This document shows positions 1 to 64,000 of a stretch of DNA of 64,000 bases, one piece after another. Source of the stretch: Candidatus Heimdallarchaeota archaeon (GTDB lineage: Archaea; Asgardarchaeota; Heimdallarchaeia; Hodarchaeales; Hodarchaeaceae); the NCBI GenBank assembly GCA_020353515.1, contig CP070695.1, positions 3,288,118-3,352,117 on the forward strand. The letters are read 5' to 3'. The stretch's first letter is position 1. Each line of letters starts with the position of its first letter. The translations under genes were made by a program, and so were the position numbers. The notes under the pieces were generated by a model, which saw only the letters and a list, made by a program, of their open reading frames with translations, was not told the origin of the DNA and did not search any database.

Positions 1-1084
1 ATTCCATTTCGTCAGGATGTTCTTCTTTATGCGTCTTACAGGAGATATGAGCAGCCTGAGCAAATTGTTGTATTTTTTTCCCTTCCTCAGGAGTTACTTC
101 AGGTTCGGTGTCATTAATTATCGCTGCAATGAAGTGGTGAACAGCATTCGAAAAACTAGCTTGCCAATCAGTCTCTATATCGAAATACTCTTTCAATTCT
201 CCATTAAGAAAACTTATTACGGGAGCTTCATTCCGTATAGTCTTCGCAGTACACTGATTTATCCAAATGTAACCGTTGTCACCCGTAAGCTCAACCCGTT
301 CATCAGCTGCATAATAGTTCGATGGAAATTCACAATTTCGTGAATATGTAATATCCATACTTCCATTTGTCCTTGGTGTTTTATACTTCCAGATGAATTT
401 TGCTGGGGAATCGATTTTAGGTTCACCATCATCTTCAACGATACCTATGGAGTCGATCCATCCATAAACGGATTCAACTTCTGATTCTATAAACCATCTA
501 GCAATACTCCATTTATGGTACCCGTCGTCCCAACATATCGGCCCTCCTCCGCATTGATCTCGATCAAGTCTCCAAAGCCAGGCCTCTAAAGGCACTTCCC
601 AACCACCAGTTCCTATTCCTAATTTTATATGAATTGAAGAGACACGGCCTATTTTTCCTTCATCAATCATCGTTTTTGCTAAAATATACGGTGGATAAAA
701 ACGAAAATTCTCAAAAACCCGAAATTTTACACCTGCTTTTTTCGTGGCTGTTATCATCTCATCACATTCTTTGAGAGAATTAGCCATAGGTTTTTGTACC
801 GAGATATGTTTTCCTGCTTCTGCTGCTTCTATAGTTAAAGGAGCATGAAGGTGGTGTGGAACTAATAACTCCACCGCGTCTATCTTATCATTTTTTAGCA
901 TCATTGAGAAATCTGAGTAGACTCTTTCCTTGGGAACATTCCATTCAGCTGCTTTTTCCTGTGCTTTGGTAGTTTCCACATCACAAAGAGCATATACAGT
1001 TGCATTAGGATTTTCTAAATAACCAGGATAATGTAAATCACTAATTCGGCCGCATCCTACTATTGCAAAGTTTAATTTCTTCAT
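1..1084 (-). CDS. Gfo/Idh/MocA family oxidoreductase (partial, 3' end runs off the window)
   Basis: Not in the ORF track. ATG at 1084 gives MKKLNFAIVGCGRISDLHYPGY (Rossmann GxGxxS), then the VELLVPHHLHAP and HISVQKPMA motifs. The same frame is open at the window edge. Confidence 0.88.
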   Translation of the reverse strand, partial: MKKLNFAIVGCGRISDLHYPGYLENPNATVYALCDVETTKAQEKAAEWNVPKERVYSDFSMMLKNDKIDAVELLVPHHLHAPLTIEAAEAGKHISVQKPMANSLKECDEMITATKKAGVKFRVFENFRFYPPYILAKTMIDEGKIGRVSSIHIKLGIGTGGWEVPLEAWLWRLDRDQCGGGPICWDDGYHKWSIARWFIESEVESVYGWIDSIGIVEDDGEPKIDSPAKFIWKYKTPRTNGSMDITYSRNCEFPSNYYAADERVELTGDNGYIWINQCTAKTIRNEAPVISFLNGELKEYFDIETDWQASFSNAVHHFIAAIINDTEPEVTPEEGKKIQQFAQAAHISCKTHKEEHPDEME

Positions 1085-1165
1085 TATCCTTTATTCCTTT
1101 TAATTTTAGCTAGTATCTAAAATATCCTGAGAGTATTTGATCATTTAAATCGTGAGATAGATAGT

Positions 1166-1924
1166 TTAATCTTTTAATTCCTTTTTAATTTCATCAACAA
1201 GAATTGATACTAGTTTTTCGATGTAAACCTCACCCTTTTCACGTGTTGCCGTTGAAGGATCTCCTAAGATACCATTTTTTGTCAGCGCAGTCATTCCTTT
1301 TTCAAAAATTAGTTGTGATTGTTCTGCTCCAATTTCTCCAACATACCCAATTTCAAATCGTTCTTTTTTAACGAGATCATTTGCTAAAGCTAACATAAAA
1401 GAGGTTTCAGATTCTCCTGCATGGGCCCCAGATTCTTCCCCCGAGACCCCAAATTCCCCTGATAATTTATGTAGAATATCCAAAAGCCCGAAAAGGTCTG
1501 TGTAACCAAATATTTTACATTCAGGATACTCGTCTTTTATCTCATCAATAGCTTCTTGTGTTGATTTAAAATTCCCACCATGACTTGGTATCAAAATTAT
1601 ATTCTTAAAACCATGATGGGCAAGACTGTGTACATAATCGTGAATAACAGCTTTCAAAGTTGATTCTTTATATGAAATTGTACCAGGAAAAGCTAAATGA
1701 TGACTCGAACATCCGACTCTTATTGTGGGGGCTTGTAAAGCTTTTTTTAACATGATTGCTACTTTATTAGCAAGAACATCACCGATAAGCGAATCCGTGA
1801 GGGTTGGTAAGTGAGGCCCGTGCTGTTCAATAGACCCAATGCCAAATACTACTGTTGTATACCCCTGATTAATTGTCTCCTTAATATCTTGCCAATTCAT
1901 TTCCTCAATTCGTACTGTGTTCAT
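1166..1924 (-). CDS. Creatininase/creatinine amidohydrolase family protein
   Basis: Motifs GSIEQHGPHLP, SSHHLAFPGT, SHGGN, HAGESETS, GILGDP. Confidence 0.9.
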   Translation of the reverse strand: MNTVRIEEMNWQDIKETINQGYTTVVFGIGSIEQHGPHLPTLTDSLIGDVLANKVAIMLKKALQAPTIRVGCSSHHLAFPGTISYKESTLKAVIHDYVHSLAHHGFKNIILIPSHGGNFKSTQEAIDEIKDEYPECKIFGYTDLFGLLDILHKLSGEFGVSGEESGAHAGESETSFMLALANDLVKKERFEIGYVGEIGAEQSQLIFEKGMTALTKNGILGDPSTATREKGEVYIEKLVSILVDEIKKELKD

Positions 1925-2039
1925 GACAAATCCATCCTTATTCTACTCTTTCTAGAATGATTATTAAATATCTCACGATAGAGAAGAAGATTATGAATTA
2001 CAATGAAATCAGATCACGTTTTATTTTAGGGGTAGAAAG

Positions 2040-2915
2040 ATGAGTCATAATGAGAGGTTTTCTCCAGGAGGACATTACGTAAATATTCGAGGAATTAAGC
2101 TATGGTATTATGTACAGGGGAGTGGACCTGTTTTATTGGTACAACCAGGTGGCGCTGGTTGGGGTGGAGATGCTAGTCCCTATATTGAGACTCTCAAACC
2201 TTTTGAAAAAGTAAGAACAGTGATTTATCTTGAACCACGAGGGATTGGACGTTCACAGCGATTAACTGATCCTCATGCATATAAAATGGAAGAATATGTT
2301 AAGGATATTGAATCCCTAAGAAACTATTTTGGAGCCCCGCAAATTGCGATCGCAGGTCATAGTCATGGCGGATTTGTAGCGTTGAAATATGCCCTGCAAT
2401 ACCCAAAAATGGTCGAGAGTCTTCTTTTAATCGATACTAGCCCTTACATCTATTTTGGGGATTATCATAGTTGGTTATCAAAGAGAAAAGGATATAGAGA
2501 AGCATCTTCCGCGCTTAAAAAGCTTCAAAATGACGTTTCCCTTTCTGACGATGAGAAGGAAAGAGCTACGCTGAAGATTTTATTGCCAGTAATCCATTTT
2601 TATGATTTTGATAAAGTTTCAACCCAAGTCAATAATTATTTAACGAATATGGTTGTTTCAGCCAAACCCCACCAGTACTTCAATCACTATGAAGCTCCAA
2701 AATATGATCTCAGAGAATCTATCCAGCAAATTAATGCTCCCACCCTTATCATAAATGGGGATGATGACATGCCTCATATCGTATTAGGATCTAAATATCT
2801 TCACGATCATTTGTCCTTAGTAAATCATGTCGTAATCGAAAACTGTGGTCATTGGCCAATGATTGAGGCCCCTGATTCATTTTTCAGGGCAGCTATCCCC
2901 TTCTTATCACAATAA
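2040..2915 (+). CDS. Alpha/beta hydrolase (proline iminopeptidase-like)
   Basis: RGIGRS, GHSHGG nucleophile elbow, GDDD acid, CGHWP catalytic His. Confidence 0.85.
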   Translation: MSHNERFSPGGHYVNIRGIKLWYYVQGSGPVLLVQPGGAGWGGDASPYIETLKPFEKVRTVIYLEPRGIGRSQRLTDPHAYKMEEYVKDIESLRNYFGAPQIAIAGHSHGGFVALKYALQYPKMVESLLLIDTSPYIYFGDYHSWLSKRKGYREASSALKKLQNDVSLSDDEKERATLKILLPVIHFYDFDKVSTQVNNYLTNMVVSAKPHQYFNHYEAPKYDLRESIQQINAPTLIINGDDDMPHIVLGSKYLHDHLSLVNHVVIENCGHWPMIEAPDSFFRAAIPFLSQ

Positions 2916-2993
2916 AATTCTAAAGCTCAATATTGAAAATGCATGATTATTCTAGCTTCTCCCTAACTTAAAAACACTGTTTTTAGGTGAAAC

Positions 2994-4253
2994 GTGTTGG
3001 AAGATAGCAAACATAGAATAGATCCATCGGGTCAAAGAATGATTGACTTTATTCAGAGAATATTTGATGAAGTGGGACCACGATTGGCTGGTTCAGAAGA
3101 AGAGATGAAAGCTGGAAACATCATTCAAGAGGAACTTTCAACTTTTTGCGATGAAGTAATCCAAGAAAAATTTTCTTGTCGTCCCGGAGGTTTCTTGGAT
3201 TTCATCTGGATTACGGCTTTATTCTATCTAGCTGGAATACTAGCATATTTTCTTATCCATCCTTTGATATCGAGTCTTCTTATTTTCCTTGCACTCGCAG
3301 TCTATATTGTCCAATTGAACCTACTTTACGAAGTAATAGACATATTATTTCCTAAAAAAGTAGAATTTCATATTGTAGGAAAAATTAAACCTCAAAAGGA
3401 ATCTCGGAATCTAGTTCTCTTATCAGGCCACCATGACTCTGCTTATGAATTCCCGTTATTGAGTAAATTAGGAGAAAAATCTGCTATTATAATAATTGCG
3501 GCAGTCGTGATTGCATTATTAAGTATCTTTCTTGGAGTTTTAAGAACTGTTATACAAATATCTCTGGATCTATCTTCATCTCAAGTGGATCCTTTTGTAT
3601 TTCTTCAGACAACCCAAAACTTGACCTTTGTCAATGTGATTGATACAATTCAAATAATAATATTCCCTATTGGAGCTATCTTAGTGATTATTTTAGCTTT
3701 TTTTCTTCGTTCAAACAAAGTTGTTTTTGGAGCTAATGACAATCTAACCGCTGTTGCAGCCATATTAGAGTGTGGAAAATTCATCTCTCAAAATAAACTA
3801 AAATACACAGAAATCTGGTTAATTAGTTTTGCAGGTGAAGAGCATATGAGAGGGTCAAAACGTTTTGTTTCTCAGCATTACGAGGAGCTTAAACAAAGAC
3901 AGGCGCTATTATTAAACCTAGAATGTTTAAGTGCTGATAAATTCTTAGTGGCCACAGCAGAAAACATGTACTTAGCGAAACATTCACCTTTAGTGTTCGA
4001 GAAGGTTTCGCAGGCTGCCAAAAGAGTAAGAGTCCCTGTTGAGGTTGGGCCGCTTAGGTTTGCTGGATCTGATGCCGCTAACTTTTCACGTAAGGGGCTA
4101 CATGCAACAACAATATTTGGACTATCAACTACGGGCGTTCCAGATTATTGGCACACTTTGAACGATACACCAGATAAATTATCTGGCCCGAGTATTGCAA
4201 AGGGAGCTGAAATTGTTCTTCAATTCGTATATGATGTTGATAGTTTTGGCTAG
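2994..4253 (+). CDS. M28 family metallopeptidase with inserted transmembrane segments
   Basis: GPRLAGS, GHHDS, GANDNLTAV, GEEH, GSDA, YWHT motifs; two hydrophobic insertions. Confidence 0.85.
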   Translation: MLEDSKHRIDPSGQRMIDFIQRIFDEVGPRLAGSEEEMKAGNIIQEELSTFCDEVIQEKFSCRPGGFLDFIWITALFYLAGILAYFLIHPLISSLLIFLALAVYIVQLNLLYEVIDILFPKKVEFHIVGKIKPQKESRNLVLLSGHHDSAYEFPLLSKLGEKSAIIIIAAVVIALLSIFLGVLRTVIQISLDLSSSQVDPFVFLQTTQNLTFVNVIDTIQIIIFPIGAILVIILAFFLRSNKVVFGANDNLTAVAAILECGKFISQNKLKYTEIWLISFAGEEHMRGSKRFVSQHYEELKQRQALLLNLECLSADKFLVATAENMYLAKHSPLVFEKVSQAAKRVRVPVEVGPLRFAGSDAANFSRKGLHATTIFGLSTTGVPDYWHTLNDTPDKLSGPSIAKGAEIVLQFVYDVDSFG

Positions 4254-4324
4254 ACAGGTCAGGAGTAAAAATATCCTCCAATGCAAAAAACTTCGGAGTT
4301 TAAATTGGATTATATTGATGTTAA

Positions 4325-4978
4325 TTGAAGAGTATGAGATATTCTACAAAGTGGTTCATTCAACTCAAAAGCCAAATTTTAGGAAACCATCATATTGGCT
4401 CTGTAGAAAATTGGAAACAGCACTTGATTTCGCTTTATATCATTCGTAAAAATGATGGAATCTGTTTATTTTCCCATCATTTCCAACTTGGATTGATATC
4501 TCAAATCGAAAACCAATTAGTAGGAATGGGATTCACTGCTCTTGCTAGGATGATGCAAGAAATCGTCGATAGCTCATCTCGGTTAAATAAGATAGATTTA
4601 GGAGAAAAAAAAGTACTAATTGACGAACGAAAAAATCTACTAGCTGTTCTGGTCACAACACAAGATAATTCGTTTCTACATAAAAAACTCGAAGAATTGA
4701 CAGATCATTTTGAGAAAATATTCGAGTTACAACAACAGATAAACCTAGAAACCTGTGTTCGACTAGAAGATTATGCACTGACCTCAGAATTAGTTTCATT
4801 AGTTTTTAAAGATCGTCCTAAACGTGTGTTGGAAATTATTCCTGTGATATTCAAATCAATCAGAAAAAACGATTCTATTTTTTCTAATCAAGAAAAAAAA
4901 TTATTAAAACGACTTAATCCTGCCTATGCGAAAGAGATAGAGTCAGCTAGAGAGGTTAAGAAGACTATTATTAAATAG
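4325..4978 (+). CDS. Longin-like domain protein (Asgard type)
   Basis: LYIIRKNDGICLFSHHF...QLVGMGFTALARMMQE...LNKIDLGEKKVLIDERKNLLAVLVT...LEELTDHFEKIF fits the longin beta-beta-alpha-beta-beta-beta-alpha pattern. Confidence 0.7.
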   Translation: MKSMRYSTKWFIQLKSQILGNHHIGSVENWKQHLISLYIIRKNDGICLFSHHFQLGLISQIENQLVGMGFTALARMMQEIVDSSSRLNKIDLGEKKVLIDERKNLLAVLVTTQDNSFLHKKLEELTDHFEKIFELQQQINLETCVRLEDYALTSELVSLVFKDRPKRVLEIIPVIFKSIRKNDSIFSNQEKKLLKRLNPAYAKEIESAREVKKTIIK

Positions 4979-6089
4979 ATGGTGGATTAGGAAGGTCAGC
5001 AAGATCTAATGATACTCTTATGTTATTATCACGACCTACCATTGTTTCCGCGGCTAACATTGCATTATAGATTGCTTCCTGCACCAAATCGATGGTAATT
5101 CTATAAACATCTGAAAGTAAAGGATTAAATTCATTTAACAGTCTTCCGTTAAGAAAAGGGCTTTTTTTACCATGTACAACTTTATTTTGTGTCGAGAAGG
5201 CAAGTACAAAATCTCCACTCGTGTGACTTAATATTGATCCAGTCCTAGCGATACCTAACGCTCCCCTGTGGGCTAATCTATTAAGCTGACGACTATTAAG
5301 GGGTAAGTCTGTTGCAATAATGACGATGATTGATCCCCCACCTAGTTTAGCAACCCATTCATCGTCAGCTTTTGGAAGGTATTGTTTCCGATCGAGAATT
5401 GACGCCATTTCCGTCCCATAGAAGTTAAAGTCTCTAAATCTACCAAAATTTGGTGTAACCAGTGCTCCTATATGATAAACATCATCATTACCAATTCGTG
5501 CATTAGGTACAACCCTTGAAGCGGTACCAACTCCGCTTTTCAGTTCAAAAACCTGCATTCCAGTACCAGCACCAATGTTTCCTTGCTTAATGCTAGATGA
5601 TTTTGCTTGAGCAATGGCCTCGAAGACATGCTCCTCTTTAACATGTCGCCCCTGGATGTCATTTAAGTATCCATCAAAACATTCGGTGACAATAGGTGCT
5701 ACTGATCCTGTTTTCACACCTATTTCTGGATTTTCACTTATGGCGTGGCTTATTAATGCGTTAAAAACTAATCCAACATTCAAGGTATTTGTTATTGCTA
5801 TCGGGGTTTCTATTACCCCTGTTTCGAGGATTTGGGAGATACAAGTAGCTTTACCATAACCATTAGCGATAAAAACACCTGCAGGAACTTTCTCCTTAAA
5901 GACATTCCCACTGTGCGGAAGAATCATTGTTACACCTGTTCGAATTGGACCTTCTCCAGGTACTAAAGCACCTTCACCTTCAATAATGGTTTTGTTGCCA
6001 ACTTTCACCCCAGGAATATCTGTTATGGCGTTTTCCTGACCTGTTTCATAACTCCCACAGGACCAACCTAAATTTCGCAGATTTATCAT
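4971..6089 (-). CDS. dmpA: DmpA/P1 family (S58) aminopeptidase
   Basis: NAITDIPGVKVG, RTGVT, NGYGK, GAGTGM, G-SIIVIIATD autoprocessing site, HTSGD. Confidence 0.88.
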   Translation of the reverse strand: MINLRNLGWSCGSYETGQENAITDIPGVKVGNKTIIEGEGALVPGEGPIRTGVTMILPHSGNVFKEKVPAGVFIANGYGKATCISQILETGVIETPIAITNTLNVGLVFNALISHAISENPEIGVKTGSVAPIVTECFDGYLNDIQGRHVKEEHVFEAIAQAKSSSIKQGNIGAGTGMQVFELKSGVGTASRVVPNARIGNDDVYHIGALVTPNFGRFRDFNFYGTEMASILDRKQYLPKADDEWVAKLGGGSIIVIIATDLPLNSRQLNRLAHRGALGIARTGSILSHTSGDFVLAFSTQNKVVHGKKSPFLNGRLLNEFNPLLSDVYRITIDLVQEAIYNAMLAAETMVGRDNNIRVSLDLADLPNPPSI

Positions 6090-6171
6090 GATTTAGGCTT
6101 GATAGTAAGCATTCTTAAAAAACAGGGGTTTTTCATTTCATTTGAAATAAGACTCTCTAACCTTTGCTATA

Positions 6172-6984
6172 ATGCCTTTGAGGATTTATGTGTTGGAAAT
6201 AAAATCAATTTCGAAAAAGAATTTGGAACTGATCCGTAAATGTGTTAAATTGGCTGATACTGATTATTTTGACAACATAGTTTTACTGGGTGACCTCTTT
6301 CCTCCTTGTATTAAACTGACAGATATTTACGGCATCTTCAATGATAATACTCTAATATCGTTTTTCACTGTTTTTAAAGGATTTAAAGTTCCCTCTGTGG
6401 TTCTTCCAAGTAATTTATCTGGGATCGAATCATTTATTCTTTCTAATCTGGATAAAATAATACACAAAGAATTTACTTTGGTTTCATTCACTCTGAGTAG
6501 GAATAACTTGATCAATCATTATCAAATTAAAGATGAAAGTTCTGAATATTGCATGATCACTGATCAGACTAGTTTTACACCAAAAACATCTGATCTCATC
6601 TTTAAACAGGTAACCAAAGATAATATCAACCGTATTGATAGGTTTTATAGAGCGATTGACACTTATCCATGGAATCCTATTCAGATAGAAAGTAATTTTT
6701 ATTTCTACTTTGAAAAAGATAATAAGATAATTGCTTGTGGAGGGACACACTTTGAAACTCCTGATGTGGCGCATCTAGGAAATATAATTGTGTTAGCTGA
6801 ATTCCGTGGACAGTCTTTAGGGTCAGCTTTAGTTTCAACCATCACAAGCAATATCCTTAGATCTAAATCCTATGCAACTTTATTTGTTACTCAAGATAAC
6901 CTTCCTGCTATTAATCTCTATAAAAAATTAGGTTTCTTTCATCATAAACCAGTGTCAATTTTTTCTTGTAAAAGAACCTTTTAA
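6172..6984 (+). CDS. GNAT family N-acetyltransferase (C-terminal GNAT domain)
   Basis: VLAEFRGQSLGS acetyl-CoA motif A; NLPAINLYKKLGF motif B. Confidence 0.85.
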   Translation: MPLRIYVLEIKSISKKNLELIRKCVKLADTDYFDNIVLLGDLFPPCIKLTDIYGIFNDNTLISFFTVFKGFKVPSVVLPSNLSGIESFILSNLDKIIHKEFTLVSFTLSRNNLINHYQIKDESSEYCMITDQTSFTPKTSDLIFKQVTKDNINRIDRFYRAIDTYPWNPIQIESNFYFYFEKDNKIIACGGTHFETPDVAHLGNIIVLAEFRGQSLGSALVSTITSNILRSKSYATLFVTQDNLPAINLYKKLGFFHHKPVSIFSCKRTF

Positions 6985-7178
6985 TCCCCGCTATTTTCTC
7001 TCTTTGCAGTATTTAGAATACTAGGGTCTTAAAAATAAAATAGAGATGGTTTTTACTGAATATTCAAATACCAACCCTAATATATAAACACAGATTAAAA
7101 ATTACCAACTAAATCGATTTACATGAATTTTCGATTTCATGCAACAACACCTTTACACCGCCTTTCAAGGAAATTCTA

Positions 7179-8237
7179 ATGATCATCAAGAACCTCTGGA
7201 TTATTTCTAAAGTTGGTATGTGTTATTACGACTACAGTGCTCCATTTTCTGACTATCAAATAGACGAAATTTTATTTTCTGGGCTTGTGGCTGGACTTTC
7301 AACATTTGCTGAATCTCTTAGTGTAGAAAACAAAACTATAGAATATTTAAAATTGGGAGAGGATGAACTTTATTTCGAAACGATTGATGATACTATTGTA
7401 GCTGCAATCGTGTCCGCTGGGGATGAAAAACTCCAATCGTTTTCTATCCATGTTATGCTCCAATTCATTGGAACAAAATTCGTAGATATGTATTACAAAG
7501 AAGTAGAAGATATGTTCTTCGAATGGGCTGAAATTAGAAATTCTTTTACTCAAGAAATTAAAAATTTCTTATTTGATCAAGATTTACTTGAAGATATTAA
7601 AAGAGAACAATTTCAAAATCTATTTAATGAAACAATTATGGGTAATATCCCCTTGGATCTGCTTCATTGGAGAGGAATTCAATTATTTGCTAATTCAAAC
7701 CCAGATGTTTTATCAAACTCTTTGAAACTAATAGCAAATCTCCAAGATGTGGCATCTTCGTTAATTAGTGATGAACTTCTTGAAGCTAAAGTTCTAGATG
7801 TTTTACGTCGACTCTTGAAAGATTTATCTTCAAATATTTTTGATCAAGATCCTAGAAAGCTTCTACTCCTTTGCAAGGATGATGATACTTTCAAATCTTT
7901 ATATAAGGTATTATTAGCTAGAGAAATCCTTGCGATACACTGTCCAACCTTTGAGTACCTTCAAGGGGTTATTGAAACCTGGCAAGATCCGAATCCTTAT
8001 GACATTCTCATCATTGACACACAAATCTCTACAAAAGATATTCGAACCTTGCACAATATGGAAATGATTGACGATGCTAAAATTATAATGGTAGTTAATA
8101 AGATTCCTAGACCTCCCCGGGGAAGATTGGTTCAAAAAAAACCGATTTCTTTTATTGTCCAAGAAAACATCTCAGATTTCGACTTGAATACTCCTTTAGT
8201 AGATTACCTATTAACTTGCTTAGTTCATGAGTCGTAA
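7179..8237 (+). CDS. Longin-like N-terminal domain fused to a C-terminal receiver (REC)-like domain
   Basis: N-term IKNLWIISKVGMCYY...LFSGLVAGLSTFAESL...IEYLKLGEDELYF...IVAAIV (longin). C-term KLLLLCKDDD...YDILIIDTQIS...KIIMVVN (REC-like). Confidence 0.6.
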   Translation: MIIKNLWIISKVGMCYYDYSAPFSDYQIDEILFSGLVAGLSTFAESLSVENKTIEYLKLGEDELYFETIDDTIVAAIVSAGDEKLQSFSIHVMLQFIGTKFVDMYYKEVEDMFFEWAEIRNSFTQEIKNFLFDQDLLEDIKREQFQNLFNETIMGNIPLDLLHWRGIQLFANSNPDVLSNSLKLIANLQDVASSLISDELLEAKVLDVLRRLLKDLSSNIFDQDPRKLLLLCKDDDTFKSLYKVLLAREILAIHCPTFEYLQGVIETWQDPNPYDILIIDTQISTKDIRTLHNMEMIDDAKIIMVVNKIPRPPRGRLVQKKPISFIVQENISDFDLNTPLVDYLLTCLVHES

Positions 8238-8263
8238 ATTTTCCTTCATTTCTTCCATGAAAA

Positions 8264-9199
8264 TCAGATTTTCGGTATAAGAGGGACTTGTCTCGTAAAG
8301 GCGGCAGAATTGTAATAAGTGCTAACTTTTTCAATTGTTTCAAAAGGAATATCCATTTTGTTGCTTATCTCAGTGATAGATCGCCCCTGTTCAAGTTGAA
8401 TTATAATCCTATCAACATCGCTAACAGGAAGCTCAAAAAAATACATGTACTTATTTTGGACACCAGGTATGAGATCAGCTTTGGATAAATTCTTAATAGC
8501 ATCTGGAAGTTTAAGAAATTCAGCGACTTTAAATATTTGAGAACGATATAGATCCCCTAAAGGCATTAAATCGGCAGAATGTCCATGCCCCCATTTAGTA
8601 AATAAGCCAGTATAAAGCTCAGTTTTATTGATTGTACCTACAAGAAAACGATTCTCTTGTTCTGCAGTAAAATATGCAACTGCCATTTGAAGCCTAGAAC
8701 GAAATTTATTGTGAGCGATAATTTTATGAATCCATTTTTCTCTATCTGAAGTTGCTTTTCCTACCATTCCATAAGTTTTCTCTTCAATTTCTTTCTTAGC
8801 CGTGTTCTTTAGCAGAGAGTAACTAAGTGGTTGGTACAATGAAGGAATTTCTCGAACAGACCCAGGTATAAGATCTTTGGATTCAAAGCTCTTAAGCATG
8901 GGTTCTATATCACATCGTACTATATTTTCTTCGGGAACCTCTAAAAATTCAATTGATGCTTCTAGAGTTTCTTCTTGTTTTTCAAAATATTTATTAGTTC
9001 TTATGAGTAATTTTACTTCTTCGGCACCCACAGCTTCTAGACATAATTTAGAAACTATTGTTGAGTCCATATAACCAGAAAATAGTACTAAAACGCCTTC
9101 TACTCCCCTTTCCTCTATAGATGTTCCAATAAAATGAACAATTCGTTCCACAATATTAGCTACATCATTACTAATATCAAGCACTTTCAAGTTTCCCAC
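8264..9199 (-). CDS. NAD+ synthetase (NadE)-like protein, divergent paralog
   Basis: NadE fold motifs are present but altered: SGYMDS (for SGGxDS), VGTINKTE, FTKWGHG, DLMPLGDLYRSQI. Confidence 0.75.
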   Translation of the reverse strand: MGNLKVLDISNDVANIVERIVHFIGTSIEERGVEGVLVLFSGYMDSTIVSKLCLEAVGAEEVKLLIRTNKYFEKQEETLEASIEFLEVPEENIVRCDIEPMLKSFESKDLIPGSVREIPSLYQPLSYSLLKNTAKKEIEEKTYGMVGKATSDREKWIHKIIAHNKFRSRLQMAVAYFTAEQENRFLVGTINKTELYTGLFTKWGHGHSADLMPLGDLYRSQIFKVAEFLKLPDAIKNLSKADLIPGVQNKYMYFFELPVSDVDRIIIQLEQGRSITEISNKMDIPFETIEKVSTYYNSAAFTRQVPLIPKI

Positions 9200-9390
9200 T
9201 ATATGATTAGATTTTCATGAGTCAGTAATAATAATAAGTTGTTTTTTCTAGAGATTATAGAATAAGTTGTTAGTCCATTTGTTAAATCTAAGAAGAGAAA
9301 TATGGTATTTCTTTTTTCAAAGCAACTAAATGATTGATTTTTCTGTTTTTTTAAAAGAATATGGTTTGTTACAAGTGTCTTTAAATGCAT
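9199..9390 (-). CDS. Small hypothetical protein (63 aa)
   Basis: CAGGTGA ribosome-binding site just upstream of the ATG; its TAG stop overlaps the GTG start of the NadE-like gene. Confidence 0.4.
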   Translation of the reverse strand: MHLKTLVTNHILLKKQKNQSFSCFEKRNTIFLFLDLTNGLTTYSIISRKNNLLLLLTHENLII

Positions 9391-9632
9391 AATTCACCTG
9401 CTTGGGTCACTAAACTTTATTAATATCATTCATCTTACTTCTAATCAGTTTATTTGATGATTAAAATAAAATTTCCTCTTTAAAGCTCAAGAAAATAGAT
9501 AGGATGACTAGCTTCGAATTATGTTTTATTCGAAAATATTGTATATCTTTTTCTATTTCGTTGAATTGATTCTGTTTGATTGCTTTTCATCTTTTTCATT
9601 CTTATTTTTGGTAAAAAGGAAGATTCTGTTTC

Positions 9633-12452
9633 GTGTCGTTCGACATATTAGATCCTAGGCTTCAAAAAGTTTTAGATGAGTTAGGTCTGTCACCGACTCC
9701 TAGGCAATTAGAATATCTTGAAGCTATCATTGCTAAGGAAGATGTGTTGATTGTTGCGAGTACCGGATCAGGAAAAACCTTTGGAACAATCATTGCTTGT
9801 CTTCACCGAATACTTATCGAAGAATCGAATCCAATTAACACTGTTGTAATTACTCCACTTAAAGCCCTAAATCGTGATATTTTTCGACGAGTACTACCCT
9901 CTTTAGGAGAAAAATTAGGCATCTCAATCGCTGTTCGTCATGGAGATACTACTAGTGCTGAAAGAAGAAGACAAACCAAAAATCCTCCCCAAATTTTAAT
10001 TTCAACTCCTGAATTGTTTCAGGCTTTGTTACCTGCTAAAATTCTTGGCCGAGAGCGATTAAAAAACGTTCAAACCGTAGTCATTGACGAAATACATGAA
10101 TTAGTTGAAACTAAAAGAGGAGTTCAGCTTTCATTAGCTTTAGAGCGCCTATCAACCCGCGTAGGGAAAAAAATTCAGCGAATAGGAATTTCAGCGACTT
10201 TAGGAAATCCCAAAAAAGTAATGGAATTTCTTGCTCCAGAAAACGCCGATTTTAAGGTTATTGAGATCCCATCGTTAAAACAACTTCAACTAGCAATTGA
10301 ATTTCCATCTGAATTGTCATCAAACCTCCAAGATTTCACTAAAATCCTACAAACGACTGAGGAGGCAGCAGCAAGATTTTTTCGATTAGTAGAAATTATC
10401 GAAAAAGAATCAGGAACAGTTTTACTCTTTACTAACACACGACAACAAGCTGAAATTCTTGGTTATCGTTTCAACCGATATAATGAAAATATTGACCCTG
10501 ATAAACGAATTACTTTTGAGGTTCACCATTCCAGTCTATCTGCTCAATATCGTTTACAAGCTGAAACAGAGGTGAGAGAGGGAAATTTAGAGCTAATTAT
10601 AGCTACTTCCTCTCTAGAATTAGGAATAGATATTGGAGCTGTAAGTCTTGTAATCCAATACATGAGTCCAAGAAGAATTGAAACTCTCATTCAAAGAGTT
10701 GGAAGAGCTGGACATGGCTTAGACAGAATAAGTCGTGGTATAATCATAGCAGAGAACCCCCGAGATCTTTTTGAGTCTTTTACAATTCAGGAACGAGTTG
10801 GTCAGGAGGAAGTTGAACCAACTACGATCCATTCAACAGCGTTAGACATTTTATTCCATAGTATCGTCGGGATTTTACTTGATTTCGGAGAAACCAACAT
10901 ACAAAAAATAATGGGAATTATAAAAAGGGCATATCCTTACAAGAATTTCACATCTAAAGATTTTTTACCCTTATTACAGTATGGTAAGGAGAATCATTTC
11001 TTTTTTGTTAATAAAAACCCAGGCACAGGACTGATTTCCTTAAGGGCTAAACGAAAAGCTTACCAGTATTATTATTCAAATCTTAGTAGCATTCCAACTA
11101 AAAAAAGTTACAGTGTCGTTGATATCGGTAGACAAAGTAGAGTTGGACATTTAGATGAGGCTTTTGTTTCTACTAGGGGTGAAAAAGGAGCTATTTTTAT
11201 TTTAAATGGACTTCCTTGGGAATTTTTGGCACAAAAAGAAGACCGAATAGAAGTTCGCCAAGTAAAAGGCTTAACAGAGGCAGCGATACCGACGTGGGAA
11301 GGAGAATTAATCCCTGTTTCTCAGATGGTAGCTGAAGCAGCAAAGGATCTATTCGAAAATGATCTAATAGCTGAAATGGATGCCTCACCAGTCCAGAATG
11401 AACTACTAACTTTCATTAAGGAACATAAAAAACTAGGAATTATTCCAACAAAGCATAAAATTCTAATCGAGTCTGCAGGAAGACAGTTAGTCGTACATAG
11501 TTTCTTAGGATCAAAAGGAAATGAAACCTTAGGATTATTGATTTCTTCTATTGTTGGTGCAAAACAAGGGCATTCAGTTGAATTTCGTTCTGATCCATAT
11601 TCAATTTTTCTTTCATTGCCACGACCAACAAGTCTAGTTCCTATTCTTGAGTCAATCAAGCCAGAACATATTTTCCCTTTATTAAAGCACAGAATTGGAA
11701 ATAGTGACCTCTTTAACTGGAGGATTCGTCAAGTAGCTAAGCGGTTTGGTGCTGTCACAAAAGACCTTGAAAGCTCACCGATGGTAACTAGATTGATTGT
11801 CTCTCGTTATAAGGATACAATTATTGGGGAAGAAACGATTAATGAAATTCTCTGTGAAAAAATGGATGTCAACGCAGTAATCAACTTCTTTACACAACTT
11901 CATACTGGGATAATTAGTATAGAAGAAATTCCTGTAAAACGTTTTGAATCTCCTCTTTCATTTGCAGCAACTCAACCAATTTCGCTGAATGTTCTCAAAC
12001 TAAGACCTTCACATATAATTTTAGAAAAAGTAGAGAAAAGGATCCGAAATACTTGGATAAGATTGGTATGTATGCGCCTTGATTGCAAATTCGAAAAAGT
12101 ACAGCGTGTAGAAAGTCTAGCTGAAGACATTCAATGCCCTAAATGTCATTCACGTTTCATTGCGATTGTTCATCAGAATAAAACAGGTACCAAAGGACTA
12201 CTAAAAAAATCAATTTCAAAAGACATTAAGTTAACTCGAGAAGAGAAAAAGGAGATAAACACTGCGAAAAAATCGGCCGATTTAATACTATCTTTCGGTA
12301 AAAAAGCCGCTTTCGTTCTAGCTGGACGAGGTATTGGCCCGACCACTGCTATTAGAATTCTTAGATCTCCCCAGAAAGATAAAGAGGATCTTCTCGCATT
12401 AATATACAAGCACGAAGCTGATTTTGCTCGTACGCGGGAATACTGGGATTAA
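9633..12452 (+). CDS. lhr: Lhr family SF2 helicase with C-terminal Cys4 motif
   Basis: STGSGKT, PLKALNRD, RHGDT, DEIH, ISATLGN, HHSSLS, TSSLELGIDIG, QRVGRAGH, IPTWEGE; C-terminal CMRLDC...CPKC and GRGIGP. Confidence 0.92.
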   Translation: MSFDILDPRLQKVLDELGLSPTPRQLEYLEAIIAKEDVLIVASTGSGKTFGTIIACLHRILIEESNPINTVVITPLKALNRDIFRRVLPSLGEKLGISIAVRHGDTTSAERRRQTKNPPQILISTPELFQALLPAKILGRERLKNVQTVVIDEIHELVETKRGVQLSLALERLSTRVGKKIQRIGISATLGNPKKVMEFLAPENADFKVIEIPSLKQLQLAIEFPSELSSNLQDFTKILQTTEEAAARFFRLVEIIEKESGTVLLFTNTRQQAEILGYRFNRYNENIDPDKRITFEVHHSSLSAQYRLQAETEVREGNLELIIATSSLELGIDIGAVSLVIQYMSPRRIETLIQRVGRAGHGLDRISRGIIIAENPRDLFESFTIQERVGQEEVEPTTIHSTALDILFHSIVGILLDFGETNIQKIMGIIKRAYPYKNFTSKDFLPLLQYGKENHFFFVNKNPGTGLISLRAKRKAYQYYYSNLSSIPTKKSYSVVDIGRQSRVGHLDEAFVSTRGEKGAIFILNGLPWEFLAQKEDRIEVRQVKGLTEAAIPTWEGELIPVSQMVAEAAKDLFENDLIAEMDASPVQNELLTFIKEHKKLGIIPTKHKILIESAGRQLVVHSFLGSKGNETLGLLISSIVGAKQGHSVEFRSDPYSIFLSLPRPTSLVPILESIKPEHIFPLLKHRIGNSDLFNWRIRQVAKRFGAVTKDLESSPMVTRLIVSRYKDTIIGEETINEILCEKMDVNAVINFFTQLHTGIISIEEIPVKRFESPLSFAATQPISLNVLKLRPSHIILEKVEKRIRNTWIRLVCMRLDCKFEKVQRVESLAEDIQCPKCHSRFIAIVHQNKTGTKGLLKKSISKDIKLTREEKKEINTAKKSADLILSFGKKAAFVLAGRGIGPTTAIRILRSPQKDKEDLLALIYKHEADFARTREYWD

Positions 12453-12491
12453 ATTACTATTACTTATACTCATTTTTGCGAATTTGATAAT

Positions 12492-13331
12492 TTACAGGTC
12501 TTCTAGCAACCCTAAATCGACCCCATTTGTAAGTAGTATTTTGAGTTTTGGATGTTGAATTACACTTCTCAATATTGAAAATGGCTGACTTCCTTCCTTC
12601 CTTGAAATTTGGTTAAGAACGAATCCACTCAAAAATCTATTATAAGCTGGAAGAATAGTGAGAGAAATTTTGTTATTCAATCCAGTTATCTCGTTTTCTA
12701 ATTGGTGATTGAAAATTTTAAGTACTTCTTCTCGAGAAACAATTAATTTTGCAAACACAGGATATCTATGACGGAGTTGTAGCTCATCTATAATTTCGAT
12801 TGTAGGATGCACATGTCCTAGCATTATTTCTGAAGAAAATAACACATTTTTTCCAGGTTTCATATGCCCATGGAAGACACCCAGCTGGTTAAACAACGAG
12901 GCTTCCTTCTCTGGATATATTTTGATTTTATCTTGTAAAGATTTTATTATTGAAGTATCCTGATTCCCTCGTATGAGACTAATCTCTAATCCTTCTATAC
13001 TAATAATCTGTTCCATAAAGTAGGTCAGTGCTTTTTCTCTCAACCATTTATGTGAAACCCATGGCCCGTTTTCTTTCCGTTTTAAACTTCTAAAATGGAT
13101 GAAACTATGTTCTAGATCCCCCAAGATTATCAGTTGATCTGTTAATGTCTCTTCTATATCTTTTTTTAGTTGATCGATTATTTCAAAAGACCATTCTGGT
13201 TTACTGGATTTTAATCCTCTGTTTGCCCACTCTGCTTCAAATCCTAAATGAAGATCAGCAACTAGCAGTACCTTTGTATTGTTGAACTTACGTAACAAGT
13301 ACCGTCTGTCAATTGAATTCTCGTGAGCCAT
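12492..13331 (-). CDS. Calcineurin-like metallophosphoesterase (Lhr-associated MPE type)
   Basis: ADLHLG, LGDLEH, RGNQD, FHGH, GHVHP, LPAYN. Confidence 0.85.
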   Translation of the reverse strand: MAHENSIDRRYLLRKFNNTKVLLVADLHLGFEAEWANRGLKSSKPEWSFEIIDQLKKDIEETLTDQLIILGDLEHSFIHFRSLKRKENGPWVSHKWLREKALTYFMEQIISIEGLEISLIRGNQDTSIIKSLQDKIKIYPEKEASLFNQLGVFHGHMKPGKNVLFSSEIMLGHVHPTIEIIDELQLRHRYPVFAKLIVSREEVLKIFNHQLENEITGLNNKISLTILPAYNRFLSGFVLNQISRKEGSQPFSILRSVIQHPKLKILLTNGVDLGLLEDL

Positions 13332-13351
13332 ATTACATCAAATTTGGAATT

Positions 13352-14053
13352 TTATTTTCTTTTCAACATTCTGCGTACTATTACGTTTCTATCTGCTATT
13401 GATTTTAGTGCTTGCTCAAAATTTTCATTAGGAGATAAACCATAATTTAAGAATAGTCCTGTTCGACCAACCTTGTCTCTTCGTGAAAGGACACGTATCC
13501 TTTCATCAATCATTCTTTGTGATAAGGATAGAATTTGAATTACTTTGTTTTTATTTGTACTAATGGAAGAAAACCAATATCCTTCTTTTTCAGGCTCAAT
13601 TAGCAACAATTTTTTTGTTACTCCAGCTATTCTTTGGTTAAGATGGAGATCCTTGAGGTAAAGATATCCAGAAAAACGATAAAATTCCTCTTCCCTTTCA
13701 GTGGGGTGACATAATGGAAAACTGATATTAATTTCATCCTGCAAAGATAAAACACCACGTATAGTAGAGTTTGGAGTTCCCATCATTATTCTATGATCAG
13801 TAAATTGTAAGTCATCTATCAAGTCCAATTTATAGGAGGGAATTTGAACAGGGATATGAATATCAATATCGGATGTTTCGCAAACGTCCCCTCTCGCCAC
13901 AGAACCGTGAATAAATCCGCTAATCCCTTTTTGTTCTAGAATTTCTAATATTTTGATTGCAGTTCTCCGTAATCTTTCCAAGAGGATCCATTCATCTTCA
14001 GTATAACTATGAAATTCTCGTCCAACATGTTTTACTATTTTTTCTCTAGGCAT
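13352..14053 (-). CDS. Archaeal predicted nucleotidyltransferase (Pol-beta superfamily)
   Basis: HGSVARGDVCETSDIDI; EFYRFSG; RIAGVTKKL; ERIRVLSRRDKVGRTG. Confidence 0.82.
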   Translation of the reverse strand: MPREKIVKHVGREFHSYTEDEWILLERLRRTAIKILEILEQKGISGFIHGSVARGDVCETSDIDIHIPVQIPSYKLDLIDDLQFTDHRIMMGTPNSTIRGVLSLQDEINISFPLCHPTEREEEFYRFSGYLYLKDLHLNQRIAGVTKKLLLIEPEKEGYWFSSISTNKNKVIQILSLSQRMIDERIRVLSRRDKVGRTGLFLNYGLSPNENFEQALKSIADRNVIVRRMLKRK

Positions 14054-14275
14054 TGATTCCAGCTGTTTCTTTTAAACCCGTTTTAAATCCATTGCTAATT
14101 TCAATCGTTTTTAATAAGGCACAGATTCCTTCTTGGAAATGACTCAACTTATTAGTTACAGCAGGGATTATTGTTGTCTGTCGTGGTTTCTCAACTAGAA
14201 AAAACATATCGTCGGCCCAGTGGAGAAATGAATTTCATCTCCCGTTTTCGATCGATAGCTGATTAAATTCTCTTA

Positions 14276-14527
14276 TTACCAACCAGAAACTATATTTTTG
14301 CTGTAATGGATATCTAAAGTTCGTGTCTCAAAGTCGATTTGATAGTCAAGATTAGACCCAAAGGATGATTGAAGCTTTGGAATCTCAGCAACACAGGCTT
14401 TACAGATATCCAATGAAGAAATAAAGTTAATTAAGCAAGATAACTCATCTTGTTCGACATTTTCTTTAGTATAGTTTCTGACACGATAATTTTCAATTAT
14501 TAAAGTCTGATTTGGTTGAGACAACAT
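14276..14527 (-). CDS. Hypothetical protein
   Basis: 83-aa ORF filling the gap between co-oriented genes; no motif recognised. Confidence 0.4.
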   Translation of the reverse strand: MLSQPNQTLIIENYRVRNYTKENVEQDELSCLINFISSLDICKACVAEIPKLQSSFGSNLDYQIDFETRTLDIHYSKNIVSGW

Positions 14528-14614
14528 GAATCCCTAGCTTTTCTTAAAGCTAGTTCGATTCATTTCTAAAATTGACATATTATCAAGATGTTACTACAAA
14601 TTTCTCACAAAAGT

Positions 14615-15454
14615 TCAAAAAATTTCCAGAGAATCTTGTTCAATACCTATCATTTCTTGAATCATCTCTTGATAGTTATCAAACATACCAGGGCCGAGTT
14701 TAATTGCATAAAAAACTTCAGCTAATTCTATATCACCATTTGATAAATTAGCAAGTGCTTGGGAAACCATTCTTAACATAGTACCAGCTCCATCCTGTAG
14801 CTGAGTTTTCTGTTCTTCAGTTAAGTTGGTAGGATCCGCTCCTTCTACAAAAAGGTCAGCCATCATCTCTACTTGTGATTGATGACAAAATATTGCTTTC
14901 ATTTTTTTATCCATTGTATGAGTAATATCTACTAAACGATTAGGTTTATGTTCTATAGGGATCATATACCATAGTTCTTCTGGTTGGTGAGGTCCCAGGC
15001 CCTCTTTCAGATGTTCGGGATACATCATAGGAAAGCAAGAAAATGTAACTGCTTCAGATGCCATCCGTCCCACCTCAATATGATCTGGGTGAACCTGATA
15101 TTTTTTCCATGGATCAAATGTTATTACTCTATCCGGTTTAAGTTTTCGAACCCAGTATATTAAACGCTCTTTTAATTGATCAATGTGATCACGAAGAAAA
15201 CCATCGGGAAAATCTAAGAAAATTGCTTTTTCTCCTCCAAGGGTTTTCATAGCATTCGTTAATTCTACCTTTCTGGTCTTTGCTAACTCTTCAGGGGTTA
15301 TATCAGTTATCTTAGCTCCTAAATTACCATTTGTCGCACAAATAGCAAAAATCTGATGCCCTTCCTCGGCCCACTTAGCTAGAGTGCCTCCCGCCAAGAA
15401 TTCAGCATCATCAGGATGAGCATATATTGCAAGGATCACTTTTTTATGGGTCAT
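14615..15454 (-). CDS. PIG-L family deacetylase
   Basis: AHPDDAE, TNGNLG, FPDG, HPDH, HQSQ motifs. Confidence 0.9.
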   Translation of the reverse strand: MTHKKVILAIYAHPDDAEFLAGGTLAKWAEEGHQIFAICATNGNLGAKITDITPEELAKTRKVELTNAMKTLGGEKAIFLDFPDGFLRDHIDQLKERLIYWVRKLKPDRVITFDPWKKYQVHPDHIEVGRMASEAVTFSCFPMMYPEHLKEGLGPHQPEELWYMIPIEHKPNRLVDITHTMDKKMKAIFCHQSQVEMMADLFVEGADPTNLTEEQKTQLQDGAGTMLRMVSQALANLSNGDIELAEVFYAIKLGPGMFDNYQEMIQEMIGIEQDSLEIF

Positions 15455-15563
15455 TCTATTTAAACTCCAATTTCTGTTTAAGGAAATTCTTGATATTGTG
15501 ATAAACCTTCTTTTGAGCTTTCACATTTTTTTACTTTAAATCTTCATCAGAAATTTAAGGGGA

Positions 15564-16448
15564 TTACATTGAACGAATAATTTCTGATTTAGATTTAGTA
15601 ACTTTAGTTCTGGTTGTACTTATATTTTGACGATGCTTTGAGGAATTTGGAATTAGTGTGGTATTAAAACTACGAATCAATTTGAATAAATGCTCTGGAA
15701 TTGCAGGATTCCCTACTAATAACTGGACACCATTTTGGATGAATTTTTCTATCCGAGTTTGATAATTTTGGGATGTGAGGACAAATCTATCAAAACTTGA
15801 TCGTAATATACACTGAATTTCTGGGATTAAATCATTCCAAAGTTGTTTGTTCATTGGTGGAGTTATAAAAGAATACCCTTTCTTCTTCAATTCTTGTTGA
15901 GTTATATTTCTTCGAATTAAGTAACCTAGCAATGATTTGATAGCCTCTTCATCAGAAATAGAGTGAGCTAATGGGGAATATACAGCTATGGGGGGTTTAA
16001 ATTCGTTCGAAATAACACGAGGGTCTCCATGAAGTATAAAGGGGATAATTGGGGCATACTGGTGTTGTAATTTCTGGATTAATTTTGAATTCACGTTTTC
16101 CACTCCTAAAAACAATACAGAGGAATTTTTTTCACGTATTCGAGTAAATATATTGTGGAATGCTTTTGTTAAAGGTAATTGGGTGTCAATAGAGGGATAG
16201 TTGGGGTGCCCTGCAACAATGCAAAAATAGAGATGAGGATTATTTCTTGCTATCCGTAAATAATTCTCGAGGAGATGCTTTCGTTGGAAGTGAAATTCGC
16301 AACCCCGTATTGCAATAGTGAAAACCAAAAAATGACGAATTTGTTCAACTATCTTTTCTAATTCATCTGGTTTGAGGAGAGGCTTTTGTCCTTCGTAATC
16401 AATAAACACAAATCGATGAAATTTATCTGCATAAAATATTGCTTCCAA
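15564..16448 (-). CDS. Hypothetical protein, possibly divergent luciferase-like (LLM/Mer) TIM-barrel fold
   Basis: Weak resemblance: CIVAGHP (LLM GiGxG), IAVYSPLAHSISDEEA, FDRFVL...RIEKFIQNGVQLLVGNP (Mer-like C-terminus). Start is uncertain. Confidence 0.4.
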   Translation of the reverse strand: MEAIFYADKFHRFVFIDYEGQKPLLKPDELEKIVEQIRHFLVFTIAIRGCEFHFQRKHLLENYLRIARNNPHLYFCIVAGHPNYPSIDTQLPLTKAFHNIFTRIREKNSSVLFLGVENVNSKLIQKLQHQYAPIIPFILHGDPRVISNEFKPPIAVYSPLAHSISDEEAIKSLLGYLIRRNITQQELKKKGYSFITPPMNKQLWNDLIPEIQCILRSSFDRFVLTSQNYQTRIEKFIQNGVQLLVGNPAIPEHLFKLIRSFNTTLIPNSSKHRQNISTTRTKVTKSKSEIIRSM

Positions 16449-16684
16449 TAACTCTCGTGTTGTTTTGAATAAAGTTCGTTTCAGGGCAATACCAGTTAGA
16501 CATGTTGTAGAATCAGTTAGGAACGTATTCCCACATTTCTTTATACCTCGTCAGGGACTAATTCAGGAACTTCATAAGGACCTGAATTTTCAGCATTTTT
16601 TGTTGAAAAAATGGTTTTTACGTTGGAGAACTCCTAAACTGTTTTGAATGAATTTTAAAAAGACGTTACCAAGGTGGATTTTCA

Positions 16685-17005
16685 ATGTTGGACGATGAGA
16701 ATGGACCATTTGATGAATCAGATGAGCGTGTGCAGCCTGAAGTGATTCCTTCTAAAGAATTTTTCAGAATTCTTATCTTTCTTGCGGTAATAGCTTCTAT
16801 TTCTGGTTTTTTCATTCTCCTTAGTATAATAGCAGTTTCAATATCAAATGCAACAATTTTATACCCTTATGGCTTTGTCTTAGGAATGTTACTCTTCTTA
16901 GGTGGACTTATTCTGTTATTAGGCATGATCTTTCTTCATCAAGAATCAAAAAAGACACCAGGTGTGGTTTCAACCAATACTAACGAAAATGAGCCAAAGA
17001 TTTGA
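16685..17005 (+). CDS. Small two-TM membrane protein
   Basis: Two long hydrophobic segments with acidic N-terminal and polar C-terminal tails; AGGTGG upstream. Confidence 0.6.
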   Translation: MLDDENGPFDESDERVQPEVIPSKEFFRILIFLAVIASISGFFILLSIIAVSISNATILYPYGFVLGMLLFLGGLILLLGMIFLHQESKKTPGVVSTNTNENEPKI

Positions 17006-17209
17006 CATAAATAATCCTCTGTTTGTCTCATTATATATCCCATAAGAAAACTTAATAACCTCAATCATTGTAATTGAATTATTATTTTGAAAGAACTCGT
17101 TATTAAATTGTCTTTAAGTTCTGTTCCCACCATCCTCTGTCTGTATCAGATGCCATTAAGTCGGTATTTTTAAAGGAATGCGAGAATGATTATATAGGAG
17201 CCAAATTCG

Positions 17210-17935
17210 GTGGAAGCTTACTATGACCAACCTGGACAAGTAATTCAGGTTATTGAAGCATTGGCAGACCCTACACGGCGCAGAATGTTGCTCCTTATGT
17301 ACAGAAATCCTGCAGGGCTTACAGCATCAAATCTAGCAGACATGCTGCGAAAAAAAATCCCAACAATACTTCATCATCTTAAAAGCCTTGAAGAATTAGA
17401 TTTAGCATATTATGACATGCTAAAAATAGGGGGACAGCGGGAAGTAAAACATTGGAGAGTAAAGCATAAAAAATTCGTCATAGATATAGATATGGATAGT
17501 ATCGCGTTACCAGAAGATTATATCATTGCTTTATTTGAGGATGAAAAGAGTAGAGCTGGAATGATAACAGAAGATTTTGGTAAAACGTTACATCCAGAAG
17601 AAATTAGAAATCGACTTCAAGTTAAGCATCCAAACATAACAGATCGACAAGCAGAGATTATTAAAGGTCATTTGAGTCGAAAACGAGATTTGGAACACTA
17701 TCTTCTCCAATGGATTTATGGTGAGTTCGTTAATTCAGCTGGTGCTTTACAGTTGAATTTCTTTGAATTTGGCCAACATTTTGCATTAGATGAGAATTTG
17801 AGACGAGTATTGTTTGAAAAATTGATGGAATCTCAAAATTTCACTCCATATACTTACACCGAGAATGGCCAGGTCATTCAAAGAATGGCTCTCCGATCTG
17901 AGTACTTAAAATCCCATAAAGATTCAAGAATTTAG
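17210..17935 (+). CDS. ArsR-like winged-helix protein with unknown C-terminal domain
   Basis: ALADPTRRRML...LTASNLADML...TILHHLKSLEELDL. Confidence 0.75.
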   Translation: MEAYYDQPGQVIQVIEALADPTRRRMLLLMYRNPAGLTASNLADMLRKKIPTILHHLKSLEELDLAYYDMLKIGGQREVKHWRVKHKKFVIDIDMDSIALPEDYIIALFEDEKSRAGMITEDFGKTLHPEEIRNRLQVKHPNITDRQAEIIKGHLSRKRDLEHYLLQWIYGEFVNSAGALQLNFFEFGQHFALDENLRRVLFEKLMESQNFTPYTYTENGQVIQRMALRSEYLKSHKDSRI

Positions 17936-17960
17936 TTTAAAGTTAATTGGAAGATAATTC

Positions 17961-18794
17961 TCAATCAGGACTCTTGTATATTCCTTTTAATTCAGCTATC
18001 CAGTTTAGCATTTCCTTATGTAATTTAGGTGCTGCAACAATTAACTGGTCAAACACTTGATCAGATGGATGGATTGGTTTTCCCTCTAGATTTGTGAATT
18101 TAAATCCGAGTCTATCAAGAATTACCGCTGCTGCTGCAATATCCCAAAATTGTCCCTTTCTTCCAGCCCCCCAAAATAATCCTCCATCAAGAGTCCCTTG
18201 AGCAATCAACATTAAATGCTGTGATATCCCTCCACCAAGTCTATATGACCTTCCAATCTTTCCCGTTAAATCAGATGTAGCCAGTTCCTTTTTAAGAGGA
18301 TCAGAAAGGCTACTTGAGAAATCGATGAGTAATCGAGCTTTTTTAATGGGACATGTTTTAGGAGAATGAAGAGTGTTTCCGTTTAGACGTACTTCTCCCC
18401 CTTTTGCAGCAGAATAGAGCATATCAGTAAATGGATTATAAACCACACCTGCTAATACCCCTGATTTATCCCATGCTGCGACTGACATACTAACAAAGGC
18501 AAAGTTTCCTCTTAGAAATGCTTTTGTTCCATCTAAAGGATCAATGAACCAGATAATGTTATCTGGGAGTGCTTCAATGTCAATTTTCGATTCTTCTGCT
18601 TGAATAATATGATCAGGAAAATACATCAATATATGATTCTTGATTAATCGTTCAGATTCCATGTCAAAGCTTGTGACGACATCACTTTTACCTTTTCGGA
18701 AGATCTGAAGTCCTTCAAAAGACAATAAGCGAAGAAAAGATCCTGCCATCTTGGCTGCTTGTTCTGCAACTGTTTGAAGATCATCAATATTCAT
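17961..18794 (-). CDS. Inositol monophosphatase family protein
   Basis: DVVTSFD, AEE, WFIDPLDGTKAF, WDIAAA. Start placed at ATG 18794 after GAGGT (the ORF track starts at 18830). Confidence 0.88.
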   Translation of the reverse strand: MNIDDLQTVAEQAAKMAGSFLRLLSFEGLQIFRKGKSDVVTSFDMESERLIKNHILMYFPDHIIQAEESKIDIEALPDNIIWFIDPLDGTKAFLRGNFAFVSMSVAAWDKSGVLAGVVYNPFTDMLYSAAKGGEVRLNGNTLHSPKTCPIKKARLLIDFSSSLSDPLKKELATSDLTGKIGRSYRLGGGISQHLMLIAQGTLDGGLFWGAGRKGQFWDIAAAAVILDRLGFKFTNLEGKPIHPSDQVFDQLIVAAPKLHKEMLNWIAELKGIYKSPD

Positions 18795-18804
18795 TATTGT
18801 TACC

Positions 18805-19203
18805 TCATTTCTCCAACTTAGCCAACTCAAAGCTTACTTGAGTACTCAAACCATCCAATAAAGGCATCACATCACCAACAGCACCAGGAGCAGCAGCTGC
18901 AACCATAAAAATTTCTTCTGCGACAGGTGCTATATAGCACTCTCTTTTTGGAGTACGAAAGATTAAAATATTGATATTCTCTTTAGTTCGATCATTAAAC
19001 GAAGATTTTAACTCTTCAAACGCAATGAGTCCTAAAATATTTATCGATTCCATCTCAGCGGGATCACAAGTCGCTGTAGAATATAGCTCGAGTCCTTCAC
19101 CTGTAATAATGGAAATACACAATGGGATTTCTACATACTTACTGTCAAAGACCTTCTCAACGACGCTTATTGCTTTTTGGGCACTTTCAGACATAGTAAT
19201 CAT
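18805..19203 (-). CDS. Roadblock/LAMTOR (MglB-like) domain protein
   Basis: N-terminal helix, CISIITGEGLELYST, long helix, ILIFRTPKRECYIAPVAEEIFMVAAA strands and a C-terminal helix match the roadblock topology. Confidence 0.65.
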   Translation of the reverse strand: MITMSESAQKAISVVEKVFDSKYVEIPLCISIITGEGLELYSTATCDPAEMESINILGLIAFEELKSSFNDRTKENINILIFRTPKRECYIAPVAEEIFMVAAAAPGAVGDVMPLLDGLSTQVSFELAKLEK

Positions 19204-19454
19204 CTCTTAGGAGAATTTTGATAAAGAACATGACGACAACAGATTCTGTTTTCATTTTAAAGGAATTTTATCCCTTTTAGGAGATATTCTATCATATTTC
19301 GTTTGACTCAAAGGCGAAAGGTCTTTGATACTTGAAAAATATTTGCTATTTAAGCAATTAATCCTCAAATATTGACCCTAAAGTTTTTTTGTGAAATTTT
19401 TAGGGGCAAATGTATAAGCAATACACCCATTTTTGCCAATTAATGTGATTTATT

Positions 19455-22400
19455 GTGAAATTTCCTACTTTACCAACTACTCCTGATCTTCCGACTCAAG
19501 AAGAAGCTATTTTCGACTTCTGGAGGAAAAATGAAATAGAAAAAAAGGTACAAGAAGCTTCGAAGGGGAATCCTCCATATGTTTTTGTAGAAGGGCCACC
19601 AACAGCCAATGGCCACCCTCATATGGGTCATGCTTTAACCCGTGCTATAAAAGACGTCTTCTTACGTTATAAATCAATGACAGGCCACCATATTACTCCA
19701 CGTATCGGTGGATGGGACTGTCACGGACTACCTGTCGAAATCGAAGTCGAAAAAGAATTAGGATTGGAGGGTAAAGAAGATATTGAAGCTTATGGTATTG
19801 AAAAATTTAATGCTAAGTGTCGAGAATCTGTTTTGCGATATGTCAATGAATGGGAGGAAATGTCCACAAGAATTGGATTTCATCTTGATATGCCAAGATC
19901 TTATATTACCATGTCAGAAGAGTACATTGAGTCCGTGTGGTGGTCATTAAAGGAAATTTATAAAAAGAAACTATTATTCAAGGGACATAAAGTTATTCCT
20001 TACTGCACCAGATGTGGTACCCCAATTTCGTCTCATGAAGTCGCTCAAGGATACCAAGAAACACAGGATCCAAGTATTTATATTAAATTTAAAGTTAAGG
20101 GAGAAAAAAATCGCTATTTTCTTGCCTGGACTACCACTCCATGGACCCTCTTATCGAACCTTGTATTAGCAATCGCTAAAGATGAATCCTATGTTGAAGT
20201 AGAACATGAAAATGAATCTCTTATTTTTGCTAAAAAATTATTGTCTCCTGTTTTTCCAGAGGGAAAATCAATCATTCGAGAGTATAAAGGAGAAGAGCTA
20301 GTTGGAATGGAATATGAAGCACTCTTCCCATATACCGCTCTCAAAAAAAAGGGAAAAGCTCATTTTGTAACTGATGCCGACTTTGTTTTAATGGATGAAG
20401 GTACAGGTATTGTTCATTGTGCCCCCGCTTTTGGTGTTGAAGATTATGAACTCTGCCAGGAGATCGGAGTAGAAATGTTCAATCCAGTCTTAGAAAATGG
20501 TACTTTTATTGAGGAAATGCCTGATTTCGGGGGTATGCACGTTAAAGAAGCAGATCCTCACATCATGGAGAAGCTGCGTCAAGAAAATAAACTCTTACGT
20601 GAAAAAACAATCACTCATACCTACCCGTTTTGCTGGAGATGTGATTCTCCGTTACTTTATTACGCTATTGAATCATGGTTCATCGGAATGAGCCAATTAC
20701 GGAAACGAATTCAAGAATTAAACCAACAAATACGATGGATGCCTAAACACCTGAAAGATGGACGATTTGGCAATTTTCTTGATGAGCTTAAAGACTGGGC
20801 TCTCTCCCGTTCTCGTTATTGGGGAACACCTCTTCCTATCTGGACTTGTGATAATGGCCATGAATTTGCTATTGGTAGCAGGGAAGAACTTGACAAATTG
20901 ACCGAGGGAGGTCTTCCAGATAATTTTTCGCTTCATAAACCTTATGTTGACCAGATTACTGTCAAATGTCCCTCCTGTAAAGCTAATTCTACTCGAGAAG
21001 AATACGTAATTGATTGTTGGTATGATTCGGGAGCTGCACCATTTGCTCAGTGGCACTACCCTTTCGAAAATAAAGAAGAATTTAACAATCATTTTCCAGT
21101 CGATTTTATAACCGAAGCTATTGATCAAACACGGGGATGGTTCTATTCGCTTCATGCGATTTCAACAGTGGTTTTTGATTCCGTTTCGTTTAAAACATGT
21201 CTAACTATGGGTCATACCCAAGATGAGGAGGGAAAGAAGATGTCAAAGTCAAAGGGAAACGTTATTGCCCCAAAATTAGTTTTTGAAAAATACGGAGCTG
21301 ATCCTGCCCGCTGGATGCTTTTCAGCACTCCCGCATGGAATGATGTCCGTTTTGGATTGAACCTTGTCGAAGAGAGTATGAAAGATTTTATTCTCCCATT
21401 ATGGAATGTGCTATTATTCTATGTAACCTATGCAAATCTTGACCAATATTCCCCAAATGACAAGAAATATCAAATTTCGTCAGAAGGTCGCCCTATTATA
21501 GATCAATGGATTCTTTCACGATACCATAACACCCTTAAAGATTTTCACCAAGGTTTTGATGATCTTTCAATCCATCAAGTCATCAAATCCCTCCAAAACT
21601 TTCTTAATAGTGATCTCTCCAATTTATGGATTCGGCAATCGCGTCGACGATTCTGGGAGAAAGAATTGAGTCTTTCCAAGAAATCTGCTTATTCCACCCT
21701 TTATGAAATCCTTCATTCACTAGCGATAACTCTTGCTCCAATTTTACCTTACTTAAGTGAGAAAATGTATCAAGTTCTGATAATTAGTCAAGGACTTGGA
21801 CTAGAGAGCGTCCACTTAGAAAGACTTCCAGAACCAAATGAAAATCTGATAAATTCCAAGATTGAAAACTTAGTAAAAATAACACGAGATGCTATAACAA
21901 ATGGACGAGCTATTCGTGCGCAAAAAGGATTGAAAGCTAGATGGCCATTACCCCAGGTTATTTTTGTTTCTAATGAAGAAGGAAAAGAGGCTCTTATTAC
22001 ATTAAAGAATCTTATCCTTCAAGAACTCAATGTTAAAGATATGACCTTTACTAAGGATCCCTTGGAGTTCCAAGAGATAATTTTCTCCCCCAACTTCAAA
22101 CAGCTAGGACCTAAATTCAAAAAGAAAGCTAACACGGTCGCAACTTGGATGAGGAGCCAAAAAGGCCAAAAAGCGAAAGAAATTGCTGATCAAATCACAC
22201 GAAAAGGAAGTTATCACATGACAATTGCGGGAGAAGCTTTTGAAATCAGTACAGATGATCTGGAAATCAAAATTACTGAGCGAGAGGGGTACAGTGGTTC
22301 TTCTTTTAGTCATGGTGATCTTTTTCTGAACTTAGAACTAACAGATGAGCTAATTAACGAAGGATTCGTTCGTGATCTAATTCGTCGAATTCAATCGATG

Positions 22401-22625
22401 AGAAAGGATATGGAACTTGAATACGACGCGGAAATACTAGTAAATATTTCTAAAGCTGACCCAAAAATCATGGAAGTCATCAACAACTATTCCACATTGA
22501 TTAAAGAAGAGGTTTTAGCACTAAAAATAGATTTTCAGACATCACAAGAAGGGTTCACAAAAGCGTGGATTATTCAAGACCCTCATGAGAATATAAGAGA
22601 GATTACAATCAATATTCAAAAATGA
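19455..22625 (+). CDS. ileS: Isoleucine--tRNA ligase (archaeal/eukaryote-like type 2)
   Basis: EGPPTANG, HMGH, GWDCHGLP, WTTTPWTL, SRSRYWGTPLP, KMSKSKGN, EGFVRDLIRRIQSMRK. Confidence 0.97.
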   Translation: MKFPTLPTTPDLPTQEEAIFDFWRKNEIEKKVQEASKGNPPYVFVEGPPTANGHPHMGHALTRAIKDVFLRYKSMTGHHITPRIGGWDCHGLPVEIEVEKELGLEGKEDIEAYGIEKFNAKCRESVLRYVNEWEEMSTRIGFHLDMPRSYITMSEEYIESVWWSLKEIYKKKLLFKGHKVIPYCTRCGTPISSHEVAQGYQETQDPSIYIKFKVKGEKNRYFLAWTTTPWTLLSNLVLAIAKDESYVEVEHENESLIFAKKLLSPVFPEGKSIIREYKGEELVGMEYEALFPYTALKKKGKAHFVTDADFVLMDEGTGIVHCAPAFGVEDYELCQEIGVEMFNPVLENGTFIEEMPDFGGMHVKEADPHIMEKLRQENKLLREKTITHTYPFCWRCDSPLLYYAIESWFIGMSQLRKRIQELNQQIRWMPKHLKDGRFGNFLDELKDWALSRSRYWGTPLPIWTCDNGHEFAIGSREELDKLTEGGLPDNFSLHKPYVDQITVKCPSCKANSTREEYVIDCWYDSGAAPFAQWHYPFENKEEFNNHFPVDFITEAIDQTRGWFYSLHAISTVVFDSVSFKTCLTMGHTQDEEGKKMSKSKGNVIAPKLVFEKYGADPARWMLFSTPAWNDVRFGLNLVEESMKDFILPLWNVLLFYVTYANLDQYSPNDKKYQISSEGRPIIDQWILSRYHNTLKDFHQGFDDLSIHQVIKSLQNFLNSDLSNLWIRQSRRRFWEKELSLSKKSAYSTLYEILHSLAITLAPILPYLSEKMYQVLIISQGLGLESVHLERLPEPNENLINSKIENLVKITRDAITNGRAIRAQKGLKARWPLPQVIFVSNEEGKEALITLKNLILQELNVKDMTFTKDPLEFQEIIFSPNFKQLGPKFKKKANTVATWMRSQKGQKAKEIADQITRKGSYHMTIAGEAFEISTDDLEIKITEREGYSGSSFSHGDLFLNLELTDELINEGFVRDLIRRIQSMRKDMELEYDAEILVNISKADPKIMEVINNYSTLIKEEVLALKIDFQTSQEGFTKAWIIQDPHENIREITINIQK

Positions 22626-22729
22626 ATCTCATCAATTTCTTGCTTTATTACCAAATATTCGGAGACGAGAATTTATTAAATCTAGATAAACGGTTCTTCA
22701 TGAATCTATAATAGTGATGTGAACATTCT

Positions 22730-24502
22730 GTGGAGTCTAATGAATTAAGAAGGATTTTTCTTCAATTTTTCAAAGAAAAAGATCATATTATCATCCCCTC
22801 AGCATCAGTTATGCCTGAAAACGACCCCACAGTCCTTTTTACCACAGCAGGGATGCATCCATTACAAGTATACTTGATGGGGCAACCCCATCCTGCAGGA
22901 AAACGACTTGTAAATTGTCAAAAATGTGTCCGTACTGGAGATATAGATGATGTAGGAGATCCTACTCACTTAACATTTTTTGAGATGTTAGGGAATTGGT
23001 CTCTTGGGGATTACTTTAAAAAAGAAGCTATCGCGATGAGTTGGGAATTTCTGACTGATACTCGGTGGTTAGGATTAGATCCTGAAAAATTGTCTGTAAC
23101 TGTTTTCGCAGGAGATGAGGAAGTTCCCCGTGATGAAGAATCAGCAAATTACTGGCGAGAGATAGGCATACCTGATGAAAGGATTTATTACCTCTCACGA
23201 GAAGAGAATTGGTGGGGGCCTGCAGGAGATACGGGTCCCTGTGGCCCTGATACGGAAATGTTCTATGATACAGGTAAGAAACCTTGTTCTGAAGCATGTA
23301 GACCTGGTTGTCACTGTGGGAAATTTTTCGAAATTTGGAACGATGTCTTCATGAGCTATAACAAGAAAGCTGATGGGACTTATGAAAAACTCAAACAACA
23401 CAATGTTGATACTGGAATGGGGATTGAACGAACAGTTGCTGTTCTAAATGGAATGCAGAGTGTATTTGAAATAGATTCTTACGCCCCATTAGTAAAACGA
23501 GTAATAAAGCTTGCCCGAATCAAGGAACAACTAGACCAAGACCAACAAAAAGCTATCCGTATTATTGTTGATCATATTAGAGCTGCTACGTTCATTTTAG
23601 GAGATGATAAACACCTTCCCCCCTCTAATCTAGGGCAGGGATATGTATTAAGACGTTTGATACGGCGAATTATTCGTCAAGGGAATTTACTAAATATAAA
23701 ACAACAATTTCTTCCAGAATTAGCACATCTCGTTATCGATATGAGTAAAGAGACATATCCTGAGCTGCAGCGTAATAAAGACTTTATTATCAAGAATCTT
23801 ACACAGGAAGAGCAGAAATTTTCTAAAGCACTACGCCGTGGCTTACGAAAATTCAACCAAATCTTTAAAGAAAAAGAAACCATCACTGGAGAAGATGCTT
23901 TCCTATTATTCACCTCATTTGGCTTCCCACTTGAAATCACGTCTGAATTAGCTGCTGAGAAAGGTATTTTTATCGATTTGAAGGTTTTTAAAGAAGAATT
24001 TGAGCGCCATAGAGAACTTTCTAGACAAGCAACGGCTGGGACATTTCAAAGTGGACTTGCAGATCACACGGAAAGAACAACACGACTACATACTGCAACA
24101 CATCTGCTCCAACAAGCTCTTCGAGAAGTACTAGGGGATCATGTAGAACAAAAAGGAAGTAATATTACTCCTGAACGGACTAGGTTTGACTTTAGTCATC
24201 CTAAAACCTTGACAACTGATGAACTCAAAAGAGTTGAAGCTTTGGTAAACCAAAAGATCAAGGAGGCACTTCCTGTAAGTAAAGAGATAATGACACCTCA
24301 AGAAGCAAAAAAGCAGGGAGCTCTTGGATTTTTTGAGGAACGATACAAAGGTAAAGTCTCTGTGTACTCTGTTGGAAATTTTTCCAAAGAAGTTTGCACT
24401 GGACCTCATGTTTCAAATACAAAGGAAATAGGTAATTTTAGAATTCAAAAGCAAAAAAATATTGGTGTTGGGCTAATGCGGATCAGGGCAAGCGTTGATT
24501 AA
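22730..24502 (+). CDS. alaS: Alanine--tRNA ligase, short form (590 aa)
   Basis: LFTTAGM, QKCVRTGD, FFEMLGNWS, EIWNDVF, VDTGMGIER, GYVLRRLIRR; editing motifs HTATH and CTGPH; no C-Ala domain. Confidence 0.95.
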   Translation: MESNELRRIFLQFFKEKDHIIIPSASVMPENDPTVLFTTAGMHPLQVYLMGQPHPAGKRLVNCQKCVRTGDIDDVGDPTHLTFFEMLGNWSLGDYFKKEAIAMSWEFLTDTRWLGLDPEKLSVTVFAGDEEVPRDEESANYWREIGIPDERIYYLSREENWWGPAGDTGPCGPDTEMFYDTGKKPCSEACRPGCHCGKFFEIWNDVFMSYNKKADGTYEKLKQHNVDTGMGIERTVAVLNGMQSVFEIDSYAPLVKRVIKLARIKEQLDQDQQKAIRIIVDHIRAATFILGDDKHLPPSNLGQGYVLRRLIRRIIRQGNLLNIKQQFLPELAHLVIDMSKETYPELQRNKDFIIKNLTQEEQKFSKALRRGLRKFNQIFKEKETITGEDAFLLFTSFGFPLEITSELAAEKGIFIDLKVFKEEFERHRELSRQATAGTFQSGLADHTERTTRLHTATHLLQQALREVLGDHVEQKGSNITPERTRFDFSHPKTLTTDELKRVEALVNQKIKEALPVSKEIMTPQEAKKQGALGFFEERYKGKVSVYSVGNFSKEVCTGPHVSNTKEIGNFRIQKQKNIGVGLMRIRASVD

Positions 24503-25338
24503 ACATCGCTTGGTTTAACTAAGGGGATTCGCCAGTCAATATTTGGTGTTCTTATTCCTAGCTTGAAAATAAGTGGGCCTCGTCGTTTATGTTCACTTTG
24601 ATATAGCATTGATCGTACTCTTTTTACCTCTGTGATGGGAATCTGAAGATAGTCAGCGACTTCTACCTCAGTTTGAAACCGTTCCAATCCATATAGAATA
24701 TTATCAAGTTGTAGATAAGACATACCTATCTCTGCTTCGTCAGTTTGTCCCTCCCATAATCCTGCTGACGGTGCTTTAGTAAGAATACAATCTGGTATAT
24801 TCAAATATTTTCCTAATTGCATCACATGGGTTTTATAAACGTCTCCAATGGGTAGTATATCAACAGCACCATCCCCAAACTTTGTGAAATAACCAATCAT
24901 TATCTCACTTTTATTTCCAGCTCCACACACTAGATAATTGAATCTATTTGCATAGAAATAAAAAATTGCTTGACGAATACGGGGTTTAAAGTTAGCCCAT
25001 CTTAATATTGATGAATCCTCTTTCTCTTGTACTTCTTCAGAAAATCTATCGATCAGTTTTTGAATATTAATTTCCGTTAATTTTACCCCTAATTGAGAGC
25101 ATAGTGATTTGACATCTCCTATATCAGAACTTGGCGTTGTTGCACTGGGTAAAAAAAAAGTAAGAACGTTTTTTGGTTTTAAAGCACGAACAGCGATCGA
25201 AGCGACTACTGCAGAATCAATTCCACCACTTAATCCGATTATTACTCCTTTCGTACCCGATTCAGTTACGCGAGTCCTAATAAAATCTTCAATTAGTCTT
25301 ATTGTATGGGGAGCATCAATTGGAGGAATTTTATTCAT
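24499..25338 (-). CDS. nadE: NAD+ synthetase (synthetase subunit)
   Basis: GLSGGIDS, NFKPRIR, GNKSE, GYFTKFGDG, KAPSAGLWEGQTDE, SEHKR. Confidence 0.93.
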   Translation of the reverse strand: MNKIPPIDAPHTIRLIEDFIRTRVTESGTKGVIIGLSGGIDSAVVASIAVRALKPKNVLTFFLPSATTPSSDIGDVKSLCSQLGVKLTEINIQKLIDRFSEEVQEKEDSSILRWANFKPRIRQAIFYFYANRFNYLVCGAGNKSEIMIGYFTKFGDGAVDILPIGDVYKTHVMQLGKYLNIPDCILTKAPSAGLWEGQTDEAEIGMSYLQLDNILYGLERFQTEVEVADYLQIPITEVKRVRSMLYQSEHKRRGPLIFKLGIRTPNIDWRIPLVKPSDV

Positions 25339-25355
25339 TCATCTAATCTCCATTA

Positions 25356-26183
25356 CTAGAGTTCCTGACTTTCGTCTCCTAACTTTGAATAAATCCATGG
25401 TGGTACATCTCTAAGAGTAGGAACAAAAGGCCTAGATGTACGTATATCAGTATCTAATTGTGCAATCCCAAAATCAGGTTCATCATACTTGAGTTTTAGG
25501 ATTTGTTTACCTGTTGCATTGCGAATTTCTGAGCCTCCCCAGAATATCAAATCATCTTGGATTCCTGACTGGTTGACATATACCACATTAATTGTGTTTT
25601 CCATTGCCCGAGTTGGTAAAAACGATTCAAAATATTGCCTTCGTACTCCAGGTGAGGCAGAAATACAAATACTTGTGTGCGCTCCTAATAAAGCGTGAGC
25701 ACGTGTAATTTCTGGACTAAATAGATCATAACAAATTTGCAATCCAATTTTTCCAAATGGACTTTCAACAACATCGATTGTGGTTGCACTTCTAAAATAT
25801 CGTCTCTCATTAAAGACAGAATGATTAGGGATGAATATTTTCCTGCCTTTTCCTAAGAATCCTTCTGGCCCAAAGAATGCAGCTGTATTATATAATACAC
25901 CAGGAACAGATTTTTCTGGTATTCCTACAATAAGATAACAGTTACTTGTTTTAGCTATTTTTGCTATCTTCTGGCTAAGTGGGCCTGTAGGAATCTCCTC
26001 TGCTAAATTGAATACATCATCATGCATGAGATAACCTGTAACTGCAAGTTCGGGGAAAACTACAATCGTATTTGGATCAGTGGCCACTTCTTTTTTTTGA
26101 CAAATAGATGCTATTTTTTTCAAATTGAAATCAGGATCTGCTTGGTGTGACTGTATTTGAGCAGCAGCAATGTTATATTTCAT
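25356..26183 (-). CDS. Carbon-nitrogen hydrolase (nitrilase family), possible glutaminase partner of NadE
   Basis: E-K-C triad in FPELAVTGY, RKIFIP, ICYDL; lies directly upstream of nadE. Confidence 0.85.
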   Translation of the reverse strand: MKYNIAAAQIQSHQADPDFNLKKIASICQKKEVATDPNTIVVFPELAVTGYLMHDDVFNLAEEIPTGPLSQKIAKIAKTSNCYLIVGIPEKSVPGVLYNTAAFFGPEGFLGKGRKIFIPNHSVFNERRYFRSATTIDVVESPFGKIGLQICYDLFSPEITRAHALLGAHTSICISASPGVRRQYFESFLPTRAMENTINVVYVNQSGIQDDLIFWGGSEIRNATGKQILKLKYDEPDFGIAQLDTDIRTSRPFVPTLRDVPPWIYSKLGDESQEL

Positions 26184-26208
26184 TTATATCACAAATATTC
26201 TTACTTTA

Positions 26209-27111
26209 TCATATGTACACATTTTTCTTCAAATAATCACGTATCTTTCTGTACCCAATAAGCTTCAAATTATGGTCTTTGATGTACTTCTTGATACGTT
26301 TATCAGTGAAAGCCATATAGTCTTGATCTCGCCATACTCCAGAATCAGGGGTGATACTTTCAAGTTCAGAACTCATTTTAGCAGGATGAAATAGAAAGTG
26401 GGTTAATCCAGGTTTAATCTCAGCCATCCTATCACAATAGTATTGTACCTTGTCAGGTTGTTCTCCGCCAGTATTGATGATAATCTGATCTAGCAATACC
26501 GTTCCACTTGCTTCAAGTTCAGGAAGGAGCCCCAGATACATATCCGCATATTCAGCAAAACCCAGTTCAACGATTTCTTCCCGTGATAAACGAGGTATGA
26601 AAGCTGGAATTTTAAATTCGGAAGCTAGTTTCAGATATGCCTGTATGAACTTAGGATCCAAAACTGTTCCCATATGAGTATCAATGTGAGTAACATCAAT
26701 TCCATGATCCAAAGCTCGCTGAATTTGTGTCCGCATCTCCTGTTCAGCTGCTTCAGGTGTTACATACATAATAGCTTCTTCTGCAGTTCTCCATAAACAT
26801 CCTTCATCATCTAATAATCCTGTATCTTGGTCAACAGTGCTCAATGCTCGCCAACGATAAAGATTATATTCACATGTAAGTGTGAGATGAACTCCCATGT
26901 CATATTTTGGATTATTTCTGCAAATGGATGCTGTTTCTAAAAACCAAGGAGATGGAACGATAACAGAACCACAAGTAGCAACTCCAAAATCTAAACATTC
27001 AAAAGAGGCGATATTTGACGCATGTGAGAAGCCCACGTCATCCATGTGAAAAATAACAACTTTATCAGTTGGAGAAAAACCTAATTTTTCGGTTATAGTC
27101 TGATCACGCAC
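26209..27111 (-). CDS. ChbG/HpnK/YdjC family deacetylase
   Basis: HMDDVG, GVHLTL, THIDTHMG, FHP motifs. Confidence 0.88.
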   Translation of the reverse strand: MRDQTITEKLGFSPTDKVVIFHMDDVGFSHASNIASFECLDFGVATCGSVIVPSPWFLETASICRNNPKYDMGVHLTLTCEYNLYRWRALSTVDQDTGLLDDEGCLWRTAEEAIMYVTPEAAEQEMRTQIQRALDHGIDVTHIDTHMGTVLDPKFIQAYLKLASEFKIPAFIPRLSREEIVELGFAEYADMYLGLLPELEASGTVLLDQIIINTGGEQPDKVQYYCDRMAEIKPGLTHFLFHPAKMSSELESITPDSGVWRDQDYMAFTDKRIKKYIKDHNLKLIGYRKIRDYLKKNVYI

Positions 27112-27128
27112 GTTTTAGCCACCTATTA

Positions 27129-27890
27129 TTATGACAAGAATTTGTGTATTTCGGTATTAACAACAAGAGGTTTCTCTTGAAACACATAATGTCCTGCTTC
27201 AGGAATTATACTAAGTTGAGAGTTCTTAATGTTTTCGTGTAAAAACGTTGAATACTTTACAGGTGTCATCTGATCGTCTTGACCCACAATGATCAGCGTT
27301 TGTTTGGTGATTTTGTGTAGATCTAAACGAATATCAAAAGAATCACAAATTTTAAAATCTTGAAGGATAATTGCTCCCCCATTCCTTCTTAGTGCCTTTT
27401 CATTCTCAAGTTTAATCTGAGCTATGGTTTTTTCGTGAAACGCAAACCTTCCTAAGAGTTCTAAAAAACGATCAAAATCCGTTTCTATCGCATCAAAGAA
27501 AGTTGGAGCTACTTTTAATTTTGCACCTGTGCCAATCAAAATTAGTTTGTCTATTATTGATCCTGGATATTTTAAAGTGAATTGAAGTGCTATTGCTCCA
27601 CCCATTGAATGACCAATTAAGACAACATTCTCTAAATTTTGATTGATTAGTATTTCGTAAACAGTTTCCACATAATTGTCCAAACTCAATGATACAGCGT
27701 GAGGGCTTTGCCCGTGACTAGGGAGACTAAGAGAGATTACTCCCCATCCGTACTGTTGAAAAAAAATCCTTTGTTTCTCCCATTGAGTTTTATCTCCACC
27801 AGCACCATGAATAAAAACAAGATTTGGAGTATCAGGTTTTGTTGGTTTGTAATAATTGAAATCACTTGAGGAAGGCATTTTTGCTTTCAA
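27129..27890 (-). CDS. Alpha/beta hydrolase
   Basis: FIHGAGG, SHGQS, GHSMGG, DQMTP, AGH. Confidence 0.88.
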   Translation of the reverse strand: MKAKMPSSSDFNYYKPTKPDTPNLVFIHGAGGDKTQWEKQRIFFQQYGWGVISLSLPSHGQSPHAVSLSLDNYVETVYEILINQNLENVVLIGHSMGGAIALQFTLKYPGSIIDKLILIGTGAKLKVAPTFFDAIETDFDRFLELLGRFAFHEKTIAQIKLENEKALRRNGGAIILQDFKICDSFDIRLDLHKITKQTLIIVGQDDQMTPVKYSTFLHENIKNSQLSIIPEAGHYVFQEKPLVVNTEIHKFLS

Positions 27891-27903
27891 ACCATTTAAT
27901 CAC

Positions 27904-28746
27904 TTAGACTTCTTTTTTATCTCTCCCTTTCCAAGGTGAGAAGTTCCATTTTGCAGGCCGCTTCTCTAGGAATGCTTTTAATCCTTCTTTTCCTTCATCA
28001 GAAGTCCTGAGTTCTGCAATTTGTGAAATACAATATTTTCGTAATTCTTGAAATTCTGTATCACGATTCCTTGCTAATAATTGTTTAATATTCGCCATTG
28101 CAGCAGGACTACTTGATAATATTTGATCCAGAAGATCTGCAACCTTCTGATCCAACTCAGACTCATCATTGGCAAGTTCGTGAATTAAACCAATACTATG
28201 AGCTTTGATGGCATCAAAACGCTCACCACTCAGAAAAAATCGAGCAGCGTTTGAAAAACCGATCTTTGATATGACATATGGACTTATTACAGCAGGTAAA
28301 ATTCCAAGATTGACTTCTGAGAATGCCATTTTTGCAGTTTTTACTGAAACAACTATATCACATACTGATATTAACCCAATGCCACCTCCAAAAGCTGCAC
28401 CATTAATTCGTCCAATTACTGGCTTTGGAGTAAGGTAAATTGTATTGAATAGTAGTTCTAAACGATTAGCGTCGTCAAGATTCTCCTCATAGCTAAAATC
28501 TTTGCTTTTTTGCATATATTTTATGTCGGCTCCTGCTGAAAATGATTTTCCTTTACCTGTTAGTAAAATAGCTCTAACTGTCGCATCATTACCTAAATAT
28601 TTGAATATAGTGGTTAATTCCTCAATCATTAAGGGATTAAACGCGTTATGAACTTCTGGGCGGTTTAATGTTACAAATGCAGTATGACCGATGTCTTCTC
28701 TGAGAATTGTTTCATATGATTTCAATGTAGGATCCTCCTTTTTCAA
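27904..28746 (-). CDS. liuC: Enoyl-CoA hydratase family, probable methylglutaconyl-CoA hydratase
   Basis: LNRPEVHNAF, FSAGADI, GAAFGGGIGL, SEVNLGILPAVISPYV; follows the MCC beta gene. Confidence 0.8.
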   Translation of the reverse strand: MKKEDPTLKSYETILREDIGHTAFVTLNRPEVHNAFNPLMIEELTTIFKYLGNDATVRAILLTGKGKSFSAGADIKYMQKSKDFSYEENLDDANRLELLFNTIYLTPKPVIGRINGAAFGGGIGLISVCDIVVSVKTAKMAFSEVNLGILPAVISPYVISKIGFSNAARFFLSGERFDAIKAHSIGLIHELANDESELDQKVADLLDQILSSSPAAMANIKQLLARNRDTEFQELRKYCISQIAELRTSDEGKEGLKAFLEKRPAKWNFSPWKGRDKKEV

Positions 28747-28749
28747 TAA

Positions 28750-30369
28750 TTACATTCTAAAGACACCAAAGTTTGTATCAGGAATTGGTGCATTTAATGT
28801 TGCAGAAATACATAAAGCTAGCACAATTCTTGTGTCAGCAGGATCGATAATTCCATCATCCCATAATCGAGCTGTAGAATAGTAAGCTGATCCTTCTTGT
28901 TCATATTTCGCAAGAATGGGTTCCATGATCTTCTGTCGTTCTTCTTGGGAAAGATCCTTACCTTGGGCTTTATATTGGGCTTCTTTAACAGTTGCCAAGA
29001 CATTTGCTGCCTGTTCACCACCCATAACTGATATTCGCGCATTAGGCCACATAAAGAGAAAACGTGGGGAATAAGCTCTACCTGCCATTCCATAGTTTCC
29101 TGCTCCAAAGCTGCCCCCAATAATAATTGTGATTTTTGGCACATGAGCATTACTTACGGCCATAACCATTTTTGCACCATCTTTTGCAATTCCTCCCGCC
29201 TCTGCATTACTACCCACCATGAACCCTGTGATGTTTTGAAGAAAAATTAATGGGATCTTTCTTTGAGAACAAAGATTAATGAAATGGGTTCCTTTTAACG
29301 CGCTTTCAGAGAATAATACACCATTATTTGCAAGAATACCGACAGGATAACCCATAATTCGTGCAAAACCACAAACTAATGTTGTTCCATAAAGAGACTT
29401 AAATTCATGAAAGCTTGAACCATCAACGACACGGGTAATAATTTCATGAACATCATAAGCTATTTTGGGATCCTTTGGGAGAATTCCATAAATTTCATCT
29501 ATTGGGTTCAAAGGATCTTCAGGAGGACGAATATCAAGAATTGTCTTGGGTGGTAAATTAAGATGTTCAATTATATCACGAGTGAGACGGATAGCATGTT
29601 CATCATTTAAAGCATAATGATCAGAGACTCCAGAAGTACGACAGTGAACGTCTGCTCCTCCCAAATCATTTGCTGATATTTCTTCTCCTGTAGCAGCTTT
29701 TACAAGAGGAGGGCCTCCTAAAAAGATCGTTCCAGTATCTTTTACTATAACTGTTTCATCAGACATTGCAGGTACATATGCACCACCAGCAGTACATGAT
29801 CCCATCACAGCACTTATTTGTGGTATCTTTTTTGCTGACATTTGGGCTTGATTGTAGAAAATTCTACCGAAATGTTCTTTATCAGGGAAGACATCAGCCT
29901 GTAGAGGGAGAAATGCACCACCAGAATCAACTAAATAAATACATGGTAATCGATTTTGTTCTGCTATTTCTTGAGCCCGTAAATGCTTTTTCACAGTCAT
30001 AGGATGATAGGTTCCGCCTTTAATAGTCGCATCGTTCGCAATAAACATCATTTCACGACCCCCTACTAAACCAATACCAGTGACGATCCCAGCATAAGGA
30101 CAGGCATTATCATACATATTATACGCTGCGAGTGGACTTAATTCCATAAAAGGAGTGTCAGGATCAAGAATCATCTCAATTCGTTTTCGAGCAAGGATTT
30201 TTCCTCTTTGAAGATGCTTCTCAATCGCCTTTGGGTTTCCTGCTTTTACCTCATCACGAATCTCACGAAGCTTTTGAAGCATTTTTTGATAATGCTCATA
30301 ATTTTCTTTGAACTCCTTTGAATTAACATCAACTTTACTTTTTATTACTACCATGGGAGAACCATCCAT
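28750..30369 (-). CDS. liuB: 3-methylcrotonyl-CoA carboxylase beta (carboxyltransferase) subunit
   Basis: [61 protein letters not shown]. Confidence 0.92.
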
Positions 30370-30535
30370 AGAGGAGCATTCGAAAAGAAAAAAGTGATTT
30401 ACTATAAAGCGTTTCTGAAAGTTATATCTTTAATATTTCTTTCTAGTGAAATCAGTATTATTAAAACCAAAAGAAATTCTAAGGCTGTTACGGATTCACA
30501 AAAAAACTAAGGTTTTTTCCTTAACGTAATTGCTT

Positions 30536-31090
30536 TTAATCTTCAATCTCACCCTTATTTTCTTCTGAATTGCCGATATCTTCATCAATTTCGATTAGTG
30601 GAACATTGGCCTCAATTTGATCCCCTTCAGGAAAAAAAACGGTCTTTACTATTCCATCAAAAGGTGAAGCAATCTTATTCTCCATCTTCATTGCTTCTAT
30701 GATAATTAGATCTTGACCTTTTTTCACACGATCTCCAGGTTTAACCAATAATTTTACAATTCTACCTGGCATCGGACTAGATAAACTCCCTAGATCTTCT
30801 TCTGCTTCACCAAATTCTTCCTCAGCTTCACCTACTCTTTTTATTTCGTAATCTTCGCCATCTAGATGAATGAATCTGATATCACCATCTTTTGCAACAG
30901 AACATTTGTAAATGATATTTTCTAATGTAAACTGAAATTGACCCGTTCCAAGGATTTTTGCGCTGACTTGAAGTTCCTGTTCCTCTTTATCCTTCCTATT
31001 TATTACAATGACATAGGAATCATCGTCATTCCGTCGGAGACGAACTTCAAATCGCTGTTTACCGTCATCAAAATTAAAAACTTCGCTCAT
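30536..31090 (-). CDS. Biotin carboxyl carrier protein with N-terminal BT-like domain (C-terminal half of a split MCC alpha)
   Basis: SPMPGRIV...EAMKME biotinylation motif; beta-rich N-terminal domain. Confidence 0.88.
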   Translation of the reverse strand: MSEVFNFDDGKQRFEVRLRRNDDDSYVIVINRKDKEEQELQVSAKILGTGQFQFTLENIIYKCSVAKDGDIRFIHLDGEDYEIKRVGEAEEEFGEAEEDLGSLSSPMPGRIVKLLVKPGDRVKKGQDLIIIEAMKMENKIASPFDGIVKTVFFPEGDQIEANVPLIEIDEDIGNSEENKGEIED

Positions 31091-31098
31091 GCTTGCTC

Positions 31099-32799
31099 CT
31101 ACTTTTCATTCTCGTTAAGTTTCCATGAGCCTAGTCTTTTCCATGGAGAAAAAGGATCTGAATCAGGGAGGAATGAGGATCCAATATCTTTACCTTTAGC
31201 GGGAATAATCTTCTTGATAGCCTTCTTCCCTTTACCTAAGGTGCCAGTAATTTTGTCTGAGATGACATCAAGGCTTTCCCGACCCCATGTTCCCACTCTT
31301 CTCCAGATTACCGATGTGTGCTGATCAATACCATTTAGAACTGAAGATGAATCAGCTGTATTATTCGTAGTCATGAAAGGTTCCATAACCTCAAAAAGGG
31401 CTGCTGCTAATAAGACTTCATTTGGAGTTTCTTTAAGTTCTTTCCACTTGTAAAAATGAGCATCAATAAAATCTGTATGTGTATCACCAGAAAGAAAGTC
31501 GGGGTGATTGAGAACCTCTTTTAAGAAGGGGATATTCGTCTTTACACCTTGAGCAGTGTAATTGCGTAACGCCCAACGCATTTTTTGAATTGCTTCTTCT
31601 CGATTTTCTGAGTGAACAATCAATTTTGCTATCATAGGGTCATAAAAAGTCGAAACTTCCCCTCCTGAAGTAGGAATCCCTAAATCAGTGCGGATGTTTA
31701 CACCTACAGGAAATTGCATCTGATGAATTTTCCCTGCAGTGGGCATAAACTGTTTTTCTGGATTTTCAGCATAAATCCTGAATTCTAATGAGTGACCCCT
31801 GCTCAAAACTTCCTCTTGTTTTAGTGTAATCTCTTGACCGGCAGCAATTTTAATCTGCCATTTCACAAGATCGATTCCTGTTGTAGCTTCAGTAATTGCG
31901 TGTTCCACTTGTAATCGGGCATTAATTTCCATGAAGTAAAAGTTGTTTTCCTGATCAAGAATGAATTCCACAGAACCAGCATTGGTATAGTTTACTGCAC
32001 GAGCAGCTGCAATCGCTACTTCTCCCATTCGCTTCCTCAAATCGTCATCTAACGCCATTGAAGGGGTCTCTTCAATGATTTTCTGATGACGCCTTTGGAT
32101 TGAGCACTCCCGTTCATTTAAGTGAATAATATTCCCATAATGATCTCCTACTATTTGAAACTCGATATGCCGTATATGTTCAAAGTATTTTTCGAGAAAT
32201 ACATCCCCATTTCCGAAAGCAGCTTCAGCTTCTCGGCGTGCACTATCATACGAAGAAAAAAACTCTTCCTTGGTGTTGACAATTCGCATTCCCCGTCCCC
32301 CACCACCTGCAGTGGCTTTAATAAGTAGAGGAAAGCCAATCTCCTCAGCTTTTTTTAAGAGAAACTTCTTATTCCGAGATCCTCCATGATAGCCTGGAAT
32401 CACCGGAATATTTGCCGCTTCCATTGTTGTTTTAGCTTGAATCTTATCGCCTACAGCATGAAGAGCGTGTGGGGTTGGGCCAATCCAAATTAATCCAGCA
32501 TCAATTACTTTCTTGGCAAATTCGGCATTTTCCGACAAAAAACCATAACCAGGATGGATGGCTTCTGATCCACTCTCGAGAGCAATACTGATAATTTTTT
32601 TCATATTCAAGTAACTTTCAGATGGCGTAGGATCTCCAAGTGGATAAGCAAAATCCGCTGCGTGAACCTGAACAGCATCCTCATCAACATCAGAATAGAT
32701 AGCAACGGTTTCAATTCCCATCTCTTGAGCTGAGCCAATAACTCGACTGGCAATCTCTCCTCTATTAGCGATGAGAATCCTTTTAAACATAAAAATCAC
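31099..32799 (-). CDS. liuD: Biotin carboxylase (N-terminal half of a split MCC alpha)
   Basis: ANRGEIA, HPGYGFLSEN, GGGGRGM, RECSIQRRHQK, EINARLQVEH, YDPMIAKL; no biotinyl domain. Confidence 0.85.
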   Translation of the reverse strand: MIFMFKRILIANRGEIASRVIGSAQEMGIETVAIYSDVDEDAVQVHAADFAYPLGDPTPSESYLNMKKIISIALESGSEAIHPGYGFLSENAEFAKKVIDAGLIWIGPTPHALHAVGDKIQAKTTMEAANIPVIPGYHGGSRNKKFLLKKAEEIGFPLLIKATAGGGGRGMRIVNTKEEFFSSYDSARREAEAAFGNGDVFLEKYFEHIRHIEFQIVGDHYGNIIHLNERECSIQRRHQKIIEETPSMALDDDLRKRMGEVAIAAARAVNYTNAGSVEFILDQENNFYFMEINARLQVEHAITEATTGIDLVKWQIKIAAGQEITLKQEEVLSRGHSLEFRIYAENPEKQFMPTAGKIHQMQFPVGVNIRTDLGIPTSGGEVSTFYDPMIAKLIVHSENREEAIQKMRWALRNYTAQGVKTNIPFLKEVLNHPDFLSGDTHTDFIDAHFYKWKELKETPNEVLLAAALFEVMEPFMTTNNTADSSSVLNGIDQHTSVIWRRVGTWGRESLDVISDKITGTLGKGKKAIKKIIPAKGKDIGSSFLPDSDPFSPWKRLGSWKLNENEK

Positions 32800-33372
32800 A
32801 ATGTTATTTTTCTGAGCTGAGGATTAGCCCTTTACTAATAGTCTACTGAGTTAGGACGGGAGGAAAATCATTCTGGGATCTCCACAAATGGGAGTTCCTT
32901 ATATGCTCCTAAAAATAACCATTCGTGAGGGATAAATAAAGGTTTGCTCATACATACGACCTATATGGGTTCAACCTGTAGTCATCATATGGGTGAAGAA
33001 ATGAAATTACCCATTCTCTATTCACAGAGTCAATTTGTTCACATTCAAGAATTTGAATTCGATGATGGAATTTTTGTTAAAAAGAGGTTAATCATGCTTA
33101 AAATTTTGAAAAAAATCAAAAATCTATGATTTTGGATTGAAGCATAGAATACTTCATATACATTAATTCTCACTAGAAGCTTCAATATACATTTACTATT
33201 AATATACTTTGTAATCTCCCTCAATTTCTGCAATAACATCGATTCTAGGTGTTAATTGCATAGTAGTAACAAACAAAGGGTGTGTAGTGATCATTAATCC
33301 TTTATGGATATGAAGTTACTAAGCAAAGTTCTGCAAAGTAAAAATATAATAAGGAGTCTGATCTAAAAGTAA

Positions 33373-34272
33373 GTGAACATCATGGCACAGATAGAATTAG
33401 ATCTTTTTCTGGTAATTCTCCAACAGATCTGTTGGGGTAGTCTAATATCTGGATTAATTATTTTCTTCTTAACACTCATCCTTCAAGGGAGTCATCTATT
33501 CCAACATGGACCTGATGTAGATCATGATTTTGATCATGATGTTTCTCTTGATCATGATGTGTCTGTAGATCATGGAATTTCTTTGGATAAGGACTTCTCT
33601 TTAGACCATGATGTATCTCTAGATCATGGGATATCTTTAGACAAGGACTTCTCTTTAGATCATGATGTATCTCTAGACCATGGGATATCTTTAGATAAAG
33701 AATTTTCTTTAGATCATGATGTGTCTGTAGATGTTGACGCGGACATTGATACTGATCTAGATATTGACCATGATGCTAGCGTTGGAGTTGACAAGCATCT
33801 AGGTATAGATGATCATGGTGTAGACACTCCAGCGCCATTAATGCTCTTATTAGGTACGTTTATGATAACCTTTGGGGGTTCAGGTACAGTTCTAATAGAG
33901 GCTGCTATTCATCCCCTCATTTTGATCGTAATCATCTTTGGATTACCTTTTGGTACCACTTATGCTGTTTCTAAGATCTGGGAGAAAATTGCTGTCGCAG
34001 AAATTTATGAGACCGCCTTAGAAACAATAAAGGCTGATGATCCCGTCAAAACACTGACAACTGTTGATGAAAAGGGGGGTCTTGTGGTGATTGAAACCTC
34101 CTCAATTCATGGACCTGTCAAAATGGCTGCCAAAACTAAATTTGGAGCTATTGCCAGAGGTATGACAGCTTATGTTATTGAAGTCCAGGGAAACACACTA
34201 ATAATCGATGAGTGGTCTTCGACAGAAACAGAAAAAAAACATATTCCTGAAGGTACCGTAAAATGGGAGTAA
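33373..34272 (+). CDS. NfeD/YqiJ-like flotillin partner membrane protein with His/Asp-rich repeat
   Basis: TM segment, D/H-rich region, two further TM segments, C-terminal OB-like segment (GGLVVIE...AYVIEVQGNTLIIDE); lies directly upstream of a flotillin gene. Confidence 0.72.
   Translation: MNIMAQIELDLFLVILQQICWGSLISGLIIFFLTLILQGSHLFQHGPDVDHDFDHDVSLDHDVSVDHGISLDKDFSLDHDVSLDHGISLDKDFSLDHDVSLDHGISLDKEFSLDHDVSVDVDADIDTDLDIDHDASVGVDKHLGIDDHGVDTPAPLMLLLGTFMITFGGSGTVLIEAAIHPLILIVIIFGLPFGTTYAVSKIWEKIAVAEIYETALETIKADDPVKTLTTVDEKGGLVVIETSSIHGPVKMAAKTKFGAIARGMTAYVIEVQGNTLIIDEWSSTETEKKHIPEGTVKWE
33532..33729 (+). repeat. In-frame tandem repeat: 11 x 18 bp with a 54-bp higher-order unit x3
   Basis: Encodes DHDVSL-DHDVSV-DHGISL-DKDFSL-DHDVSL-DHGISL-DKDFSL-DHDVSL-DHGISL-DKEFSL-DHDVSV. 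Confidence 0.92.
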
Positions 34273-34295
34273 AATCAATTCAAAATGAATTGTAG

Positions 34296-35594
34296 GTGAA
34301 AAAAGTGAAAAAAGAATTAATATATATTGGCGGTTTGTTTATTAGTTTTGTTATTGTAGCGATAGTTATCATGCTTTATTTTCCTCAATTAATACCTTAT
34401 ATCGGAATCGCATTCGTTTTTTTGTTTTTATTGTTTCTATTCTTTATTATATTCTATATCTCTCGCTTTAAGAAATTTAAAACCAATGAATATGTGATTC
34501 ATTTCCGACGTGGACAAGTTAAACGAGCTGGTACAGGTGGGACAGTAATCCTTTGGCCTGTCTTTGATGAAGTAGTAGTTATTCCTACTACTGTTCAACA
34601 AACCCTATTAGAAGCTCGTGAAAAAGTTGTCTCTTACGAATATCAAGATGTTGCATTAACCGCATTCGTATATTGGAGAGTTACAAATCCCGAGATCTCC
34701 TTTTCAAAAGTTAGTTGGAACCCTGCACGAACAGATTATGTTGAAAAAGCAATCAAAAATGCCACCGAGGCAATCATTCGAACAACATGTGCAAATATGA
34801 AAATAGAGCAGATTATTCGGAATCGTGCAGAGATTATTAAGAATGTAACAACGGAACTCCATGCTCTTGCTGGAGATTGGGGTGTTACAATTGAATCTAT
34901 TGAAATTCGAGATGTTGAGGTTCTTGATGAACGACTTAAGGATAATCTAGAAGCTGTGAAAAAGATCGAAGAGGCCCAAAACGCGCAACTTCGGCAAGCT
35001 GAAATGGAAGAACTCGTTCAACTTCGTAATCTCGATGTACGCCAAAAAACAGGGATGTCAGATCAGGAGGTAAAACTTTCCATTGAATCGAAAGCCAAGA
35101 ACAGAGAAATACAAATTGCTCAATTAGAACAAGAACGAGCAATAATTGCAGCGGAAACAGAGAGAAGGCAAAAACAAATCGAGGCAGAAGCAGAGAAATT
35201 CTTACGTGTCACACAAGAAGTAGGAGTCGAAGCAGAACGTATCCGTCAACAGGCAGAAGCACGTAAAGATCAATTACTTGCTGAAGCGGAAGGTGAAGCA
35301 GCTAAAATAACCCAAACTCAAGTTGCTTTAGCCAAAGGTATTCTTGAACAAGCAAAAGCGTTAAGTCAAGCTGATGAGAAGTACATCCAGTTAAGGACGT
35401 TAGATATGCTTCCTGAAGTCTTTAAAAATATTAACGTAGATCGAATGATACTATTAGGAGAAGGTCAAGATGCCTATAAATCAGTGGCCCAAATGATTCT
35501 CCCATTCATGGAACTAGCTAAAGAAGTGGGATTAACAGGAAAATTAACCGAAGGTAATCCTAATCCTGAGAAGCAAAAACGAAAACGAAGTTAA
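34296..35594 (+). CDS. Flotillin-like SPFH/band-7 protein
   Basis: Two N-terminal TM segments, SPFH domain (WGVTIESIEIRDV), Ala/Glu-rich coiled coil (AEAEK, AEAEGEAA). Confidence 0.9.
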   Translation: MKKVKKELIYIGGLFISFVIVAIVIMLYFPQLIPYIGIAFVFLFLLFLFFIIFYISRFKKFKTNEYVIHFRRGQVKRAGTGGTVILWPVFDEVVVIPTTVQQTLLEAREKVVSYEYQDVALTAFVYWRVTNPEISFSKVSWNPARTDYVEKAIKNATEAIIRTTCANMKIEQIIRNRAEIIKNVTTELHALAGDWGVTIESIEIRDVEVLDERLKDNLEAVKKIEEAQNAQLRQAEMEELVQLRNLDVRQKTGMSDQEVKLSIESKAKNREIQIAQLEQERAIIAAETERRQKQIEAEAEKFLRVTQEVGVEAERIRQQAEARKDQLLAEAEGEAAKITQTQVALAKGILEQAKALSQADEKYIQLRTLDMLPEVFKNINVDRMILLGEGQDAYKSVAQMILPFMELAKEVGLTGKLTEGNPNPEKQKRKRS

Positions 35595-35623
35595 TTCAAG
35601 TTAAACGATATCAGGGAGGGAGT

Positions 35624-36649
35624 TTAACGAACATCTCCAAAAAGCATGTTTCTAGATATCCTTATTGACTCTTTTCTTTTTCTCATTCGTGAGAAACCAC
35701 CCTCGATCCAACTCTTTGCTTCTCCTTCTCTATCAATTTTTTTATAAATGGAACCAATAGTCAACCAGAGCACAGAATCATCTCGGAGCTGGTTTGCTCG
35801 GATATAGAATTCTATAGCTTTTTCGTATTCAAGTGTTTGCTTTGAACTGAGAGCTTTCCAATAAAAAAGATTACCAATCCTTACCAAAATGGAAGGCTCC
35901 ACGATTTCTCGTACAGTCTCTTTATCTTCCCCATCTAAACGTGCAAGAATCTTCTCATATCTAGAAATTTGTGGTAAAATTTTGATGAAGTCCTCTGCTT
36001 TTATAGTAGGACGCATATAGAAAGCTCCCTCTAGTATGGGGGTATCTGTAAATACCATTAATTCATCTAATATTTTTTCCATGGATGTTTGAACTTGTGT
36101 AATATCACGAATTATTGCTGAAAGAATTTGAGAACGATCATGAACGACTTTTAGTCGTTCTAGATCAGCTGTAGATCGTTTAATTGCCTGTGGAGTGCTT
36201 GCACCTTCCCTGGTGGCGACAACACTTTCAATATTCGTATAAAATTCTTTAATGAACTCAGCTGACAGATCATCTTGCATTTTTACGGATTTGAGAGTTC
36301 TTGTGATTACTTGTTCAATTACTTCATAACTTGCTAGTACTCTCTGCTTTGTTTCACGGGTAAACAGAAGAAAAAGAGTACAGTACCGGCCAGCGGCTTG
36401 AATGCGAGGATCCGCAGATGAAATAGCAGAAACGAGGAACGGATAGGCTAAAGCTAATTCCTTACGACCTGGTACTGGAAAGGAACCATGAAGTTGATTT
36501 AATTGATCTTGACTCTCACCTAGACCGAGCGCTGTCATAAGACTGATGCTTAATTTCATTGCACTGGTATCATCTAGTTTTGAGAGGTTAATCTCAGTCA
36601 TTGGCCCTGTGTCCGCCATTACTGTTAGTATTATCCCTTCAAAGAGCAT
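35624..36649 (-). CDS. uDENN/longin-like N-terminal domain plus C-terminal TPR protein
   Basis: IILTVMADTGP...HGSFPVP...LAYPFLV...DPRI...GRYCTLFLLF; TPR-like IGNLFY...YEKAIEFYIRANQL...LWLTIGSIYKK. Confidence 0.55.
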   Translation of the reverse strand: MLFEGIILTVMADTGPMTEINLSKLDDTSAMKLSISLMTALGLGESQDQLNQLHGSFPVPGRKELALAYPFLVSAISSADPRIQAAGRYCTLFLLFTRETKQRVLASYEVIEQVITRTLKSVKMQDDLSAEFIKEFYTNIESVVATREGASTPQAIKRSTADLERLKVVHDRSQILSAIIRDITQVQTSMEKILDELMVFTDTPILEGAFYMRPTIKAEDFIKILPQISRYEKILARLDGEDKETVREIVEPSILVRIGNLFYWKALSSKQTLEYEKAIEFYIRANQLRDDSVLWLTIGSIYKKIDREGEAKSWIEGGFSRMRKRKESIRISRNMLFGDVR

Positions 36650-37002
36650 ACTTACACCAGATTGAACTACGTAATCTTGATGGATATAACGATTGATTAT
36701 TCTAAGCTCTCATATACTTAATATATCGTTAATAAGTTGCCTCAATTTTCTTCTAGTTCTGATTCACCTTTCTGTTGCTAAAACTATAATCATACAAGAT
36801 CAATTAAAAATGTTTGCAATTAATTTATTCGATTATGGAATCAAATCTTTGATGTACAGAATACCTTAAAAATTCCACCAATCTATGATTGGAATATCTA
36901 TCTCCTTTTTTATGACATAAAGGGAAATAATTTCAATTCACGTCCAATTAAAAGTACAAAAATGAAGCTTCTAATCATCTTCAAGAAATATTTTTCTTTT
37001 TG

Positions 37003-38568
37003 TTAGTTTATCCTTTTCTTTATTTTATCATCTTTTCGTGGAGGACTGGGTAAGTCTCTTTCGATCCTTCTGAGCCTTTTACGCGAAAAATCAGCAAGTG
37101 CACGGTTAAACGACGCTTGATCTGTTGTTATTCGCTCATAACTACCGATTGTGGGTGAATATAACGATTTAACATCTAATTGAAAATTATTTATCAAATT
37201 CCATGAATTACGAATAGCAATTAGATCATAGAGGTAGTACGCAGCATCCATCAATTCAATAACGCGTTTCTTGGTTTCTAAATCTAACTCGAAAACTCTA
37301 GGGCGATTTAGAATCTCTAAAAGAACCTGAATAAGTTCAACAATTTCAGTAAGGTCAATTTGGGTAGATTCTTTTTTCTCAAAAAATGTGATTAATAAGT
37401 TAAATTCGGTTATCAATCTATCTAATTGATGTTTCAACAATTGAGTGCTTCTTATAAACTTTCTCTTATCTAATTTTCGTATTAACAGCTTTATGTTACG
37501 AAGAGACGCCTCGGGTTTGGAGGTTTTGAAACCTATGCGCTTTAAAAATCGTGCCAACCTTCCATCTACCCGTAACTGTCCTGACATTTCCTTAATTGAA
37601 CTGATTCCTTGCTCTTGATGCCTTTCTAATATCTCCTTTATGAAGGTTGTATTGATATCGTCGGCATCATCTAGAGCAGAAAGGAGAAAATATGCCTCGA
37701 GCATACGAGTAGGGTCTTCTATCTTTTGAACATTTTTTCGTAAAAACGATCCTAATACCAGACGATCACTCTCTGATAGAAGATCAAGCTTCCCTAAACG
37801 ATGTACAAGAAAACAAAAAGAGATCACGGAATCTTCTATAATGGACGAGTCTATTCCTTCTTGAATCATTTTAAAGACAAATTCCGAGACTAAATTTTCT
37901 AATTCTTCGTTTGGCCCTATTAATAAGGTTGAGAGATCCATTAATGTGCTTAAATCATTAATTTCCTCACGTGTATTTGTAAACTTCTTTACTAACTGAG
38001 TTATTTCGTTTTTTCCTACTGCATCGACTCTCTTTATGAATTCAAATTCCTTTAGTACGCTATAAACGGTTGTTGGCACTTGATCCTCGACTGTGAGCTC
38101 AGATAAAACTTGTTGAGATGATCCGTGGCCTTGAAGACTTCCCTCTATGATTCCAATCAATAACTCCTCTGGGATCTCTTCTTGACTCTCTTTAGCGAGA
38201 CTATAAGCGAGAGGAATCGAAATTTTTTGAAGAAGAGACTCAACATTATCTAATTTAGTTAATATCTGTTGATGCTCATTACTCAATTTTTGAGCACTAT
38301 TAATAATCAACTGATCTAAGTCTTTACGAGGAGAATAAGCAGCTAATTCTTCATGGATTATCTTGCGAACTTCTTCTAAATTATCTGGACTTAATTTCTT
38401 TTTGAGAAAATCTTTACCGAATTTTTTCTCCATTTTACTATCTAATCTGTCAATTAGGAAAGATTTTGCCAGCTTTTTCTTTGCCATATTCGCAGTATAA
38501 TCTGTAACGACCTGTCTCACCAAAGCAAAAACTGTTAGTCCAACAAAAGGTAAGAACGGGACAACCAC
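37003..38568 (-). CDS. Large alpha-helical hypothetical protein
   Basis: 521-aa ORF rich in Leu/Glu/Lys with a hydrophobic N-terminus; no motif recognised. Confidence 0.6.
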   Translation of the reverse strand: MVVPFLPFVGLTVFALVRQVVTDYTANMAKKKLAKSFLIDRLDSKMEKKFGKDFLKKKLSPDNLEEVRKIIHEELAAYSPRKDLDQLIINSAQKLSNEHQQILTKLDNVESLLQKISIPLAYSLAKESQEEIPEELLIGIIEGSLQGHGSSQQVLSELTVEDQVPTTVYSVLKEFEFIKRVDAVGKNEITQLVKKFTNTREEINDLSTLMDLSTLLIGPNEELENLVSEFVFKMIQEGIDSSIIEDSVISFCFLVHRLGKLDLLSESDRLVLGSFLRKNVQKIEDPTRMLEAYFLLSALDDADDINTTFIKEILERHQEQGISSIKEMSGQLRVDGRLARFLKRIGFKTSKPEASLRNIKLLIRKLDKRKFIRSTQLLKHQLDRLITEFNLLITFFEKKESTQIDLTEIVELIQVLLEILNRPRVFELDLETKKRVIELMDAAYYLYDLIAIRNSWNLINNFQLDVKSLYSPTIGSYERITTDQASFNRALADFSRKRLRRIERDLPSPPRKDDKIKKRIN

Positions 38569-38644
38569 AACTTCTCACTAAGGAACATTATATGAAAATC
38601 ATTTTAAAATATATTCGATTCTGTCATGCATAAGTCATAATTCT

Positions 38645-39595
38645 TTGTATCTGTCTATTGATCTGGTTCTTTTCAATTCTCATGATCATGAAAAAGATTT
38701 AGACTGTTTTCAGAGGAGTTTACTCATGAAAAAGCTTTCAGTTCAAGACTTATGGACCCGAGTCATTCTCTTTTTCGCTATCTGTGTAATTTTAATCTTC
38801 AGTTTTCAAATATTTGCATTACGGATAGCCCGAGAAATCTTAAATAATGGCAATCCTTTCCCCTCAATCTTAGAGATTAATATTGTTCGTGCAATAAATG
38901 GGGTTGTTGGTATAGGCCTAGTCTACGTTTTTCTACAATTCGATAGACAAAAACTGGATTCTGCAGGTTTCTCATGGAATAGAGAATTAGGATGGGAATG
39001 GATCCTCGTTAGTATTCCAATTACAATTGCTGGACTTATTCCTACTGTATTAATTGAGTGGTTTTTTGATATTATAATTATTCCAAGTGAGATTGTTGAG
39101 AACCCTGCATTACTTCTTGATCCAATTGGTATAATCTTGACTTTTATTGTAACGATATTTTGCATCGCGCTCGGAGAAGAGATTCTATTCCGAGGTTATC
39201 TTCAAACTATCTTAGAAACTCAATACTCATTCTTATTTGCAGCTGTAGTTTCAGCCTTATTATTTGGTTTGCTCCACTTTTTTCTATTAGCTCCTGGAGG
39301 AGACTTGGAAGATATGTTTGCGATTCTTTTCAGTGCATTTGCAATCGGTTTGACCTTTTCCTATGCATTCAAAACTACAAAATATAATTTAATCCTCCCA
39401 GTAGCAATACATGGAGTTTGGGACTTTTTAATCTTTTTATTTCAAGCAGAATTCGAATATGAGGATTTTTTTGCTGCATCTATGGAAATCTTAGCCTCTA
39501 TTGTCGGAGCTGTAATTATTTTCATTCTTATTTACTTCTATACAAATAAACGTCTTGCATTAGTAATGACTGATGAAGACGAATCCTTTGAATAA
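38645..39595 (+). CDS. CPBP (Abi/CAAX type II) intramembrane metalloprotease
   Basis: GEEILFRGY, LFGLLH, AIHGVWD; multiple TM segments; the true start is probably the downstream ATG (MKKLSV). Confidence 0.9.
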   Translation: MYLSIDLVLFNSHDHEKDLDCFQRSLLMKKLSVQDLWTRVILFFAICVILIFSFQIFALRIAREILNNGNPFPSILEINIVRAINGVVGIGLVYVFLQFDRQKLDSAGFSWNRELGWEWILVSIPITIAGLIPTVLIEWFFDIIIIPSEIVENPALLLDPIGIILTFIVTIFCIALGEEILFRGYLQTILETQYSFLFAAVVSALLFGLLHFFLLAPGGDLEDMFAILFSAFAIGLTFSYAFKTTKYNLILPVAIHGVWDFLIFLFQAEFEYEDFFAASMEILASIVGAVIIFILIYFYTNKRLALVMTDEDESFE

Positions 39596-40418
39596 GTTTG
39601 GTTCATTTATGAAGCCAACGCAAGTTTCGCTAATTCAGATGGATATCGAATTTGGAGAAAAGAAGGCCAATCACAAGAAAGGAAATTTACTAATAGAAAA
39701 GGCATTTTCTCAAGCCCTTCCTGAGCTCCCGCATATTATTTGTTTGCCTGAGCTATTTTCCACTGGTTATGATCTTGATAATGTTCAGAAACATGCAGAA
39801 CAAATTCCTGATGGGAGAACTACCTCTTTTCTTCAACAAATGGCTAAAGAATTCTCAGCAGTCATCGTTGCGAGCTTTATTGAAGTAGAAAGAAAAAATT
39901 ATTACAATACAGCTGTAGTCATTGATGATACAGGATTTTTTTTAGGTAAATATCGAAAAATTCATCTGTTTCCACCTATGAATGAACCAGAGATCTTCTC
40001 AATTGGCGGATTTCTTCAGGAAAAACTTTCTTTCAAAACAAAGAGCGGAAATTTAGGTCTACTAATTTGTTATGACTTGAGATTTCCAGAACTGAGTCGT
40101 CGTGTGACCTTGAATGGAAATGCAGATATTTTAGCGTATCTTGCTGAATTTCCCCATCCGAAATATGAAGTTTGGACAAGATTACTTCAAGCACGAGCAA
40201 TTGAAAATCAACTTTTCGTATGTGGAGTAAACCGTGTAGGTAGTGACCGCAACTTCCAATATTTTGGTCATTCAGTTATCTATGACCCTAGTGGGAATAT
40301 TCTCATAGAAGGAACAGACCAGGAAGAAGTTCTTACAGCGCAACTCGATCCATCAGTGTTAAATAAGGTTCGATCTGTGCTCCCCTCCCTGGAACACAGA
40401 CGACCAGATCATTATTGA
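39573..40418 (+). CDS. Carbon-nitrogen hydrolase (nitrilase/omega-amidase family)
   Basis: LPELFSTGY, YRKIHLF, ICYDLRFPE, ARAIENQ. Confidence 0.9.
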   Translation: MKTNPLNKFGSFMKPTQVSLIQMDIEFGEKKANHKKGNLLIEKAFSQALPELPHIICLPELFSTGYDLDNVQKHAEQIPDGRTTSFLQQMAKEFSAVIVASFIEVERKNYYNTAVVIDDTGFFLGKYRKIHLFPPMNEPEIFSIGGFLQEKLSFKTKSGNLGLLICYDLRFPELSRRVTLNGNADILAYLAEFPHPKYEVWTRLLQARAIENQLFVCGVNRVGSDRNFQYFGHSVIYDPSGNILIEGTDQEEVLTAQLDPSVLNKVRSVLPSLEHRRPDHY

Positions 40419-40425
40419 AATCTCT

Positions 40426-42603
40426 TTAAATTTCTAAAACAGATCCCAAGGTTGGAATATAATATTCTGAATGAGTGAAATCATCTGAGTTACGGATTTT
40501 CTCGGATATGAAAGGATCTGTAGTTAGAGAACCTAGATGAACAAGTGCTTTTTGACCTTTAACTGAATTTAAGAATTTAGACAGTGTTTTACTTGATGAA
40601 TGTCCACTAAATCGAGTAAACACTACTTTTTGTTTGTAGGATGGTTCTAAGTTATGTAGGAGACGATTTCCTAGTGTATTTTTGGCTAGAAACCCACATA
40701 GAATGATTGTAGTATTTGGATCCTCCTTTGTCTGTTCAACTAATTCCCGAGCATATCCCCCGCTTAACATGCCACCTCCAGTTATAACTACTTTATCCTC
40801 AAAGGGTTGTACGAGATGATCACTCAAATGAGCCTTAGTTTTCACTCCCGAAACTCTTGCTACTTTCGTAGCCATCCCGAGTGTACTGATCTTTCTTTCT
40901 TTTGTTAATCCTGCTTTTTCCAACTTAATCAAAATTTCCTGCGCCCTACCTACACTAAAAGCGGGGATTATTACCTTCTCATCCTCTCTCACGGTTTGGA
41001 ATAGAAGGTCATCTCTTTTTGCTGGATTAAAAGCAGGTTGGCCATAGTAGGTGCTGTCAACAATTGTAAGATCAGCATTAAGAGGGAGACTTGGAGATTT
41101 TTCCTTGAAAAGTGCCATTGGATCTAAATTTAAATCTCCAGAGAAGAGCACATTTTTCCCATCACATTCAACAGAATAAGCAACAGATCCTTGGATATGG
41201 TGTGCAGGAAAAGATTTAATCACGATATCTGGAGTAAGTTGATATTCCTCACCTGTTTTAATTGGTATATACCTATCAAGCACCTGATAAAAGTAAGCAG
41301 ATTGTGAGAGTGATCTAAACCTATGATCAGATTTTCGAATCGTGTTACTGGTATTTTTTTTCATTAATTCAAGATTGTCATGAAGCAAAAAATTCGCTAA
41401 GTTCTTTGTCATTCCACTTCCGAAGATATATCCATTATATCCTTGAGCATAAAGATAGGGGACAGCTCCAATATGATCGAGATGAGCATGTGTTATTAGA
41501 ATAGCATCTAAATAATTTAGTGCATCATCCCAATAAGGAATTTGATAATTCGAAACCGACATTCCATAATCGATAAGGATATTAGATTGAGGAGTGGAGA
41601 TTAAGATTCCCATAGTCCCAATCTGGGCGCCCCCCAAAAACGTAATTCTTATTTTGACATCTTTAGGACTTGTAATTGGATATGCTACCTTTTCTACATA
41701 AGTTTGGATTATTTCTGGTGGAATATTTGGTTTCAAATCACTTGATTTTACCTCAAGAGGTTTCAAAGTAGTTGTAAATGGTTTAATAAACGAATCGAAA
41801 ACAGGTGGGATTGATGTGAGATTATTATGAGCTAATTCATCCTTAAGTATAGAAATTAGCTCGTCAACTGTCTCTGGGGATCTTGGTTTCCAAGATTCAA
41901 TGAAATGACTTACTTTTGCTTGTTCCAACTTAAATAGGGTCTCATGATCCAACCAATTCTTTAGAATTGGAATACTAATATCATAGTTTAGTTGTTCTGC
42001 TATTTCTTCAAGATATTCTGGGTATCGTTGCATTGTGGTAATTGGAAGTTCAAAAAAGGCATCAATTTCCGATTTTGCTTCTGGAAAAGATTCTAGCAAT
42101 TCTACTTTTAACTCATCTGTAGCCATTAAAGGAATTCCTAAAAATCGAAGTAAATGACTAAAGATGGGAAGTGCTTGAACTCCAACTTTACGTACCCGAA
42201 GAAAATGAAGAAGTTTAACATTTAATTTTAACAAAGAATCGGAATAATCTTCCACATTCGTATAGAGAAAGCGGATAATAGTCCTATAATCCTCTAAGTC
42301 GAACAATTGAGTTAATAAAGCTATTTCAGCAAGTTCAAGAGTATTATCATAATTTTCTATGAGGACTGATGTTTCGGTATAATCATTACGAAAAAGTGCA
42401 TGAATCGCTTCCCAAATTCTTGTTTCCAAAGGAAATATCTCAGAAGTTGATATCTCCAACTCCTGAATTAAACAAAATACTTGAATCCTTTGAAATATTG
42501 ATAACGTTTCTATTTCTGACGTTAAATCAAAAGTTTTCCCCGATTTTAACTCCTTTTTTAAATGATTAACAATTTTTACCACACGAGAATCAGGAAAATC
42601 CAT
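40426..42603 (-). CDS. MBL-fold beta-CASP ribonuclease with ~320-aa unknown N-terminal extension
   Basis: FLGGAQIG, LIDYG, THAHLDHIG, HHIQGS, FSGD, DSTY, PAFSVGRAQE, FSGHS, LVH. Confidence 0.85.
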   Translation of the reverse strand: MDFPDSRVVKIVNHLKKELKSGKTFDLTSEIETLSIFQRIQVFCLIQELEISTSEIFPLETRIWEAIHALFRNDYTETSVLIENYDNTLELAEIALLTQLFDLEDYRTIIRFLYTNVEDYSDSLLKLNVKLLHFLRVRKVGVQALPIFSHLLRFLGIPLMATDELKVELLESFPEAKSEIDAFFELPITTMQRYPEYLEEIAEQLNYDISIPILKNWLDHETLFKLEQAKVSHFIESWKPRSPETVDELISILKDELAHNNLTSIPPVFDSFIKPFTTTLKPLEVKSSDLKPNIPPEIIQTYVEKVAYPITSPKDVKIRITFLGGAQIGTMGILISTPQSNILIDYGMSVSNYQIPYWDDALNYLDAILITHAHLDHIGAVPYLYAQGYNGYIFGSGMTKNLANFLLHDNLELMKKNTSNTIRKSDHRFRSLSQSAYFYQVLDRYIPIKTGEEYQLTPDIVIKSFPAHHIQGSVAYSVECDGKNVLFSGDLNLDPMALFKEKSPSLPLNADLTIVDSTYYGQPAFNPAKRDDLLFQTVREDEKVIIPAFSVGRAQEILIKLEKAGLTKERKISTLGMATKVARVSGVKTKAHLSDHLVQPFEDKVVITGGGMLSGGYARELVEQTKEDPNTTIILCGFLAKNTLGNRLLHNLEPSYKQKVVFTRFSGHSSSKTLSKFLNSVKGQKALVHLGSLTTDPFISEKIRNSDDFTHSEYYIPTLGSVLEI

Positions 42604-42649
42604 GGGATCACTTCACTTCATGAAAAAAAGACGGATATATCAAATCTTC

Positions 42650-44050
42650 TTAAACGACTGGTGTTAACTTATAATCAATATACCCTTTAGATAATATTGG
42701 TGAAATTGCATAATATTCTGTGGCTGGGATAATCCCCTCTAGGACTAATGCACGATTAATTAAATCTAGTTTCCAATGTGAGGTTGCAGCTGTTGTACCT
42801 CCTCGGAACTTCTGATTTTCTTTTAACCACCCTACGATTATGTCTCCTTCCAGTCGTGCTTTAGATACTGTGATTGCGATAAATTCATTAAGAGCTGGGA
42901 TTCCGTACTTATTCTCTAGGGCGTCCAATCCAAGATTAACTAGGAATGGCCCCCCAATTTTCTTCCGTAAAGTCTGCTTAGAAGTCTCAAGGATTTCTAG
43001 TAAGTTTTCAATCTTTTCTGGTAGTTCAAATCGATTTGATGTATTTTCTGGGATATATCTTTCAATATTAACAGTTTGCTCGATCCATTTTTTACTCCCT
43101 GTAAAAATATCCAAGTAAGGTTGATTCGCGTCAAAACTCACCCCCTCACGGAAAATCGTAATCGCTGGCCTTTTGTTGTTCAAATGATTAGTGATTAAGG
43201 GTAAAAATACAATATCGAGAGCTTCACCGATTGTTGTGGTTACTTCAAATAGATTCCAAGAACCCCTTTCAAAACCTCCACCAAGGAGATCATCAAAACC
43301 AGCTGATCCAGTAGAGATATGATGATCATCAGGATCGCCCATGGTCTCTGATTTGAGAATAATTGCTGGAAAACGATATTTGAAAGGATAGAATGTTGTT
43401 AATCGTCCATTAGCTAAAGAAGCAAGGTAGGTTTCGGTTTGTATTTCTCTTCCACGCATTTTTTGGAAACTTAATTCACGAATCCGTCGGGGAATACCAT
43501 GCTCAGATATGATTGTTTTTTTGCTAAGAACAGATATCCCGTCGACAATCCAATCTAAACTCGTAGGTTGAACTCCTTCTATAACAAAAATGATTTTAGA
43601 TGCTTCTGTTCCTAAGTGTTGGATAATTGCAGATGCCCAATGACTTATCTGGCTTTCAGATAAATTCAATGTTAAGGCATTCCAACTATCGATTACGATA
43701 ATCTTCTCTGGTAAATCAGCTCCTAAAGCAAATAGTTGTTGTACAAATTCGGGCATTGTTTCATAATTCATTTTTAGAAACTGGTCACTAGAAGTTTGGA
43801 TTCTTGATCGGGTAGCATCAACAAAGAAGGGATACATTCTGTCTTGGGGAATTTCTTCTAATATCCAAGGAAAATCTTGTATCATGATCTCGGGATTGAT
43901 TCGTGTACTGATAAAAAAAGAATTCGGAAGGGTTGCCACCAGATCTAAAGCCAAACTCGATTTTCCTGTGCCAGGAAGTCCTTTAATTAGAAGAGAGTAA
44001 CCTTTGATTTTGTCTAACTCGGGAAATTCAGGAGCAAGTGTTCTTACCAT
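42650..44050 (-). CDS. KaiC/RAD55-like double-domain ATPase (GvpD-like), second domain degenerate
   Basis: LLIKGLPGTGKS, IVIDSW, VDG, QKMRG; the second domain starts ISTGSAGFDDLLGGGFERGS and has no Walker A. Confidence 0.8.
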   Translation of the reverse strand: MVRTLAPEFPELDKIKGYSLLIKGLPGTGKSSLALDLVATLPNSFFISTRINPEIMIQDFPWILEEIPQDRMYPFFVDATRSRIQTSSDQFLKMNYETMPEFVQQLFALGADLPEKIIVIDSWNALTLNLSESQISHWASAIIQHLGTEASKIIFVIEGVQPTSLDWIVDGISVLSKKTIISEHGIPRRIRELSFQKMRGREIQTETYLASLANGRLTTFYPFKYRFPAIILKSETMGDPDDHHISTGSAGFDDLLGGGFERGSWNLFEVTTTIGEALDIVFLPLITNHLNNKRPAITIFREGVSFDANQPYLDIFTGSKKWIEQTVNIERYIPENTSNRFELPEKIENLLEILETSKQTLRKKIGGPFLVNLGLDALENKYGIPALNEFIAITVSKARLEGDIIVGWLKENQKFRGGTTAATSHWKLDLINRALVLEGIIPATEYYAISPILSKGYIDYKLTPVV

Positions 44051-44104
44051 TGAGATTCCCTCATCTAGTAAAAGAACACTGGTTTTTAAAAAGATAGTTG
44101 AACT

Positions 44105-44428
44105 TCATGCATTGAAAAATTCTTGAAGTGAATCAAGATCATGAAAAAGTGAAATATTGTCAAATGTTGGTTGAGGGAGAAAATTCACTGGATCAAGGAT
44201 GACTATATTTTCTTTGAATTGTCTACTTAATTCCCGTTCAGCGGCTAGAATGCCATTGAGACTCTTTGAAACGCCCATATGGAAATTTTTCTTACGAAAT
44301 CGTCCTTTAGACTTGAGGTCAAGTAATACAAATGTTTTGCGTGGCGTTATGGTTTCAATCTCTAGGCCACAAAATGCTGTAACTGCGCGAATCTGATTAA
44401 TAATTTCCTTCAATTTATTCACTTCCAT
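44105..44428 (-). CDS. Hypothetical protein (107 aa)
   Basis: Compact alpha/beta-looking ORF directly upstream of the KaiC-like ATPase. Confidence 0.55.
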   Translation of the reverse strand: MEVNKLKEIINQIRAVTAFCGLEIETITPRKTFVLLDLKSKGRFRKKNFHMGVSKSLNGILAAERELSRQFKENIVILDPVNFLPQPTFDNISLFHDLDSLQEFFNA

Positions 44429-44691
44429 CAGGAGTTTTTAAGACCACATTATCTTGAAGCTTCTTTCTTGGTTTCTCCTATTCCTATCTTATAAAAAATG
44501 ATTCTTATTTGAAATTCAGTATTATTTGTTTAAAAGTATTCTAGTTAAACTTTCCGAAAACTCGAACCAGAAAAACGTTGAAAAATTACCTAGAGATCGT
44601 CTGATAGTACAAAATCGTATACCCTTTTTATCATGTTACAAATCGAGAAATTTTTCAATTATATACCTTGGTAATGAACCTTCTTCATATT

Positions 44692-45774
44692 TTATTGAGA
44701 AGTTCGATTTATAAATGTCTTTTCAAGCTGTGATTGACTCAAAATTCCATAAGGAGTGATGTATCCTGTTATGAGGTTGTTAGGGGTTATATCAAAAGCA
44801 GGGTTAGAAAATTCTTCCCCCTCGGCATATAATGAAACAATTTGATTCTTCATAAGAGTATTTGAATACCCCAGGGCCTGTTTTACTTCATTAGCATCAC
44901 GGTACTCAATTATTATATCATTGCCTGTTCGTGTAGATGAATCAAAAGTAGAGGTTGGAAAGGCCGTATAAAATGGGATATTATGGTGGTTAGCAAGAAC
45001 TGCGAGATTATAAGTACCAATCTTGTTTGCGATATCACCGTTTCTAACCACCCTATCAGCACCAAGAATAATAAGATCAATTTTCCCCTGAGACATGAAA
45101 AAACCACTTGCAGAATCACATATCACAGTATGGTCAACCCCATACTGACTAAGTTCCCATGCGGTCATTCTACCCTGAATTCTGGGTCGTGTTTCATCAA
45201 CATAGACGTGAAAGCGTTTTCCTTCTTCCCAAGCTTGAATAAGTGGAGCAAGAGCACTACCATTGTCAACCAAAGCCAATGCACCTGTATGACAATGAGT
45301 GAGGACATTCATGTTAGAAACTATTAATTCTTTACCAATTTGACCAATTTTTAGTCCCTCGTTTGCAATACGATTAGCAAATATTTTAGCACGATTAAGA
45401 GCGGCCTTTGGATTTAATTGATCATATTTTTTTACGAAATCTAATCCATTTTTGAGATCAACTGCAGTAGGTCGGGCTGCCATTAATTCGTTATAGGCAC
45501 TTTTGATGTGTTCTACAAATGCATCTTGATTCCAAAATTCTTGAACAGCTTGAGCCAATCCGTAAGCCGCTGCTGCTCCAATAGAAGGAGCTCCCCGAAT
45601 AATCATTTCCTTTATTGCCTTAGCAGTATCCCTATAAGTTGAACAACTGTGTACTTCCACTTGAAATGGAATTTTTATTTGATTGATCATCCGAACGTCG
45701 TTAGCAGCATCATCCCACCAAACTGCGGGGGTATCTACAGTTTTCCCGTCTATTCGTAATTTCAAAGACATCAT
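44692..45774 (-). CDS. mtnA: S-methyl-5-thioribose-1-phosphate isomerase
   Basis: MIIRGAPSIG, ARPTAVDL, THCHTGALA, DETRPRIQG, GADRV, NKIGTY, NPAFDITP. Confidence 0.88.
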   Translation of the reverse strand: MMSLKLRIDGKTVDTPAVWWDDAANDVRMINQIKIPFQVEVHSCSTYRDTAKAIKEMIIRGAPSIGAAAAYGLAQAVQEFWNQDAFVEHIKSAYNELMAARPTAVDLKNGLDFVKKYDQLNPKAALNRAKIFANRIANEGLKIGQIGKELIVSNMNVLTHCHTGALALVDNGSALAPLIQAWEEGKRFHVYVDETRPRIQGRMTAWELSQYGVDHTVICDSASGFFMSQGKIDLIILGADRVVRNGDIANKIGTYNLAVLANHHNIPFYTAFPTSTFDSSTRTGNDIIIEYRDANEVKQALGYSNTLMKNQIVSLYAEGEEFSNPAFDITPNNLITGYITPYGILSQSQLEKTFINRTSQ

Positions 45775-45834
45775 ACTTCCTTATTCTTAAAGTATAAACA
45801 CTAAGAAAAATGCATTTTTGGAGGTGTTAAGTCA

Positions 45835-46392
45835 TTATTCCACGAGTAAAAAAGCATAACGATTCATAATATCTGTATAATCTTTAAGTACTTCAATTGG
45901 ATACCCTAATTTTCTTACTGTGGTATATACATCAATCGCCATCCCTTCTGGGGTAGGTCGGGCCAATTTCGGGTGTTTACACTCTTCTCTTACCTTTACA
46001 CATTTTTCATTCTTACAGATTTCACAACTGTCCATAAAGAGGAGAAAAACTTTTACATTTCCCGCAAGAAAAACATCTCTTTCAAGTTCGACTAGTTTCA
46101 AATTTACCTCCCTAGACCAGGCATGGCGATCTTCAGGGTTTTCAAGCTCCTTTTCAAAGTGAAAAATCACTCCTTTGGTGTACTCTTGAAAAAATTTTTC
46201 ACAGTCTGAGACTGAAGGGGTGTTAGGAGGACAAGTGGCGTTCTGACCATACCCAGGACACCCAAAAATACATTTCATCCTTACCCAGTGAGAGATGACA
46301 ATTTGTTGTTTTGGATTAAACCACTTAAAATCGTCAAATCCGTGTTTAGAGAATAAATCTTCTATTTTTTTTCTGTCTTTTGCTGTTTCCAT
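45835..46392 (-). CDS. DUF2284 family predicted metal-binding protein
   Basis: WVRMKCIFGCPGYG..CPP, CEIC...C...C, ARPTPEGMAIDVYTT. Confidence 0.82.
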   Translation of the reverse strand: METAKDRKKIEDLFSKHGFDDFKWFNPKQQIVISHWVRMKCIFGCPGYGQNATCPPNTPSVSDCEKFFQEYTKGVIFHFEKELENPEDRHAWSREVNLKLVELERDVFLAGNVKVFLLFMDSCEICKNEKCVKVREECKHPKLARPTPEGMAIDVYTTVRKLGYPIEVLKDYTDIMNRYAFLLVE

Positions 46393-46502
46393 GTCGAATT
46401 AGTTGTTTAATTTGCTTATAATAAAATTACTTTTAAGGTAATTTCATTAATAAGTTCATGTAAACCTAGAACTCTTGAATATCTAATAATTTTCTTTTGT
46501 TC

Positions 46503-47555
46503 TTATTCCAGAAGCATATTAGATATTGGCATTTCGTAAATGAACTTTTGTCCTAATCGGGTAAGAACAGTTGCGATTTCTTTTTCCCATAGTCCAGCAC
46601 GAATAATTAGATGAGATCCGATGAAAAAATCTAAGGGAAGTCGGGAGTATAACTGTGAAATATCATAAGTTTGTTTGTAAGTTGTCAGAATGAGGGGTAC
46701 CCAAGATCTTGTTATTGATTTGATCAGTTTTGAATCGTCTACACCAAATCCAATGTTTGTTGCAACGTTTTCTTGAATTGCATGGCTAAGGATATACCCT
46801 ACATCGTCCATACGATCAAGTTGAGGAAGTAAAATGGCATCTATCCAAGCAATTTCATTGGGAGAGACGAGAATATTGCTCAAATGACTGTCTCCATGAA
46901 TGTATTCCACACCCCCTAATGATTGTGCTAATATTTCAGTCCAGTAATTCAGGAATTTTTCCTCAATACATGTTTTTAACAGCTTAAAAATAGGTTTATA
47001 AAGCTGAACACTAATTTTTTGTCGCTCAGAACCATGTAATCGGGCTAATGCATATCCAGCATATCCCCATCGGTCAGCTTGTTTAACTGTAAGTTGAAGT
47101 AGCGGAACAAATCCACTTAAGAATTCTAGAATCAAAGCTTTAACTTCAGGAATTACATGAATAACCTCTGGTGCAAATAATCTATCTGGAAAACGACGAA
47201 TCCGTGAGGAAGGTTCATGATTTTTCTTCCATTTCTCCCAATCAGTTTGACGAGAAGTAAGTAAACTAGCTAATTTCATAGCATTATCTACTTCAGCTTC
47301 CAAATCGTTGGCAAATTTTATTACGATCCCTCCATCGACTTCTCCAGCTAATGATGTAGAGAGAGCTGCTTCGATGACGTATGTTTTCCCTCCTGCCCCC
47401 TTATATGAGCGAATCTCTTTTAAACGCGTATCAGAGATTCGACCAGTTGTGATTTGGATATTTTGAGTGATTTTATCACTTGATTGCAGAATCAGAGACC
47501 GAACACGTTCGTGTATCTTTTTCTGTTTTTCACTATCTGGCTCTATAATACTCAC
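46503..47555 (-). CDS. Kinase-like phosphotransferase (APH/choline kinase superfamily)
   Basis: GAGGKTY Gly loop, IVIKF, LARLH, IHGDSHLSNILV, WID. Confidence 0.78.
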   Translation of the reverse strand: MSIIEPDSEKQKKIHERVRSLILQSSDKITQNIQITTGRISDTRLKEIRSYKGAGGKTYVIEAALSTSLAGEVDGGIVIKFANDLEAEVDNAMKLASLLTSRQTDWEKWKKNHEPSSRIRRFPDRLFAPEVIHVIPEVKALILEFLSGFVPLLQLTVKQADRWGYAGYALARLHGSERQKISVQLYKPIFKLLKTCIEEKFLNYWTEILAQSLGGVEYIHGDSHLSNILVSPNEIAWIDAILLPQLDRMDDVGYILSHAIQENVATNIGFGVDDSKLIKSITRSWVPLILTTYKQTYDISQLYSRLPLDFFIGSHLIIRAGLWEKEIATVLTRLGQKFIYEMPISNMLLE

Positions 47556-47566
47556 ATGTAAATCTC

Positions 47567-48961
47567 CTAGCGCAGATATTGTTGTAGGATTCTTCCCCTT
47601 TCTACTAGAGCATAAAGACCATCAACCGCATCTTCTGCTGTGTTGAAAACTGAAATTCCATATTTTTCAAATTCAGCGTTTATAGTAGGATCAGGTAGAT
47701 TATAAACAAGGATGGGTTTATGTTTATATTCTTGTTTGATTAAAGCAATTCGAGCAGGAGCATCTTTCGAAACAACAGGCGCGTCAGACCTTGGGACAAC
47801 AATAATTCCAGAAACACTTTCTTCTTTTAAAAAGATCCTGGTAACTTCTGAGATAACTTCAGTTGTTGCGCTTCCTGTCAAATCAAGAAATGCTAGCGGA
47901 ATATCCTCCTTTCCTCGTGAGAGGGAAGTCTGAACACCATGTTCTTTAATAACTTCCTTGACTTCGGTGACTGATTCCGTTGATAGTGATCCTAACTCTA
48001 GATTATATCGATTCATACGATATAATGCCATCGCTAAGGGGCCTCCTGTGTTTCCCACAATCGCTATCTGATTACCAAATGCAGGAGGTTGAGTATACAA
48101 AGCTTTTATTGAGTTAAAGAATTGAGAAGTGCTATCACACTGAATGATTCCAGCTTGGCGCAATATTTCTTTATAGAGGCCCATTGTGCTAGCAACAGCC
48201 CCAGTATGACTCCGAGCTGCCATCGTGACAAATTCAGTCATAGGTAATTTTAGTGCAACTATGGCTTTTTTCCGAGCGACGGCTTTAGATACTTTTATAA
48301 ACTTCCTCCCTGCTTTTACATTTTCTAAATATGCTCCAATAACCTTCGTTTCGGGATCTTGTCCGAAATATTGAATAAAATCAGTTTCATTGAGATCTGC
48401 TCCATTTCCATATGAAACAAATCTCCTTAAACCGATCTTGTTTTGCTGAAGCGCCAGAAGAAGATCTATTGCGAGAGACCCAGATTGAGAGATCAAAGAA
48501 ACATGACCTTTCTTCGGTAATTCGAAATTTGGAAATAATGTGTTCACTTGGGTATTAGTATCTATAATTCCAAGGCAATTAGGCCCAATCAAACGTGAAT
48601 CGCCTAAATTACTTACCAATTCTTTTTGAAGGTCATCTCTACCAATTTCTGAAAAACCCGCGGTAATACAGACAATGGCAGGGATTCCCCGTTTAGATGC
48701 TTCTGCAACAGCTTTGATTGCTAATTTTGCTGGCAAAATCACAACAGCGAGATCAGGAACTTCTGGAAGGTCAAAAACACTAGAGTAACAGCTAATACCC
48801 ATAATTTCAGCAGTATTTGGGTTAATAGGGTATATTCGATTGCGAAAAGGTACAACAAAATGATTAAAAATGAGACGACCATATTTTTTTTCGTCAGAAG
48901 AAGCTCCGATAATGGCCACAGACCTTGGTTCAAAGAAAAAGTCAAGCAAAGATTGTCCCAT
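47567..48961 (-). CDS. Acyl-CoA synthetase (ADP-forming), alpha subunit
   Basis: PRSVAIIGAS, IGPNCLG, ISQSGS, SYGNGAD, SHTGA phospho-His. Start placed at ATG 48961. Confidence 0.87.
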   Translation of the reverse strand: MGQSLLDFFFEPRSVAIIGASSDEKKYGRLIFNHFVVPFRNRIYPINPNTAEIMGISCYSSVFDLPEVPDLAVVILPAKLAIKAVAEASKRGIPAIVCITAGFSEIGRDDLQKELVSNLGDSRLIGPNCLGIIDTNTQVNTLFPNFELPKKGHVSLISQSGSLAIDLLLALQQNKIGLRRFVSYGNGADLNETDFIQYFGQDPETKVIGAYLENVKAGRKFIKVSKAVARKKAIVALKLPMTEFVTMAARSHTGAVASTMGLYKEILRQAGIIQCDSTSQFFNSIKALYTQPPAFGNQIAIVGNTGGPLAMALYRMNRYNLELGSLSTESVTEVKEVIKEHGVQTSLSRGKEDIPLAFLDLTGSATTEVISEVTRIFLKEESVSGIIVVPRSDAPVVSKDAPARIALIKQEYKHKPILVYNLPDPTINAEFEKYGISVFNTAEDAVDGLYALVERGRILQQYLR

Positions 48962-49108
48962 CAGAAATATTTTCAAATTATGGTCAATAGAGGTAAATGA
49001 GAGAGATTTTTGTTAGTTTAGAGACATATCTCACGAGATTTGGTCGAACTATAGAATTTTTCGGATCATATGTTAGGTTCCTTAACAAAAACCTTCTTTC
49101 TACTTTCA

Positions 49109-49960
49109 TTAAAAAAAGCTCCTATTTCTAGGATTTTGACATTTTCTGCAGAAATTAGTAAATCTCTTTGCTTTAATCGTTGAAATGGGGTTACTACAGA
49201 TAGGGCAGGGTTGTTTGCCTCTCAAATGAATACGAAAGATGTGTTGTCTCCAATACTTCTGATTATTTAATTTTTGTGTTTCACTAAGCATATGATTAAT
49301 TTTTTCCAGTGAATTTGTTAGTATTTTCTTACACGCGAAGTAGATCTTTGATTTCTCCTCTTCAGTAAGCTGAGTCCGTTTATCAAAAGGATGGATCTTT
49401 GCCTCAAACATAATCTCATCTGCATAAGCATTTCCAATGCCTGTAACAAATTTTTGATTAGTTAAGATCCCTTTAATTTCCCCATTAAATCTTTTTAATC
49501 GTTTAATAAAAGCTTCTTTAGAAATTTGAAGAATATCGGGACCAAAACTATCAATTTTTTCTGGGTATCCACACGGTTCGTTATTCTTACTTACAAACAG
49601 CCATATGGCCCCATGTAACCGAGAATCATGATAAATTAATGTTTTACCTTCTTTAAACACCATTGAAAATACAGTTTTTTTTGGAAGCTTTTTTGAGGCA
49701 GACCAAGCTAATCTCCCAGTTAAACCATGATCTATATACATATTGAGAGTTAACTCACGTTTATGTAAAATAAATCTTAGAATTTTACCTATTCTTTCAA
49801 TTTGCTTCAATGTAGCTAAATATAAAAGGTCTTCAAAGTCAGAAGCAGATAAATTTCGTATCACAGTGTGTTTTAATGTCTTAATATCAATAATAACTTG
49901 GTTTGATAAAGTTAATGACAAATATTTACGAATAGCTTCTATTTCAGGCAATTCGGGCAT
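49109..49960 (-). CDS. mutM: Fpg/Nei family DNA glycosylase
   Basis: MPELPE N-terminus (ATG at 49960), RIGK, GIGNAYADE H2TH motif, CPIC...CRKC Zn finger. Confidence 0.88.
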   Translation of the reverse strand: MPELPEIEAIRKYLSLTLSNQVIIDIKTLKHTVIRNLSASDFEDLLYLATLKQIERIGKILRFILHKRELTLNMYIDHGLTGRLAWSASKKLPKKTVFSMVFKEGKTLIYHDSRLHGAIWLFVSKNNEPCGYPEKIDSFGPDILQISKEAFIKRLKRFNGEIKGILTNQKFVTGIGNAYADEIMFEAKIHPFDKRTQLTEEEKSKIYFACKKILTNSLEKINHMLSETQKLNNQKYWRQHIFRIHLRGKQPCPICSNPISTIKAKRFTNFCRKCQNPRNRSFF

Positions 49961-49968
49961 TTCTTCAC

Positions 49969-50742
49969 TCAACATGAAACTGAAACATTGTTGAAATTGA
50001 CTTGTTGTTTTAGGTACCTAGTAAAAAATGATTCGATTGAATTATAAATACGAGCAATTTCTTTTACTACTTTATTTCGATCCTTCGTTTGTACTATCAG
50101 GATTACAACATATTTTGTTAAACTAGTCACAAAAATGAGATATTCATCCCCTAAATTAAATTCTATTTTGGTAGTTTCATACCCTATTTTTAAACTAGAC
50201 TCTAGAAGGCTCTTACACGTTGAAGCTAAGTGATTTACGAAATTATGTTTTGCATGTGTGAAGACTTGGTGGAGATTTGGTTTTTCTAAGATGATATAAT
50301 CTGTAAAAAATGATTCTTCCATAATTTCTATGATTTTAGAGAGTCCAACAACATCAATCGCAATTAAAGCGTTATATTTTTGTTTTAAATAGTTCCTAAA
50401 TCCTGTAAACTCACTATTATCAAAAGAAAGACCCTTGACAAGTTTGTGATGAAAAGTTTTTTCAAAATGTTTGAGAGTATTATTCGCAAAATTTTGCTCC
50501 TTTAAGTCATTTTCATGACTAAAGAAAATCCCATGAGTAAACTCCCCGTCAACAATATGAACGAAGTATTTCCCTTGATCAATAGTTCTTATTCCAGTTC
50601 CATTTTGAGTTTTTTGTACTGCATTTAATACTGCAGTCATCAAACCAGCACGTAAATCCTCGTCAACATTAGAAAATCCTGGGACAAAATAATAAGAAAA
50701 AAGTAATATCCCTTCTTTGGTGGTAATACTAACACCTATCAT
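49969..50742 (-). CDS. Longin-like domain fused to a roadblock-like domain
   Basis: N-half IGVSITTKEGILLFSY...LRAGLMTAVLNAV...IRTIDQGKYFVHIV...HFEKTF. C-half helix, DYIILE, helix, KIEFNLGDEYLIFVTSLTKYVVILIV, helix. Confidence 0.6.
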   Translation of the reverse strand: MIGVSITTKEGILLFSYYFVPGFSNVDEDLRAGLMTAVLNAVQKTQNGTGIRTIDQGKYFVHIVDGEFTHGIFFSHENDLKEQNFANNTLKHFEKTFHHKLVKGLSFDNSEFTGFRNYLKQKYNALIAIDVVGLSKIIEIMEESFFTDYIILEKPNLHQVFTHAKHNFVNHLASTCKSLLESSLKIGYETTKIEFNLGDEYLIFVTSLTKYVVILIVQTKDRNKVVKEIARIYNSIESFFTRYLKQQVNFNNVSVSC

Positions 50743-50936
50743 GCACGATTTCCTCTACGATAATAGAGAGGGGTTTCAATCTCTTATATCTAGCGTTTTA
50801 GACGTCAAATTAAAAGGATTATACATCGTATTAAATTTAATTGAAGAGGAGTTTTTACAAATTTGTACAGTAAGGAAGGTAATTCCGATAAGTAAAGTTA
50901 AAATTTTAAGAAAAATCACCTTCTTTCAAAGGGAAA

Positions 50937-52184
50937 TTGACTATGTCCATAGTAATAATAGATCCCACTACATCAGGCGCCTCTGGTGATTTATTAATCG
51001 CTTCTCTTTTGGATTCAGACAAAGAGGTTTATCGTACCGAATTCTGCCAACTCTTTCAGAACCTTTTGGTAGAGTATGATCCTGATTTCAAAGTGGAATG
51101 GTCATCTGTTAAGAAACAAGGTATTTATGGCACCCAAATCCAAACTTCAGCAAAAATCAAGTTTTCTCCCCAAGAAATGCGTAAAATAATGGAAAAGTTA
51201 TCCAACGAGTTAAAACTATCCTCAGAAAGTTACAAAATCGCGTACAACGCATTAACATTCTTAATTGATGCTGAAAGAAAAGTTCATGGTCAAATTGATC
51301 AGTCTGAAGATCCACATTTCCATGAATTGGCTCTTATTGATACAGTATTTGATGTTATCGGTTTTGTCTATCTTTGGGAAAAAGCAGGTTATCTAGATTC
51401 AGAAGTAAATATTTTACCCATAGCTGTAGGTGGTGGATTGATAAAAATTGCCCATGGGACAGTTTCCGTTCCAACACCCGCAACAAATGAAATTATCCGA
51501 CAAGGTGGATTGATAATCAAAGGAGGATTAATAGATGGAGAACTTTTAACCCCCACTGGTGCAGCACTTCTTGCCTCTTTAAATCCAACACCTCATAATC
51601 ATCTTCCTTTAATGAGTGTTAATAAGATAGGTCGAAGTTTTGGTACCCGTGATTACAAGAAAGGTACTCTTATGTGTTTACAAATTATTCAGGGATCTAA
51701 ACCTTCTACATTAATAGAAGAGGAAATTAATATCTTAGAGACAAATGTAGATGATGTGGATGGAGAAACACTTGGATATCTTTTTGATATTTTATTTAAA
51801 AGAAAATTAGTACTAGATCTATCAATTCACAATACTATTACCAAAAAAAATCGGCCAGGTTTTCTTATTCGAGCGATTGTTGATCCATTGAAAACCTTTG
51901 AAGTAACTACTGTTTTAACTCGCGAATTAGGCACACTAGGAGTACGAATTCTTCCAGGGTTCCGTCATATTGTACCCCGTAAACAAACATCTCATGATAT
52001 TAAAATAATGGATGGAAAAGAAACTATACAAATCAAGAGGGGATTTATTGATTCAGAACTAATCTCAGAAAAGATAGAATACGAGGATCTGAAACGAATA
52101 GCACAGGAAAAAGGAGTTCCACTACGAGAAATAAGAAAACGTGTTCTTTCGGATATTAATAAGTTGGATGAAGATAATGCGTGA
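50937..52184 (+). CDS. larC: Nickel pincer cofactor biosynthesis nickel insertase LarC
   Basis: GASGDL, AERKVHG, HFHE, AHG..PTPAT, GELLTPTGAA, ETNVDD, KKNRPG, TLGVR, EYED. Confidence 0.9.
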   Translation: MTMSIVIIDPTTSGASGDLLIASLLDSDKEVYRTEFCQLFQNLLVEYDPDFKVEWSSVKKQGIYGTQIQTSAKIKFSPQEMRKIMEKLSNELKLSSESYKIAYNALTFLIDAERKVHGQIDQSEDPHFHELALIDTVFDVIGFVYLWEKAGYLDSEVNILPIAVGGGLIKIAHGTVSVPTPATNEIIRQGGLIIKGGLIDGELLTPTGAALLASLNPTPHNHLPLMSVNKIGRSFGTRDYKKGTLMCLQIIQGSKPSTLIEEEINILETNVDDVDGETLGYLFDILFKRKLVLDLSIHNTITKKNRPGFLIRAIVDPLKTFEVTTVLTRELGTLGVRILPGFRHIVPRKQTSHDIKIMDGKETIQIKRGFIDSELISEKIEYEDLKRIAQEKGVPLREIRKRVLSDINKLDEDNA

Positions 52185-52965
52185 TATTGAAACTATTTTA
52201 AAGCAACTAAAAGAGGGAGAAATTAGCCTAGAGGATGCAAAAGCGGAGATAAATTTATTTAGTCTTGAATTCATTGAAGATGGTGTTAAACTAGATTTAG
52301 GTAGACATCTTCGGAAGGGAATACCTGAAGTTATCTATGCAGAGAAAAAAAGTCCTGAATTGTTAATTTCAATCATTCAAAAAATAATGATTGACAAATC
52401 AGCTATTCTCCTTTCTAGAGTTTTATCGAAGCATCTTGACCTCATTAGAGAAAACTTTACTGAGAAATTTGATCTTCACATCACTCCCTCTTTTGAACCT
52501 TATACTGTTACAATTACATCTAAAAATTATCAATTTGGATCTCCCAGCTGCAATATCGGCCTGTTAACAGCTGGAACATCAGACATCCCTATTGCAGAGG
52601 AAGTTAAAGCAATTGCACGTTTGATGGGAGTAAGTACTATCCAGTTCAATGATGTAGGGATCGCGGGAGTTCATCGATTAATTCCCCCCTTGAAAGAAAT
52701 GATCAAACAAAACGTTAAGGCAATAGTAGCTGTTGCAGGTATGGAGGGAGCTCTTCCAGCAATTGTTTCTAGTTTAGTAAATGTCCCTGTAATCGGAGTT
52801 CCAGCTTCAACTGGTTATGGATACGGTGGTAAGGGAGAAGCAGCTTTAATGACAATGCTCCAGACGTGTTCTCCAGGACTAGTTGTTGTTAACATAGATA
52901 ATGGTATTAATGCAGGTGCAACTGCTGCCCTGATTGCAAAACAGAGTAATTCTGACAACCAATGA
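52141..52965 (+). CDS. larB: Nickel pincer cofactor biosynthesis carboxylase/hydrolase LarB
   Basis: RKGIPEVIY, AGTSDIPIAEE, DVGIAGVHRL, AGMEGALP, GYGYG, VNIDNG; the true start is probably ATG ~52177. Confidence 0.92.
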   Translation: MFFRILISWMKIMRDIETILKQLKEGEISLEDAKAEINLFSLEFIEDGVKLDLGRHLRKGIPEVIYAEKKSPELLISIIQKIMIDKSAILLSRVLSKHLDLIRENFTEKFDLHITPSFEPYTVTITSKNYQFGSPSCNIGLLTAGTSDIPIAEEVKAIARLMGVSTIQFNDVGIAGVHRLIPPLKEMIKQNVKAIVAVAGMEGALPAIVSSLVNVPVIGVPASTGYGYGGKGEAALMTMLQTCSPGLVVVNIDNGINAGATAALIAKQSNSDNQ

Positions 52966-53073
52966 TGGGATAAGGAGTACTTGAGATGATTTTCTTGGAA
53001 CACAAAAATCGATGATAATCAAAAAATCTTTCAAAAAAGAGATCTATACCCATTTACAGAGGAAGATGATAAA

Positions 53074-53748
53074 ATGTCTGAAAAAGAGAACAAAGAGGAA
53101 TTAAAAAAGGAGTCAGATACATCTTCTGCGGAAGAAACTGATAAGGATAAAGAAAGTAAAGTGGAGCAGGAAACAGCACCCCAACCTAAGAAAAAATATG
53201 TGTTCAATTGCACAAAATGTGGAACCTGCTGTGAGAAAAGGGAATTTGTACCAGTATCATTAGGAGACATCCGAAATTGGACAAAATCTGGTACTATAAA
53301 TGCAGTTTTCCCAAACTTAAAATTTCAAACACTTCAAGTAGGTGAATCAGAAGAGAAACAGGCTTTCATGACCCTTGTCATTACTGGTTCAGAGAAAGGA
53401 TGTTCTTTGTTTGATCAAGAGAACCGTCTTTGTAATATATATCATTCCATGCCCTTAGAATGTAAAGCGTTTCCATTAGGTTATAATGGTAAGAACTATT
53501 ATATCAAAGATAAAACAGTTCCTGGGTTGGGACAGGGAACAATGACCAAAGAGCGTCTTATAGAAGATCGTGATAATGCACGAGCGGATTTTGAAGCCCG
53601 AATCGAAACACAAATGATGCTTCCTATGTTATACTCGTTATTTATGCAGAATTTAGTGGAACAGCAACAAAAAGTAATGGAAGAAATGCCAGAAGAAAAA
53701 CGGAAACAACTTGATGATCTGTTAAGAACATCAGAAGGAAAGTCATAA
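53074..53748 (+). CDS. YkgJ family cysteine-cluster (CxxCxxCC) protein
   Basis: FNCTKCGTCC...CSLF...CNIYHSMPLECKAFP. Confidence 0.85.
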   Translation: MSEKENKEELKKESDTSSAEETDKDKESKVEQETAPQPKKKYVFNCTKCGTCCEKREFVPVSLGDIRNWTKSGTINAVFPNLKFQTLQVGESEEKQAFMTLVITGSEKGCSLFDQENRLCNIYHSMPLECKAFPLGYNGKNYYIKDKTVPGLGQGTMTKERLIEDRDNARADFEARIETQMMLPMLYSLFMQNLVEQQQKVMEEMPEEKRKQLDDLLRTSEGKS

Positions 53749-54438
53749 ATTCTCTATTTTCGGAGAAAAACCACAATTAGAACAAGCCCACTTTGCAAAT
53801 GGTAACAATTCTTTTTTACGTGATGAAACAGTGACTAATTGGGAAAAAGGTAATAGGTGCCCTTTTTCACATCGAGGACAAGGCGGAGTTGTCATTAAAG
53901 ACGGTTTTGCTCCAATAAAATCCGTTAAAGGTGTGGGAGTTTTTGGAGGGTCTTTTTTTCTCTTTTTTGGAGAGGTTTTAGGGGGGTTTTTAGGAGATTT
54001 TTTCTCAGCTTTGGTTTTTGGAGCTTTCAGAATTGGTGCTTTAGGTGCGATGAGTTTATTTAATTTTGCCTCTGCTTGAGAGTGAATTTTACTTAAGGGA
54101 GTTTTATCAAAATCCTCCACTGGACCTATTCCCTCAAGGGGAATTGAATCGATACAACTCCAAAAATCATCAGGTTCCCCTCCTTGATCTGCTGATTTAA
54201 TCCGAAAAGTTATTCCATAATGTCCTCTGATCTCTGAAGCTACTCTACTAGAGATGAATCGGGTTCGAACATCGGCATCTTCCCCAATCCAGATCCAGAT
54301 TTCTTTTTTTCCCTCTTCAACGAAGATATAAACTTCTGTGGATTTTAGGTTCTCTTTTTTAAAGACAACTGGGTCAAAAAAACCATCATTTTGCACTTGA
54401 TAAGCTACGATTCGAGTATTTCCCAAAAAACCAGCCAC
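53743..54438 (-). CDS. Single gelsolin-domain protein with Lys/Pro-rich linker and C-terminal Zn ribbon
   Basis: LKSTEVYIFVE...IWIWIGEDADVRTRFISSRVA...DQGGEPDDFW (gelsolin); KKSPKNPPKTSPKKRKKDPPKTPTP; CPRC...CSNC. Confidence 0.78.
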   Translation of the reverse strand: MAGFLGNTRIVAYQVQNDGFFDPVVFKKENLKSTEVYIFVEEGKKEIWIWIGEDADVRTRFISSRVASEIRGHYGITFRIKSADQGGEPDDFWSCIDSIPLEGIGPVEDFDKTPLSKIHSQAEAKLNKLIAPKAPILKAPKTKAEKKSPKNPPKTSPKKRKKDPPKTPTPLTDFIGAKPSLMTTPPCPRCEKGHLLPFSQLVTVSSRKKELLPFAKWACSNCGFSPKIENL

Positions 54439-54524
54439 TCTACAGTTAGACGAGTGTGTTTCCCTGTAATATCAACAATATAAAAACTTCAAGATTGATT
54501 TTTATTTGGTGCTTTTCTCAAGGT

Positions 54525-55163
54525 TCAAATTAATTCATTCGATAAATTTGCTTTAACTGGAGATTGCTTCATCAAAGCTAAGATCGATCTTATTTGAATG
54601 ATCTGAAGCGGTAGATGTTCTATTCTCACTGTTTTAATAAGTATATAATATGTAGGAGTGTTGATGATCTTCTCAATGCCAGTAAAATCAGTTATTTGTT
54701 TAACATTTGATTTTTCTTTAGAAATGTAAATTTCCATTGAAAATTCTCTCATAAATAAGCCTCGAAAAGAAGATCGCTTTCGACGAATTACGATTCTCGT
54801 TTCTACATCAAGAAGAGAGAGTAATCTTTCAGGAAAAATTATTCCCTTCCTTATCCAGACCATTTGGCCATTGGATCCAGTGAGATCTGTTAATGAGGGT
54901 ACCCAAAGGAATAACATTTCAACTAATACTAATAACCCAATAAGAAATATCGCTGAACTGACTATCTCAATGATATTTATTGCAAGCGAGTCAGCTATTG
55001 TTTTGTAATCTGTTTGTTCGGAAGATGAAAAGGTTACTTCTCTCATATTCTGCATAGTAGAACGTAAACCAATTATTAGAAACATTGAGGAAAAAGCAGC
55101 TGTTAAAATTACAATGAAAGTGACCTGATATCTCCGAACTCTCTGTTTTGGTAGTAACAGCAA
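54525..55163 (-). CDS. Two-TM membrane protein, hypothetical
   Basis: Two hydrophobic helices then a soluble domain; directly downstream of a wHTH gene. Confidence 0.6.
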   Translation of the reverse strand: MLLLPKQRVRRYQVTFIVILTAAFSSMFLIIGLRSTMQNMREVTFSSSEQTDYKTIADSLAINIIEIVSSAIFLIGLLVLVEMLFLWVPSLTDLTGSNGQMVWIRKGIIFPERLLSLLDVETRIVIRRKRSSFRGLFMREFSMEIYISKEKSNVKQITDFTGIEKIINTPTYYILIKTVRIEHLPLQIIQIRSILALMKQSPVKANLSNELI

Positions 55164-55172
55164 TATTTTTTT

Positions 55173-55646
55173 TCACCCCTTTTCTTTTCTATCCTTAAGC
55201 AATTCCCGTAACGATTCACCATGTATTTGAACAAGTTCAACTAACCGATTTACTAATTGATTATCGAAATTGGCGTATGCCATCTTCAGACGGGAGTGAA
55301 CTTCATCAATTCGGACAAGTCCTTGCTTTTCTAGGATTTTAAGATCACGGTATATAGATTTTGATTGAACAGAGATTCCTAGTGCTCGAGCTAAATCAAT
55401 TCCTGAGCTTCCTTGAGGATACATCGAAATTAGTTGCATAAAAATTAACCTTTGATGAAATGATAGTGGAGTAGTAAATAGAAAGATCAAGCTGGCATAA
55501 TAATCCCTAGTCAATGCATGAAGCCTGTTTGAAAGCGACATAGCATATTTTTCTATTTCTGGTCTTACTTGAGACGTTGTTTCAAGTGAAGAGAGAATAT
55601 CACGAAGAGAATCGATCTTCTCGGCTTCCGACGATCGAATAACCAT
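55173..55646 (-). CDS. Winged-helix DNA-binding protein
   Basis: SGIDLARALGIS...SIYRDLKILEKQGLVRI. Confidence 0.75.
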   Translation of the reverse strand: MVIRSSEAEKIDSLRDILSSLETTSQVRPEIEKYAMSLSNRLHALTRDYYASLIFLFTTPLSFHQRLIFMQLISMYPQGSSGIDLARALGISVQSKSIYRDLKILEKQGLVRIDEVHSRLKMAYANFDNQLVNRLVELVQIHGESLRELLKDRKEKG

Positions 55647-55696
55647 TTAATGACTGAGCTCCTTTAATTTTATTTATTACTCCAAATCTGAAGTAA

Positions 55697-55712
55697 GTGT
55701 TGGTGACAACAC
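55697..55712. promoter_or_regulatory. Palindromic candidate operator GTGTTG-N4-CAACAC
   Basis: Perfect 6-bp inverted repeat between two divergent wHTH genes, next to an AT-rich TATA-like stretch at ~55721-55733. Confidence 0.4.
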
Positions 55713-55788
55713 CAGACGTATTTTATTTAAATATTGTTAGAAAGATCTCACTGATATAGAAAGCATAGATTTTTTTTGTGGTTTTGAC

Positions 55789-56304
55789 ATGGTGCATCAA
55801 TCTACTAGAAGCGTTTTAAGGAGAGTCAAAGGTTTTTCTGAGAATACAAAAGAAGAAGATACAGGAACTCCAGAGATAAATTATGAGACTGTTATTAAAG
55901 GCACTACTCTAGATGTTTATTTCTATTTATTACGGAAGAAAAGCGCTGCTGGAGTTCGAGAAATCCAACGAAGTCTAGATCTTTCATCTCCTAGCGTTTC
56001 TAGTTATCATTTGGACAAACTCGAGACACTAGGAATAGTTCGAAAAAACAGATTTGGGAATTATGAGGTAGCAAAGAAGATCGACATCGGTGCATTAAAT
56101 CAATTTGTTATGATTGGCAATTTCACTCTCCCTCGCTTCTTTTTCTACGCAATATTCGTTTCTGTGGTATTTATAGGGTACATCATCTTATTTTTAACAT
56201 TCCCCCTCTCCACAGGTGAGGTTTTCGCACTCATTTTTGGATTATTCGGAGTTTTCGTCTGTTGGATGGAAACACTTCTCAGTTGGCGTAATAAACCGTT
56301 CTGA
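55789..56304 (+). CDS. Membrane-anchored winged-helix transcriptional regulator
   Basis: GTTLDVYFYLL...GVREIQRSLDLSSPSVSSYHLDKLETLGIV followed by two C-terminal TM segments. Confidence 0.82.
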   Translation: MVHQSTRSVLRRVKGFSENTKEEDTGTPEINYETVIKGTTLDVYFYLLRKKSAAGVREIQRSLDLSSPSVSSYHLDKLETLGIVRKNRFGNYEVAKKIDIGALNQFVMIGNFTLPRFFFYAIFVSVVFIGYIILFLTFPLSTGEVFALIFGLFGVFVCWMETLLSWRNKPF

Positions 56305-56309
56305 CTCCT

Positions 56310-56897
56310 TTATAGAAAACGGATTCTTTCTCGTATATCAATTTCTGGAAACTTCGGTTCTTGCTCTGTATCTCGCCAGAGCTCATTCATTTTGTTCTTT
56401 TCTATTAACATGGAAATTTCCTTGACAAACTGGATTAATTCTCTGATCTTTCGTGAAAAACGGTACATTGACATTTCATCAAAGCGGAATCCCAGAAAAA
56501 CTCTAAGATCTTCGCTAGAACCTGTTGAAATAACTCTACCAGTAAAATAATGACCTTGAACTTTCATTACACCCCGAAGAAAAGAATTAATAGTGTCTTT
56601 AGACTCGTTTGACAATCGTGTTAATCCATTTGAGAAAAAAGAGATATGAGAAAAGTCTTTTTCTAATGTGATATTAATATCAGGGCAATTCTTGATTGGG
56701 AGGAGAAAAGTAAAACTGCCATCGTGTGAATCAGATAAAATGACATATTCTAAGCCTAAAAGATCCAACCAATGCTTAATTTGCTCAATTTGCTTAGGAA
56801 ACTTCATGTATTTGTCGATTGGTTGAAGAGATCCCATTAAATTCATTTTCCTTTGAGATAAACCTGAGACTACTACAATTAAAGAAGAAGAAAACAC
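56310..56897 (-). CDS. Hypothetical protein, possible YbjN/secretion-chaperone-like fold
   Basis: IKHWLDLLGLEY helix-strand start, then strands and a long C-terminal helix; the true start is probably a downstream ATG. Confidence 0.45.
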   Translation of the reverse strand: MFSSSLIVVVSGLSQRKMNLMGSLQPIDKYMKFPKQIEQIKHWLDLLGLEYVILSDSHDGSFTFLLPIKNCPDINITLEKDFSHISFFSNGLTRLSNESKDTINSFLRGVMKVQGHYFTGRVISTGSSEDLRVFLGFRFDEMSMYRFSRKIRELIQFVKEISMLIEKNKMNELWRDTEQEPKFPEIDIRERIRFL

Positions 56898-56927
56898 TAT
56901 ATTAATGATTTTTCTTTTTCTTCTCTC

Positions 56928-57497
56928 TTACTCTACTGTTATTTCAAAATGAGTAGGATTTAAAAAAGGAATCAATGCCATCATGACGCTTTGTTTTAAG
57001 ATATCAAAGCGAGTGACGACATTCCGAGTAAAAAACCCTACAGCGCCTTCTTTTTGTTTAATATTTGAAATTCCACTAATATCTGTCATAATATCTCCCA
57101 ATTCCAAGTCCTGAGAATTGATTAATTTTTTGTACAATTTTTGAGGTAGGGGAATTTCACATCCTCTTACTGTTTCAATGAAAGAATGATTACTTACAGA
57201 GCTGTAAACTATAATCCTAGGATTGTTGTAAGATGTCAGAACGATACCTCCTTCAATTCCAACATAAAAATCGAATCCTGGTTTGTGATTCCGAGCACTT
57301 TTCACTCTCCACCTTGATGCTTCATAAGTTTGTCCTTCGCCAAGAGGTTGTGCCTTCGGGTGATCACCTGTCAGATCAATTTCAGAAGTCTCAATGTTAG
57401 AAATTACAGATTTCACATAAAAACTTGAAAAGGCTTCTTGAACTGCTCGTATTTTCACAGGATTCACACTAACGACAAGTACTTTAATTTCCAACAA
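56928..57497 (-). CDS. yjjX: Non-canonical purine NTP phosphatase (inosine/xanthosine triphosphatase, DUF84)
   Basis: SVNPVKIRAV, QPLG, VGIEGGI, ELG, KQKEGAVGFFT..TR. Confidence 0.85.
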   Translation of the reverse strand: MLEIKVLVVSVNPVKIRAVQEAFSSFYVKSVISNIETSEIDLTGDHPKAQPLGEGQTYEASRWRVKSARNHKPGFDFYVGIEGGIVLTSYNNPRIIVYSSVSNHSFIETVRGCEIPLPQKLYKKLINSQDLELGDIMTDISGISNIKQKEGAVGFFTRNVVTRFDILKQSVMMALIPFLNPTHFEITVE

Positions 57498-58187
57498 TCA
57501 ATCCTCCAACCAGTGAATGATCTTTGCTACAATAACCCAAGCTGGTTTTACCTCATCATATATTGTAAGAAGAATTAACTCTTGGATTAGAGTAGATGAT
57601 TCAAAGAAACGAAATTCTGTTTCTCCATATTGAAATCCTCCAATTAGAAATACACCTGAAGAGGGGGGTGAAAGATCTGTAAGATTCTTCATAATAATTG
57701 ATTCTTTCATGTTTTTAGGTGGGATATCACATAAGTGAATTTCTGTTTCTTCAAATTGCTTGAGTAATTTACTAAGTTTGCAACGTTTCGCGGTCAGAAT
57801 CGGTTCACCTGAAATAGGAACCCTTTGTTTTAATAAAAGTTGTGAAAATAATCCACAAAATCTATTGTAATTCACTGGTACTCTCCATTGGGAAGGAATC
57901 TTGATACATAGATCGTTGCGTGTATGTATGAAGACTTGGATTTTTCCCTGTTTAAATAAAGGAGAATAAACCACGTTCAATAGTGAATGATGGATAATGT
58001 CAGGTCTTCCTCGTTTTTCCTTGTCATCCAACGAGTCCACTAATGACCGATGTATAGCCCCATCCAGCAATAGACCCCTATTTTTCTTTTTTAGGTTTTT
58101 CTGCCATTTTTTTCGAATTAATGGGTGTTTCCGCAAAGATTCTGGGATTAATTCGAGAGCGGATTCAAATAAAATTATTGTTATCAA
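57498..58187 (-). CDS. nep1: Small-subunit rRNA pseudouridine N1-methyltransferase Nep1/Emg1
   Basis: ESALELIP, RGRPDIIHHSLL, RVPVNYNRFCGLFSQLL, IGGFQYG. Confidence 0.9.
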   Translation of the reverse strand: MITIILFESALELIPESLRKHPLIRKKWQKNLKKKNRGLLLDGAIHRSLVDSLDDKEKRGRPDIIHHSLLNVVYSPLFKQGKIQVFIHTRNDLCIKIPSQWRVPVNYNRFCGLFSQLLLKQRVPISGEPILTAKRCKLSKLLKQFEETEIHLCDIPPKNMKESIIMKNLTDLSPPSSGVFLIGGFQYGETEFRFFESSTLIQELILLTIYDEVKPAWVIVAKIIHWLED

Positions 58188-58366
58188 TATTGTTTCTCCA
58201 AATTACGCTAATGGTTGAAATTTTACACAGGTGTCGTCAAATTACCAGAGTTCCGACAAAAAAATCTAGTTTAGCTGTAAAGCTTTTCTGTTTTTTACAG
58301 TTCGTACATGACCATTCTCAGGCTTCATTTCATATATTCCGCCTGTTGGTCTAATATTTATCCTAC

Positions 58367-58648
58367 TTGAGTTTGTCTCTGAGAATTAATTCTTTAAAAT
58401 TAGGGTGCCTTCCTAAATTTTATAACAATCTAATTCTTGTAGATATAACTGTGAATCGTATGCTTCAAAGTTATTATGTTCCGAAAAAATTGAGAACAAT
58501 TCATTTTCCTGGTCAACAAATAGAAGTTTGGCTTAATGAGAGAAAAATATCTTGTTTAGACGACGTTTCGCCTAGAGAAAGACCTTTTATCAAAGATTTT
58601 ATCAGTAATCTCGAAGAGCTTGGCTGGAAAGTTCGTATCCAAATTTAA
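58367..58648 (+). CDS. Small hypothetical protein
   Basis: Protein-like C-terminal part (FIKDFISNLEELGWKVRI); the start is probably downstream of 58367. Confidence 0.35.
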   Translation: MSLSLRINSLKLGCLPKFYNNLILVDITVNRMLQSYYVPKKLRTIHFPGQQIEVWLNERKISCLDDVSPRERPFIKDFISNLEELGWKVRIQI

Positions 58649-58708
58649 TTAATTATTTTTGACAAAAAGCTTTACATTAACAAATGACGAAAATTTCTCT
58701 CAAGGATC

Positions 58709-59980
58709 TCATTCTGATGTACCATCTAATGAACTTGGAGACGATAGGTACTTGGAGAGTAATTCGTGTACCCTTAGAAATTCCTCTTCTTCGGGGGTAT
58801 TCTCCTTTAAAATTGAAGCTAATCTTTGAACAGTTTCATTTCCCTGCAATTCACCTATTTTTGTGAAAAATCGATCGAAGGTGGATGCATCGACTTCGGC
58901 CAGAATATCACCAACCCGAGCATAATAATCTTCTGTAATTTCACTATTTGATAATAGATCAATTAAGATAGGAAAACTAACTAGACCTCTTGACAAACAT
59001 GCTTCCTTAATAACTGCTTGTTCCTCTTCGGGTGCTTTTTCTAAATGTGAAATAAGAATTTTAAACGAATCTTCACTCGAAATTTCTTGTAAAGCATAGA
59101 TTGTTTGTAATTTTGTGTAGTCCCCTGTTGAATCGTTGTTCAACAACTCGGTTAAAGTCGGAGTTCCACTGTCGTGTTTTGTCTTCCCCAAAAGCTCAAC
59201 AAATCCACCACGCTGTATATCATTTTCAGAATTTTGAATTGCATTAATTAAATTGGGGATCGCCATTTCCTTATATCGTCCCAAAATAGCACGAATCATT
59301 TGGTCTGTCCGTTGATCAAATTGGCCAACCATTGCTATAAGAGGTTCAATTCCACTCTCATTTTTCATTTCTTCTAGCGCGTATCCTGCAGAAACTCGTA
59401 CTTCAACCTCAAGGATATCATTAGTTAGAGCTTCATACATCTTTTCCCCTGCAGGTGAGGCGTACTCTTTCATCGCAGCGAGGATAAATGCATACTGTTG
59501 TTTCATATTTGCAGGTGCCTCATCATACTTGTCTAATATTGAAGGAATCCGCTCTGGCCAACAGGCTTCCCACATGGCTTTTTTGTGACATTTCTCAAAC
59601 ACACTTGCGTCAAAAGGCGCAATTTGTTCAGCTTTACAAGTAAAAGTAAGACGTTTTCGTAGAAGAAAAGGACATTTTGTCCGATAATTCATGTAAGGGA
59701 CATTTGTACGCCATGATGCGAATTTATAGGCTGTTATTTCGAACCAACGAACAACAACAGAATAAGAAAATATGAAAAGCAAAATAGTTCCAATTAATGT
59801 TCCTAGTGAAACACCTAGAAAAAGGTGAACGAGTCCTCCTAAAACCTCATAATACTGAAAAAATAGTATCCATAATATTATCGTAAACATGGTCATGAAA
59901 ACAGCATTCATTAAGTCAGATATGAAACTAGGTGGCGCAGGAGTTGAATTAGGTACACTTTCTGATTGATTTAATTCCAT
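58709..59980 (-). CDS. Membrane-anchored HEAT-repeat protein with a Cys-rich linker
   Basis: Two N-terminal TM segments; CPFL...C...C...C; HEAT-like VRVSAGYALEEM, TKLQTIYALQEI. Confidence 0.75.
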   Translation of the reverse strand: MELNQSESVPNSTPAPPSFISDLMNAVFMTMFTIILWILFFQYYEVLGGLVHLFLGVSLGTLIGTILLFIFSYSVVVRWFEITAYKFASWRTNVPYMNYRTKCPFLLRKRLTFTCKAEQIAPFDASVFEKCHKKAMWEACWPERIPSILDKYDEAPANMKQQYAFILAAMKEYASPAGEKMYEALTNDILEVEVRVSAGYALEEMKNESGIEPLIAMVGQFDQRTDQMIRAILGRYKEMAIPNLINAIQNSENDIQRGGFVELLGKTKHDSGTPTLTELLNNDSTGDYTKLQTIYALQEISSEDSFKILISHLEKAPEEEQAVIKEACLSRGLVSFPILIDLLSNSEITEDYYARVGDILAEVDASTFDRFFTKIGELQGNETVQRLASILKENTPEEEEFLRVHELLSKYLSSPSSLDGTSE

Positions 59981-60473
59981 CGTTAAATGCCTCCTTGGAA
60001 TAAATGAAAGATAATTGCATTAATATAGTTTGGTAACGAAAAACTAATTTAAGTTATGAATTTTTTGAATTGTGCTTAAAAATAATAAAGAAAAATGGAA
60101 GAAACCAAAGATCAAATATTCTCAGTCTTAACTTTCAATTAGTTACTATGATACATTGAGGTTTTAATTGGAAATAAAGTCGTCAAACTCTAATTGTACA
60201 CAAAAAAAGTTAAACAAGAGTGTTAAGGAACTCTAGTTTTACCTATCTTAAAGATGAAAGTTCTAGCCTATCCTAATTCCATCTCCTTCTAATAGGTATT
60301 CCATATCTCCATATTTTGAATGATAGATTTGCGAAGGGATATTATTAAGTATAAGGAGATAACATGTTCCTATAAGAAGACACAAGGATTACACTTACAG
60401 AAATAGTAATAATCCCAGAGATTACAATTAGTTCATCCAAAATTCAGTTCTCCGTAACATAATCTGGTGAATA

Positions 60474-60797
60474 TTAATCTTCTTTGTATTGAATTTGAAC
60501 AAGAAATGTTTTTGGAGGTAAAGGCTTAAAATACGGTATTAGTCCTTTGATATTAAAATTATTAGTCTCCTTTTTACTCATATAAAGGAGAATTGCGAGT
60601 TCGATAGGGATTAAGATTAACAAATCTGCAAGAATCAATGTAAGCAGAAGAGGAAATCCTAATGCCTCTACAATTGGGGCAGCTAAAATATCAAACATCA
60701 AAATTAGCAAAATTGGAAATAGGTGCAAAAATATTGATTTACCGATTGTCATTTGATCAATATGATCTTTCGTTACAGTAAATACCATTTTATTCAT
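60474..60797 (-). pseudogene. Truncated membrane protein (resembles the N-terminus of CPBP-family proteins)
   Basis: SIFLHLFP...LIPIELAILLY, ending abruptly after 107 aa with no catalytic motifs. Confidence 0.45.
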
Positions 60798-60914
60798 CTT
60801 TTTTCATTACGTGTGTTGTAAAAGCTAGATTAAGAGGAAAAATCCGAAAGAGAAGTTTTAACCTCAATTCGATGATTCATCTATCAGCCTTCTTACTTTC
60901 TTTGCGAATTATAT

Positions 60915-62111
60915 TTAATTTCTTTGTAGATATTCTCTGACATAAAGTCCTAGAAAGATAATTCCAATAGAGAAAAGTGCAATTCCAGTTATTTTGAAAA
61001 TTTCAGCGACTTCCACAAACTGTAGTAAAGTTTGACTAAATAATGGCGAAAAGAATTGACCTAAAAATAAAAATGATGTGAAACCACTCAATATTCGCCC
61101 TCTTACTGTTTCTGGAATATCACCAACTAGCCATACTGTGATATTGGGTACCAACAAACCGAATCCTGATCCTGCAATTAACAAACTAAGAATCACAAAA
61201 GCGTGTGTGGTAGAAAGCGAAATCATAAAAAAACCCATCCCAAAAAGACCAAATGCTAGGATGAAAATGACCCTAAAGTTAAATTTCTGTTTAACCTTGT
61301 TATAAAATAGCGCTACTATTCCCCCTGATAAGGTAAGAGAAGCAAGTGTAATTCCTACTACATCAAGATTAAGTGAAAGATATTGAGTCAGAAAGAATGG
61401 TAGCTCAGTCACACTTGTAAAAAAGAAAATTTGTACAACAAAAATGAGGAGATAAATGGTAATTACATTCTTATAGGGAATTCTCTGTTTCTTATCCAAG
61501 TTTGTATTAATGTGTTGTTTACTCTCTGTTTTTGGTTCAATCAAATATTTTAACATACCTGGTAAAAGAACCAAGGATCCTAAATAAAGCAAAAATGGTG
61601 TCTGCCAGCTTATGACCGCTAAAAATCCACTCCCAGTTAAAAAAATTACTCCCCCAAAAGCCATAAATGAAGCCTGATAACCCATCACTTTATTTCTCCG
61701 AATGTCCTGATAGTAATCAGCAATCAAGGCTGTGCTAGTGGTCATTATACCTGCCACGGCCACTCCAAGAAGAAATCGTCCAATAAAAATCAATAAAAGT
61801 GAATTTAAATAAAAACCAGAACTACCAGTGACCCCATAAAGGATCGTCGACACAATTAGTAAGTTCTTTCTACCCCATTTATCAATTATCACTCCCATAA
61901 ATGGAGCTCCCATAGCAATGGAGAAAGCTGGGATCGTTAGTATTAATCTTACTAGAATTTCGATATTAGGGACATTTTGAAAATATATTTTAATTTCAGG
62001 AAGGGCAGGTGCTATTGCCGCTGTAGCCATAGCAGTCAGTGTACTAGCAAAGAGTAAGACTATTGTTGTCATTGGTGCATTGGATTCTTGATTAACTGTT
62101 TTAACTACCAT
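60915..62111 (-). CDS. MFS transporter
   Basis: About 12 TM segments; IDKWGRK motif A; GRFLLGVAVA; RGRILSG. Confidence 0.9.
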   Translation of the reverse strand: MVVKTVNQESNAPMTTIVLLFASTLTAMATAAIAPALPEIKIYFQNVPNIEILVRLILTIPAFSIAMGAPFMGVIIDKWGRKNLLIVSTILYGVTGSSGFYLNSLLLIFIGRFLLGVAVAGIMTTSTALIADYYQDIRRNKVMGYQASFMAFGGVIFLTGSGFLAVISWQTPFLLYLGSLVLLPGMLKYLIEPKTESKQHINTNLDKKQRIPYKNVITIYLLIFVVQIFFFTSVTELPFFLTQYLSLNLDVVGITLASLTLSGGIVALFYNKVKQKFNFRVIFILAFGLFGMGFFMISLSTTHAFVILSLLIAGSGFGLLVPNITVWLVGDIPETVRGRILSGFTSFLFLGQFFSPLFSQTLLQFVEVAEIFKITGIALFSIGIIFLGLYVREYLQRN

Positions 62112-62303
62112 GATAAATCACATCAAGAAATCGTCCATGGACAGAATCAAACTCAAACATGTGAGCCAGGGGTTCATTATCAGCAATATCATTGATAGCT
62201 ATGATATCAACCTTTTTTTAACTTCTTTTTGCATCTGTAATAATGCACGTAATACTAGACGACCAATGCGTCCAAAGCCATTTATACCAACTTTCACTGT
62301 CAT
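62101..62303 (-). pseudogene. gap: Frameshifted, 3'-truncated class I glyceraldehyde-3-phosphate dehydrogenase remnant
   Basis: ATG 62303 gives MTVKVGINGFGRIGRLVLRA... After a 1-nt shift near the A7 run (62213-62219) it reads VDIIAINDIADNEPLAHMFEFDSVHGRF, then stops at 62101. Confidence 0.88.
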
Positions 62304-62591
62304 TCTAATTCCTCTTAAATTTTTTTTCTTCCTTTTTTCTATCTAAAATACCTATTCTCAAAATTCTATTTCTTTCTCCTTGGGATTCCTGAAAGGGAAT
62401 AAGTTCCATCATATTGGAGAAGCCCACAAGAAAATTCCCTTATTCCGTTGGAGGGATATTTTTGCTGAATAACAACAGAATTCAGGCTATTCATCATTTG
62501 TATGATTTCTATTCTAACTCGTTTTAAATGTCTTGATTTACTGAATGTCTTCATTTAGAAATCTCCTTTTGCTAATTTTTCATATTCTCTC

Positions 62592-62915
62592 TCAACCATT
62601 CCATCTGAGAACTGCATTATTCACCAAAACTTTTAAATTACTGATCGATTTAACTTTTTGCACTAGTCTAGTGAGATCTAATTGATTTGAAAGCTCCACT
62701 ATTAGAACTTCAACTGACACACCATATTCTGTGGAAATTTCCTTTGCTATTGAGCTGATTATATCTTCTCTTCTTCCAGTGATGACTAAATTATACCCTA
62801 AATCAGCAAATCGATATGCAAAAGCTTTTCCAATTCCACTGGTTGCACCAGTTATTAATGCAATCTTATTTTCGGCTTTACTCATCAGAAATTCACCTTT
62901 TTTACGCATCATCAT
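62592..62915 (-). pseudogene. Truncated short-chain dehydrogenase/reductase (N-terminal part only)
   Basis: ALITGATSGIG...TGRR...LVNNA, then unrelated sequence and a stop; no YxxxK. Confidence 0.82.
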
Positions 62916-62942
62916 AATTTGGACTCTTTCTTTCCGGGCTTT

Positions 62943-63203
62943 TTAACTTGTATTAGGTGCAACAAGCTGTCTATGTTTGAACAAACGTTTTTTCTTTTTT
63001 CTCTCTGCTGGATCTTCGAATATCTCATCATCAGTTATCTCATAGAGGCGATAACTTGGTGTAATTCCGTAACATTCAGATTGGATAGCTAAATCAATCC
63101 GTGATTGGAGAGATTCCCTTCTATCAATTTGTGTCTTGCTTTTTCTAACACCTGAGTCTTTTTTATACCAAACCCAGGTTCCATGCCTAATATATATACC
63201 CAC
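62943..63203 (-). CDS. Hypothetical protein or gene fragment
   Basis: 86-aa ORF inside the fragment-rich region; no family recognised. Confidence 0.3.
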   Translation of the reverse strand: MGIYIRHGTWVWYKKDSGVRKSKTQIDRRESLQSRIDLAIQSECYGITPSYRLYEITDDEIFEDPAERKKKKRLFKHRQLVAPNTS

Positions 63204-63233
63204 TTGCGATTTTCTCCTTATTTATTTGAATTT

Positions 63234-63401
63234 CTAGATATAATAGACTACCTCATTTTGAAAGTCATCAAGCTTAATTCTCGATTGAATCAATTGTACC
63301 CAGAAGTCCATTACTAATGTGATCGCAAAAACAACTGTCATAATCGTTGCAGAAATAAAACCAATGTTATTAACATCGTTATTCAAAGTAGTATTACTCA
63401 T
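63234..63401 (-). pseudogene. Short truncated membrane-protein fragment (55 aa)
   Basis: GGTGA RBS, then MSNTTLNNDVNNIGFISATIMTVVFAITLVMDFW..., one TM segment and an early stop. Confidence 0.35.
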
Positions 63402-63416
63402 CCTTACTTCACCATC

Positions 63417-63812
63417 CTATGTAGGCCACTTCCAAGCATGCCAAATAATCAGAACATAGATAATAACTTCCACAATGGCATAAAAGATGTAGTAAGCCCA
63501 ATTCCCTGGCATAAGTAAGGTAATAATAATAACTCCAATAAAGACTATACCCAAGATAGTGTTTATCCAGCGATTTACTTTTTCCATCAATATCAGGGAG
63601 AGGAACACCATAAGACTCGGAATCGCCATTAGTATTGCGCTAAACACCAAAAATTCTGGAGTAATTTGTACTCCTCCAATTTCTCCTGTTAATAATTCCG
63701 CTAAGTTTCCTGGTTTATAAAATCCCAAAACATCCGCATATGAATAAAAAAACATTACTGATGTCCAGAGGGCTGATAGCTTTATCTTAACATTAATTTT
63801 CATATCTTCCAT
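63417..63812 (-). CDS. DUF6326-like small membrane protein
   Basis: KIKLSALW..MFFYSYADVLGFYKPG, MAIPSLMVFLSL, NRWINTILG, WAYYIF, AWKWP. Confidence 0.72.
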   Translation of the reverse strand: MEDMKINVKIKLSALWTSVMFFYSYADVLGFYKPGNLAELLTGEIGGVQITPEFLVFSAILMAIPSLMVFLSLILMEKVNRWINTILGIVFIGVIIITLLMPGNWAYYIFYAIVEVIIYVLIIWHAWKWPT

Positions 63813-63830
63813 AATTTATTCACCATTTTT

Positions 63831-63998
63831 TCAGTTGTATTGACCTAAAGATAACAAAACATCTTGGTTAAAGCCTTTGATTATTAACCAGAAGGCTATA
63901 ATTAATTCAAATAACAGGGTTGGAAGTGAAAGCACTACAGAAATGGGATCAAAGCCAGTATAGAATCCAAAGAATGATAAGAACGAATCTAACATCCC
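63831..63998 (-). CDS. C-terminal end of a DUF4386-like membrane protein (partial)
   Basis: ...LPTLLFELIIAFWLIIKGFN...; stop at 63831; 5' part lies outside the window. Confidence 0.55.
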   Translation of the reverse strand, partial: GMLDSFLSFFGFYTGFDPISVVLSLPTLLFELIIAFWLIIKGFNQDVLLSLGQYN

Positions 63999-64000
63999 TA

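Follow-up and report, generated by a model that had tools for sequence, protein, structure and literature searches.

The gene at positions 7179 to 8237 of the window (the whole 64,000-nucleotide stretch of DNA analyzed here, C1:3288118-3352117) raised a question: in which cellular pathway does a protein act that appears to join a longin domain to a degenerate receiver? A first-pass annotation of the locus had read the gene as such a fusion and had proposed that its product bridges prokaryotic signalling and a eukaryote-type, GTPase-regulating module. The open reading frame exists as described, and all of the motifs quoted for it were found in the translation. The host genome is a single contig of 4.94 Mb that its homologues place in the Hodarchaeales, within the Asgard phylum Promethearchaeota, and the gene for this protein (P0001) is present there in a single copy. 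The frame begins with ATG, and the start as called is correct, as the first seven residues (MIIKNLW) are invariant in 26 homologues. The dN/dS of the gene relative to close orthologues is 0.058-0.070; it is thus a real, constrained gene under strong purifying selection. We found 53 homologues of P0001, all of them from metagenome-assembled genomes assigned to Hodarchaeales, Heimdall or Promethearchaeota. Upstream of the gene lies a 194-nt AT-rich region containing a TATA-like AATATATAAA. A NadE-like gene, which begins 26 nt 3' of the P0001 gene, is a conserved neighbour in the window's sub-lineage and is listed as context only.

7179..8237, plus strand: whole P0001 gene, encoding a longin / helical / pseudo-receiver protein (open reading frame, 352 aa)
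8264..9199, minus strand: NadE-like (PP-loop) gene, convergent and tail-to-tail with the P0001 gene (Pfam NAD_synthase, E 2.6e-33)

Searches of Pfam, NCBIfam and PDB sequences, conducted with whole P0001 and with each of its domains, yielded no meaningful family match; weak matches to WNK CCTL2 and DUF6063 were below cutoff and were ignored. The structure was modeled with AlphaFold2 from a 26-sequence alignment (mean pLDDT 78.3), and the model divides the protein into three parts:

7179..7514, plus strand: longin domain, Mon1/Fuzzy-like, residues 1-112 (model topology, VIA-align and Foldseek)
7515..7844, plus strand: helical bundle of about five helices, residues 113-222 (AlphaFold2 model)
7845..8234, plus strand: alpha/beta pseudo-receiver of CheY-like fold, residues 223-352 (VIA-align to receivers)

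At the level of the fold, as judged by AlphaFold2 and structure comparison, this is the order that had been proposed: longin, helical middle, CheY-like pseudo-receiver. The parts differ in conservation. Mean pairwise identity is 67% for the longin domain and 49% for the CheY-like domain, respectively the most and the least conserved of the protein's domains; it reaches 73% in helix 134-153 and 77% in a Pro/Arg loop of the CheY-like domain.

In the model, residues 1-112 comprise strands 2-10 and 15-20, helix 30-49, strands 57-59, 62-69 and 72-79, and helix 87-109. This is the beta-beta-alpha-beta-beta-beta-alpha order of a longin; it is followed by helix 116-132, and there is no N-terminal helix. 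Compared with solved structures by VIA-align, residues 1-138 matched TRAPP (3cue_A) with a Z of 11.9 and an rmsd of 3.5 over 130 aligned residues. Fuzzy (7q3d_C, Z 11.7), the VAMP7/SYBL1 longin (Z 11.4-11.6; 2dmw 11.6, 2vx8_A 11.4), and 3egd_C and 2jkr_I (both Z 11.3) were also matched, and for the solved longins overall the rmsd was 2.7-3.7 A over 113-130 residues. Further matches comprised Sec22, AP2 sigma, BLOC-3, TRAPP Bet5/Trs23-type subunits and Mon1-Ccz1 (Z 10.5-11.9), and MglB (3t1r_A) had a Z of 10.3. Foldseek of the longin part returned a probability of 1.0 to the same longin families. The longin called from the sequence at the N-terminus is therefore upheld by model topology, by VIA-align Z scores of 11-12 and by Foldseek.

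None of the Pfam longin families (Fuz_longin_1, Longin, Sybindin, Clat_adaptor_s) matches P0001 directly, even at E<=10; the sequence link to these families is transitive, running through stand-alone paralogues. A profile of the P0001 family finds the N-domain as stand-alone ORFs of 130-160 aa in 374 of 400 Asgard genomes, with E-values of 1e-7 to 1e-17, and also at the N-terminus of ORFs of ~700 aa in Asgard genomes. One stand-alone relative (P0094) scores above the Pfam Fuz_longin_1 cutoff (28.6 vs. 26.1 bits). The host genome's own stand-alone copy matches that family with an E of 0.0026, and others show sub-threshold matches to Fuz_longin_1, Intu_longin_1, Clat_adaptor_s and Robl_LC7. A shape search of the ESM Atlas led to an Asgard cluster of the "FUZ/MON1/HPS1 first longin" (TM 0.70 by the hit). 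The N-domain of P0001 belongs to this widespread Asgard Mon1/Fuzzy-like longin family.

The helical middle that had been noticed between the two end domains is evident in the model, where helices span residues 116-220 (116-132, 134-153, 160-170, 175-195 and 199-220). Helix 134-153 carries the conserved motif DIKREQFQNLF. When residues 113-222 were submitted to VIA-align, the structural matches were generic helical designs only.

The C-terminal domain is made up of strands 227-232, 252-255, 274-279, 302-306 and 323-327 and helices 235-247, 258-266, 285-293 and 339-349, which amounts to a (beta-alpha)5 layout without alpha4: five parallel-type strands and helices 1, 2, 3 and 5. Receiver-like spacing had been seen from about position 7854, and this position corresponds to residue 226, at the start of beta1. 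VIA-align of residues 224-352 matched KdpE (4kfc_A) with a Z of 10.8 and an rmsd of 3.1 over 112 aligned residues, as well as 3cg4_A, 3snk_A and FixJ; the best matches are nearly all receivers (Z 9.8-10.8, rmsd 2.6-3.3 A, 104-116 aligned residues). A CheY-like C-domain and a longin N-terminus, the two folds by which the annotation proposed that it be checked, were thus both recovered with AlphaFold2 and VIA-align. Pfam, including PF00072, gave no match to residues 222-352 even at E<=10, and a PDB profile search with the C-domain returned designed proteins only. An hhalign comparison of the C-domain with an alignment of the host CheY had a probability of 0.8% and paired D275, not D280, with D53 of CheY, an alignment that we judged unreliable. 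Homology of this domain to receivers (REC) is plausible from the predicted fold and unproven by sequence.

Three sites in this domain bear on its function:

7878..7886, plus strand: acidic-pocket position after beta1, D234-D235-D236 (model mapped onto sequence)
8016..8018, plus strand: phospho-acceptor position at the end of beta3, D280 (model mapped onto sequence)
8097..8126, plus strand: Pro/Arg loop, N307-K-I-P-R-P-P-R-G-R316, in place of helix alpha4 (model and alignment)

Strand beta1 (KLLLLC) leads into D234-D236, beta3 (YDILII) into D280, beta4 (IIMVV) into N307 and beta5 (ISFIV) into Q328. The catalytic quintet of receivers is therefore incomplete: N307 replaces the Thr/Ser at the end of beta4 and Q328 the Lys at the end of beta5, two losses that had been spotted in the sequence. 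The host genome's own CheY has all five catalytic residues (DD/D/T/K). The acidic residues after beta1 are not conserved. Among 26 homologues, position 234 is N in seven, S in six, D in five, E in four, K in three and Q in one; position 235 is D in eight, T in six, E in five and other residues in the remainder. The acceptor Asp had been described as kept. It is indeed present in P0001, as D280; across the homologues it is a feature of a sub-clade only, the position being D in 11 of the 26 (E in four, S and Q in three each, H in two, and G, N and K in one each). In the wider family, D, Q, N, S, K, H, E, R or G may occupy this position, and all six orthologues that reside in che operons have H, Q or S there, never Asp. 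Because the acceptor and the acidic residues of beta1 vary in this manner, phosphorylation is not a conserved function of the domain, which is a pseudo-receiver.

The Pro/Arg loop lies between strands 302-306 and 323-327, where the model contains no helix (pLDDT 80-88 there). I309, P310, P313, G315 and R316 are nearly invariant within the Hodarchaeales clade, and the loop is missing from a distant clade of homologues described below. Receivers use the alpha4-beta5-alpha5 face for output, and the Pro/Arg loop sits on that face.

Three more distantly related proteins of 516-526 aa (P0069, P0071 and P0075) have a canonical N-terminal REC (E 1e-18 to 1e-20) in which DD, D, T and K are present. Then come ~130 residues and the longin-helical module, and the C-domain is present for about half of its length before the proteins end. 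The helical region is thus kept together with the longin domain in these fusions, and in such proteins the longin-helical module supplies the output of a genuine response regulator. No che genes are found next to the genes for these relatives.

The neighbourhoods of the orthologues are informative on the question of pathway. In six distinct Hodarchaeales loci (L003, L006, L008=L037, L009, L034 and L036), the orthologue is located 33-45 nt after cheR, in the operon order (cheB)-x-cheW-multiCheW-cheY-cheA-cheC-cheD-cheR-orthologue. Genes for DUF835, PAS/DUF835 and MCP proteins lie downstream in five of the six; in L034, MCP genes come directly after the orthologue. These six che-operon orthologues make up one subclade (support 100/99). 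For gene x of the operon, an AlphaFold2 model built from five sequences had a pLDDT of 37.

An exhaustive, profile-free search revealed a second, distant clade with 30-40% identity and the same three-domain layout, one member of which is annotated as a Promethearchaeota archaeon; the split between the two clades is supported at 100/100. All three distant-clade loci with usable flanks are linked to che genes, each in a different arrangement. In L060, cheR is 240 nt upstream and the gene faces a full MCP-x-cheW-cheY-cheB-cheA-cheC-cheD cluster; in L053/L054, cheW is 25 nt downstream; in L005, cheC is upstream. That the linkage persists down to ~33% identity, and despite rearrangement, points to a functional tie with Che. 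A scan of metagenome contigs with the distant-clade alignment produced one weak fragment only, and a second word-index search for homologues with a wider alignment brought in no new families.

The window's gene itself is outside a che operon. The host's che operon is ~202 kb away and has the order cheB-x-cheW-multiCheW(1150 aa)-cheY-cheA-cheC-cheR, plus a convergent second cheB. In eight loci, including the window's, the gene has a NadE-like and/or Lhr helicase neighbourhood instead of che, and the tail-to-tail NadE-like neighbour is also present in L027, L028, L029, L033, L035 and L001 (=L038). A small-GTPase gene adjoins the orthologue in none of the loci examined. Of the bridge that had been proposed between prokaryotic signalling and a longin module, it is the signalling side that gained support, from the relatives situated in che operons by cheR, cheW or cheC and from the relatives fused to REC.

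The first-pass annotation had suggested a search of Asgard proteomes for the same architecture. It recurs, in full-length orthologues, in 13 of the 22 genomes of the genus-level group and in none of the other 378 Asgard genomes searched (400 in all). We scored a genome as Che-positive if four or more strong matches to the CheW domain were present; for the 22 related genomes, the counts were as follows:

Gene present: Che-positive 10, Che-negative 3
Gene absent: Che-positive 2, Che-negative 7

Che systems are thus found in 10/13 gene-bearing vs. 2/9 gene-lacking genomes. A one-sided hypergeometric probability, calculated by hand, is ~0.017; as the genomes are related to one another, this figure makes the association look stronger than it is. 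The three genomes with the gene and no detectable Che system (G057, G059 and G077) are 80-91% complete. Regarding the two Che-positive genomes without the gene, the che contig of G060 is cut at cheC; G070 is well assembled, and its intact che operon ends at cheR without the gene. From G057, G059, G077 and G070, we conclude that the gene does not strictly need Che and that Che can do without the gene. The association between the two is strong, not obligate.

What do these Che systems control? Some Loki- and Heimdallarchaeia possess Che genes, and chemoreceptor arrays have been seen in Asgard archaea (PMC9834061); the usual archaeal link from Che is CheF, and type-IV-filament systems are sparse among Asgard archaea (PMC13705601). 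Profile searches for CheF (PF04283) detected no match in the host genome or in any of the 22 related genomes, and those for archaellin (PF01917) detected none in 22 of 22; control genomes responded in both cases. ArlD/E and FliG also had no matches in the host genome. The Che systems of these genomes are therefore without a known output. The host does have one type-IV-filament locus, comprising a PilB3-like ATPase, two T2SSF platform genes and pilin-like DUF7261/7266/7288/7289 genes. The ATPase occurs, at 91-98% identity, in 21 of the 22 related genomes, whether or not the P0001 gene is present, and its phyletic pattern therefore cannot test a link to P0001. A co-fold of full-length P0001 with the host CheY gave scores of 0.23 and 0.18, relative to a mark of 0.32, and counts neither way.

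We give about even odds (roughly 50%) to the reading that P0001 acts in the Asgard chemosensory (Che) pathway as an accessory component or output adaptor and does so independently of phosphorylation. It would be a soluble three-domain adaptor of Hodarchaeales and some related Asgard lineages. Its pseudo-receiver and Pro/Arg loop would dock onto, or be gated by, CheY, CheA, CheC or CheR, and the longin domain, possibly a dimer platform, would engage a downstream target; that target might be the universally conserved type-IV-filament machine or a small GTPase. In this capacity, P0001 could play a role analogous to that of PatA-type PATAN-REC proteins in cyanobacteria and of CheF in euryarchaea. 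In the host genome, the gene would have moved out of the che operon and have its own AT-rich upstream region. A more specific proposal, tentative and on our estimate rather unlikely, is that in these archaea, the lineage nearest to eukaryotes, the bacterial-type Che phosphorelay, with no archaellum or CheF, outputs via P0001, perhaps paired with the operon's second longin-like gene, to a small GTPase/cytoskeleton/polarity module or to the type-IV-filament machine.

Three other explanations deserve consideration alongside this one. P0001 could be a longin-platform regulator of a small GTPase (a GEF, GAP or scaffold) that serves membranes or the cytoskeleton independently of chemotaxis, its position in che operons being incidental or secondary. 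The resemblance of the longin domain to the Mon1/Ccz1, Fuzzy, TRAPP and MglB platforms (Z 10-12) is what such a regulator would display, although a common fold is not proof of function. The stand-alone paralogues in 374 of 400 Asgard genomes, the three genomes that carry the gene without Che and the eight NadE/Lhr loci in which it lies outside a che operon, the window's included, can be read in the same way. Yet no GTPase gene adjoins it in any locus examined, and two deeply diverged clades both show the che linkage, in three arrangements; we regard this explanation as rather improbable. Quite unlikely, in our estimation, is that the protein is a scaffold or housekeeping protein whose C-domain is generically flavodoxin-like, with its likeness to REC and its che neighbourhood being functionally meaningless. 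Against it, the top matches to the C-domain are nearly all receivers (Z ~10-10.8 over 104-116 residues), the 33-45-nt spacing after cheR is kept in six loci, the linkage recurs at 33% identity, and the gene co-occurs phyletically with Che. Consistent with a scaffold, flavodoxin-like folds are widespread and the solved structures include a disproportionate number of receivers, we found no sequence homology to REC, and descent alone could account for the synteny with NadE-like and Lhr genes.

The possibility that P0001 is a true, phosphorylatable response regulator, in which D280 is phosphorylated by CheA or another kinase and switches the longin domain, is highly improbable. N307 and Q328 stand at the Thr/Ser and Lys positions, helix alpha4 is missing, PF00072 gives no signal, and 15 of 26 homologues, including every one of the six orthologues in che operons, have another residue in place of the acceptor Asp. 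These observations must be set against the three Asp after beta1 and the Asp ending beta3 that P0001 and its close relatives keep, and against the distant relatives in which this output module is joined to a genuine REC.

The adaptor reading would make P0001, a conserved, operon-embedded and clonable longin + CheY-fold protein, a candidate for the missing output link of these Che systems. If P0001 does provide their output, chemosensing would steer a eukaryote-style longin platform, not a rotary-motor switch. With a GTPase or the cytoskeleton as its target, P0001 would join prokaryotic chemosensing to a polarity module like that of eukaryotes, in the archaea most closely related to them; with the type-IV-filament machine as its target, it would be an archaeal analogue of the PatA-type regulators that works via a different fold.

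How does P0001 compare with known systems? A full-text literature search for longin together with Asgard and receiver, or together with chemotaxis, turned up no account of the architecture or the che linkage. Its folds have ready counterparts. With Mon1/Ccz1/Fuzzy/HPS1 (Fuz_longin_1) and the longins of TRAPP, AP sigma and SNAREs, P0001 shares topology (Z 11-12). It contrasts with the Mon1-type tri-longins in having a single longin, followed by the helical bundle and the CheY-like domain, and no direct Pfam match. The Roadblock/LC7 fold of MglB differs: it runs alpha-beta-beta-alpha-beta-beta-beta with an N-terminal helix, whereas P0001 starts with beta1 at residue 2. In Myxococcus, Frz acts with MglA/MglB/RomR/FrzS, such that chemosensory output passes through (pseudo-)receivers and a roadblock/longin-like platform to steer type-IV-pilus motility (PMC13408092); the parts are separate proteins there, while those of P0001 are fused, and the P0001 gene has no MglA-like gene linked to it. 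CheF (DUF439), the adaptor from CheY-P to the archaellum switch ArlCDE, is an archaea-specific che-cluster gene, and the P0001 family holds a comparable operon position in genomes without CheF. It has no sequence relation to P0001, and its archaellin target was undetected in the 22 genomes.

PATAN identity was suggested by a low-score ESM Atlas lead (0.75-0.76) and was rejected, as PF14332 matched nothing in P0001, in the host genome or in 121 Asgard genomes, by profile comparison only. Judged by sequence, P0001 belongs to none of the PATAN, CheF and REC families. The comparison with the cyanobacterial PatA-type proteins (PixG, PixE and the PilG-like TaxP) is one of layout. PATAN-REC regulators of che-like operons act via their N-domain on PilB/PilC, and at least one of them, PixE, is non-phosphorylatable and needs only its N-domain to act (10.1101/2021.06.11.447907; PMC11181946). 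The PatA-type proteins are similar in size to P0001 (~350-380 aa vs. 352 aa) and share its order of parts, beginning with an alpha/beta output domain plus a helical part and finishing with a receiver; they come from che-like operons in hosts that move by type IV filaments, not flagella (10.1101/2021.06.11.447907; PMC11181946). The operon feature is shared by nine loci related to the window's, not by the window's gene, which is ~202 kb from its che operon. In contrast to these proteins, P0001 has an N-domain of longin fold, its helical part comes after the alpha/beta domain instead of being inserted in it, and the receiver is degenerate throughout its family. We rate P0001 as a putative chemosensory adaptor of the output-domain-plus-receiver type, one that combines a longin fold with a dead receiver.

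A conserved gene of the che operons, here called gene x, lies between cheB or an MCP gene and cheW and encodes a product of about 240-260 aa. Its position in the che operon region (L026) of G000, the genome of the window, and those of its orthologues are:

L026:14610-15350 = G000:C1:3506610-3507350, (-) strand: gene x
L036:1520-2245 and L055:2209-2997: orthologues of gene x

The gene x protein has no Pfam match. Its predicted secondary structure, taken from a poor model (pLDDT 37), follows the order beta-beta-alpha-beta-beta-beta-alpha, and its hhalign alignment to the studied protein's family is in register yet weak (E 0.0023, probability 12.7%). The ESM Atlas features of gene x point to the Roadblock/LAMTOR2/Fuz_longin_1 clusters (0.87). 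Its product looks like a second longin-like protein of the che operon, and it could be a partner longin for the longin-pseudo-receiver protein. In genome G070, gene x is retained although the studied gene is absent.

The following features concern the remaining make-up of these operons:

L026:10225-13677 = G000:C1:3502225-3505677, (-) strand: giant multi-CheW gene inside the che operon
L026:4800-5903, (+) strand, and L026:15756-16850, (-) strand: cheB genes bordering the che operon
L003:7207-10242, L006:9219-12027, L008:9210-12515 and L009:9791-13270: DUF835 / PAS-PAS-DUF835 region

The giant protein (1150 aa) comprises five or six CheW domains in tandem, and its orthologues from related operons span 750-1175 aa. 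The two CheB genes of G000 lie one on each side of the operon. CheD is missing between cheC and cheR there; it is present in the operons holding the studied gene. Downstream of the latter, five of the six che-operon loci carry a small DUF835 protein, then a PAS-PAS-DUF835 protein, then MCP genes.

Two genes flank the studied gene in the window:

8264-9199, (-) strand: NadE-like PP-loop gene, convergent (tail to tail) with its neighbour, the studied gene, across a 26-nt gap
6172-6984, (+) strand: GNAT acetyltransferase gene, co-oriented with the studied gene and lying 194 nt before it

The NadE-like neighbourhood is kept in seven loci, and some relatives (L001, L035) have two NadE-like copies close by. 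Synteny of the acetyltransferase, which carries an unassigned N-terminal extension of ~150 aa, is limited to the window's close sub-clade (L027-L030).

The longin module also occurs in other settings. Stand-alone longin proteins of 130-160 aa akin to the N-domain were found in 374 of 400 Asgard genomes, and a longin of this type also starts ~700-aa ORFs in one family of genomes. Examples of the stand-alone genes are:

G000:C1:1723455-1723862 (L057:928-1362), (-) strand
G101:C28:48130-48504, another Asgard example

The former shows an operon-like arrangement, in which two unannotated ORFs (106 and 305 aa) overlap it at their ends. Three REC-fused relatives (P0069, P0071 and P0075; 516-526 aa; loci L051 and L058), all derived from one sequencing run, consist of a canonical REC, ~130 unassigned residues, the longin-helical module and a partial C-domain, namely its first half only (beta1-alpha1-beta2-alpha2). 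Their contigs bear other Asgard-type genes, e.g. GPP34.

Complete Che systems are present among the 22 genomes covered (G000 and 21 relatives). None of these 22 has a match to CheF (PF04283) or archaellin (PF01917), and the whole G000 genome has none to ArlD/E or FliG. G000 holds a type-IV-filament locus:

L050 = G000:C1:1414001-1433000, genes at L050:6603-14506, (-) strand

In this locus, which adjoins the DNA polymerase D large subunit gene, a 502-aa ATPase of the PilB3-like type is accompanied by a pair of T2SSF platform genes and by the pilin-like genes, four in number (DUF7261/7288/7266/7289). The ATPase shows 91-98% identity in 21 of the 22 related genomes, a conservation far above that of most genes compared in this analysis.

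Follow-up and report, generated by a model that had tools for sequence, protein, structure and literature searches.

A conserved one-domain gelsolin protein with a basic linker and a four-cysteine zinc ribbon in Hodarchaeales-type Asgard archaea

Described Asgard gelsolins and the layout of the protein

To our knowledge, the Asgard gelsolins characterized to date come from Thor, Loki and Heimdall only. Thor ProGel on its own barely binds actin (Kd 337 µM; PMC7444086), while Thor 1DGelX, in which a single gelsolin domain is followed by a C-terminal extension, binds actin at 7.7 µM and nucleates, severs and bundles it without Ca2+ (Akil et al., 2020, PNAS, PMC7444086). The X region of this protein is predicted to be a coiled coil, and its tail was proposed by the same authors to bind the side of the filament (PMC7444086). 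Loki2DGel and MKD1-2DGel are composed of a gelsolin module, a linker of 69–79 residues and a C-terminal (CxxC)2 zinc domain (Akil et al., 2022, Commun Biol, PMC9433394; PDB 7WHG), and a binding or docking role has been proposed for the zinc domain of Loki 2DGel (PMC9433394).

The protein described here is encoded in a 64,000-nucleotide stretch (the window, to whose numbering all positions refer) of contig CP070695.1 from a Candidatus Heimdallarchaeota archaeon (assembly GCA_020353515.1). Based on the ORF list, the translation and the homologs, its whole coding sequence lies at 53743..54438 on the minus strand, comprising 231 codons and a stop, and begins with GTG. This start is supported by the orthologs, which have ATG at the equivalent position (M-A-G-F-L). 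An N-terminal gelsolin domain (pI 4.9) is followed by a linker (pI 10.1) and a ribbon (pI 9.2), and this entire layout was found in 27 database homologs with 44–80% identity. In addition, 20 of the 21 other genomes of the same GTDB genus/family have one copy of the fusion each, with none found in the rest of the 400 genomes of the phylum that were searched. Such a recurrence puts the architecture far beyond chance, and the protein is the product of a real, conserved gene of Hodarchaeales-type Asgard archaea. An NCBIfam search with the protein gave no match. An ORF of 82 residues on the plus strand (53831-54079) overlaps the linker and some of the ribbon in antisense; we rejected it as a gene and read it as a shadow of the linker and ribbon codons.

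The protein is like Thor 1DGelX in having one gelsolin domain without Ca2+ sites and then a C-terminal extension that is not gelsolin, but unlike the coiled coil of 1DGelX the tail here, compared by description, is a disordered polybasic linker with a four-cysteine ribbon. The order of module, linker and (CxxC)2 resembles that of the Link-Zn part of Loki2DGel, an analogy of layout only, and like the Loki zinc domain the ribbon type also occurs as small stand-alone proteins. In contrast, Loki2DGel has two Ca2+-binding gelsolin domains with a WH2-like motif between them where this protein has one domain lacking Ca2+ sites; the linkers of the Loki2DGel type are acidic (pI 4.6–4.7) whereas the linker here is basic; and the Loki tag is carried by many proteins whereas the ribbon is found on one per genome. 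The protein may be a variant of the published Asgard actin regulators, of the 1DGelX/Link-Zn type. The reading we favor, and consider reasonably probable, is that it is a clade-specific, Ca2+-independent actin regulator (1DGel-Link-Zn) whose tail provides a second attachment.

The gelsolin domain and its calcium-site positions

The gelsolin/cofilin-fold domain spans residues 9–100 (54139..54414, minus strand), and the single gelsolin domain seen in an earlier sequence-only reading was borne out by phmmer, AF2, Foldseek and VIA-align. In an AF2 model built on a 150-row alignment (18 close homologs alone gave a mean pLDDT of 48.6), residues 10–100 have pLDDT values of 91–98 and form the mixed beta sheet between a long and a short helix that is typical of the gelsolin fold of the PF00626 superfamily. 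Only one such domain is present, the 130 residues after it being without gelsolin fold, and the structure-search matches of the whole model were all filled by the gelsolin domain. Searches of the PDB with phmmer matched Thor 2DGel3 (7C2H, E 3e-8), Thor ProGel (7C2F, E 3e-6), Heimdall 2DGel (7WHF, E 3e-6) and villin (E 2e-5). The Pfam Gelsolin profile (PF00626) scored 20.3 bits, marginally under its cut-off of 21, a point against the favored reading. The closest fold is that of Thor ProGel, which was the best match both by Foldseek (7C2F_B, TM 0.91, rmsd 1.3 Å) and by VIA-align (7C2F_D, Z 15.7, rmsd 1.2 Å over 88 residues), and which is also without Ca2+ sites; however, ProGel is a bare domain of ~90 residues with near-negligible actin affinity, and the protein here adds a tail of 130 residues.

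A gelsolin fold need not denote actin binding, and the fold could instead function in trafficking or in a coat-like structure, as it does in Sec23/24. These proteins matched the model structurally (Z 7–9.5); they too contain both a gelsolin domain and a zinc finger, and we know of no actin binding by them despite their gelsolin fold, which counts against our reading. The weakness of Thor ProGel itself on actin would also fit such a role. Nevertheless, we regard a role of this kind as very improbable, based on the better match of the actin-binding gelsolins, both in structure (Z 11–16, including 17 gelsolin, villin, fragmin and adseverin chains at Z > 11, versus 6–7 for ADF/cofilin) and in sequence (E values down to that of 2DGel3). 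Moreover, the order of the domains is opposite to that in Sec23/24, the trunk and barrel domains of the latter are absent, and the nearest relatives of the protein are Asgard one-domain gelsolins. In a tree of gelsolin domains, the family forms one clade that is sister to one-domain gelsolins of ~285 residues from Heimdall/Hodarchaeales, which have the 1DGelX layout (SH-like supports of 83 and 94). This position and the homology and shared fold with actin-binding Asgard gelsolins argue for an actin regulator, as does the presence of an actin gene in the same genome.

The mean pairwise identity of the gelsolin domain within the family is 71%, and its long helix, assigned by DSSP on the AF2 model to residues 57–74 (54217..54270, minus strand), is the most conserved element, since 10 of the 28 residues invariant in the family fall within residues 57–71 and a further one, Gly75, lies just past the helix. 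In solved gelsolins, the equivalent helix is the one that contacts actin. The ProGel-like domain would thus be expected to bind actin via this helix, in the manner of the ProGel, 2DGel and G1-actin complexes.

Thr59 (codon 54262-54264, minus strand) is situated within the long helix and was aligned by phmmer with a glutamate in both domains of Thor 2DGel3 (V-R-T-R-F versus V-D-E-K-F and A-R-E-K-F). Judging from the gelsolin signature, this glutamate is expected to be the type-II Ca2+ ligand, and the alignment confirms the earlier observation that a threonine stands in place of the usual type-II residue. Threonine is present at this position in 28 of 29 family members, and the nearest relatives have Lys, Met, Ser or Arg, with no Glu among them. 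By helix register, Arg71, which is invariant in the family, would occupy the position of the type-I aspartate, and the position of the type-II aspartate is occupied by Glu35. The domain thus has neither the type-I nor the type-II ligand residues expected in Ca2+-regulated gelsolins. As the published one-domain Asgard gelsolins are likewise without Ca2+ sites (PMC7444086), and given the variety of residues in the nearest relatives, the threonine is ordinary rather than special. Ca2+ independence, which had been raised as a possibility, is plausible in the light of Thr59 and Arg71 at ligand positions and of these published proteins, among which Thor 1DGelX is active without Ca2+ (PMC7444086).

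The basic linker and the C-terminal ribbon

The linker consists of 84 residues (101–184; 53887..54138, minus strand), and was delimited from the AF2 model and charge. It is rich in lysine and proline (18 K, 1 R, 15–16 P; net charge +11) and disordered, with pLDDT values of 47–62 and no secondary structure; after residue 112 there is no helix of at least 4 residues, only a helical turn of three residues at 179–181. Linkers of the orthologs vary in length from 59 to 108 residues, and in 26 of 27 they have a net charge of +2 to +26, a retention of positive charge that supports the favored reading; in the three paralogs of the same genome, the net charges of the Pro-rich linkers are –4, +7 and –9. 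Apart from short conserved motifs (E-G-I-G-P; L-I-P-P-[KE]-x-P; a K-K-R-K-K cluster; and P-L-T-D-F before the ribbon), the mean pairwise identity is low, being 27% in the core (residues 113–168). As judged from the aligned sequences, the linker sequence drifts and positive charge alone is kept.

The sequence-only reading had described a basic, proline-rich linker with SPKK motifs, and the basic, proline-rich character stands. The SPKK motifs do not, as the strict pattern [ST]P[KR][KR] has one copy here and 0–1 copies in each of the 27 orthologs, among which the repeated, conserved SPKK of a histone-H1-type tail is absent. Two further proposals for this region did not hold. Profilin ligands have runs of consecutive prolines, typically at least 5, and the linker, with no more than 2 in a row, lacks a classical polyproline tract with which to recruit profilin. 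Phospho-regulation is without basis, because the S/T-P sites are unconserved save in the segment entering the ribbon (P-L-T-D-F ... T-T-P-P-C-P). Elsewhere in the genome, basic tails rich in Lys and Pro are found on a family-B DNA polymerase, on an EutN-like protein and on proteins of unknown function, and are uninformative.

The four-cysteine zinc ribbon (residues 185–226; 53761..53886, minus strand) was assigned from cysteine conservation, AF2 and Pfam, and bears out the earlier description of a CxxC...CxxC ribbon. Its knuckles, CPRC (187–190) and CSNC (219–222), with cysteines C187/C190 and C219/C222, are invariant in all 18 aligned relatives; an invariant G-x-L-L-P-[YF]-S follows the first knuckle and W217 precedes the second. 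The model has two beta hairpins (strands 194–203 and 209–219, pLDDT 83–89), and with two CxxC knuckles on hairpins and four invariant cysteines the domain has the features of the zinc ribbon class and is predicted to bind metal. Within the family its mean pairwise identity is 65%, and together with the survey of architectures across the genus this answers, in the affirmative, whether the C-terminal part is conserved.

Assignment of the ribbon to a described type was less straightforward. Pfam DUF3716 (PF12511), a fungal domain without known function, matched it with scores of 23–27 bits (25.4 when the whole genome was scanned), the cut-off being 22, and one ortholog is named "DUF3716 domain-containing protein" at NCBI. 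This profile matched 10 of 18 relatives at E <= 1 and gave sub-threshold matches in 9 of 14 control genomes, and the match may reflect just the cysteine-knuckle pattern. Identity with the zinc domain of Loki gelsolins (I-H-E-S ... D-Y-P-R-x-Y-G-K-K-Y type) was rejected, as neither the ribbon sequence nor its profile matched 7WHG_G at E <= 10, and hhalign against 12 Loki zinc domains gave a probability of 25.8% over 15 columns covering one knuckle only. The ribbon profile had three marginal matches in 135 genomes of the family with the Loki gelsolins. No other protein of the same genome was found to carry the ribbon, nor did any database protein longer than 405 residues, although the latter is weak evidence. 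As a small stand-alone protein, the ribbon type occurs in P0164 (54 residues) and in ORFs of 78–82 residues in three of four genomes of another Asgard family; the short database matches to the ribbon are fragments, P0031 falling at a scaffold N gap.

The polycationic linker (60–110 residues) and the basic ribbon could together constitute a second, independent attachment, either electrostatic to the acidic side of the filament, or by docking of the ribbon on a partner, or both. With such a tail, a domain that binds monomers only weakly would become a factor able to sever, cap or bundle filaments; the X region has this effect in Thor 1DGelX, the precedent for the actin-regulator reading. Consistent with this is the complementarity in charge between the basic linker and ribbon and the genome's own actin, which is acidic (net –9, pI 5.5). 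On the other hand, the tail's charge would suit nucleic acid or anionic lipid equally as well as F-actin. Furthermore, the site used by polycations on eukaryotic actin is an N-terminal acidic run, and the N-terminus of the genome's own actin (M-S-V-A-E-G...) is without one.

Alternatively, a tail of this composition could act like that of histone H1 and, together with the ribbon, attach to DNA or RNA, so that actin filaments would be tied to the nucleoid or to an RNP. The high pI of the Lys/Pro/Thr-rich tail and of the ribbon would fit such a tether, and the ribbon has a weak resemblance to those of Rpb9/TFIIS and eL43, which is non-significant (E 0.02–0.3). In one ESM Atlas cluster, made up of Promethearchaeota proteins whose fold is gelsolin-like, 38–54% of the members have Rho_N/SAP/HeH motifs, suggesting that Asgard fusions of gelsolin-like domains with nucleic-acid motifs may exist. 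However, no gelsolin-SAP/HeH fusion was found in this genome or among the ten long hits scanned, and the sole SAP hit of the genome was set aside since it is on a protein reading as a metallo-beta-lactamase-type hydrolase. With the SPKK motif unconserved, no significant match to nucleic-acid-binding families, neighboring genes unconnected with chromatin, and charge alone unable to tell targets apart, we consider this tether quite improbable. An ESM Atlas feature search with the tail scored 0.82, which is the level of chance, and for the attachment to nucleic acid or acidic membranes proposed in the sequence-only reading we found nothing beyond the positive charge of the tail.

Genomic setting and possible partners of the tail

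Immediately upstream and co-oriented with the gelsolin gene is a gene for a protein of 212 residues (54525..55163, minus strand), which reads as having two transmembrane helices and a cytoplasmic domain, a topology taken from its sequence. Of the 18 loci in the genus that are uncut by N gaps, 17 have the two genes side by side (the exception, L020, had no match). With it as the single query, a search found a match in 18 of the other 21 genus members and in none of 61 genomes from elsewhere in the class. No Pfam match was obtained for it; its Atlas feature similarity of 0.90 to bacterial PH_40/DUF5381 clusters is a lead only. We regard this membrane protein as a candidate partner of the gelsolin protein. 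The gap between the two genes is 86 bp and contains a TATA-like box, TTTTTATATT (54477..54486, minus strand), read from the sequence and ending 38 nt before the GTG, which suggests separate transcription and is possibly the gelsolin gene's own archaeal promoter. The remaining neighbors (LarC, a LarB-like protein, a CxxCxxCC protein and HTH proteins) are, like the membrane protein, non-cytoskeletal, which counts against an actin regulator.

This setting bears on whether the protein is a targeting adaptor, in which the gelsolin domain binds actin and the ribbon docks on a protein, or the linker on anionic lipids, or both, so that capping or severing is sited. Besides this protein, four ORFs of the genome have a gelsolin domain, and there is a single actin. 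All four of the larger gelsolin paralogs of the genome share a layout of gelsolin domain and Pro-rich linker but have four different C-terminal domains, suggesting exchangeable targeting heads. The stand-alone occurrence of the ribbon, the binding role proposed for the unrelated Loki 2DGel zinc domain (PMC9433394), and the adjacency of the membrane protein in nearly all loci of the genus, with its equally restricted distribution, also point to an adaptor. Nonetheless, synteny inside a single genus is weak evidence, since relatives share gene order; the gap with its TATA-like box speaks against co-transcription with the upstream gene; and, unlike the many-copy Loki tag, the ribbon is on no other protein of the genome and on no longer database protein. 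We therefore hold the targeting adaptor only tentatively, as somewhat unlikely. We judge it unlikely that the tail and ribbon bind the nucleoid, RNA or, via the upstream protein, the membrane in place of actin, in which case the protein would be a dedicated coupler of the actin cytoskeleton to the chromosome or membrane.

Among known archaea, the Hodarchaeales are considered the nearest relatives of eukaryotes, and the actin cytoskeleton of these organisms is now being followed in cultures. The protein shows that the plan of a gelsolin domain, a flexible linker and a small C-terminal head has been reinvented with another zinc ribbon and with a linker of opposite charge. A tail that bound the side of the filament would make the protein a minimal model for how one gelsolin domain gains severing; a tail that bound something else would reveal a new connection of archaeal actin to some other structure of the cell. 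The protein is small, conserved and easily expressed, and both ideas are thus directly testable.

The gelsolin domain and its calcium-site positions

The gelsolin-Zn gene (53743-54438, minus strand) encodes a protein of 231 residues in which a gelsolin domain is followed by a basic linker and a four-cysteine zinc ribbon. It begins with GTG where its orthologues have ATG, and a TATA-like box 38 nt before this codon suggests that the gene may have its own promoter. An 82-aa ORF (53831-54079, plus strand) runs opposite the linker codons and some of the ribbon codons and was read as their shadow, not as a gene. The host genome is a closed Asgard chromosome of 4.94 Mb (35.8% G+C) that has one actin gene and four gelsolin-domain ORFs besides gelsolin-Zn. 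Close homologues bear the NCBI names Hodarchaeota, Hodarchaeales and Promethearchaeota, and we take a single 'Thorarchaeota' label to be loose.

In a plain sequence search, residues 10-100 matched the solved Asgard gelsolins Thor 2DGel3 (E 3e-8), Thor ProGel (E 3e-6) and Heimdall 2DGel (E 3e-6), along with villin; the Pfam Gelsolin score, 20.3 bits, was slightly below the cut-off of 21 bits. The domain was modeled with pLDDT values of 91-98 (AlphaFold2, 150-row alignment), and Thor ProGel was the top structural match in both Foldseek and VIA-align (TM 0.91; Z 15.7, rmsd 1.2 Å over 88 residues). The next matches, with Z of 11-13, were 2DGels and domains of fragmin, adseverin, gelsolin and villin, while Sec23/24 (Z 7-9.5) and ADF/cofilin (Z 6-7) were clearly weaker. 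The long helix is the actin contact in solved gelsolins, and ten of the 28 family-invariant residues lie within it (aa 57-74), with Gly75 immediately beyond. Beside these matches, a role for the protein that does not involve actin seems highly improbable.

The sequence-only reading placed Thr at the usual type-II Ca2+-binding Glu position, and this was borne out by the sequence-search alignments, in which Thr59 lies opposite the Glu of both Thor 2DGel3 domains, presumably the type-II ligand of the gelsolin signature. Glu35 stands at the type-II Asp position and, by helix register, we infer that Arg71 is at the type-I Asp position. As judged by alignment, Thr59 is not unusual: related Asgard sequences, 118 in all, have K, M, S or R in its column. 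According to Akil et al. (2020, PMC7444086), Ca sites are absent from one-domain Asgard gelsolins, and Thor 1DGelX is active without Ca2+.

The basic linker and the zinc ribbon

The linker (aa 101-184) has no structure in the model (pLDDT 47-62) and contains 18 Lys, 1 Arg and 15-16 Pro, giving a net charge of +11 and a pI of 10.1. Across 27 orthologues its length is 59-108 residues and the mean pairwise identity of its core (aa 113-168) is only 27%, and in 26 of them its net charge is +2 to +26. Several motifs are kept: E-G-I-G-P right behind the gelsolin domain, L-I-P-P-[KE]-x-P, P-L-T-D-F ... T-T-P-P running up to the ribbon and, in closer orthologues, a K-K-R-K-K cluster. The Pro-rich linkers of three larger gelsolin paralogs in the same genome have net charges of -4, +7 and -9; a Pro-rich spacer is therefore common to them all, and what distinguishes gelsolin-Zn is its strongly positive charge. 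Two linker features suggested by the sequence-only reading are not characteristic of the family: an H1-type SPKK array, as strict SPKK occurs in 0-1 copies per protein, and a profilin-type polyproline, as the longest Pro run is 2. A nucleic-acid tether, for which the positive charge would be suited, is a very unlikely explanation.

The ribbon (mean identity 65%, pI 9.2) was modeled as two hairpins (pLDDT 83-89), and C187/C190, C219/C222, G-x-L-L-P-[YF]-S and W217 are invariant. Its match to Pfam DUF3716, for which we know of no function, is slightly above the cut-off yet inconsistent among relatives, and the DUF3716 model gave sub-threshold matches in 9 of 14 control genomes. Identity with the published Loki gelsolin Zn domain was ruled out: the structure 7WHG_G was unmatched, and hhalign against twelve Loki Zn domains drawn from Loki genomes gave 25.8% probability over one knuckle. 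The genome has one copy of the ribbon, and our database search did not find it on longer proteins. Related stand-alone mini-proteins are the 54-aa database protein P0164 and 78-82-aa ORFs in three of four genomes of another Asgard family [e.g., L026:1423-1671 (-) and L028:1477-1713 (+)]. The latter genes sit between those of a HypB-like GTPase and a 2-hydroxyacid dehydrogenase (names read from translations); their second knuckle is C-T-N-P-E-C, and they weakly resemble the C-terminal ribbon of Thermoplasma Ta0289 (PDB 1PVM, E 0.15).

Distribution, paralogs and gene neighborhood

When 400 genomes of the phylum were searched with a ribbon profile, 20 of the 21 others from the GTDB genus and family of this genome had the fusion as a single-copy gene, two seemingly truncated copies being explained by scaffold N gaps, and no further family of the order or class had it. 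An exhaustive search of representatives returned 210 relatives, nearly all matched via the gelsolin domain. In a FastTree of this domain, the family and one 199-aa metagenomic protein of the same layout formed a clade (SH-like support 83), whose sister (support 94) comprises one-domain gelsolins of about 285 aa from Heimdall/Hodarchaeales. This topology points to a possible origin by duplication followed by a swap of the C-terminal head, although the tree is indicative only because it has just 93 columns.

The four further gelsolin-domain ORFs are at chromosome positions 4559182-4560036 (+), 2587510-2588454 (+), 2119826-2121082 (+) and 3201931-3202380 (-). Three (285, 315, and 419 aa) have one or more gelsolin domains, a Pro-rich linker (an A-P-T-R-[TA]-P-T-A-A repeat in one of them) and an unannotated C-terminal domain without Pfam matches; the fourth is ProGel-like. 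An ESM Atlas cluster of 52 Promethearchaeota proteins (about 387 aa), the model of which aligns with the gelsolin domain (98 residues, rmsd 2.7 Å), has Rho_N/SAP/HeH motifs in 38-54% of its members and is possibly a gelsolin-like domain fused to nucleic-acid-binding motifs; such a fusion was not found in this genome. A 307-aa protein [chromosome positions 39278-40201 (-); L063:1489-2412], which reads as a metallo-beta-lactamase-type hydrolase, has a SAP motif at its C-terminal end (PF02037; 27 bits, cut-off 23.9).

Neighbors of gelsolin-Zn are LarC, a LarB-like protein, a CxxCxxCC protein, HTH proteins and a membrane protein of 212 aa. Their order is maintained across the genus; such synteny is expected of relatives and carries little weight. 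The CxxCxxCC (PF03692) gene (53074-53748, plus strand; 224 aa) is convergent with gelsolin-Zn, overlaps it by 6 bp and adjoins the LarB-like and LarC genes; its product has an acidic Lys/Glu-rich N-terminal extension and is 57-92% identical across the genus. The membrane protein gene (54525-55163, minus strand), directly upstream and co-oriented, appears to encode two transmembrane helices and a cytoplasmic domain of about 120 aa. This protein is fast-evolving (25-63% identity), has no Pfam match and shows an Atlas feature similarity of 0.90 to bacterial PH_40/DUF5381 clusters. With this single protein as the query, it was detected in 18 of the 21 other genus genomes but in no genome among the 61 from the rest of the class; G075, the congeneric genome without gelsolin-Zn, also lacks it. 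Its orientation and equally narrow distribution make it a candidate partner of gelsolin-Zn, as a lead and no more.

A putative calcium-independent actin regulator

In its layout, gelsolin-Zn is a variation on two Asgard designs already in the literature, 1DGelX (PMC7444086) and Loki2DGel Link-Zn (PMC9433394). It is set apart from them by a single domain free of Ca sites, a linker that is basic rather than acidic and a ribbon unrelated to the Loki2DGel Link-Zn zinc domain. In a full-text search of the literature, no paper on a Hodarchaeales gelsolin with a zinc ribbon was found.

We propose a second attachment because of a published contrast: ProGel (Kd 337 µM) is nearly inert, whereas 1DGelX (Kd 7.7 µM) severs Ca-independently, and its authors proposed a side-binding tail (PMC7444086). 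That gelsolin-Zn is instead a pure targeting adaptor seems rather unlikely. On balance, we favor with some reserve a Ca2+-independent actin regulator in which the tail and ribbon provide the second attachment. The gelsolin domain would bind actin in the manner of ProGel and G1, and the basic tail and ribbon would hold either the acidic filament (the organism's own actin has a net charge of -9 and a pI of 5.5) or another partner. With such an attachment, a protein that binds weakly would become one that severs, caps or bundles.
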